This document shows positions 1 through 64,000 of a stretch of DNA of 64,000 nt, piece after piece. Origin of the DNA: Macrostomum lignano (lineage: Eukaryota); NCBI GenBank assembly GCA_002269645.1, contig NIVC01000500.1, positions 186,001 through 250,000 of the forward strand. Direction: 5' to 3'. Every line of letters begins with the position of its first letter. Position 1 is the stretch's first letter. The notes under the pieces are model-generated. The model worked only from the letters and a program-made list of their open reading frames with translations, searched no databases and was not told the origin of the DNA. The position numbers and the translations under genes were made by a program.

Positions 1-482
1 GCTTCAGGGTCTATCTGAATCTTTCATCTCTTCAGGCAGTGAGCTTCAGGGTCTATCTGAATCTTTCATCTCTTCAGGCAGTGAGCTTCAGGGTCTATCT
101 GAATCTTTCATCCCTTCAGGCAATGAGCTTCAGGGTCTTATCTGAATTTTTCATCCCTTCAGGCAATGAGCTTCAGGGTCTTATCTGAATATTTCATCCC
201 TTCAGGCAGTGAGCTTCAGGGTCTATCTGAATCTTTCATCCCTTCAGGCAGTGAGCTTCAGGGTCTATCTGAATCTTTCATCTCTTCAGGCAGTGAGCTT
301 CAGGGTCTTATCTGAATCTTTCATCTCTTCAGGCAGTGAGCTTCAGGGTCTATCTGAATCTTTCATCTCTTCAGGCAGTGAGCTTCAGGGTCTATCTGAA
401 TCTTTCATCTCTTCAGGCAGTGAGCTTCAGGGTCTATCTGAATTTTTCATCTCTTCAGGCAGTGAGTTTCAGGTTCTATCTG
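1..482. repeat. ~42-bp minisatellite (EB1 intron)
   Basis: Tandem GTGAGCTTCAGGGTCTATCTGAATCTTTCATCTCTTCAGGCA. Confidence 0.95.
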
Positions 483-808
483 AATCGTACCACTGGTTAT
501 AAAGTAACTATTGAACTGATATAACTTAATTAGCTTACTTATTAACCTCTCTTAGCGAACTTGGTTTTATTAACTATCGATAACTGTGTGTCTCGCAGCC
601 AATATGCAGGCTCTAATAGTCTGATTGTTCTTATTGTATTGTCAGTGTCCGTTTTAATTTCACATCATAAAAAATCCTGTTCGTTTTTTTCTATAGAATT
701 TTTGTTATAAGTGTCCCTTGCTTGCTACTTAGTAGTAGCAACAATGAGTAGTAGTCAGATGTTTGAATTGTGCCTAATCTTGTACTGATTTTTTTCACTA
801 AACTACAG

Positions 809-1673
809 GCACCCTGAACATGAAGCGAGTGAAATTCAACACTAATTTGGAGCACGAGTACATTAGCAACTTCAAAGTGTTGCAGGCCCTATTTAGAAAG
901 CACGGAGTCGACAAGGTAAGAAAATCTGGTTAAATCTGGTTAAAAATATGAAAGCTTTGCTTTGCTTTTAGTTTTTAGCTTTGCTTTTTTAGAAGATTAC
1001 CTTATCTCCCGACTTTTGCTGAGTGACTTTTTACTCTTTGCGCTGTGGATTGCTTTTAAATTATTTGTCCCTTCAATCAAGAATGCTAAAATAGCAATAA
1101 TAATTGCCTGTCTTGCAGTACTCCTACTTTTGTAATTAGCTGTTTTTGCGAAAAAAACCTACTGGAAAATAAATTTGTGATTCTTGTCTTAAGAATACAA
1201 AGTTTATACACTCAGCCACAGCTCATTTCTACAGTCAGCCACAGCTCATATCTACAGTCAGCCACAACTCATTTCTGCCAGTACAGTCACCCACAAACAA
1301 CCCTTAAAATCAGTCTTACAAATCATATTTTTAGTTTCTAAAATCCTCCGCTTAGTCTCTCATTTTCTTTTCTATCAGTTGTTAGCTGATAGCTAGACAA
1401 TTTGACTTTAACAAGACTTAAGGTGCATGATATGTTTCACATCTTTTGAATTGTCACGAAACACGAACTGACACAACCTAAGCCTCACCGTGTGCGAACC
1501 TTATGTCTCTGCAATTATCATTTTGATTGATTAATTTCTTGTGTAATTATTAATCTCCATTAGCTTGTCGCTCTCGCATCAACTCAGCCCAGCTAATCTC
1601 AGCAGCTGCTGCTTTTAGTTTAATGGCCCAGTTACTTCTGCGTTCTCTATCTGTGTGTCTGTCTGTCTCTACC

Positions 1674-1768
<95 letters not shown>

Positions 1769-1785
1769 GTGTCTGTGTGTCTGAC

Positions 1786-1852
<67 letters not shown>

Positions 1853-1853
1853 G

Positions 1854-1934
<81 letters not shown>

Positions 1935-1975
1935 TAGTGTCTGTCTGTGTGTCTGACTGTCTGTCTGTCTTAGTA

Positions 1976-2012
<37 letters not shown>

Positions 2013-2013
2013 G

Positions 2014-2054
<41 letters not shown>

Positions 2055-2091
2055 GACTGACTGTGTGTCTGACTGTCTGTTTGTCTGTCCT

Positions 2092-2126
<35 letters not shown>

Positions 2127-4062
2127 TAGTGTTGTCTGTCTGTCTGTCTTTCTATCCGTATGTCGCTCACTGCCAGCCGCCCCCCCCCCCGCCCAGGAGG
2201 TGCCAATCGAGCGCCTGGTGAACGCCCGCTTTCAGGACAACTTCGAGTTCGTGCAGTGGTTCAAGCGCTTTTTCGACGCGAACTATTCGGGCGCCGCGTA
2301 CGATCCCGTGGCCGCTAGGAACGGCTCCTCAGTTGGAGCTGCGGCATCCCCGGCGGCCGCCGCCGCGCCCTGCGCAGTGCACCCGGCGTGGGGCGGCAGG
2401 ACACGCCTCGCCGCTGCAACGGGGACTGTCGGCGGCTCCAGGCTGGCGGCTGCCAGACGCTCGCCAAATGTCGGCGTCCCCGCCAAGCAGCAGCAGCAGC
2501 AGCACTCGTCAGCGTCTAGGTCTTCGTCAATCACTGCGGGGGTGAGTCGTCAAGCGGCCTTTTTGAATGCTGTGGTTTCTGTAGTGACTCGCTTTAGCTG
2601 TTCTTGAATGTCCCGATGCTACTATCCAGCTGTCCTTGAATGCCCCAATGCTACTATCCAGTGGGCCTTGAATATCCCGATGCTACTATCCAGTGGGCCT
2701 TGAATATCCCGATGCTACTATCCAGTGGGCCTTGAATGTCCCGATGCTACTATCCAGCTGTCCTGAATGTCCCGATGCTACTATCCAGCTGTTCTTGAAT
2801 GTCCCGATGCTACTATCCAGCTGTCCTTGAATGTCCCGATGCTACTATCCAGCTTCCTTGAATGTCCCGATGCTACTATCCAGTGGGCCTTGAATGTCCC
2901 GATGCTACTATCCAGCTGTCCTGAATGTCCCGATGCTACTATCCAGCTGTTCTTGAATGTCCCGATGCTACTATCCAGCTGTCCTTGAATGTCCCGATGC
3001 TACTATCCAGCTTCCTTGAATGTCCCGATGCTAGTACTATCCAGTGGGCCTTGAATATCCCGATGCTACTATCCAGTGGGCCTTGAATGTCCCGATGCTA
3101 CTATCCAGCTGTCCTGAATGTCCCGATGCTACTATCCAGCTGTTCTTGAATGTCCCGATGCTACTATCCAGCTTCCTTGAATGTCCCGATGCTAGTACTA
3201 TCCAGTGGGCCTTGAATATCCCGATGCTACTATCCAGTGGGCCTTGAATGTCCCGATGCTACTATCCAATGGGCCTTGAATGTCCCGATGCTACTATCCA
3301 GCTGTCCTTGAATGTCCTGATGCTACTATCCAGTGGGCCTTGAATATCCCGATGCTACTATCCAGTGGGCCTTGAATGCCCTGATGCTACTATCCAGTGA
3401 TCCTTGAATGCCCTGATGCTACTATCCAGTGATCCTTGAATGCCCTGATGCTACTATCCAGCGATCCTTGAATGTCCCGATGCTACTATCCAGTGGGCCT
3501 TGAATGTCCCGATGCTACTATCCAGTGGGCCTTGAATGTCCCGATGCTACTATCCAGCGATCCTTGAATATCCCGATGCTACTATCCAGTGGGCCTTGAA
3601 TGTCCTGATGCTAGTATCCAGCGATCCTTGAATGTCCCTAAGCCTATCATTGAATTACTAAGGTTATGAGCGTTACGAGCCATTTGCAAATCGAATATAA
3701 AAATATTAAAATGCTCTCAAAACACCCAGCGCCACGCGGCAGCGTCCCATCCGCAGCAGCAGCAGCAGCATCAGAGTCAACAGCTGGCCGAGTTAAAGCG
3801 TCAATTAGAGGAATTATCGCTTCAACAGGCAGACGCTCAGACAACTATTGATAGCCTAGTTCGCGAGAGGGACTTCTACTTTGGCAAGCTGCGTAATGTT
3901 GAAATAATCTGCCAAGAGGCCAATCAAACGCCCACAGTTAAAGCTATCTTAGATGTGCTGTACCAGACTGAGGAAGGCTTCGCCCCGCCTGACAGTGTCA
4001 GTCAGGCTGCTGACATTCCAAATTCGGCCGAAAACGGCTGCGGTGATGGCGACGATTTTTGA
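809..4062 (+). CDS. MAPRE1: Microtubule end-binding protein EB1 (RP/EB family), 5'-partial; first exon(s) lie upstream of the window
   Basis: Exons 809-915, 2197-2541 and 3730-4062 have canonical AG/GT sites and consistent phases. They encode the CH domain ([26 protein letters not shown]...VDK|[30 protein letters not shown]), the EBH domain ([22 protein letters not shown]...[12 protein letters not shown]) and an acidic-aromatic tail GDDF*. Confidence 0.93.
1650..2150. repeat. (CTGT)n microsatellite
   Basis: Read directly; ends just upstream of the EB1 acceptor at 2196. Confidence 0.95.
2604..3640. repeat. 31-32-bp minisatellite (EB1 intron)
   Basis: Tandem TTGAATGTCCCGATGCTACTATCCAGTGGGCC variants. 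Confidence 0.95.
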
Positions 4063-4384
4063 GTTAAAGGTCTTGGGATTGATTTTGAAATTTGATTGGC
4101 TTTTTTTACAGACTCGCGTGCACAGAGCACTTTATGTAGGGCGCCGCACGGGCAGGCACACTTTGCTAGGATGCTAGGATTTTCTTTCTGACTTTTCCTT
4201 ATTCTGTTGTTTTGATTTTTTTCAGTCTTTTGTTTGATTTTTTGCTTCTGCTTCCTAGTGAAAATATGGGTTTTGAATCCAATGTACATTCGCTCGTCAA
4301 TGCTGACTTAGTTGGGTATTTACATTGGGGCCAAGAAACTGGAATTAAATGCAAGAGTTAGACCCAGGCTGTTGTGTTCGAGCG

Positions 4385-4748
4385 ATGTACATTGGGGCCT
4401 GGGGTAGAGGAGTGCCGCTGAATCTCTGGCACAAATAAAGTTTAAATAGCTAGGAGTTGAATAGAGATAAGGGCTGTTTTGCATAACCAATGTACATTGG
4501 GGATGGGGGTAGAAGAGTGCCGCTGAATCTCTGGCACAAATAAAGTTTAAATAGCTAGGAGTGGAATGAAGGTTTTGCATGACCAATGTACATTGGGGAT
4601 GGGGGTAGAAGAGTGCCGCTAAATCTCTGGCACAAATAAAGTTTAAATAGCTAGGAGTGGAATGAAGGTTTTGCATGACCAATGTACATTGGGGATGGGG
4701 TAGAAGAGTGCCGCTAAATCTCTGGCACAAATAAAGTTTAAATAGCTA
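4385..4748. repeat. ~95-105-bp tandem repeat downstream of the EB1 stop
   Basis: About 4 copies containing GTGCCGCT(G/A)AATCTCTGGCACAAATAAAGTTTAAATAGCTA. Confidence 0.85.
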
Positions 4749-6158
4749 ATAATAAGGACTGTTTTCGGTTTCATGTTTTTTTCTATACTGTTTTCAGAGC
4801 CTGCATAGTTTTTTATTTTGTCTCTTTTGATTGTGTTTTGTTCAAAATTGCACTTATAGTGAACAAATTCATATTTTCATGCCACATTTATCATTGTGAA
4901 GTATTTCTTTCTAGCTCTTCTAAAAAATTATGAATTGCTTTTCAATTTTAGCTATCAGATATATTGTAAAACAACGCTCGTGTACGAAGAACTTTTTTTG
5001 GGACCAGCATTGCCATCTTGCAATCATTGCGCTGTATTAGAAGTTTTAGTTGCTTTATTAGTTTATTCTTCCATTCCTTCTATGTTTGATTCGTGCAGGA
5101 ATTTTACGCAAGTCACTGTGCTTGTTTTGGCTTGGCGCCTTGTTTCCCTTATTTTCATTCTTTGTCAAATTTTTGTGCTGTTTATACCTCGCGTCAACTA
5201 TATTGTCAATGCTTTTTTGCAAAAAAAGTTATTATTCTTGAAAGCTCTCGCAATTTTTGAGTTGTCAAAATCTGACAAAGGACACTAGCTTGGAAAATAG
5301 CTTTTAGTCCACTTATTAACACAGCAACATTGATTTGTTTGCGCTTATTTCGGCAATTCCATGAACAATTTTGTGTTTTTGTTGCTTTCGTTTTGTTAAA
5401 ATTGACGCCAATTTATTTACAACAGTGTGCATAGAGAGTCATACAAATACACAGAGCCAGGCCCTTCGGATATATGATTTCATTTTTGTACTATATAGAA
5501 TTACGAATACCCACTAATTCGTTAACAATTTCAGTTTATGGTCCTTTTTCATTCTTTACCTAATCTACTCAGCAGTAGATTAGCGGGTGTACTCGGATAA
5601 TTACTAGAATTTAACAGATAGCTAGCAGACTCTGGACTGGGAGCGGCCGGCTGTAAGGAAGTTGTAAAATCCAGAGCTCATCCGAGATTGACTGAGGTCA
5701 GCTGGGGATGCTAATCATGCTATACTACATGTATGTAGGTCCAGAAGGCGAGTGCGAAAACTACTTTGGGGGACTGGGGGAGGGGAAGCCCGATCAATGA
5801 CTTTTTCAAGTGTACATTGCACGCTGGCCCGCTGTGGGGTTGAATGTACAGTGCAGTCTGGGGGGTTCTCTGCCAACCTCCCTTATCCAGGGGGGGAATG
5901 TACATTCACGCAAGCGCCGCGGGAAGGGGGGAGAGAAAACTGGACAGAGGGTGAGTAAGAACCGGACAGGACGGGGTAAAGGAGTTATGATGCGTTCTGT
6001 ATGTAATGGAGAGTTTGGAATGAACTGGATCTCCAGTTTATTAAAAGCCAGCAGTGCATCGAGTACTTAAAGAAGAAATATATCACTTCTTACGCTCGTA
6101 TTATTAAGTTAGTTATTTTTAATTCACGGTTTTTATACACAGCAAACGCATCAGTATA

Positions 6159-7538
6159 ATGTCGTCCGGCCCGAGGACAGTGCTAATCGCAGTCGACGAA
6201 AGCGACCATTCTAGGCAGGCGTTTCGCTGGTTCGTCAGCGAACTGTTTCGCCCGGACGATCGTGTTATAGTCTATCACTCCGCTGAGGCGCCCAGCTTGC
6301 CCAATGTCACCATGTCTTCTCCAATTTCTGTAAGTGGAAAGTAGGATTCATCATTCGATTCGAGTCAGAATTTCGTTGCTATGCATTGTATCTTTACACA
6401 GAAATACTGCAGTATGAAAAGTTATTATAGTTTTCATTTTTCTATGCAAATTAGAGTCGAATTTTTAATAATATAAGATGTCTTATGCAAATCAATTCTT
6501 ATATCCCATGAGAATGAAAATGAGAAAACCCTCGGCTTTTGTAGCCATAAACTAAAACGAGTGTGCGTACGAGCGTTAATTTAAATTAACCAAATCTATA
6601 CTGTAAGTAACTCCTTCATGATTTATTCCCACTTCAATACAATAGTCTATATCGTTGCAGTATTTAAAAAGTATATGCAAATTGAAAATTGAATGCTTGA
6701 TTTGGATAGATAGGAAAGATATGAAAGAATGGGGATATTTTAAAGAATGGGGAAGATTGGAAGAGAATTAGGGAGATTCGAAGAGACTGGGAGGAGATTC
6801 GAAGAGTCTGGGGGAGATTCGAAGAGACTGGGGGAGATTCGAAGAGACTGGGGGAGATTCGAAGAGACTGGGGAAGATTCGAAGAGACTTGGGGAGATTC
6901 GAAGAGACTGGGGGAGATTCGAAGAGACTGGGGGAGATTCGAAGAGACTGGGGGAGATTCGAAGAGACGGGGGGGAGATTCGAAGAGACTGGGGGAGATT
7001 CGAAGAGACTGGGGGAGATTCGAAGAGACTGGGGAAGATTCGAAGAGACTGGGGGAGATTCGAAGAGACTGGGGGAGATTCGAAGAGACTGGGGGAGATT
7101 CGAAGAGACTGGGGGAGATTCGAAGAGACTGGGGGAGATTCGAAGAGACGGGGGGGAGATTCGAAGAGACTGGGGGAGATTCGAAGAGACTTAAAGCCAA
7201 GGTGCACGACCCTAACCGCGCAGGTCCCAGTGGGTGACTGGCACCGGATCCTCATGAGCCGGCTGGAGGCCATGCGAGCCCTGGAGGACGAGTACACCGT
7301 CAGGGCTCGCGACTCGGACATTCGCAACTTTCAGTTCGTAGCGGAGAACAGCCGACACCCCGGCGAAGCGATCGTGGAGGCGTCCAACCGGTTCAACGTC
7401 AGTCACATTGTCATCGGGTGCCGCGGTCTCGGCTCGCTTCGTCGTGCCTTCCTTGGCTCCGTGTCTGACTACGTGGCGCGCAATGCCTTTGTACCAACCA
7501 GCATCGTGCCGGCTGCTTGCAGCGGCGATAGGGAGTGA
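6159..7538 (+). CDS. Universal stress protein (UspA/USP domain), 161 aa
   Basis: Exons 6159-6329 and 7224-7538 (GTAAGT donor; CTAAC branch point and CAG acceptor; phase 0). N-terminus RTVLIAVDESDHSRQAF and C-terminus IVIGCRGLGSLRRAFLGSVSDYV match the USP G-x-x-G-x9-G(S/T) motif. Confidence 0.93.
6770..7190. repeat. 20-bp minisatellite (USP intron)
   Basis: Tandem GATTCGAAGAGACTGGGGGA. Confidence 0.95.
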
Positions 7539-7739
7539 AGATGGATTAACGTTGACAGTTAATTAGGCTTTAGGCGTTGAATTCATTTATATAAGAGTAT
7601 ATAACTTATTAGCTGTTTTTTATCCTATCATTAGTCTGTCGTGTCGTTTTGGACCAGTGATCCAAAGTAATTAATTCCGTTTGTCTTTTCTTCTGTACTT
7701 AGAAGGATAACTTATTATCCATCTTTCTAACTGCAGGAG

Positions 7740-8310
7740 TCCCATTCCAATCCTTGAAATCCCATTTCGATCCCTTAAGAACCCCATTTTTGATCCCTTA
7801 AAAATCATTCCGATCCCTTAAAAATCCCATTCCGATTCCTTAAAAGTCCCATTCCGATTCCTTAAAAAATCCCATTCCGATCCCCTAAGATCCCATTCCG
7901 ATCCCATAGAAATCCCATTCCGATCCCTTGAAATCCCATTCCGATCCCTTAGAAATCCCATTCCGATTCCTTAAAAGTCCCATTCCGATTCCTTAAAAAT
8001 CCCATTCCGATCCCCTAGAAATCCCATTCCAATCCCTTGAAATCCCATTCCGATTCCTTAAAAGTCCCATTCCGATTCCTTAAAAATCCCATTCCGATCC
8101 CCTAAGATCCCATCCCGATTCCTTAAAAATCCCATTCCGATCCCATAAAAAATCCCATTCCGATTCCTTAAAAATCCCATTCCGATCCCATAAAATCCCA
8201 TTCCGATTCCTTAAAAATCCTATTCCGAATCTTAAAGTCCCATTCCGATCCCTTAGAAATCCCATTCCGATCCCATAAAATTCCCAATCCGATCCCTTAT
8301 AAATCCTATT
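7740..8310. repeat. 21-22-bp minisatellite
   Basis: Tandem GATCCCTTAAAAATCCCATTCC variants. Confidence 0.9.
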
Positions 8311-8729
8311 TAGATACCTTGTTTGAATAAGAATGACTAATCCAATTTATCTTTAAAAAATTTCATTGCAACCGTAATCATTTTAATTAGTGCCGACACG
8401 AAACAAATTACTCAAATTTGCTTTACCTTTAGCGTTAGTTTCTTCGATCCTCAATAGTAATAGCTGTGAGTCATGTCAGCCTAGTCTAGTTAAACACCTT
8501 TGCTGACCCTTTAGTGTATTAGACTGTCTGGCTCTGTGTTCAATAAAGCAATTATAATTTAATTCTTTCTTGTTAGTGTCTTATTACAAAAAATGTTGGG
8601 TTTCTGTACATGCATGCACGAGTGGCACAGAGACAGAGTCTATTAAAATATTTTACGAGAATCTGTGTGATCATGTGTAAAATGAAGGCTTTTCCATCTG
8701 TAAATGACACGCTATGCCCATAAATGACA

Positions 8730-8930
8730 CACTATGACCAGAATATGACACTCTATGACCAGAATATGACGCACTCCTATGACCAGAATGTGGCGCACTC
8801 CATGACCGAAATGTGGCGCACTCTATGACTGGAATGTGGCGCACTCTATGACCAGAATGTGGCACACTATGACCGAAATGTGGCGCACTCTATGACCGAA
8901 ATGTGGCGCACTCCATGACCAGAATGAGGC
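8730..8930. repeat. ~22-bp minisatellite
   Basis: Tandem CACTCTATGACCAGAATGTGGCG variants. Confidence 0.85.
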
Positions 8931-9399
8931 GTTATCTATGGTTATGTTACGGCTATAATATCATGTCCCTAATCCCTTTCTACCTTCCTCATTCCTAGCT
9001 GTTTCCCTTACCCCTCTCCCTGTCTCCCTCACCCCTCTCCACCCTCACTTATCACAATTTTCCTGAGGCGGGGATCAATGTTATTTAAGCGAAAAAATAG
9101 TACGTTCTGTTTTGCTCCGAGAGTTGATCCAGGTAATCGCGAACCTCTGGGGTGACCCCTCGCGTTAAACTTTCTGATCCCCATAATAAATCGGAGTGCT
9201 AATTAGCAGATCAAACTCGTTCAACTATCGAATTCCATTCCGTAATTGTTAGCCGGGGGCGCCGTTGTTCAGAAGAAAATTTTCAAACCCTCCTCTCAGA
9301 TCGACAGGTGTTAAAACGAAGTGTGTCCTTGATTATGCTGATGTAAACAGCTAGGGGATAATAGTATAGTACTTGGGCTAGTGATGCGTTTGCCGCCGT

Positions 9400-10170
9400 A
9401 AGGATGAGGGAGACAGGGAAGGTGAGGTAGACAATTGGGGATGAGGGAGACAGAAGGATGAGGGAGACAGATAGGAATGAAGTAGACAGAGAGAGATGAG
9501 GGAGACAGGGATGCGGGATACAAAAGGGATGAGGGAGACAGAGGGGTGAGGGAGACAGATAGGAATGAAGTAGACAGAGAGAGATGAGGGAGACAGGGAT
9601 GCGGGATACAAAAGGGATGAGGGAGACAGAGGGGTGAGGGAGACAGATAGGAATGAAGTAGACAGAGAGAGATGAGGGAGACAGGGATGCGGGATACAGA
9701 AGGGATGAGGGAGACAGAGGGGTGAGGGAGACAGAGAGGAATGAGGTAGACAGAGAGGATGAGGGAGACAGGGGATGAGGGAGACAGAGGTATGAGGGAG
9801 ACAGAGGGGTGAGGGAGACAGAGAGGAATGAGGTAGACAGAGAGGGATGACGAAGACAGAGATGAGGGAGACAGGGGGATGAGGAAGACAGAGGGATGAG
9901 GGAGACAGAGGGATGCGGGAGACAGAGGGATGAGGGAGACAGAGGGATGCGGGAGATAGAGAGATGAGAGAGACAGAGGGATGAGGGAGACAGAGGGATG
10001 AGGGAGACAGAGGGATGCGGGAGACAGAGGGATGAGGGAGACAGAGGGATGTGGGAGACAGAGGGATGAGGGAGACAGAGGGATGCGGGAGACAGAGGGA
10101 TGACGAAGACAGAGATGAGGGAGACAGAGGGATGCGGGAGACAGAGGGATGAGGGAGACAGGGATGAGGT
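9400..10170. repeat. Purine-rich minisatellite with ~88-bp higher-order copies
   Basis: GGATGAGGGAGACAGA(G) variants. Confidence 0.9.
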
Positions 10171-10649
10171 AAACAGATCAGCAGTAGATATTTTTGCCAG
10201 TCTGTCTTTTACCTCAAAAAGAATTTCTCCATGCTGTCAGTTGTCTGGCGATGCAGCGCAAGGGAGGAGAATTTAATATCGGTGAGCTAAACAGATCGGT
10301 CTCTAGGGGGAGGGGGAGAAGTAGAGAATCGAGCTGCAAGTAATCCTCTATATTCGTACATCAATTTGAACGAATACAAATGAAGTGAGTCTCCTGCGTG
10401 TTTACTGTAGTACGACTACTCAAGTGGGAAATTTAATTTTTGAGTTGAGTTACCCAAAAAATATTCGATCCATCATCTCTGCTGCCAGCCTCGGTCTGGG
10501 AGCCCGTAAAGAGATTATCGTCTACTAGCCAATGGTAATCCCGCTCCTGCTTCGATTGATTATGAATGAACGAAGAAAAAATGGAGCCTTTAGTAAGCAG
10601 TGCATTGTAAAGTTGTCCATATGACTTTCAGGAAAGTTCGAATGCAATA

Positions 10650-11290
10650 CAGATCCCAATCTTTAATCCTTCAGATCCCGATCTTTAATCCCTCAGATCC
10701 CGATCTTTAATCCCTCAGATGCCGATCTTTAATCCCTCAGATCCCGATATTTAATCCTTCAGATCCTGATCTTTAACCTCTCAGATCCCTTTTAATTTAG
10801 TCTCTTCAGATCTCGATCTTAAAGGGAGATTAAGAGCGAGTGAGAGTAGAGAGGGAGAGTGAGATAAGAGAGGAAGAGTGAGAGTAGAAAGGGAAGGTAA
10901 GAGTAAAGAGGAAGAGTGAGAGTAGAGAGGGAGAGTGAGAGTAGAGAGGGAGAGTGAGAGTAGAGAGGAAGAGTGAGAGTAAGAGAGGGAGAGTGAGAGT
11001 AGATAGGGAGAGTGAGAGTACAGAGGGAGATTAAGATAAGAGAGGAAGAGTGAGAGTAGAAAGGGAAGGTGAGAGTAGAGAGGAAGAGTGAGAATAGAAA
11101 TGGAAGGTGAGAGTAGAGAGGAAGAGTGAGAGTAGAGAGGGAGAGTGAGAGTAGAGAGGGAGAGTGAGAGTAGAGAGGGAGATTGAGATAAGAGAGGAAG
11201 AGCGAGAGTAGAAAGGGAGGGTGAGTGTAGAGAGGAAGAGCGAGAGTAGAGAGGGAAAGTGAGAGTAGAGAGGGAAAGTGAGGGTGAAGG
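10650..11290. repeat. Two adjacent minisatellites (~21-bp ATCTTTAATCCCTCAGATCCC and purine-rich GAGAGTGAGAGTAGAGAGG)
   Basis: Read directly. Confidence 0.85.
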
Positions 11291-11919
11291 GAGTGGGAGA
11301 TTAGGGAGGTCGCATCGGAGTCAATTGCGAGACATGGCTAATTACAATTTGCATAAATTAGTGGTGGCTTGGGCAATGTAAATTAAATTGGTCTTCTCGG
11401 ATAAATGAGCCTCATAAACTTGAGCCCCGTGACCTTCATATAAATGAAGCACCTGACTCATTCTGAACAGGACTACTCTTTGTTGTTGCTAACAAATCTA
11501 TTTTCCCAGGGTCTCCGTAAATACTCCTACAATTTGTATTAAATAAGCGTACATATTATAGCTGATCCTTGAGAGCGAATTACCACTCAGCCTGATGATG
11601 TGGGCACATTGTGTAAAGCCGAGCTTACAAGGAGCTCGAGGCTGGATAAACTCCAGTATAGGCCTTTTAATACCATTTTCAGTTACATGCGGGACTGGGG
11701 AACAACACATAATCTCAGTATATCCACCGAACTGGGATGGTTTTCCGTTACACCTCGGTAATTCATCAGAGGGGGGCAAACTTATTGAAGGCTTAATTTT
11801 GTCATGTGTTTTGGAACGAAATTAGAATACCTTAGTTAAGCTGCTAATCTGGTTTTACCAAGCTATTATTTTCTTAAAGTACAACTGGAGTTCAGGGGCA
11901 GGCCATGGAAATTCCAGCA

Positions 11920-21928
<10,009 letters not shown>

Positions 21929-23143
21929 CTGACTTGGCTGTAGAGGCGGAACTATTGCTCATTGAATAAGCGGCAGCGGAGTTTCGAATCCTGCTGGATG
22001 CGACTGAGTTTTATACAAGCGATGGGCTCTGCACTGACACTGAAAGTTAGATCAGGGATTGGACCTGCAGAGCGCAGCCAATGCGAGCTGGGCGGGCTGG
22101 GAACGGAGACACAGTGGGTGGCAGTGCGAGAGGAACTAGCTGTCACTGCACCTGTGAAGTTTGTGCCTGACTTTGCTGGCCTTCACAGGGGTTCACAGCT
22201 ACCCCCTCATCTGATGGTCACAGCTACCCCCTCATCTGATGCTTCAGGGGTCACAGCTACCCCCTCACCTGATACTTCAGGGGTTCAGGGGTCACAGCTA
22301 CCCCCTCACCTGATACTTCAGGGGTTCAGGGGTCACAGCTATCCTCTAACCTTTCTGCTACCCCCCTCATCTAAACATTCGATAGAATTTTCCACAACCC
22401 ATCAAAATCGCAGGTGCCAACTGAGGTCGCCATGGTGCCACTCATCAGACCTTGCACTCACTGAGGCCGCATCCGTACTTTATGACCTCTTTTCTTAGGT
22501 CTCTCTAAAATATTTCGAAGCATTTCCATATCTGGAGTTTCCTGTTAACTCCGCTACATGTACACAATATTGTATTATAATTATCCTCACTTCCGCAAAC
22601 TCCCTGCCCCCCTCTACAGATAGCGGCTGTCCTCTCCTCGTTTCCCCTCCGATGCAGTGAAACCTGGAATTCTCCTCAGAAAGACCCTCGAATGATGTCG
22701 CAGGAATGACAGCTCGATAAGCTTCCGCCCGGCATGTCTTTCCTTCTTTCCTCGCCTGCCTCCAAAATCTTCATCTAAGACGTTCGGGTTTCTATAAGCC
22801 TCATATCGGTGTCGTCAGCATCTGCGTTCGTCATTCCATAATCTTCATCCTCATATCGGCAGAGATTTCCAGAAAATCCCGATTGCAGCTGACAAAGGGA
22901 GAGAGGCTGGGGCCTCAGCTGCTGCATCTTAGATAGAAAAATGGGACTTAGGGCTAATTTATTAATCCGTTAACACCCAGCACTGATTAGTTGTGTACTT
23001 CCGTGGGCAAGAGATTGGGCTAGATGATAAAAATATCTCAAAATGCAAACTCCAAAACAATGCTGCACTTAACCGAGAGCTGATTTAATAGTACATATTC
23101 AGTTCTACTTTTGAGTTGGGGACACTAATATTGTGAGCTGGAG

Positions 23144-23370
23144 AGCGCCAACATTCAGAGTAGGGGGGGGGGGGAGTGGCGCCAACATTCAGAGTAGGGG
23201 GCGCCAACATTCAGAGTAGGGGGGGGGAGTGGCGCCAACATTCAGAGTAGGGGCGCCAACATTCAGAGTAGGGGGGGGGAGTGGCGCCAACATTCAGAGT
23301 AGGGGGGGGGGGTGGCGCCAACATTCATAGTTGGGGGCGCCAACATTCAGAGTAGGGGGCGCCAACATTT
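23144..23370. repeat. G-rich minisatellite between GPCR and CFAP45
   Basis: GGCGCCAACATTCAGAGTAG(G)n with variable G runs. Confidence 0.88.
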
Positions 23371-24054
23371 GGTTTGGTAGCTGTGGGTACCCCTAATAAA
23401 ATAGCCAAGGGAATTATTAAGTGTTTGTATACTGTAAACTTTAAAGAGACAATGCAATAAGTGCTTTATATTAGCACTATCTACTATGAGTAGTTTACGA
23501 CAGGAGAAATAATTTAGCAGTAATCTGGGTGGGCCATTATTACAAGGCTACGCAGGGTGGAGAGCGACTCCAGCTCCGTCGGTCCTCTGCACCTACCCTC
23601 CTGTGGTTGGAGAGAAAATGCAACGTGTATGCACTGGTTACTGGGGTGTCGCAGGTATGGAGAGAGACGAAGAGAATGACGCAGCGTTGAATAGGGTGAA
23701 ACTTGTCAGGTGCACATGCGCTGCACAATGGCTGTTTAAGCTAGTGGCTGAGAAGAGAAGAGAAGAGAACTGAGCCTGGAGCCTCCTTGCCCAGAAGAAT
23801 CCTTCTCGCCAAGTGTACAGAAAAGCTGCTCTGCTGTAGCCCGCATACTGCATAGTCTCAAGGCCTTGCCAACCAAGTCTGGGCCTGCCTATATTGCAGC
23901 CCTTGGTATAGAGAGATAGGGAGGGAGAGAGGGAGAGACAGGCGGGGGCTGAGGGGCAGGCAGTGCGCTGTTGTCAAGGCCGCAGTACGCTGGGGTTAGA
24001 AACTGTGAAGGGTAAAGAGCGGGCTTGGGGCTGACGTGCCCACCCCCACCGCGT

Positions 24055-24068
24055 CGGTCCATAGCAAC
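24055..24068. promoter_or_regulatory. Degenerate X-box-like site ~170 bp upstream of CFAP45
   Basis: CGGTCCATAGCAAC has a perfect right half-site (ATAGCAAC) and a weak left half. Confidence 0.35.
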
Positions 24069-24236
24069 GGAGTTTGAAGGCGGCCAGTTTAAAGCGACTC
24101 AAACGAGCCATTTATTTACCCTGCAAGGCCCAGAAAGAGATCGAAATTCTGCTGCAAATTAACGAGGCAAGTAAAAGCAATTCAAACTCGAAGCAGCGAA
24201 AGCAGCAGATCAGAAAGAAACAACATCCAACAAGAG

Positions 24237-26469
24237 ATGCCGTCAAGCAGCGCTCTGTCCCAATCCTCCGGTGGTCGCCGGGCCCAGCAACAGCGCTACC
24301 GGACCATCTGCCCGCACTCCACAGTCGACGAGAGTCTGTTCGGCGAGCCCCATCGGGTCACTCAGCGCAAGGATCACCAGAAGCAGCAGCAGGCGGCCGG
24401 TGGGGACGCCATCGAACGAGAGGCCGCCCAACGTCAGGCGCGTCGCCGTCAGCGTCTGAGCGGCAGCCCGCCTCGGGAGCGCGTCCAGGTGGTGACCAAA
24501 GACCTCATCCGTGACCTGATCGTGCCGCACGAGGATCCGAGCGGCAACTCGCTGGTGCTGCCGTTCTCCGAGTACCTGCGCATTAAGGCCAAGAGCCGCT
24601 TCTCGACCGAGGAGGAGCGCGAGGCGCAGCACCAGGCCGCCAAGAGGCACGAGGAGGAGGAGCAGGACGCCGTGATGCAGCGCAAGAACAAATTCAAGCA
24701 GTTGGACGTGAGCAGGAAGAAGAGCGAGAAGCTCACGGATCTGGAGGAGGAGGCCAAGGAGAAGGCGGAGCACCTGCTGCAGAAGGCGATGCTGCAGCGT
24801 CAGGAGCAGGAGGACGAGATCAAGCGGCTCAACGAGCTCATTCTCAATGCCAAATGCCACGCCATCCGCGACGCCCAGATTCTCGAGCGCGAGGAGATGG
24901 GCCGCGAACTACGCGACGAGGAGGTGCGTCTGGACGAGATGATGGAGATCGACAGGCGCAACGCCATCCGCATCCAGGAGGAGATCGAGAAGAAGCGGCG
25001 CGAGAACGAAATGGTCGGCGCCTCGAAGATTGTGGAGCAGATTCACGAGAACGAGCAGGACAAACTGCTCGAACTCGAGCGCAAAGATCAGGAGAACGTG
25101 GCCATGGCCAAGTACCTGGAGCGCCTGATGGAGGAAGAGAAGGTGAAGCTGGAGCGGAAGCGAGCTGAGCAGGACCGGCTGAGAGAGGAACTCAACAAAG
25201 CCAACGAAGAAATCATGAAGCGCAGGGAGGTCGTGAAGGTCCAGGAGAAGGCCCTGGAGGAGAAGGTGCTGCAGTTCCAGCGCGACAAAGCCGAAAGGGA
25301 GGCCGCCTACGAGGCGGAGCAGGAACGAATCAAGGCCGAGAAGGAAAAGGAGGTGGCCCGACTCCGCGCTATGCAGGAGCGGGCGAGCGACGAGCAGGCT
25401 GAGCGGGACGCGCTGAGGGCGAAGCGGGCGGCTGAGGCAGCCGAACGCGAGTGGCGCCGCAAGGAGGCCGAGGAGGCCCTGAAGAGGAAAGAAGTGGAGG
25501 CCGACCTGCAGGTGAGTTTTTCACTTCACTTTAGTTGTTCAGTTGTTATAGGATGTTTAATCCCCCGTCCCTAAACTCGTTCCCGTCACAAACCCTCAGA
25601 ACCCCAGCCCCGCCACAGCCTACACCCCGGAATTTCTACCCCAGCCCCGCCACAGCCTACACCCCAGAATTCCTACCCCAGCCCCGTCACAGCCAGCCCC
25701 CTCAGAACTCCTACTCCAGCCCCGCCACAGCCTACACCCCAGAATTCCTACCCCAGCCCGTCACAGCCAGCCCCTTCAGAACTCCTACCCCAGCCCCGCC
25801 ACAGCCTACACCCCAGAATTCCTACCCCAGCTTCGTCACAGCCAATCCCTCAGAACTCCTACCCCAGCCCCGCCACAGCCAACCCCCAGAACTACTAGAC
25901 CCGGCCTCGACACAGTTAACCCTGCCCCTTCCCTGCCACAGACAACCCCAAGAAGTCCTCTCCCAGACCCGCCATAATCAACTCCCGAACTCCGAATCCC
26001 AGCCCCGTCACAGCCAACCCCCGGACTCCTACCCAGCCCAGCTTAACCGCGCCCCAACCTGTGACCTGCACACTCCCAGGAGGCCCGGGCGGCTCAGCTG
26101 TCCCAGAAGCAGCACTTCTTGGCGGCGCAGGCGGCTCGCGAGCGCGCGGAATTCGAGCGAGTCCTGAAAGCCCAGAAGGAGCTGATTGAGAAGGACAAGC
26201 GTGAAGAGGCCGATCACGACGTTCGCCGGAGAAAATACAACGACGAAATCCGTCGCCAGATTCAGCAGAAGGAGCGCGAAAAGATCCAGGAGCGCAACGC
26301 ATTCTTCGAGGAGGCAGTTAAGACCGATGAGGAGGCCAGACTGCGCAGGATGCGGCTTGAGGAGGCCAAGAATCGCAAATTGGCCGAACTGCGCGCGGCC
26401 GGCATCCCGGAGAAATACCTGGCCCAGGTGGAGCGCAAGATTCACCAGCCGCAGCACGTTTCCTCGTGA
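24237..26469 (+). CDS. CFAP45: Cilia- and flagella-associated protein 45 (CCDC19), ~554 aa
   Basis: Exons 24237-25511 and 26080-26469 (CAG|GTGAGT donor, CCCAG acceptor, phase 0). Motifs RYRT...VDESLFG, RDLIVPHEDPSG, ILNAKCHAIRDAQILE, EKEKEVARLRAMQE and LRAAGIPEKY recall human CFAP45. Confidence 0.93.
25590..26035. repeat. C-rich minisatellite (CFAP45 intron)
   Basis: CCCCAGCCCCGCCACAGCCTACACCCCAGAATTCCTA variants. Confidence 0.88.
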
Positions 26470-27337
26470 ACAGAACAAAATAATATTAATTTGTAATTTT
26501 GTAGTAGCAGGGGTTTGGCTTACAAAACATATTGGGAATTTTTATGTCTCCTGATGCTGTTCCCGTTCTCTTTCCTCCGTGTCTCTTAGCCCCGTCGTCC
26601 GATTCTGTCCGTCCCGGAGTTTTTTAATAAAAAAAATTCTATCGTTTTGTTATAATACGAACTATAACGAACTATAGACGCATTATAACAAAAATGGTTG
26701 CTTTGCTTGTCATAACAAAAAATTCAATTTTCATTCACTTTATAAGCATTGGTCTTTGAAGTGAAAAATCTGTTGAAAACTTTGTCACGAAATAATAATT
26801 TAAATCTACGGGATTTCTTAAAATGCGTAATATTTTAAACAAAATTTCCGTATTGGTCTGATTTGGATCATTTATTTGTACTTTTTCCGCCGAAACTGAA
26901 GCGTCAACAAATTTTAATAAAGGAAGCAAGTTTAGAAAACTTTCATGCTTCGCCCCTGTTAAGTTCTCAAGCTCTTGAGTTGAGTACCGAATAACTCATT
27001 GGCCAGGAAAAGGAAATTAAAGTTAATTTCAACGTTCGAATTTCGTAGTAGTGATTGCCTTATCGTGATCTTGTATTGTTGTCAGAAGTTTCTTCTACCA
27101 GTTGCAAAATTCATTTTTTACAATCCCACTAACGTCTGGCCTTAAAATTGTGAACCCAAAGTAAATTTTTATTGCCACAGAGCCTTATAATACTCGTATA
27201 TGAAATCCCAGCTCTTACTGCGTCTTATCAAACAGCAAAGCAAACCAATTGTACATGCGTAGAATGAAGTTAAACAAATATATGAATTTTGTTCTGAGCC
27301 ATAAATCTTTTCGATTTTACGTTGCAATTCTCTTCAG

Positions 27338-28110
27338 TGAATTCGGGCGATTCTCATGAGTGAATTCTGGGCGATTCTCATGAGTGAATTCGGGCGATTC
27401 TCATGAGTGAATTCGGGCGAATCTCATGAGTGAATTCGGGCGAATCTAATGAGTGAATTCTGAGCGATTCTCATGAGTGAATTCGGGCGATTCTCATGAG
27501 TGAATTCTGGGCGATTCTCATGAGTGAATTCTGGGCGAATCTCATGAGTGAATTCTGGGCGATTCTCGTGAGTGAATTCGGGCGATTCTCATGAGTGAAT
27601 TCGGGCGATTCTCATGAGTGAATTCTGGGCGAATCTCATGAGTGAATTCTGGGCGATGCTCATGAGTGAATTCGGGCGATTCTCATGAGTGAATTCGGGC
27701 GAATCTCATGAGTGAATTCGGGCGAATCTAATGAGTGAATTCTGAGCGATTCTCATGAGTGAATTCGGGCGATTCTCATGAGTGAATTCTGGGCGATTCT
27801 CATGAGTGAATTCTGGGCGAATCTCATGAGTGAATTCTGGGCGATTCTCGTGAGTGAATTCGGGCGATTCTCATGAGTGAATTCGGGCGATTCTCATGAG
27901 TGAATTCTGGGCGAATCTCATGAGTGAATTCTGGGCGATTCTCATGAGTGAATTCGGGCGATTCTCATGAGTGAATTCGGGCGATTCTCATGAGTGAATT
28001 CTTGGCGATTCTCATGAGTGAATTCTGGGCGATTCTCATGAGTGAATTCCGGGCGATTCTCACGAGTGAATTCCGGGCGATTTTCATGAGTGAATTCCGG
28101 GCGATTTTCA
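27338..28110. repeat. 22-23-bp minisatellite with internal palindromes
   Basis: GAATTC(T)GGGCGATTCTCATGAGT; contains GAATTC and CTCATGAG. Confidence 0.95.
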
Positions 28111-28654
28111 TGGATGGATTGGGGGAGAGAGTCACAGCAATGTCAAATACCGGGTATTTGCCCCTCAAAAGACCCTTTTGAGAATTTTCACAGCATGGGA
28201 ATACTATGTATGTAGTTATTTTCAAGTTCAAATTAGGTCAACTCTCGAAACAGATCATGCTGAATGTGCATCGTAAATCTTAGGTTAAGCTTCGGCTTTT
28301 GAGAATCCTAGCTTTTAAGGGATTTAACTCGCAACAGATGAGGAAAGCTGCATTGAGTTCTTGCAGATTTGTGACTCCGAGGTGGTAATCAAGAGTTTCT
28401 TAAAACACTATGGGTAGTGAAGTAACCTGGCTCAAGTCACAAAAGAGATAATTATACATAGCGAGTTATACTTAGCCCTGTTTAGGTTCCTTTGCTCAAG
28501 AGCAAGCATGGATAAGAGTAACAATTATGAAGTTTAGTGAGTCCTTTTTTAGCCAAGCAGTGCTTGATTATTTACTTTAGCATAGCCAGTAGGACAGACC
28601 AAGGGCAAACCGACAGACGGGAAGATACAGAATGGAGACGGGGGCGTTTCAAAA

Positions 28655-29550
28655 GCTCGAAACCTCACAACCACAAGCTCGAAACCCCACAATCGCAAGC
28701 TCAAAACCTCACATTCTCAAGCTCGAAACATCACAATCTCAAGCTTGAAACCTCACAATCTCAAGCTCGAAACATCACAATCTCAAGCTTGAAACATCAC
28801 AATCTCAAGCTCGAAACGTCACAATCTCAAGCTCGAAACATCACAATCACAAGCTCGAAACGTCACAATCTCAAGCTCGAAACATCACAACCACAACGAA
28901 GAAACGTCACAACCACAACGAAGAAACGTCACAATCTCAAGCTCGAAACGTCACGATCTCAAGCTCGAAACGTCACAATCTCAAGCTCGAAACGTCACAA
29001 TCACAAGCTCGAAACTTCACAACCACAAGCTCGAAACGTCACAATCTCAAGCTCGAAACGTCACAACCACAACGAAGAAACGTCACAATCAAGAAACGTC
29101 ACAATCAAGAAACGTCACAATCAAGAAACGTCACAATCAAGAAACGTCACAATCAAGAAACGTCACAATCAAGAAACGTCACAACCACAACGAAGAAACG
29201 TCACAACAACAACGAAGAAACGTCACAACCACAACGAAGAAACGTCACAACCACAACGAAGAAATGTCACAACCACAACGAAGAAACGTCACAACCACAA
29301 CGAAGAAACGTCACAATCTGAAGCTCGAAACCCCACAATCGCAAGCTCGAAACATCACAATCTCAAGCTCGAAACATCACAATCTCAAGCTTGAAACATC
29401 ACAATCTCAAGCTCGAAACGTCACAATCTCAAGCTCGAAACGTCACAATCACAAGCTCGAAACTTCACAACCACAAGCTCGAAACGTCACAATCTCAAGC
29501 TCGAAACGTCACAACCACAACGAAGAAACGTCACAAGCTCGAAATTCACA
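28655..29550. repeat. ~18-21-bp minisatellite
   Basis: TCACAATCTCAAGCTCGAAACG / TCACAACCACAACGAAGAAACG variants. Confidence 0.92.
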
Positions 29551-30514
29551 ATCGTGGAAAACCATAGAATAGTCTTGTCGGCTGACAGTTTAAAATGAAT
29601 TCGATAATGTGAAATTTGAGCTTGTCTGTCAGCGACCGAACCGAGACAGACAAAGCATTCCGACTGAAAACGGACACAAAATGAAGCAACAAGGACGCCA
29701 GCTAGCAGGTTCCGACAAAAAGAGTAAAGAGAAAAGTTGGTTTGCAGTCTTTTGGAATTCAATTCGCATTAAAATGAAAATGCAGAGCTAAAAGAAGCCG
29801 TGCAGCATGCAGTTGCACCAGTCACCCTTAATAACAGTTAAATGAGGCATGGGTAAGTAGGCAAGGAAGGGAAGCGAGGGCACCTGTCGATCTGGCCAGG
29901 CAAGCAAGATTTCGCTTCAAACAGCAAGAAAATGAGCACGAACCACGAGCAAGCCCGCTCAGTGTAATTCCGATTCCTGACTTTGTTTCGGAAATTTACC
30001 TTGGGTCATCATCGATTGGATTATTTGTTTTCTCAGCAGCGCACTGCTCGTTCGTGTGCGAAAATCCTCGCCGTTGTCTCTTCATGGACAGTTCCGATTC
30101 AGACAAAGAAATCGCCGCGGTAAGGTGAGCTTGCACACAGCTGCTCAAATGATTCTGCGGGAAATTTCTTCGTTAAACGTGAGCTGGCATGCTTTACTGT
30201 TTAGGCAGCAGGCGATCGTCCTCCTTGTAAGACGATAGCCAATGTGGCGAAAATAAAAGCAGACAGATGCTTGCTTGATCCTGGCATTTTCTACTCGACT
30301 TGAGCAAGAAGGCAAGATAAATACCCTTATTTCATGTTAGTTATGCTTTCAGTATATTAAATCAACTTAAGAGCAAATATGTATCTATTTTTACGCAACT
30401 TCCTACTAGAAGTAATAGAAACACAAAAGTAATAAATACAGTGGTTTAGATTGCGTATTTGTCGCAACTGCTGGTGTTGAGAGTAAACAAGCAAGATCGG
30501 GATTCCCTAAACTT

Positions 30515-30795
30515 AATTTCAAGATTTCCACAAATTCAAGATCGGGATTCCCCAAACTCAAGATTGTGATTCCTTAAAATCATGATCGGCATTTCCCCAC
30601 CTCAAGATCGGGATTTCCCCAAACTCAAGATCGGGATTTCCTAAACTCAAGATCGGGATTTCCCCAAACTCAAGATCGGGATTTCCCCAAACTCAAGATC
30701 GGGATTTCCCCAAACTCAAGATCGGGATTCCCTAAACTCAAGATCGGGATTCCCTAAACTCAAGATCGGGATTCCCCAAACTCAAGACAGGAATT
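30515..30795. repeat. 21-22-bp minisatellite
   Basis: CAAGATCGGGATTCCCCAAACT variants. Confidence 0.9.
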
Positions 30796-30840
30796 CCATA
30801 AAATCCAAAAAGTCCGTAACATAAGCGAGTTAAAAAGTGG

Positions 30841-32312
30841 CTACTTATCGCCCCCATTCAGTTTGTCGCTTTCACTGTCAGAGAAAATCCCTTTTAAAGG
30901 ATAGTTGGGATCTTCAGTCGGATCAAAGCTGACTGACTGACTGAAACGCAGGCATCGCGGCTTCATCTGCTGCTCGTTGGCAACCTTTCTAACCAGGGCC
31001 TCGCGGTCCAGGCCATAGACGGTGAGGTTTTTGGAGTTGAAATTCTCCGCATTGTCGGACTCCGAGGGCTTCGGCGCACATGTTTTCTGCCGTTTAACAG
31101 GTGACAATTTTCGCTCATCAACAGGGCTTGTACAGTTCTTTGAGGCGTGCCTCCGACTCTTCCACCGTTTCAAATCGATCTTTAAGTTTGGCCAATTCCA
31201 ACAGTCTGTCAACAGCTGCTTGGCCACCAGAACCGGCGGTGCGATCGATGCTGAATATTAACGGCGGCACTGTGGACATCAGCATGCGCTGGTGCAGCTG
31301 GCTTCTGAAATGTCGATAAATTTGTCGATAGAAGCGTCGATAAATATGTCGATAAAAATGCCAATAAATATGTTGACAGAATTGTCGATAAATATGTCGA
31401 TAGAAGTGCTGGTAAATTTGTCGATAGAAGCGTCGACAAATATATGGACATAATTGTCGATAAATATGTCGGTAGAAATGTCGATAAATATGTCGGTAGA
31501 AATGTCGATAAATATGTCGGTAGAAATGTCGATAAATATGTCGGTAGAAATGTCGATAAATATGTCGGTAGAAATGTCGATAAATATGTTCATAGAAGTA
31601 TCGATAAATATGTCAATAGAAGAGTCGATACATGCCACTAAATATGTATCTTTTGTGTCGAAAAAAAGTCGCTAAACGTGTCGATAGACATGACTAAAGA
31701 CACAAATACTGAAGCAGAGCAAAGCAATTAAAGCAAACGCACCGAATTTCCGACGCATTGGAAAGCAGAGCGGCGTCAATCTCGGAGTCCAGTTCGGGAC
31801 TGCCTGTTGTCATCCAACTGACTTGCACCTTGGTCAGGTTGATGTCCATTCTCACCTGAATAAAATAGGAGATAGGTAGCCGTATCTTCAAAGGCATAAA
31901 CTGAGGATCTGGGAGGCTGGCCCAGCAACTGAGGATCTGGGAGGCTGGCTTAGCAACTGAGGATCTTGGGAGGTTGGCCCAGCAACTGATACTCTGGGGA
32001 CAGCGAGTTTCACACCTTGCTAATCTGAACACTCTGCAAGCAGCGACCAACGCAGCCGGAGATGAAGACCTCCTGCAGGGCATTCCTCAGCATGCTGGAC
32101 AGCACAATGCTGCGCTTCTCCTTCTGCAAATTGACCGGTCGGTTGCGCAAAGCCGCCTTCTCCATGTCTGACTTGTCTTTCCGCTGCTTCTTCCGCTCCA
32201 GCCACTGGTGGTCTTCGAACCAGGGGTGCCTGCAGTTCACAGCGGTGCTGGATTTGAATATTATCTGTGTCTATCTATCTATCTATTTATCTATTTGTCT
32301 ATCTATCTATCC

Positions 32313-32343
<31 letters not shown>

Positions 32344-32795
32344 CATCTATCTGTCTATCCATCTATCTGTCTATCCATCTATCCATCTATCTGTCTATCC
32401 ATCTATCCATCTATCTGTCTATCTATCTATCTAGCTATCTGCCTATCCATGCTTGGGCGCAACCTAGGGATTCACCCGGCCGTTTCTATTGGCAACACAC
32501 ACATGTAAGTCGCTATTGGACAGAATAGTAGTCACGTGACTGCTCTCAGCCAATAGCGACTTACATGTGTGTGTTGCCAATAGAAACGGCCGGTGAATCC
32601 CTAGGTTGCGCATGTATCTGCCTATCAATCTATCTTATGAATTCACTTATCAATTTACACTTACTTTTTAACAGATGACAACTGGCGCGCACAACCGCTG
32701 ACGCCAAGCGCCTTGCAGAACACCGCAGTAGCAGCGCATGCAGAAGGCACGGATTGCAGCAAGTGCCGATAGAAACTTGTCAAAGTATAATGAGA
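30841..32795 (-). CDS. RBFA: Mitochondrial ribosome-binding factor A; no in-frame genomic ATG in the first exon, and an apparent 1-nt frameshift in the last exon
   Basis: Exons 32795-32665, 32247-32016, 31855-31743 and 31304-30841. The translation LRNALQEVF...VQISK|[14 protein letters not shown]...[12 protein letters not shown]|[20 protein letters not shown]...AVDRLLELA follows the RbfA fold. The +1 frame continues into VYGLDREAL, which resembles the C-terminal GIDHEAL motif of animal RBFA. Exon 1 reads like a mitochondrial presequence. Confidence 0.8.
31312..31690. repeat. 24-bp minisatellite (RBFA intron 3)
   Basis: TGTCGATAAATATGTCGGTAGAAA variants. Confidence 0.9.
31903..31990. repeat. 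28-bp minisatellite (RBFA intron 2), same family as 37690-37925
   Basis: GAGGATCTGGGAGGCTGGCCCAGCAACT, about 3 copies. Confidence 0.9.
32457..32611. repeat. Near-perfect inverted repeat (62-63-bp arms, 30-bp spacer) in RBFA intron 1; probable palindromic MITE
   Basis: GCGCAACCTAGGGATTCACCCGGCC...CGCTATTGG (32457-32519) mirrors CCAATAGCG...GGCCGGTGAATCCCTAGGTTGCGC (32550-32611) with a single 1-nt bulge. The spacer contains the palindrome AGTCACGTGACT. No clear TSD. Confidence 0.9.
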
Positions 32796-32879
32796 CTGCA
32801 AGACAGGTAAATAAATATACGTGTAGAAAAAATTATTGTACTATCTGCAATAAGTTAAAGATAAGATAAGATAAAAACG

Positions 32880-33120
32880 ACGACAGGTAAAGATAACGTT
32901 CAGGTGAGATAAGTCCGGCCAGCAGATAATTGGCAGGTGAGATAACAGTCAGGCTGGCAGATAATTGGCAGGTGAGATAACAGTCAGGCTAGCAGATAAT
33001 TGGCAGGTGAGATAACAGTCAGGCCAGCAGATAATTGGCAGGTGAAATAACAGTCAGGCCAGCAGATAATTGGCAGGTGAGATAACAGTCAGGCCAGCAG
33101 ATAATTGGCAGGTGAGATAA
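32880..33120. repeat. 35-bp minisatellite
   Basis: GCAGATAATTGGCAGGTGAGATAACAGTCAGGCCA. Confidence 0.92.
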
Positions 33121-33609
33121 GATTAATCAGCTGGAAAGGAGTTAGCCTTCTAAGAACAAAAATGGGTAATTTGGCTTATTTTTAAATATTCTGAACAGAA
33201 TCTGAGTCTGTGGGCTCAGGGCAAGATTATATTCTTAATTAAAATATGCTATTCAAATTATGTATTGGTTTGAAAACTTGATGGAAACCTAATTAATAGC
33301 ACCATTGGATTAGTGTAAACGCTGCTCAATCAATTACAAACAGAAGCTAAAAATAACAATTTTAAATCGCATGCATAATCAAAAAATGAATAATTTCAAT
33401 TTTACAAAATATTGAGGCAAGTAATGCTTAGGGAAATTACTCAGGCACATTGTTGCAACACACGAAATGCAGACAGGATTATCAAAACCCAGTAAAATTA
33501 ATTTGAGTCAAATAAATAAAACACAAAAATATTGATCAATTTGCAGTAAAATTAATCTGATTAGATTTTTAGAGTATTGAGAACTACCTACCTATTACTA
33601 AGGAAATTT

Positions 33610-34220
33610 AATAACTGCCAAACAGCTACTTCCGATATGCTAACAACTGCCAAACAGCTACTTCCGGTATGCTAACAACTGCCAAACAGCTACTTCCGAT
33701 ATGCTAACAACTGCCAAATAGCTATTTCTGGTAGGCTAATAACTGCCAAACAACTACTTCCGATCGCTAATAACTGCCAAACAGCTACTTCCGATCGCTA
33801 ATAACTGCCAAACAGCTACTTCCGATCGCTAATAACTGCCAAACAGCTACTTCCGATCGCTAATAACTGCCAAACAGCTACTTCCGATCGCTAATAACTG
33901 CCAAACAGCTACTTCCGATCGCTAATAACTGCCAAACAGCTACTTCCGATCGCTAATAACTGCCAAAAAGCTACTTCCGATCGCTAATAACTGCCAAACA
34001 GCTACTTCCGGTATGCTAATAACTGCCAAACAGCTACTTCCGATCGCTAATAACTGCCAAACAACTACTTCCGATCGCTAATAACTGCCAAACAGCTACT
34101 TCCGATCGCTAATAACTGCCAAACAGCTACTTCCGATCGCTAATAACTTCCAAACAACTACTTCCCATCGCTAATAACTGCCAAACAGCTACTTCCGGTA
34201 TGCTAATAACTGCCGAACAG
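33610..34220. repeat. 31-bp minisatellite
   Basis: AATAACTGCCAAACAGCTACTTCCGATCGCT. Confidence 0.95.
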
Positions 34221-34345
34221 CTTTTAATGGCATTTTAATTAGAATGATGCATTCAATTGATGAAAGTTTGAAACCATTCTGTACTATAAAATTGCAGAGA
34301 AAATGAATAATCAATCATTGAAAACCAGTAGATCCATTGTACACA

Positions 34346-37300
34346 TCAAACTGGCTTAGAAGAAAAGTCCATAGTTAGCAGATAAGCCGGTATAGCGTCG
34401 CTGTCGCCATTCAACGGCGTCATTGGCAACGTGGACGCCGAGGGGGCGGCATGGATCGGCGAAGAAGAGGAGGAACTTCCGGTGCCAAAAAAGCGTTGGA
34501 AACTGCAACAAATGACAGCAATATATTAGCGATGATAAAAATGCGGCAACACAACCTTCCTAACGAAGCATTATAAATGTAAAGTAAAAAAACTACTATA
34601 AAAGCAAGAAGGCCAATAAATACCGAATTTTTTTAAGAGTTACGTTCGTAGTTTATATTTATAATGATCTGTGACTACCTGTCCATTCAGGTCTTCTAGA
34701 AGCTGCCCTTCTACCCCCCCCCCCCAATCTCAGATAGAGCAGCCCTTCTACACTCCCTAACCTCAGGTAGAGCAGCCCTTCTACCCTCCCCTAATCTCAG
34801 GTAGAGCAGCCCTTCTACCCCTCTCTAATCTCAGGTAGAGCAGCCCTTCTACCCTCTAATCTCAGGTAGAGCAGCCCTTCTATCCCTCCCCAATCTCAGG
34901 TAGAGCAGCCCTTCTACCCTCCCCAATCTCAGGTAGAGCAGCCCTTCTACCCTCTAATCTCAGGTAGAGCAGCCCTTCTATCCCTCCCCAATCTCAGGTA
35001 GAGCAGCCCTTCTACCCTCCCCAATCTCAGGTAGAGCAGCCCTTCTACCCTCTAATCTCAGGTAGAGCAGCCCTTCTATCCCTCCCCAATCTCAGGTAGA
35101 GCAGCCCTTCTATCCCTCCCCAATCTCAGGTAGAGCAGCCCTTCTACCCTCCCCAATCTCAGGTAGAGCAGCCCTTCTACCCTCCCCAATCTCAGGTAGA
35201 GCAGCCCTTATACCCTCTAATCTCAGGTAGAGCAGCCCTTATACCCTCTAATCTCAGGTAGAGCAGCCCTTCTATCCCTAGTGACATAAAACAAGAGTGA
35301 TAATTACACTCGAATTCATCAATAAAATATACCAATCATTAAAAGACGGCGACTAACTACTGCTCACCTACTGAAATGCAACAGATATTTATTTATATTT
35401 ATAAAAATGGAAACTTTAAAAAGTGCATTCGGTATTAAAAAAGTAACAGTAAAAAATTATTAAGTTACTGGCAACAGTTAAAAATTGTTTCACACACAAT
35501 AGAAAGACTGGTCAACAAAGTGGAGTGCTAAAAATGCTAAGACTATAAAATCACACAACAAACAAGCGTGTAAAAATTTCACAACTAAAAAATTATTCGT
35601 CAAAAAAAGTACATAGCAAACTTAGGCCCAACTTCGGCGACGCCTTAATCTCCTGCGCAGGTGGCAAATCAGGCGCACTATTCTGCAATAAGAATTAGTT
35701 AATTGATAGTAATAATATTTACTAACTGATTCGATACATATCGGTATAGCGAAATCATGTACGAAAGTATTGGTCCGTATTGTTGATTTTTGAAACTCTA
35801 GTAGCGTAATAGTTATTGAAATCATATTTGTGATCGAATTAAAATAGATTTTCAATTTGGCCACTTTTAGAATATTTCGATACATATCGGCAAAAACTAA
35901 AATTAATTATATTTTATAATAATATAATAATATAATTATAATAATAAAAGATTATTTATAGCGTTTTTCGACACATATCGGCTAAAATTTAATAAATTGA
36001 TCAATAAATATTCCTCCAAACATTTTGGCTAAAAAGTATCATTTATACTCTTTTTCGATACATATCGGCTAAAATAAGAACGATCATTTATCAATTTAAC
36101 TAATTAAGACTGAAATACCGGTCAGAGAGAAGAGCTTTAGCATAGTGTGATGATAAGCATTAAAATTCGAACGGAAAGTTTTTCAAATAAAATTGCTCAT
36201 CATACTACTTAACACAATTTTGTATTAGCAAATAAATACTTACAAGTATTTAATGCCTAAATCGCTGCTGTTGCTCTTTTGATTAGAAGCATCTCCGTTT
36301 AAACCGCCGCCGTCATTTTTTTCGGCGCCCGACGCTTTGCAATCGCGTTGCGCAGGCGCCGGCGAGGCTTGAGTAGACGTTAAACCGACGCCGGGGTCCC
36401 CTCCTAGTAACGGAGCAGACGGTAAAGCTTGATAGAAACTTTGCGACGAAATCACTTCGAAACCGGATAGCGGCGTCGAATTCGATGGATCCTCCTCGAT
36501 AGAGGATGTCTGCCGTGCAGCGCCCTGGCGGTAAGCCTCTGCTAGTTCCTCTTCTGCTTCTAATAGGCGAGCTTTGAGTTCGTTTCGCTCGGCTAGGACG
36601 GCCCGAAGCTCGGCCAGGGTGAAACGAGGCCGGTTTGGATCGAGAGAGTTCGAAGATGCGTCTGAAACCTGCTGCTGCTGCTCCCACTGCTTCTGCTGCT
36701 GTTGTTGCTGCTGCTGCTGCTTCTGCTGCTGTTGTTGCTGAGGCTGCTGTGGCGAAAAAGACAGTTGGCTCAATGGGGAGGCCTGCAAAGTGTTCGTTAA
36801 GACTATCACATATTATATATAAATATGTATTTTATAGTATTTGCGGTTTTAGAGCATGAGTGAGATGGATGGATTGAAATATTAAAGAACAAAAAATGAA
36901 TGAAATTATAATTAGGGCAGCAAAGATCAAAGAATGAATGAGATTATAATTGGGGCAGCAAAGATCAAAGAATGAATGAGATTATAATTGGGGCAGCAAA
37001 GATCAAAGAATGAATGAGATTATAATTGGGGCAGCAAAGATCAAAGAATGAATGAGATTATAATTGGGGCAGCAAAGATCAAAGAATGAATGAGATTATA
37101 ATTGGGGCGGCAAAGATCAAAGAATGAATGAGATTATAATTAGGGCGGCAAAGATCAAAAGGCAAGTAGCGCAAGCGCACTCACAGCCATATCGGCATCT
37201 CCGCGATGCAGTTCAGGCTGACAGTCGCTGCTGTCAGAGTCGGATCGACCATCACAGAGTTTATCTTCCAAATCGCCCACGCCACCGCCGCCGCCGCCGT

Positions 37301-38248
37301 GCACAGACTTGCTAAGCCGCTTCATCAGATCGGCATTGAGGCTGGCTAGGCGGTCACTCTGAGCTTGCAGGGCCTCGCAGTCGGCCCGGCTGTTGGCCAG
37401 TTCGCGCCTCAGAATTCGAGTCTCGTCGCGCTGGGCGTTTAGCGCCGATTTCAGCCTGGCAACGATGAGCATCTGCTGCTGTTGTTGACGCTGCTGGACA
37501 GGCGATGAGGTTGCGGAACCGGCCGACTGCTCGGAGGCCGAGGATGAGTTCCCTCGGCGAGCTTCGCTTAGCGCCTGTTTGAGACTGCTGTTCTCTTCGC
37601 GAAGGTGCTGCAGCTCGCGGCGCCACTCCTGATCGGCCTGGGAGATGAGGAATATTCTCTTTGGGTGATTCAGAATGCCAGAATACCTGTCTGGGGATCT
37701 GGGAGGCTGGCCCAGCAACTGAGGATATGAGAGGCTGGCCCAGCAACTGAGCGATCTGGGAGGCTGGCCCAGCAACTGAGGATATGGGAGACTGGCCCAG
37801 CAACTGAGCGATCTGAGAGGCTGGCTCAGCAACTGAGGATCTGGGAGGCTGGCCCAGCAACTGGGGATCTGGGAGGCTCGCCCAGCAATTGAGGATTTGG
37901 GAGGCTGGCCCAGCAACTGGGGATCATGCACTTAGTGTGTAAACGCCGAGAGAAGACACTCACCTGCTCCATTTCCCTCTCAAAGCGGCCCCTATCAGTG
38001 AGGCGGGCAGCCCTCTCCAGCTCCAGCTTATCAATGCGCTGCTGCAATAGCACTGCCTCATCAGCCGCAGCCTCAGCCCTACTAGTGAGCAATTCCAGAT
38101 TCTCCAGAGCTGAAATCACTTTAGGCATCAGGCCTGACAAGGATTCTGGCCCATGCTGATCAATGAGTATTTCAAACTCTTTGCCAATGACTGACGCCAA
38201 GTCATAGACATCAGTGATTGATTGGATATTAGGCTTGGATAGTGGCAT
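34346..38248 (-). CDS. RILPL1: RILP-like protein (RH1 and RH2 domains), ~477 aa
   Basis: Exons 38248-37964, 37637-37185, 36782-36244 and 34502-34346 (phases 0, 0, 2). RH1: DVYDLASVIGKEFEILIDQHG...LMPKVISALENLE. RH2: DPNRPRFTLAELRAVLAERNELKARLLEAEEEL. The paralog assignment (RILPL1 versus RILPL2/RILP) is uncertain. Confidence 0.87.
34700..35280. repeat. 29-32-bp minisatellite (RILPL intron 3)
   Basis: AATCTCAGGTAGAGCAGCCCTTCTACCCTCCCC variants. Confidence 0.95.
36895..37160. repeat. 38-bp minisatellite (RILPL intron 2)
   Basis: AAAGATCAAAGAATGAATGAGATTATAATTGGGGCAGC. Confidence 0.95.
37690..37925. repeat. 28-29-bp minisatellite (RILPL intron 1)
   Basis: GAGGATCTGGGAGGCTGGCCCAGCAACT, about 8 copies. 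Confidence 0.93.
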
Positions 38249-39181
38249 TGTAATCTGTAAATTTTTAAAACTTTACAGAAAAAAACAGTTAAGTCTTTTA
38301 TTGAGGCTAGTGGAAAACTTTGCTAGATAAATGATCAATATAATGAATAAAATTCAAGCAAAGATTAATCAATATAGATATTCAGTAAATACTAGTAAAC
38401 TCTCTATAAACTAGCTTAACACTAAACACTTGATACTAATCTTCCTAAACACAATTTTTTTTAGATTTTTAATAACCCATCTGTTGATCATCTATTAAAC
38501 AATGGAAAAAAACATCATCCATTTAAAAAAATTTTGCCACCTATTAAAATATGCTGATTGGAAAATAGCTAAAATTGAAATTGTCTTTCTATTTTAATGT
38601 AGAAATATAATGGGTAGCCATATTTTTTAAAATATTGTTGTGTTAGACAATATAAACATACAAAAATGGTATCTCACTATAATTTTTATGACTTGCAAAC
38701 ATTATTTTTATTATGAAAATAAGCTTCACAATGTATAACTAAATTTTTTTTCAAAAAGTCTTGTCTGCCAATAGAAAAAAAGCAGTAGATAATTTGACTA
38801 TATTTTAGTCTAACAAATAAAATTTCTAACAATGTTTTTAACAAATGAAAAAAGTAAGACAATTATTGCTATTGCCATATTAAATTTTTGTTAATGATAA
38901 TAATTTTATAAGTAACATTTATTAAGCACTATGCGATATATTTACTTTAAGTTTAATATAAAACTAGACTAAGAAATAGCCAAGTTTAAGCATAGGCCTA
39001 CTTGAATAGGTAGACCCTTAACAACTCACATTTGAACTCACATTTGTTCATGGGCAAAATTTACCTGGTCCTATTGTCTATAGATGGCAAATATTGGTAA
39101 GAAAAAGCTTAGCATACAAATCTCAATCAATAGGCAAATCTGAGACTCAATAGGGCCTAGGCAATACAATATATTTGTAGG

Positions 39182-39377
39182 CAGTGGCGCAACCAGGGGG
39201 GGGGGCGGGGGGGGAGGGCAGTCGCCTCCCCTTAGGCAGAGACCCAAAAAAATCGAAGGGGGGACCAAGCAAATTTTCGCCAAAAACAGAGCCACCTCTC
39301 CGCCCCCCCCTCCCGCCTCCCGGGACTTTACCTTCCAGAATCCGCCCCCCCTCAAAAAATTTCTGGTTGTGCTACCG
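39182..39377. mobile_element. hAT-type MITE, 196 bp
   Basis: 8-bp TSD TTTGTAGG at 39174-39181 and 39378-39385. Imperfect TIRs CAGTGGCGCAACCAG / CTGGTTGTGCTACCG. GC-rich island in AT-rich DNA. Confidence 0.8.
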
Positions 39378-40293
39378 TTTGTAGGCAATTCTCATGCTCT
39401 TGCTTATTGTTATATATAGCACAAAATTTTGCTTTTAGTTTTGGTAACAAATAATAAATTAATACTTAGTAACTTAGTCTTAATTAATGTCAATGAATTG
39501 TTATTACACAGTTAAGTAGATTGTTATGTTATGATTTATGAATATGGATATTCTTGCTTAGCCTTTTAAAACAAAACATAATACTAAAAACTAGGCCAAT
39601 ATAGATACTAGGCTTAGTCATTTTGTTAATAATAACTTTATTAAATAACATAGGCATAGGCCTATAATTATTATTTATTACCCATGAACCCAACAGGCAA
39701 CATACATCATATGCCCATACATTTGCTTTGGACTCCAATTACAGCATGAAATCATTTTGGTTGGGGGTATTCATTGTAGCATGGAGATATGCAGCAAGGC
39801 ATAGGCGCATAGTGTAAGCCCTAGTGTAGTAGTAGTAGTATAAAGCTCAGTCTCATAATAGTATCGCCTATATAACCGTAACACACGGTAACTACGAGAG
39901 AAACGTCAGCAGGCTTTGCACACCGGCTTGATTTAAATATGTAAAAAGTTTCTAAGTAAAACAAAGTGTTGTCTCTTCAAAAAAACATTTCTTGAAAATA
40001 GACTAAGTGTATGCATTCGCGTTTATATAAAGTTGATGAAACAAAGGAAAAGAATCAGTTTTACGATACTATATATGATCTGGTAAATAACTTATTTTCA
40101 GTTTATTAAAATGAATTTCTTTTTGCATTCTTGTCATCCTGCTCGTAAATATAGAAAATGGAGAAGTGATTCACTATTTCACTTATTCAGGTGAATGTGT
40201 TAAAAGCCTGGTTAAAGATTAAAATTATTTTTTTATTACAACTAGAAATATTTTAGAAATTTAACTTTTTAGAAATATACTTAAAGCTGTTTC

Positions 40294-40482
40294 CATGGGC
40301 GGCGGGAGCTTGCGGCACCGGGGGCACGTGCCCCCCTCCCCCCCAGAAAATGAGTCCACGTGGTAACTTTTAGTGCTTTTTCTTATTTTAGGCTCTGATT
40401 AGCAGCTTATAAAGGTACCTGTGCCCCATTGCCCTGTGCCCGGTGCCCCCCCCCCCTAAAATATTAGGCTCCGCCGTCCCTG
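40294..40482. mobile_element. hAT-type MITE, 189 bp
   Basis: 8-bp TSD GCTGTTTC at 40286-40293 and 40483-40490. Imperfect TIRs CATGGGCGGCGG / CCGCCGTCCCTG. Confidence 0.78.
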
Positions 40483-40904
40483 GCTGTTTCAAAAAGCAGA
40501 CTTCGTGATTAGAATCGTTGGAAATTCCTAATCCGTTTGTATTGTTACTGAAAACATGGCTATATTGTGATATTTTTTTTCTGAAAAGAAACCTTTCAAA
40601 ACTATATTACTAAGTACTAAATATATGCGTTTCTGATACTTTGAACTTTGAGCTAAAATACTTAATGCACTTATACATAGCTTTAAGAAAAGCATAAGAA
40701 AATATCAAATAATTGTTTAACAAATTTTAAATCAGTTTCTTGATTGCAGATTGAAAATGTCTGACATAAAGCTGAAATAATCCTAGAAAAGTTTTTCTTA
40801 TTTAGGCCAGCCAATCAATTTCATTGTGTTCTTTAATGGCGTTAAATTTTAATTACAGCATTAAATTAAAGCTTCTATGCTCTAACTGTTTTCAGCAACA
40901 CCGC

Positions 40905-45823
<4,919 letters not shown>

Positions 45824-46909
45824 GGAGTTTGACAGACAATTATTAAGGACAGAGATGAAACCTAATATAATACAGAAAGTTTACATGCATGCATAAGGTG
45901 GAATGCGAGCCTGAATCTAGCTTGTATTTTCACTCCTGTTTGACTTTAACGATATGTATAATACTTTCTGTTTGTTCATGGCCTTTGTTTTCGATCCAAG
46001 GACTATACTCAACTAGAAGGACGTGAAACCTCGTTTCTTGGGATATAGGAAGTTTTCATTTTTATCAACACAAAAACTGCATGTTTTTTCTTTCGATAGG
46101 AGGCCGACCCAAAGTTCATCTTTTGATATTTTGTGACTTTTCTATAGCTCTATTAGTATTCAGTAAGCTTTACTAATAACTAATAACCAATGGCACGGCT
46201 CAGTTCATTGGTTTTATTAATATATTTTTTCATTCTTACCTGACTGTGTCAGAGAGTCATGATAATATAAATAGAATAAAAAATGAATATAAAGTCATTA
46301 ATATCAATAGAGCTCAAAAAGACACATAAAAGATAAACATTCGCTCTGCCTCCTATCGAAAGCAATAACAATTTATGTGCTGAAAAAATGATAACTTCTT
46401 ATCTCCGTAGTGTATTTTTTGATCGGAAAAATTAGCCTTCTAACTTTTTCCAAGAAACGAGGTTTTGAGTTGTCCCGTGGTGGTAATTCCACCTGACACA
46501 TCATGAAAAAGTTTGCAACTACTTTTAAGTAATACATATATGTGTAACGCACAAAACGTACAGTGCAAATCAACTTAAATACTAACTTTACTAATTTTAA
46601 ATAATGCAGTTTATTTAAACCTAATATCAGTCGTATAAAAATTCACAAAATATAATTGTTCGCGTTCACAGCTCAAAATGTGACTTTTGAATGTAAAAAT
46701 ATTGTCACTTTCTATGTAATAAATTCTTAATTGATCTTTGTTAAATTTGAGCAATACTCGTCAAACCTTATCACCTGCAGTACACTGGTGTACTTTTAAT
46801 TCAACAGCTTTCAAAAGTGCCGTACCTGTGTGCAAAAATGCTTGAGCATGTACTTGTAGTTAATGTTAAGTGAAATCGGCACTACGAGCATATTTGACGA
46901 ATAATCTAT

Positions 46910-47960
46910 CAACCCTCACCTGATAATCCATCACCATCTCACCTGATAATCCATCACCCTCACCTGATAATCCATTACCCTCACCTGATAATCCATCACC
47001 ATCTCACCTGATAATCCATCACCCTCACCTGATAATCCATCACCATCTCACCTGATAATCCATCACCATCTCACCTGATAATCCATCACCATCTCACCTG
47101 ATAATCCATCACCATCTCACCTGATAATCCATCACCCTCACCTGATAATCCATCACCCTCACCTGATAATCCATCACCCTCACCTGATAATCCATTACCC
47201 TCACCTGATAATCCATCACCATCTCACCTGATAATCCATCACCCTCACCTGATAATCCATCACCATCTCACCTGATAATCCATCACCATCTCACCTGATA
47301 ATCCATCACCATCTCACCTGATAATCCATCACCATCTCACCTGATAATCCATCACCCTCACCTGATAATCCATCACCCTCACCTGATAATCCATCACCCT
47401 CACCTGATAATCCATTACCCTCACCTGATAATCCATCACCATCTCACCTGATAATCCATCACCCTCACCTGATAATCCATCACCATCTCACCTGATAATC
47501 CATCACCATCTCACCTGATAATCCATCACCCTCACCTGATAATCCATCACCCTCACCTGATAATCCATCACCCTCACCTGATAATCCATCACCCTCACCT
47601 GATAATCCATTACCCTCACCTGATAATCCATCACCCTCACCTGATAATCCATCACCCTCACCTGATAATCCATCACCCTCACCTGATAATCCATTACCCT
47701 CACCTGATAATCCATCACCATCTCACCTGATAATCCATCACCCTCACCTGATAATCCATCACCCTCACATGATAATCCATCACCATCTCACCTGATAATC
47801 CATCACCCTCACCTGATAATCCATCACCCTCACCTGATAATCCATCACCCTCACCTGATAATCCATTACCCTCACCTGATAATCCATCACCCTCACTTGA
47901 TAATACATTACCCTCACTTGATAATACATTACCCTCACTTGATAATCCATCACCCTTATC
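46910..47960. repeat. 18-19-bp minisatellite with a 220-bp higher-order period
   Basis: CTCACCTGATAATCCATCAC(C/CAT); the variant TCCATTACCC recurs at 46971, 47191 and 47411. Confidence 0.95.
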
Positions 47961-48372
47961 TGATTTCTACGCTTTAAAAAACGCATAGCGCTGAAAGAGT
48001 CCTAGCTATTTCCGGAGAGCATACTCTCGCCGACGCCTTCAGCAATTTTTTGATCCCCTGCAAGCTGAAAAGGCCAAAAAATTCAGTGAATAACAGAAAT
48101 AATGCATAGAACAAAAGTTTACATAGACACACCTTGCAATAGATAGTTCAAAAATATATATTTTAGCCTTCAATTGTGTCAAGCCACAAAACCTATCGAA
48201 TTTATAAAACAAAAAAACGGCTATTTCAATAGTCTATGAGCTGATAATTTATACAAAATCTATCAAAGAAGCCAACTTTGATGCTAATTTATATCGGTTT
48301 ATAACAGCGAACAAACATAATTATCAACTTTCAAGGCTGTAAACAATCCAGGTAATCAAAGGCGTGCTTCAT

Positions 48373-51300
48373 TCACGACTGGTCGTCTTTGCTCACAACC
48401 TGAGCAGCATCGGCCATCACCTGATCAAGGAGGCCCTCGGCAACGCTGGCGGCCCTATCCGAGGTGAACGTCAACTCGCGCGGGTCGCCGCCGCGCGTGT
48501 TGCGCGCTAATTCTTGCGCGATTGCGTCAATTCGCGCCGAATCATTGTCGCCGGCTTTTGAAGACGAAGAGCCCTCGAGATCGCTGGAATTGCGGCTGCC
48601 CAGATGTTCGCTGGCTCTGCATAGGCGGGTTGGTTTTTATTGACTCGTTTTATTGTTGGGCCTCACTCAGTGTCCTTTAGCTGAGCATCCATCCACCTCA
48701 CTCCGCGCTTACCACAGCCAATCCGGTTGATTCTTTTCATCGATATTTCTCTCCCAAAGCATCCACCTCACTCCACGATTACTACAGCCAATCCGGTTGA
48801 TTCTTTTCATCCATATTTCTCTCCCAGAGCATCCACCTCACTCCACGCTTACTACAGCCAATCCGGTTGATTCTTTTTATCGATATTTCTCTCATAGAGC
48901 ATTTACCTCACTCCACGCTAACCCCCAGTCAATACGGTTGTTTCTTTACATCGATATTTCTCTCCCAGAGCATCCACCTCACTCCAAGAGTACTGCAGTT
49001 AGGCATTCACTCACCTATCAAGCGCTCGTCGCACCAATCGAACAGCCAGTTGATGCACAGCGCTATTGTACACAGCCTGACTCAGAGACTGCTCAACTAG
49101 CCGCTCTGATAGGGCCATGAGCTCCTTCTCAATGCCTTCGTAAGTGTCCTCAGAGGCGATCATGTGCTGCGCCAGCTGATGTGTGGCATCAGACGATCCG
49201 CCAGCAGGCTTCGTCTGCTTCTGCCGACTGCCCGAGTCGTCTAGCAGTCTCAGCGGCTGCTGCTGGGCCAGCGGCCGTCTAGAAGCTCCGCTGACGCCGC
49301 CGCTGCCGCCTGCTGGCACCTTCGGCCGGCCAACAACGCGACCAGCCGAGCCGGGGAAGTGCCGAACTCGAGGCACGCGGGACGAAGCGCTGAACAGCTG
49401 GCGGAGGGCCTGGTTGTCGTTGTCCCAGGAGTCGCAGCCTTGCGCAGAGAGATTGTTAAGTAATTATTAGTTTCTTAGTCAGTTATTATTATCACACCAT
49501 GTGTGATTATTAGAGTTCACACCCTCCCATGTGTGACTATTAGAGTTCACACCCTCCCATGTGTGATTATTAGAGTTCACACCCTCCCATGTGTGATTAT
49601 TAGAGTTCATACCCTCCCATGTGTGACTATTAGAGTTCACACCCTCCCATGTGTGATTATTAGAGTTCATACCCTCCCATGTGTGATTATTAGAGTTAAC
49701 ACCCTCCCATGTGTGCTTATTAAAGTTCACACCCTCCCCATCTGTGATTATTAGAGTTCACACCCTTCCTATGTGTGATTATTAGAGTTCATACCCTCCC
49801 ATGTGTGATTATTAGAGTTCATACCCTCCCATGTGTGACTATTAGAGTTCACACCCTCCCATGTGTGATTATTAGAGTTCATACCCTCCCATGTGTGACT
49901 ATTAGAGTTCATACCCTCCCATGTGTGATTATTAGAGTTCATACCCTCCCATGTGTGATTATTAGAGTTCATACCCTCCCATGTGTGATTATTAGAGTTA
50001 ACACCCTCCCCATGTGTGATTATTAGAGTTCACACCCTTCCCATGTGTGATTATTAGAGTTCATACCCTCCCATGTGTGATTATTAGAGTTCACACCCTC
50101 CCATGTGTGATTATTAGAGTTCACACCCTCCCATGTGTGATTATTAGAGTTCATACCCTCCCATGTGTGATTATTAGAGTTCATACCCTCCCATGTGTGA
50201 TTATTAGAGTTCATACCCTCCCATTTGTGACTATTAGAGTTCACACCCTCCCCATCTGTGATTATTAGAGTTCACACCCTCCCATGTGCGATTATTAGAG
50301 TTCACACCCTCCCATATGTGATTATTAGAGTTGCAAATCGTGTTAAAGACATTATGAAATTTTCTCAAGAGTCTGACCTAATGTATGTAAATCTACTTGT
50401 TGTAAAATTAAAGAAATCATGCGATTTAGACACTCTACATTTGTACTATGTGTAGTTATTAAAAAGTTAGGCCTTCAGAAAAAACATGTCAACCTCAATT
50501 ATTCAAGGCCTTTGTAAAGTTGTAACCGATTTTTTTATGAGTAAAGGTAAAAAGCTTTTTTCCAAGCTAATTAAATTAGATAACAGACTGCGTCGCAATT
50601 TTACCTGTGTATGAGTACTTACCGAGTTTTCGACGATTCTCAAAATATCTCAGCATTACCTCGTTGACATTGAGCTGAAATTGTTAATTTGGTAAACAGG
50701 GTATTGTGCAATACCTACTATGTATTACAATGTGAATGGAATATAGTTGAAAAAATGAATAATCTTCGGAGTATTGTTAAATACGATAGCATAGAACGAG
50801 AATTGGCTAGAATTGGGTAGATTTGGGTGGAATCGGGTAGAATTGGGTGGAATCGGGTAGAATCGGGTAGAATTGGGTAGAATTGGATAGAATCGGATAG
50901 AATTAGGTAAAATCGAGTAGAATTGGTTAGAATCGGGTAGAATCGGGTAGAATTGGGTAGAATCGGGTAAAATTAGGTAGAATCGGGTAGAATCGGGTAG
51001 AATTGGGTAGAATCGGATAAAATTAGGTAGAATCGGGTAGAATTTGGTAGAATCGGGTAGAGTTGGGTAGATTCGGAAAGAATCGGGTAGAATTGGGTAG
51101 AATCGGGTATAAACGGGTAGAACCGGCTATAAACGGATAGAATTGGGTAGAATTGGGTAAAATCAGGTAGAAATCGGGTAGAATTGGGTAGACTCGGGTA
51201 TACGCTCGTAATTGGATAGAATTGGGTAGAATCGGGTAGAATCGGGTAGAATTGGGTAGAATCGGATAGAATTAGGTAAAATCAAGTAGAATTGGGTAGA

Positions 51301-51555
51301 ATCGGGTAGAATTGGGTAGAATTGGGTAGACTAGGGTAGAATTGGGTAGACTAGGGTAGAATTGGTTAGAATCGGGCAGAATCGGGTAGAATCGGGTAGA
51401 ATTGTATTGAATAGATCGATAGGGTGCAATCTGCATCCCAAACTTACCTTTCCAACATCGCCAGCCTGCACGAGAATCAGTTCGTCTAACAATTCGGCCT
51501 TATCCTCAGTTCCCTCGTCGTCCCACTGCTCTATGAAGGTTTGGGATTCTGACAT
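48373..51555 (-). CDS. Hypothetical protein, ~275 aa, with candidate PKA-anchoring amphipathic helices
   Basis: Exons 51555-51448, 50674-50623, 49438-49015 and 48616-48373 join into one open frame (phases 0, 1, 2). Donors are strong (GTAAGT/GTGAGT) and exons are GC-rich between satellite-filled introns. I do not recognise the family; the acceptor at 49439 (AAG) is weak. Confidence 0.65.
48680..48990. repeat. ~74-bp tandem repeat (intron of the hypothetical gene)
   Basis: AGCATCCACCTCACTCC...CAGCCAATCCGGTTGATTCTTTTCATCGATATTTCTCTCCC, about 4 copies. Confidence 0.88.
49495..50330. repeat. 30-bp minisatellite
   Basis: ATGTGTGATTATTAGAGTTCACACCCTCCC. Confidence 0.95.
50805..51400. repeat. 10-bp minisatellite
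   Basis: GAAT(T/C)GGGTA variants. Confidence 0.93.
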
Positions 51556-51711
51556 AGTAGCTAAATGCTTGCTTTCAGACACTTGTCTTGGGAATTTAGT
51601 TTTCTATGGTATTTTAGAATTCTTAGAGGTTTAAACGTAGATTACTGCGAAGCTCTATCTATCTATATGAATCTAGTGCTAAATGGAGGGGGTGGCTATA
51701 GCGGCATATTT

Positions 51712-51725
51712 GTTGCCATGACAAC
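51712..51725. promoter_or_regulatory. RFX X-box 157 bp upstream of the hypothetical gene's start codon
   Basis: GTTGCCATGACAAC has one mismatch to the palindromic consensus and sits in a promoter-proximal position. Confidence 0.55.
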
Positions 51726-52249
51726 TAGTCATATACGCTTCTCCCTTCTCTTCTCTACGTACTGCAAGTGTACGGTCAGTTTTAAAATCTACAATGTACA
51801 GTGTATTGTACTGCTGTACGCCTTTAGGTTACTGTACAAGACCAGAATGCAGACACTAAGCCTCTCTCTGTCTCTTTGTATGCTCTGTTCCACGTAAAAA
51901 TACTTAGAATTGAAAATGTCTATTAAGACAGAAAATAATCTTTTAAGTGATGTGACAACAGCTTTTTTGCTGCACATGTTAACCGCTAATTTTAAAAGTA
52001 GCTATATGTTCCAAATGTTGAGAGCGAGACTAAAGTTATCAAGCAAGAGATGTGATTCTAACCTTGAAAACAGACGAATCCATCCAGCTCTTTCAAAATC
52101 AGGTTTCCGACTAGAAGGACCTAGAGCTGACCTACCAACCACATTTGAGCTCTGTCTCAATTCTAGAAGTCACAGCAGCCGATAAAAATGACGCTCCTTG
52201 GGATTGGACTGGATCGCAGTAGACCATGCTGGGACAGAGCTGGAGGATT

Positions 52250-52560
52250 TTTCAGCAGGGGTTTCTTCCAAGGTGAGACTACAGAATTGGATAATATGTT
52301 ACTACATGCATGTCTGCCCTCGCTTTTGCCGACGAAATTGCCCTACCTGGTGTGCGGAGGACCCTTCTCGGCCGCTCAATCTAGCCTCAACAGAATCTGG
52401 GAGGAAGGCGCCAGAGTCCAGCCTCGAAGTGAACACCCGCAAGACCGAGGTGCTTCACACGTCAAAACAAACGGCAACGAAATTTCTTCCTGCTCGGATT
52501 TCCGATACCTCGGCTCGCTGGTGGTCTCTCCGGACGATGATATCATCACCGACCGCCTGG
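52250..52560 (+). mobile_element. Degenerate RTE-like RT fragment
   Basis: Split across frames: LEVNTRKTEVLH and CSDFRYLGSLV match RT motifs that follow YADD in RTE/L2-type LINEs. Confidence 0.55.
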
Positions 52561-53274
52561 GGAGCTGCTCGGCGATGGAACTGCTCCTGGCTACGCGCGT
52601 CCATATCTAGACAGTCCCTTCAGGTTGATTGAGCTAGGAAAACCGAAAGGTGGAGTTCCGAGCACGAAAAACCAGCGATAGGGTAAATCCTACTAATAGG
52701 CTGTAATACATGTATATCTACATGTATAGTATAGCTTTTGAATTGTTTTAGTTGTATTTTACACTATGATCTACAATTTTTGCTTTTAATACTGTGTACA
52801 TATATGTATAGCTCTGAGTACAACTGCACTTTTTTATTCAGTTATTTTTCGCTCGTACTCAAGTTAAGTGTTGCAAGTTGATATAAATCTCAACAAATCG
52901 TGTTTCACTAACTGCTACAATTCGTATAAATTTATTATAAGTGCGATTCGACATGTAGTGTACCGATCAGCGTATAATAATTATCAACAAATAGCGGCAA
53001 AATTTCAGAAATTAAGTACCAATGAGCGACGATGTAGAGCTACAAAAGTACATTTACATATTATGCATGGGTCCGTCATTATCCAATCAATTAGCTAGTT
53101 TTGATTGCTTTTTTGCCTAAAGCCACGACACGGAGCAATTAAAGCTCAGCGTACTCTCTTTAGCATTAGGAATTTTACTTAAACTGTCAAACGTATTGTA
53201 ATAAAATTTTCTTTATTTTAGAGATACTATGAAATAGTAATTTCTATTTCATCAAGAAAGTAATTTTATAGAGT

Positions 53275-53946
53275 TTGTTACGTTTAACTGATAATTTAAA
53301 ATACACGCGATTGATATTTTCCATCACTAAAACCTACCTTACCTACTGGCTGAAGATTAGACACCAAAAACTTTGCCAAACGACACTAGAAATTTTCTAC
53401 TCAAACACCAGCCAAAAAAATCCATGGAAAACAAATGTACTAAAGAAACTGGAAAGTATAGACTTAAAAGCACTAACTGAAGATAAACTTTCCCAAAGCT
53501 TTAATAACGAGAAATACCTAGTGAAAAAGCACCTCAAGATACACAGCGAAAGAGAACTTAGCCAAAAGCTAGAGAATCAGCAACATATTAAACTCTACAA
53601 AAACGCCTATCTCTACAAAAAAATCTGCAGGCCTGACCTTTCAGATTACTTTCCATGCACTTTTAGAAACAAAAAATTCCTAACAACCCTCCTAAAACTG
53701 AAATGCGAAATTACACCCAACTTTTTCTCTCATGAAGCATGTAGACTGTGTGGAGCGAGAAATGGTTCCGATATCCTACACTACTTGACCGAATGTCCAC
53801 AAACTGAAAAGTTCAGAAAAAAATACTTCTGTCAGTACCTCTTAAATGACAAGCAAGTACACAAGTTAGGATATGCTACAAATGAAAAAAGTGTCAGAAA
53901 AGAGCTCACTGGTGTAGCTAAAATATATGAAGTCATGAATAGCTAA
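53275..53946 (+). mobile_element. 3' fragment of a non-LTR retrotransposon ORF2 with a C-terminal zinc knuckle
   Basis: AT-rich 223-aa ORF with CRLCGARNGSDILHYLTECP (C-x2-C...H-x4-C), typical of LINE ORF2 C-termini. No RT core is present. Confidence 0.6.
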
Positions 53947-54565
53947 AACAGTTATGCAAACTGAAACAGACATATCAGCAGTGTAATAAATCCACTTTTC
54001 TTTTGTTTATTCATTTACTGTCTTTTTAATTTCCTATTTAATTAGCATTTAATTAATATTTAATTAGTTTCCTATCTAATACCTATTTAAATCGTCGTTA
54101 TTCGTTTAAACGTAAAGTTCTTTTGAAGTTCGTTTTTGTTCATTTTTCGTTCGTTTTTCACGCTTTAAAATATTGCGCGCTTGCAAAATACTACATCTTT
54201 TTTTACAAAAAACGCTCTTTCAAATACCTTAATAATTTTACAAATATCGTAACTCGCATCGTAACTCGTGTAAAAATTTAACCTTTTGAACAAATTTAAC
54301 CTTTTGAACTTAATCGTAATTAAACAACTAATGCTGAAATAACTTAAATACACAGAAATATACTGGCCAAACAGGCTTCTTGCCTGAGCCAACTTACTAC
54401 TACTACTACTTCTGGTCATACATACTCCAGATATTGTCAGGTACCTGATCAGTCTCAGGGCCTTTTCATATTGCTTGTTCTGGTTCCAGAACCAGAACCA
54501 ATCTGTGTAGTATAACTTTTTGTCTCCATAACTAGAGGGAGATCATATATACTAAAAATGAAAAT

Positions 54566-54614
<49 letters not shown>

Positions 54615-55062
54615 AATCGATTAGAGAAAAAATGGCTTAACCGATTTTCATGAGACTTGCACTGTTCGATCAGAAATTTTCCCGTGACGGTACATGCATC
54701 TTGGCTAAGAAATTGCTCCATGTTAAAGGGATTAAATATTCGAAAAACATGCTTTTTTGCAAAGGTCAAGCAAACTTTTCGACTTGAAATGCATTGTAAG
54801 AATGCTAGAGAAAAAACTGACTGGTTGAATTCTGATTCTGAAATAGATTGCATCATAACTGAATTGTAACTCTGACTTGAATTGAAAATGCAGTGTGGAA
54901 GCGTAGCACCAGACTTGATTTAAATTGCGTAACCATATTGTTAACTGATACTGACTGACTGAGAAATTGATTATGTCATAACTGCCTCGTGTGATTTACT
55001 CTATGCTTGGAGTTTTGAAACTTATAATTATAAGTGCTAAAATTCATATTATCAAAACGATG

Positions 55063-55120
55063 AGAGCTAGCCTAGAGGTAAACAGACTGACTGCTAAATG
55101 CAGGGACGATGGTTCGAATT
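55063..55120 (+). other. tRNA-like / SINE-head remnant
   Basis: A-box-like TAGCCTAGAGGTAA and B-box-like GGTTCGAAT at tRNA-like spacing; no complete cloverleaf is evident. Confidence 0.35.
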
Positions 55121-55169
55121 TTTAGAGAGTGGAATTTTTTTAATTAAAGCTTTTTAACACCAAGAAGAA

Positions 55170-57130
55170 AACTAAAAAATCATAGAAGCGTCATGTAAAA
55201 AATCATTGAAGCGTCATGAAAAAATCATAGAAGCGTCATGTAAACAATCATAGAAGCGTCCTGCAGAAATCGTAGAAGCATCATGTAAAAATCATAGAAG
55301 CGTCATGTAAAAAATCATAGAAGCGTCATGAAAATATCATAGAAGCGTCATGTAAAAAATCATAGAAGCGTCATGTAAACAATCACAGAAGCGTCATGTA
55401 AAAATCATAGAAGCGTCATGTAAAAAATCATAGAAGCGTCATGTAAACAATCATAGAAGCGTCATGCAAAAAATCATATAAGTGTCATGTAAACAATCAT
55501 GGAAGCGTCATGTAAAAATCATAGAAGCGTCATGAAGAAAAATCATGGAAGCGTCATGTAAAAATCATAGAAGTGTCATGTAAAAAATCATGGAAGCGTC
55601 ATGTAAAAAATCATAGAAGCGTCATGTAAAAATCATAGAAGCGTCATGTAAAAATCATAGAAGCGTCATGTAAAAAATCATGGAAGCGTCATGAAAATAT
55701 CATAGAAGCGTCATGTAAAAAATCATGGAAGCGTCATGTAAAAATCATAGTAGCGTCATGTAAAAAATCATAGAAGCGTCATGAAAAAATCATAGAAGCG
55801 TCATGAAAAAAAACATAGGAGCGTCATGAAAAAATCATAGAAGCGTCGTAAAAATCATAGAAGCGTCATGTAAACAATCATAGAAGCGTCCTGCAGATAT
55901 CGTAGAAGCGTCATGAAATAATCATAGAAGCGTCATGTAAAAAGCATAGAAGCGTCATGTAAAAAATCATGGAAGCGTCATGTAAAAATCATAGTAGCGT
56001 CATGTAAAAATCATAGAAGCGTCATGAAAAAATCATAGAAGCGTCATGAAAAAAACATTGGAGCGTCATGAAAAACTCATAGAAACGTCATGTAAAAATC
56101 ATAGAAGCGTCATGTAAAAATCATAGAATCGTCATATAAAAAGCATAGAAGCGTCATGTAAACAATCATAGAAGCGTCATATAAAAAGCATAGAAGCGTC
56201 ATATAAACAATCACAGAAGCGTCATGAAAAATCATGGAAGCGTCATGTAAAAATCATAGAAGCGTCATGTAAACAATCATAGAAGCGTCCTGCAAAAAAT
56301 CATAGAAGTGTCATGTAAACAATCATGGAAGCGTCATGTAAAAATCATAGAAGCGTCATGAAAAAATCATAGAAGCGTCATGAAAATATCATAGAAGCGT
56401 CATGTAAAAAATCATAGAAGCGTCATGTAAAAAATCATAGAAGCGTCATGAAAATATCATAGAAGCGTCATGTAAACAATCATAGAAGCGTCATGTAAAC
56501 AATCATAGAAGCGTCATGTAAACAATCATAGAAGCGTCATGTAAACAATCATAGAAGCGTCATGTAAAAAATCATAGAAGCGTCATGTAAACAATCATAG
56601 AAGCGTCATGCAAAAAATCATAGAAGTGTCATGTAAACAATCATGGAAGCGTCATGTAAAAATCATAGAAGCGTCATGAAAAAATCATGGAAGCGCCATG
56701 TAAAAAATCATGGAAGCGTCATGAAGAAAAATCATGGAAGCGTCATGTAAAAATCATAGAAGTGTCATGTAAAAAATCATGGAAGCGTCATGTAAAAATC
56801 ATAGAAGTGTCATGTAAAAAATCATGGAAGCGTCATGAAAAAATCATAGAAGCGTCATGAAAAAATCATAGGAGCGTCATGAAAAAATCATAGAAGCATC
56901 ATGTAAAAATCATAGAAGCGTCCTGCAGAAATCGTAGAAGCATCATGTAAACAATCATAGAAGCGTCATGTAAAAAGCATAGAAGCGTCATGTAAACAAT
57001 CATAGAAGCGTCATGAAAAAATCATAGAAGCCTCATTTAAAAACTAATGAAAGCGTCATTTAAAAAATTAAGAAGCATCATGGAAGAATAAAAGAAGTGT
57101 AATGTAAAAATCAAAAGAAGCGTCATGTCA
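55170..57130. repeat. ~2-kb satellite of 20-22-bp units
   Basis: AAAAATCATAGAAGCGTCATGT variants. Confidence 0.95.
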
Positions 57131-57909
57131 GACGTGAAGGGTGTCATGTAAAAATAAAATGCAGCTATAATGCTGTGCTGGGAAGAAAAACTGAGACGTA
57201 AAGGCTCTCAGAGAATAACTGAGATTACGAGGGGGGGGGTTGTTTCTGGGATCTCAAAGCAAAAGTCAGAAGCTACTTCAAAGTTCATGTACTTTACTCA
57301 ATTTTTTATTGCATTCTTTGTTGGCTCGCCATGGGGGGGGGTGCTGATAGAAGAAGAGTCATGTAAAAAATAAAAGTAGCACTATGTATACATAAAAGAA
57401 AAGTCATGTCGAAGTTAAAAGATTCATTTGGGAATTGCTACGATGTCAAAGCTTGGTGGAAATCGTTATAGTGCTGTGATTCTTAAAGAAGGAATCACTA
57501 AAATGTCAAGGCTTAGGGGAGAAGAATTGCTGAGATTTCAAGGCTTTAGGTTGGGTTAAAGTTAGGTTTAGGTCAGGTGTGGGTTGAGGGTTATATTTTA
57601 TCGGGTTTCAAGGTTAACAGTGGATTTTTTAGATTTCAAGGTTTATGGGGGCCATCGCTGACATGTCAAGGCTTACGGGGGGGAATAGCTGAGATGTCAA
57701 GGCTCACGGGGGTATAAATGAGATTTCAAGGCTAAAGTCAGAAGCTACATGTAGTTTATTGAAAACTTTTTATTACATTATTTGATGCCTCCTCAGGCGA
57801 GGGATCGCTGATAAAAAAGCGTTATGTAAAAAATAAAAGAAGCTTATCGCTATAATGCTGTAGTAGTGCTATAATGACTCTTAGAGAGAATTACTGAAAT
57901 TTCAATGCT

Positions 57910-57954
57910 TTAGGGTTAGGTTAGGGTTAGGGTTAGGGTTAGGGTTAGGGTTAG
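57910..57954 (+). repeat. Interstitial telomeric repeat (TTAGGG)~7
   Basis: TTAGGG TTAGG TTAGGG x5 TTAG read directly from the sequence. Confidence 0.85.
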
Positions 57955-58358
57955 AAGGTTGACAGATATTTTTAGATTTCCAAGGCTTATTGGGGGCATT
58001 GCTGAGATGTCAAGGGGGAAGTTGATATGTTAAAGCTGGGGGGGGGGAATTACTGACATGTCAAGGCTTACAAGGTTTGACAGGAGATTTTTTAAGATTT
58101 CAAGGATACATGTAGCTTATTAAAAAAACGTGTATAGCATTTCTTTGGCTCCCCAACGGGGGGCGTAGATTGCTAGTACGTGCTATAAAGTTTTTATTAT
58201 TGAATGACAATCGCCAAGAAGAAAGTGAAAAATTGTGCTAATTTAGGTTGTTAAGGCAGTCAAATATTAACAGACTTTAATAGTTATACTGCTGCTTTTC
58301 TTGGAATTCCGAACCGATTCTGGTTCTGAAATTGGTAAAATGAAAAGGCCCTCAGTCT

Positions 58359-61300
58359 ACGCATTTGCTTCCCCATTGATATTCGAATTTTAACAAAAGC
58401 AAAATACTAAAAGCAACCAGTAGCATGAAACTTTACACAGAGTAAACTGCAACCGTGAAACGACTATTGGTCAAGTTTCAGCTCGATATGTAACTTTGGC
58501 TCTGAGCAGGAGCGATTTTCGATGTGTTCCATTTAAAATACATGTGATTCCAAAATTCATATTGATATTCGAGTACAGGTACTTCTGCTTCACTGATCTT
58601 GACGAAACTTTACACAGAGTAAACTGCAACCGTGAAACGACTATTGGTCAAGTTTCAGCTCGATATGTAACTTTGGCTCTGAGCAGGAGCGATTTTCGAT
58701 GTGTTCCATTTAAAATACATGTGATTCCAAACAACAACAACAACAACAGAGTACGCTGCCAGTTCGCGAAAGCAGCGTCAGATGGCGCGCTTCGAAGCTT
58801 GGGCGCGAACAAAAGCCGCACCGCCGGCAGAGTCCGGGGCGCCGGCGTCAGCCAGCAGACAGTCGACGTAGCGCCGAGTCCTCGCCTGTCCCCCCCGGTA
58901 GGGTGCCTGCAACGTAAGTAGCAGCACCTCCTGCACCGGCTCCGGACAGTAGGCCTCGGCGCGGATGACGTGGCCTGCCAGCTGGAGTCGCCGACGGCGC
59001 AGCAGATCGCTAGGACGGGCCAGGCCGGCGCGATGATAGAGCGCCGTGTTGGTGACTCGCTCGTTGCCGATCTTGAAGGCGGCGCGCAGCAGGCCAGCGT
59101 GCGCCGCGTCGACTTGAGCCTCGAGCGAGTCTATCAGCGTCCAGGTCTCGGCGTTGTATAACAGGACGGTCTCGATCACCGCCTGGAACAGCGCCGCCCT
59201 CTGGCGGTCCGGTAGGGCCTCGGACTGCAGGACTGACCTTATAGAACGAAAGGCAGCCCAGGCAAGTCCTCGGCGACGCCGAAGATCCTCGCGGACGTCG
59301 GGAACCAGACCGCCGAGGTAGACGAACTGCTGACATCTTGGAAGCTCACTCGCCTGTCCGTCAGCGCCTCGGCAGAAGATTGCAGCCTCGGTGTCGTCCG
59401 GCACGCATAGCACGACGGTCTTCTGCGTGTTGACCACCAGGCCGACGCTCGCCGCAACGGCAACCAGTCTATCCAGCTGTCGTTGGGCGCCCTCGACGGT
59501 CGAGGACAGCAGGGCGAGGTCATTGGCGTAGCCAAGCACGCTGAGCCGTCTCTCCGGTTGGCGTCGACCCACGCGTCGCCGCAGCAGGAAGCCGTCGTCG
59601 TTGGAAGGCAGAGCAGTCCGTAGCACCCAGTCAAGCACCAGAATAAATAGGAACGGCGCTAGCGTATCTCCCTGGAGCACCCCGGAGGATGTCTCGAAGA
59701 AATCCGATAGGCCGTCCGGTGTTGAGACAGCAGCCGTCGTGCCGTGGTACAGCGCCATGACAGCAGAAATCAGCAGCTCTGGCACGTTGTACGCACGGAG
59801 CACCTCTGGGAGCGCGTCCCTCACGACCGAGTCGAAGGCCTTTCTGAAATCGACGAAGATCAGGATCAGGGTCAACTGGCGGATGCGCGCCTCCTCGATG
59901 ACTCGCCGAAGAGCCAGGATCTGCGTCACTGTGCTGCGATGGGGCCGGAATCCGTTCTGCTCAGGCCACAGGTACGGGTCCAGCACAGTCTGTAACCGCG
60001 ATAGCAGCATGCGGTTGAACAGCTTCGCGGCGCAGGACTGTAGGCAGATGCCTCGATGCTCCTCGAGCTTGGTGGTGCCCGGCTCGGCGCCACCTCACCG
60101 GAAAGCACGCGGTTCATCACTCTGGCGACCTCAGTGGCCACGCAGTGGATCCGCAGCGCCTCGGTGGGCACCTCGTCCGGACCAAGCGCTTTGCCGCAAG
60201 GCGACTGCCGAGCGAACTTCACAACGTCGGCTGTGCTGACTGGGGCAACGTTGAAGCTCTCCTCCGCCGGCAACGGCGTCTCCGGCGGCAGCCACAGATT
60301 TTCTGGAAGCGGAGGGGCGGCGCGTTGACAATGACGGCGAAGAACTCGCGCAGCTCGTTCCTGCGCTCATCCGGAATGTCGCCTGCCTGGTTGAGCGCGA
60401 TGCGCCGCTTTCGCCCAGAGTGTTGATGACGGACCAGGCCACGCGCCCTCTGGCATCGGGCCCTGCGGCAGAGACGGCTTGGATGGCGTCATCGACAGCG
60501 GACTGCTGCCGCTGCAGGTAGACAGCCGCCAGAGCCTCCTCCTCCTCGCGAGTTTGCCGCCCACTCAGACGGAGCCTCTCCAGATCTTCCCTCGCTTCGT
60601 CGATCGCGGGGTCGTCATGCCAGACCGCTGGGCCGGTCGCATCAGCGGGACTGCTTGCTCCGCATCGGCTCGAACTGCAGCGCTCACCTCCGCGTACTCG
60701 GCTCCTCCACGCTTGTCGCCCAGCGCAGTGACAAAGGCACCGGCAAAGTGACGCCGCGTCTCGGCGTCCCTGAGCGCGCGGTAGTAGCGCCGCGGTGGCC
60801 GCTTTGGCGGACGGTAGAGCGGGTCCCGAAGCCGAAGGTCGCAGATGAGCAGCCGATGGTCGGACCGCAGAGCCAGCGGCGTAATGGTGCGGCAGTTGGT
60901 GACGCGGCGGCGCACACGAAAGCGCAAAAGCACGTGGTCGAGCTGTGCCAGCCTCCGCGTAGCGTTCCGGCCGCGCGCGTTCCGCCGCCTCCGCTTGCAG
61001 CCCACGAAGGTCGCGAGCCTGCCCGGTGACTTGCGGAATCTGGTGTTGGCCGACACCATGTCCTGTCTCTCCAGGAAGTCCTCTAGCGCTCCGGTGTTGC
61101 CGTTCTCGCGCGCTGTCACAAACAGCGATCGCTCGGACCTACGCAGAACTGCGTTCAGGTCTCCGAGAATGACCACTGTGTCACGTTGCGCCATCTCCTC
61201 CACCTGTACTCGAATATCAATATGAATTTTGGAATCACATGTATTTTAAATGGAACACATCGAAAATCGCTCCTGCTCAGAGCCAAAGTTACATATCGAG

Positions 61301-61966
61301 CTGAAACTTGACCAATAGTCGTTTCACAGTTGCGGTTTACTCTGTGTAAAGTTTCGTCAAGATCAGTGAAGCAGAAGTGCCTGTACTCGAATATCAATAT
61401 GAATTTTGGAATCACATGTATTTTAAATGGAACACATCGAAAATCGCTCCTGCTCAGAGCCAAAGTTACATATCGAGCTGAAACTTGACCAATAGTCGTT
61501 TCACGGTTGCAGTTTACTCTGTGTAAAGTTTCGTCAAGATCAGTGAAGCAGAAGTACCTGTACTCGAATATCAATATGAATTTTGGAATCACATGTATTT
61601 TAAATGGAACACATCGAAAATCGCTCCTGCTCAAAGCCAAAGTTACATATCGAGCTGAAACTTGACCAATAGTCGTTTCACGGTTGCAGTTTACTCTGTG
61701 TAAAGTTTCGTCAAGATCAGTGAAGCAGAAGTACCTGTACTCGAATATCAATATGAATTTTGGAATCACATGTATTTTAAATGGAACACATCGAAAATCG
61801 CTCCTGCTCAGAGCCAAAGTTACATATCGAGCTAAAACTTGACCAATAGTCGTTTCACGGTTGCAGTTTACTCTGTGTAAAGTTTCATGCTACTGATTGC
61901 TTTTAGTATTTTGCTTTTGTTAAAATTCGAATATCAATGCGAATATCAATGGGGAAACGAATGCGT
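58359..61966. mobile_element. Foldback/Mutator-like element: long inverted arms built of 177-bp tandem units, enclosing the RTE fragment
   Basis: The left arm 58359-58731 and right arm 61202-61966 are reverse complements, and both begin ACGCATT(T/C)G(C/T)TTCCCC. The unit period is 177 bp in both arms (58427/58604; 61204/61381/61558/61735). The flanks CCTCAGTCT (58350-58358) and TCTCAGTCT (61967-61975) form a 9-bp TSD with one mismatch. Confidence 0.78.
58732..61201 (-). mobile_element. 5'-truncated, frameshifted RTE-clade non-LTR retrotransposon (APE fragment plus RT)
   Basis: ORF 60565-61203 holds the C-terminal half of the endonuclease (VVILGDLNA, LDHVL, SDHRL). ORF 58778-60010 holds RT motifs (QNGFRPHRST, FVDFRKAFDSV, GVLQGDTLAPFLF, YAND in place of YADD, VNTQKT, YLG). 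Frameshifts lie between the ORFs. A (GTT)n 3' tail sits at about 58732-58748. Confidence 0.9.
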
Positions 61967-63011
61967 TCTCAGTCTCAGATCGAACACACTTAAGTAATCC
62001 TTGACACATGCACGCCAATCTGGGCCTATTTGTGACTGACGTGTATTTTAATTCCAACTCCACTCTTTTAAATGCTTTACGAGAAGCAAGAACATGAATT
62101 TACAAGAATGTGGCAGAAAAAAACAGGACGTTTCGTTTTTAATAGGTTTTTCATATTACTGATTCCAGAACCAGAAGCGGTTCGAAGTTTTTCATATTGT
62201 CTGTTCCGTTTTCAGAATTGGTTACAGAACCGTGATCCGATTCTAGTATTCGGTTCGAGAAATTTTCTCGATCCGTTGTCAGGTTTACACTAACACTAAC
62301 AGTAAAATACATTCAAAATCGCCCATTTTTTTATATATTACTATTAGTACTCTGTTTTTTGTCATATCCAAGACGAAGCAACTAGTCAAGGAAAGACAAA
62401 ATTAATTTATAAGACTGCCAAAGACAAAAATGGGATTGAAGCTTTTCATTTTCCTGCCAATTCTGGTTCTAGAAGGGACTAGAAGTCTAGAACCAATCTT
62501 TGTGAAAAATGTATATGAAGGTAAATGGTAGGCCCCCCTAGCTCTAACTCAATGATCATGACACTATCATTAGGCATTAGCCTTAGGCCTAGCTTAGGCT
62601 AGCCATTAAGTCTTGTAATAAGTAGGCCTATTATTAGGATAATGACCTGCATGGAAAGTGCCAATCTTGAGTGCGGCACCAATCAAGCTATTTGGTTGCG
62701 CCGGCTATTGCTAGCCTTGAGCGCCTATAACCCCTACCTACTCAATATTTTACCCATATTAGCATTGAGTTATTACTCAGTGTAACCCTGTAACTAGGCC
62801 TAATTTAATTATTCATACACACAAAACAAAAATTCTGGTATGGAAATATGCCAAAGGGCAAAGGTTAAATATGTGTGGCATGGAACTATAGATCTAACAT
62901 CTTAGACATTTTTAGGGCCTAGTACCTAATAGATCTTGCATAGTTTTTGCATTGCTATGACATGACTATTTGTGATACCATGGAATTGTCTAGGCCTAGT
63001 GGCCTAGCCTT

Positions 63012-63226
63012 CAGTGGCATAGCCAAGGGAGGGGGGCAAAATGAGTGTCTACGGTGCCAAAATGAGTGTCTACCATGCCAAAATGAGTGCCTATGGCGCC
63101 AGAATGAATGCTTATAATGCCAAAATAAGTGCCTACAGTACCAAAAGTGGCAATGGCATAAAGCATGGCTAGCTAGGCCAACCTAGCTGGCTGGCCCCTT
63201 AATTGAAATTCTTGGCTATGCCATTG
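63012..63226. mobile_element. hAT-type MITE, 215 bp
   Basis: 8-bp TSD CTAGCCTT at 63004-63011 and 63227-63234. TIRs CAGTGGCATAGCCAAG / CTTGGCTATGCCATTG (one mismatch). Confidence 0.85.
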
Positions 63227-64000
63227 CTAGCCTTAATCTCTATTAGGCAGCAATTTTGCAATTTGTTTTGCAATATAAGGCTTATGTTAAGTTTGAATTT
63301 GTTAGGCCCTAATCATAGTATAAATCTTGCAATATGCATGATATAGGCCTATCTAACATCTAATAAACTATTTGTATATTTGAAAGCCAGCTTAAAAAGC
63401 GTAGGACTATTTGGTGTAAGATCTGTCTAAACAATTAAAAACAAATAAACAATGTCTTTGGTACCATTCTATTTTAGATGGCTTATTACTATCCTATGTA
63501 ATAGTTAAACTACTTGAAGTTTTGACTTGACTTAGGCCTACTTAGGCCTGTGTACCTTTTCTAAAGTTACTTGGTTATTAATGTTGTTTAACATTAACCC
63601 TTTAAAAACTAAATTTTGGCTACAGTTCTAGACTATCAAAAATATTGACAGTCATTATTCATATAATTTAAACTTAAAATTACTAGGCCCTATGCAAAAC
63701 AACCTATAAGTTTGCTACTTTATCCTTATATTATACTTAGCCAATATTAATTTTAGGTCCAATAAGCCTATTAATTAAATGACAATCTTGAAAATCATTG
63801 CTTATTATACTAGGCAAGGCCTATTTTTGGTAGGCCTAGACAATCAACATTAAAATTTGCCTCTTATGAAATTATTTTTTATACTTCAGTAATTTAATTC
63901 AAAAAGAATCTATTAGCAAACAAAATGACCATGCACTATATAGGTTAGTGATAAACCAAATGTGGATTTTTGCAAGTTTTCAAATCTGAATATGTTTCCA

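Follow-up and report, generated by a model that had tools for sequence, protein, structure and literature searches.

A probable spliced-leader source of the initiator AUG for RBFA in the flatworm Macrostomum lignano

Trans-splicing reportedly gives rise to mitochondrial and cytosolic variants of thioredoxin glutathione reductase in E. granulosus, as Agorio et al. are said to have described in 2003. More generally, all reported flatworm spliced leaders (SLs) end in AUG (PMC12582326), and this AUG can act as an initiator: in the work of Cheng et al. (2006), as it is cited in PMC9851317, the SL AUG lies in frame in 28% of the trans-spliced mRNAs of S. mansoni, and over 40 cDNAs depend on it. In E. 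granulosus, 143 out of 187 SL clusters reach full length only if the ATG of the SL is counted in, and the in-frame SL transcripts include those for COX6B and for a subunit of NADH-ubiquinone oxidoreductase (PMC3510090). M. lignano possesses a single SL of 35 nt, CGGTCTCTTACTGCGAAGACTCAATTTATTGCATG, bearing ATG at its 3′ end (PMC8629364). This terminal ATG was treated as a start codon by Wiberg et al. too (PMC10468722). The top motif at 21,754 trans-splice sites of this species is [T/C]TNCAG (PMC8629364).

The gene for ribosome-binding factor A (RBFA), which takes part in mitoribosome assembly, is in M. lignano probably a further well-formed member of the SL-AUG class known in flatworms since 2006. 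Just as in other flatworm mRNAs of this class (“slORFs”, PMC9851317), the SL ends in AUG, acceptor and main ORF agree in phase (0), a genomic AUG is lacking nearby, and an ortholog-like N-terminus is obtained only via the SL AUG. Unlike the cases of Cheng et al., which come from Neodermata, RBFA belongs to the free-living, early-branching Macrostomum and is known from genomic sequence and annotation. With the in-frame SL transcripts of E. granulosus it has in common a nuclear gene, a mitochondrial protein and an ORF in the frame of the SL AUG (PMC3510090). Those cases, in contrast, rest on sequenced SL-cDNAs, and an SL-dependent presequence is not their point. In the case of E. granulosus thioredoxin glutathione reductase, trans-splicing reportedly decides whether a mitochondrial signal is present, as is proposed here for RBFA; the reductase has alternative 5′ ends and two isoforms, whereas RBFA has a single acceptor and no second isoform documented. 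Phytochelatin synthase of S. mansoni was considered as an SL-dependent mitochondrial precedent and rejected, since its authors found no trans-splicing. No published account of an SL AUG start was found for RBFA.

The window analyzed here is a stretch of 64,000 nt of M. lignano DNA. The GenBank locus of PAA82055.1 (BOX15_Mlig018635g3; GCA_002269645.1, NIVC01000500.1) is its identical reverse complement, such that position x of the locus corresponds to position 42784 − x of the window. A protein search with the spliced RBFA as a query returned only proteins of M. lignano. Two further copies of the locus, L001 and the diverged homeolog L002, were used for comparison. The coordinates are given in Table 1.

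Table 1. Features of the RILPL-RBFA region in window coordinates
Feature	Position	Strand	Remarks
RILPL exon 1	37964..38254	minus	acceptor tttacAG/ATTACAATG; own ATG at 38248
RILPL alternative proximal 3′-terminal exon	35622..35682	minus	ends ..LIVRLICHLRRRLRRRRSWA-stop; GenBank model of this copy (P0007)
RILPL distal 3′-terminal exon	34346..34502	minus	..F FQRFFGTGSSS...SKPV-stop
RILPL-RBFA gap (outron/intercistronic region)	32796..34345	minus	1,550 nt; 834 nt in two minisatellites
Proposed SL trans-splice acceptor	32796..32815	minus	polypyrimidine tract and TTGCAG; AG at 32797-32796
RBFA exon 1	32795..32665	minus	131 nt, phase 0 start, SHYTL...SSVK and 2 nt
RBFA exon 2	32229..32016	minus	RBFA domain begins here; earliest genomic ATG in frame (residue 66)
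RBFA exon 3	31855..31743	minus	
RBFA exon 4 to the premature stop	31304..31118	minus	...LKELYKPC-stop; equals GenBank PAA82055.1 (P0004)
Out-of-frame RBFA C-terminal tail	30841..31124	minus	5-nt deletion between 31125 and 31124

Exons 1–4 of RBFA, when joined, form a 645-nt frame that is open from its first base. A first-pass annotation, made from the sequence alone, had described exon 1 as starting in phase 0 right after an acceptor, and this was confirmed (AG at 32797-32796, context tttatttacctgtcttgcag/TCTCATTAT; the exon ends at the donor AAAAA/gtaagt). The 43 residues given as the translation of exon 1 are correct to the letter; Met, Asp and Glu do not occur among them. Of the description as Ser/Ala/Arg-rich, “Arg-rich” was overstated, since Arg, Lys and His occur only twice each in this exon. 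The next in-frame ATG does lie well inside exon 2, as had been noted: the first genomic Met of RBFA is residue 66, 22 codons into this exon. The placing of the RILPL stop 1.55 kb upstream on the same strand was likewise correct (the stop ends at 34346, 1,550 nt away), and the gap is indeed largely minisatellite, since the arrays at 33609-34222 and 32901-33120 together make up 834 nt, or 54%. When the RBFA frame is followed upstream of the AG, it runs into a TAG 15 codons before it, with zero ATG between; in L002, the upstream in-frame stop is found at 22 codons, and there is likewise zero ATG between.

We propose that the RBFA pre-mRNA (BOX15_Mlig018635g3) is trans-spliced with the SL at the AG preceding exon 1. 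The 35-nt SL, whose published sequence (...TTGCATG) bears out the earlier expectation of a leader ending in AUG, would be joined to the TCT at 32795 to give an mRNA with AUG-UCU-CAU... and a protein starting M-SHYTL.... The initiator Met would then be supplied in trans by the SL and not by the RBFA gene. The predicted SL-exon junction reads TTATTGCATG followed by TCTCATTAT[AT]CTTTGACAAG, while the unspliced sequence across the acceptor is CTGTCTTGCAGTCTCATT. The RBFA acceptor TTGCAG fits the [T/C]TNCAG motif, and the M-SHYTL... start, already suggested in the first-pass annotation, is supported by the phase, by this acceptor motif and by the 5′-partial annotation in three copies. On evidence that is indirect but converges, we put the probability that the SL supplies the RBFA initiator AUG at about 0.8; ribosomes would be expected to use this AUG for initiation. 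The substrate would most likely be a transcript of RILPL, which lies 1.4–1.55 kb upstream, and RBFA, in which RILPL would be trans-spliced at 38254 and polyadenylated near 34220. From an RNA that is not trans-spliced and retains the outron, translation could start only at Met66, which would yield RBFA without a presequence. Joining of the SL at exon 2 was rejected as out of frame (ORF 32020..32205).

The gene models available for M. lignano bear on this proposal. The Mlig_3_7 annotation was built by RNA-seq mapping, with SL reads extracted and the SL trimmed, and its “transcriptional units” were cut at SL and poly(A) peaks by the TBONE pipeline (PMC5730564). The RBFA copies PAA82055.1, PAA79056.1 and PAA82023.1 are all three labelled “partial” (5′-partial CDS) in GenBank, and in none of these models, based on RNA-seq and SL reads, is an upstream exon annotated. 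In L002, the RBFA CDS (P0003) begins SHYSL and has as its first base the one that follows the AG; this is the expected look of a transcript after trimming of the SL including its ATG. In this copy and in L001, the GenBank CDS starts not at the AG but at LTSFY (32783), 12 nt inside exon 1. Base 10 of exon 1 differs between the copies (A vs. T), and we infer that the LTSFY start may have arisen by clipping of the mapped transcript at this mismatch.

Further searches for the SL and its junction gave negative results. No SL RNA gene was detected in the window at up to 3 mismatches, and an exact pattern scan of metagenome contigs gave no match to the SL-exon junction. The supplementary files consulted (Wudarski 2017, Grudniewska 2018, Ustyantsev 2021) have no entry for Mlig018635, for Mlig000198 or for RBFA. 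The M. lignano RBFA protein clusters comprise NCBI and UniRef members only, with no Logan/RNA-seq-derived entry. The UniRef models A0A1I8GXT0, A0A1I8HLY7 and A0A1I8HYS2 (P0002, P0005 and P0006) read into the outron (VLQSHY...) and omit part of exon 4; all three are named “AGC-kinase C-terminal domain-containing protein”, which is ill-suited to a protein with an RBFA domain.

For the coding status of exon 1, an open frame alone is not beyond chance, as a stop-free run of 43 codons is expected in about 13% of cases and phase 0 in 1/3; that exon 1 is nevertheless real is shown by its similarity to human RBFA and by where indels do and do not occur. The best solved relative of M. lignano RBFA is the human “ribosome-binding factor A, mitochondrial” (7pnx_a, E=7.7e-9). 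The alignment pairs query residues 20–195 with chain residues 33–208 and continues past the junction of exons 1 and 2, taking in KKxxW[FY]E, a conserved stretch that translation from Met66 would delete. The RBFA domain itself (Pfam PF02033) occupies residues 88–178, with 41.2 bits vs. a gathering cut-off of 34.7. An exhaustive HMMER search yielded 26 remote homologs, and in every one of them 40–105 residues precede this domain. For other flatworms, that search gave remote unnamed homologs only, and a profile search gave no flatworm matches.

The comparison with L002 revealed 4 substitutions and no indels in exon 1. At the amino-acid level these are three conservative changes and one synonymous change, and the comparison therefore does not demonstrate purifying selection. 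Exons 1–3 taken together differ by 8 substitutions and again by no indels, vs. 5 gap events in the unique gap DNA (488 nt) and 2 gap events in the 62 alignable nt immediately 5′ of the AG. The indels thus begin directly upstream of the AG and are absent from exons 1–3, which places the coding/non-coding boundary at the AG.

These data also bear on two other ways in which RBFA translation might begin. In one, exon 1 would serve as a 5′UTR only, with the start at Met66 and RBFA either devoid of a presequence or imported otherwise. This reading can point to Met66 as the first in-frame genomic AUG, to an RBFA domain that stays intact from there, and to the mostly non-synonymous character of the homeolog changes in exon 1; we nevertheless consider it very unlikely, since scanning ribosomes would reach the in-frame SL AUG at the 5′ end before Met66, the human alignment runs through exon 1 and the segment that would be lost, every remote homolog has its residues ahead of the domain, and exon 1 is free of indels. 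In the other, the ATG would come from an unannotated cis-spliced upstream exon joined at 32795. In flatworms, cis- and trans-splicing often use the same acceptors (PMC12582326), and some weak candidates, e.g., ATG/GTGCTA at 33305-33303, are conserved at all three loci. Still, among the 12 phase-0 candidates of the type ATG../GT present in the 2.8 kb upstream, not one has a GT[AG]AG donor, in agreement with the earlier statement that no convincing ATG-bearing cis exon is to be seen there. The longest of them (33450..33406, donor GTAAAA) is frame-broken in L002, where a 1-nt insertion shifts the frame into a stop. Moreover, three independently annotated RNA-seq-based models are all 5′-partial and contain no such exon, so that a cis-spliced source of the ATG appears very unlikely as well. 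A cis fusion of RILPL to RBFA via the phase-2 RILPL donor was also tried and rejected, as it meets a stop after five codons.

Under the preferred reading, in which the AUG comes from the SL, the N-terminus of RBFA may be interpreted further. Asp and Glu appear only after residue 49, and every window of 40 residues that starts beyond residue 10 contains at least one of the two. The first 45 residues carry a net charge of +5 (Arg/Lys). By composition and by analogy with orthologs, the N-terminal 40–45 residues, in which Ser, Ala and Leu abound and the charge is mildly basic, may be read as a mitochondrial presequence. In the protein, the presequence would precede the conserved KKxxW[FY]E stretch, with the RBFA domain after it, and the product would be predicted to enter mitochondria. 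The sequence RQLS at residues 38–41 matches, as RQL/S, the R-3 cleavage pattern and is a possible MPP R-3 site. One might go on to suppose that trans-splicing acts as a switch for the location of RBFA, such that the SL-capped mRNA would give the form with the presequence and the precursor a cytosolic Met66 form, but we regard this as improbable. If it were true, assembly of the small subunit of the M. lignano mitoribosome would be coupled to the SL trans-splicing capacity, which has been reported to be highest in neoblast genes.

The first-pass annotation had also suggested that RBFA is the downstream gene of an operon with RILPL. RILPL and RBFA are direct neighbors on one strand, and the gene tables of L001–L003 place no other gene between the two. 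The pair is flanked by opposite-strand genes, and any operon would therefore consist of two genes. RILPL has its own ATG, whose frame an SL AUG would share, adding Met-Ile-Thr (M-I-T-M-P-L). The RILPL proteins in GenBank are marked partial, and their CDSs start with ITM or TM. The distal exon chosen earlier for the 3′ end of RILPL is the one annotated in the sister locus (P0054), whereas in GenBank this copy of RILPL is modelled with its stop at 35622. The GI[KR]xFFQ motif, shared with a mollusc RILPL1, is present only in the distal exon and not in the proximal one. The distal exon is followed by two ATTAAA signals (34239-34234 and 34228-34223).

In the Mlig nomenclature, the prefix of a gene name denotes the transcriptional unit (Suppl. 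Fig. 5a, PMC5730564), so that a prefix shared by two unrelated genes means that an assembled transcript spans both. The names at this locus are BOX15_Mlig018635g1 for RILPL and g3 for RBFA, and those in L001 Mlig000198g2 and g3, respectively. In L002, RILPL bears the prefix of another transcriptional unit, Mlig023722. Co-transcription was thus assembled at two of the three loci, and the operon claim was supported: the shared unit prefix speaks for it, the split of L002 into separate units against it. The pair resembles described M. lignano operons (PMC5730564, PMC8629364) in lying on the same strand and in having a proposed SL acceptor at the downstream gene, a repeat-rich gap and a shared unit name. 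Operons in this species are defined by a repeat-adjusted intergenic distance of less than 1 kb, and their spacing has a mode of about 100 bp (Ustyantsev & Berezikov 2021, PMC8629364). According to our own repeat calls, which are not the authors' mask, the stop-to-acceptor gap minus tandem repeats amounts to 1,550 − 834 = 716 nt. This is below 1 kb and far above the mode; compared with the described operons, a spacing of 0.7 kb falls in the upper part of the accepted range, and one of the three loci is split. Both the 5′-partial CDS that begins at the acceptor and the cut made inside a common unit suggest that RBFA is SL trans-spliced as a downstream gene. True co-transcription of RBFA with RILPL seems to us somewhat more probable than its absence, and the gap would in that case lack an internal promoter.

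Alternatively, RBFA might have its own promoter in the 1.5-kb gap, with the SL replacing the outron and supplying the AUG, and there would be no operon. Only 40% of the trans-spliced genes of M. lignano are in operons (PMC8629364), the gap includes a unique, AT-rich stretch of 488 nt (33121-33608), the assembly of L002 put the two genes into different units, and their spacing is well above the usual one, all of which make a separate promoter a possibility to be taken seriously. We nevertheless hold it to be the less probable arrangement, since the common unit prefix at two loci requires an assembled transcript that spans both genes, the pair fits the published operon definition, and transcriptional units tend to split in repeat-rich intercistronic regions (PMC8629364), as the RILPL-RBFA gap is. 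A scan of the gap for sigma-70 promoters and terminators was disregarded as meaningless for a eukaryote. A different objection concerns this RBFA copy itself, which lacks the 5 nt GTCGC at 31125/31124 that both other copies contain. The deletion leads to a frame ending in ...KPC-stop, whereby 94 C-terminal residues including the YGLDREAL motif are lost; the conserved C-terminal extension [FY]G[IL]D..EAL is out of frame here and intact in L001 and L002. Otherwise this locus equals L001 in all eight segments compared, except for 5 substitutions that fall within the distal exon of RILPL or the next 123 nt downstream of it. Either the lesion arose very recently, in a duplicated chromosome, or the assembly is wrong at this point. 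One could argue that this copy is a decaying duplicate whose start anatomy carries no functional weight, so that only its paralogs matter: the loss of 94 residues with a conserved motif would be in line with this, and the near-identity to L001 is in keeping with the DV1 line, whose large chromosome was duplicated recently (PMC8629364). We find this doubtful, given that the deletion may be an error of assembly and that the same 5′ anatomy exists in the intact L001 and L002; the start-codon conclusion therefore carries over to those copies.

As regards annotation, the lack of an ATG need not make a gene model incomplete if the species practices trans-splicing. Adding the SL Met would correct the “partial” labels on the three M. 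lignano RBFA proteins in GenBank, as well as the outron-reading models in UniProt. RBFA offers a clean test case in a flatworm amenable to transgenesis; the gain lies in annotation and experimental convenience, and no new concept is involved.

Repeated sequences are prominent in and around the two genes. Intron 1 of RBFA harbors a 155-nt near-perfect palindrome (32457-32611), with arms of 44 nt and 20 nt that are 100% complementary. It is present in L001 and L003 and absent from the first 75 nt of intron 1 in L002, and it may be a MITE-like insertion. A 28-bp minisatellite (CTGAGGATCTGGGAGGCTGGCCCAGCAA) is common to RILPL intron 1 (37691-37925) and RBFA intron 2 (31899-31989). Minisatellites and (CTGT)n-type arrays are abundant in introns and gaps throughout the window. 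Elsewhere in the window, a 410-residue ORF on the minus strand (58778-60010) resembles, as judged by eye, a reverse transcriptase. Repeats are found near it at 58496-58921 and 61155-61817, with a tandem unit that encodes ALSRSDFRCVPFKIHVIPKF, and this ORF together with the repeats is probably a non-LTR retroelement.
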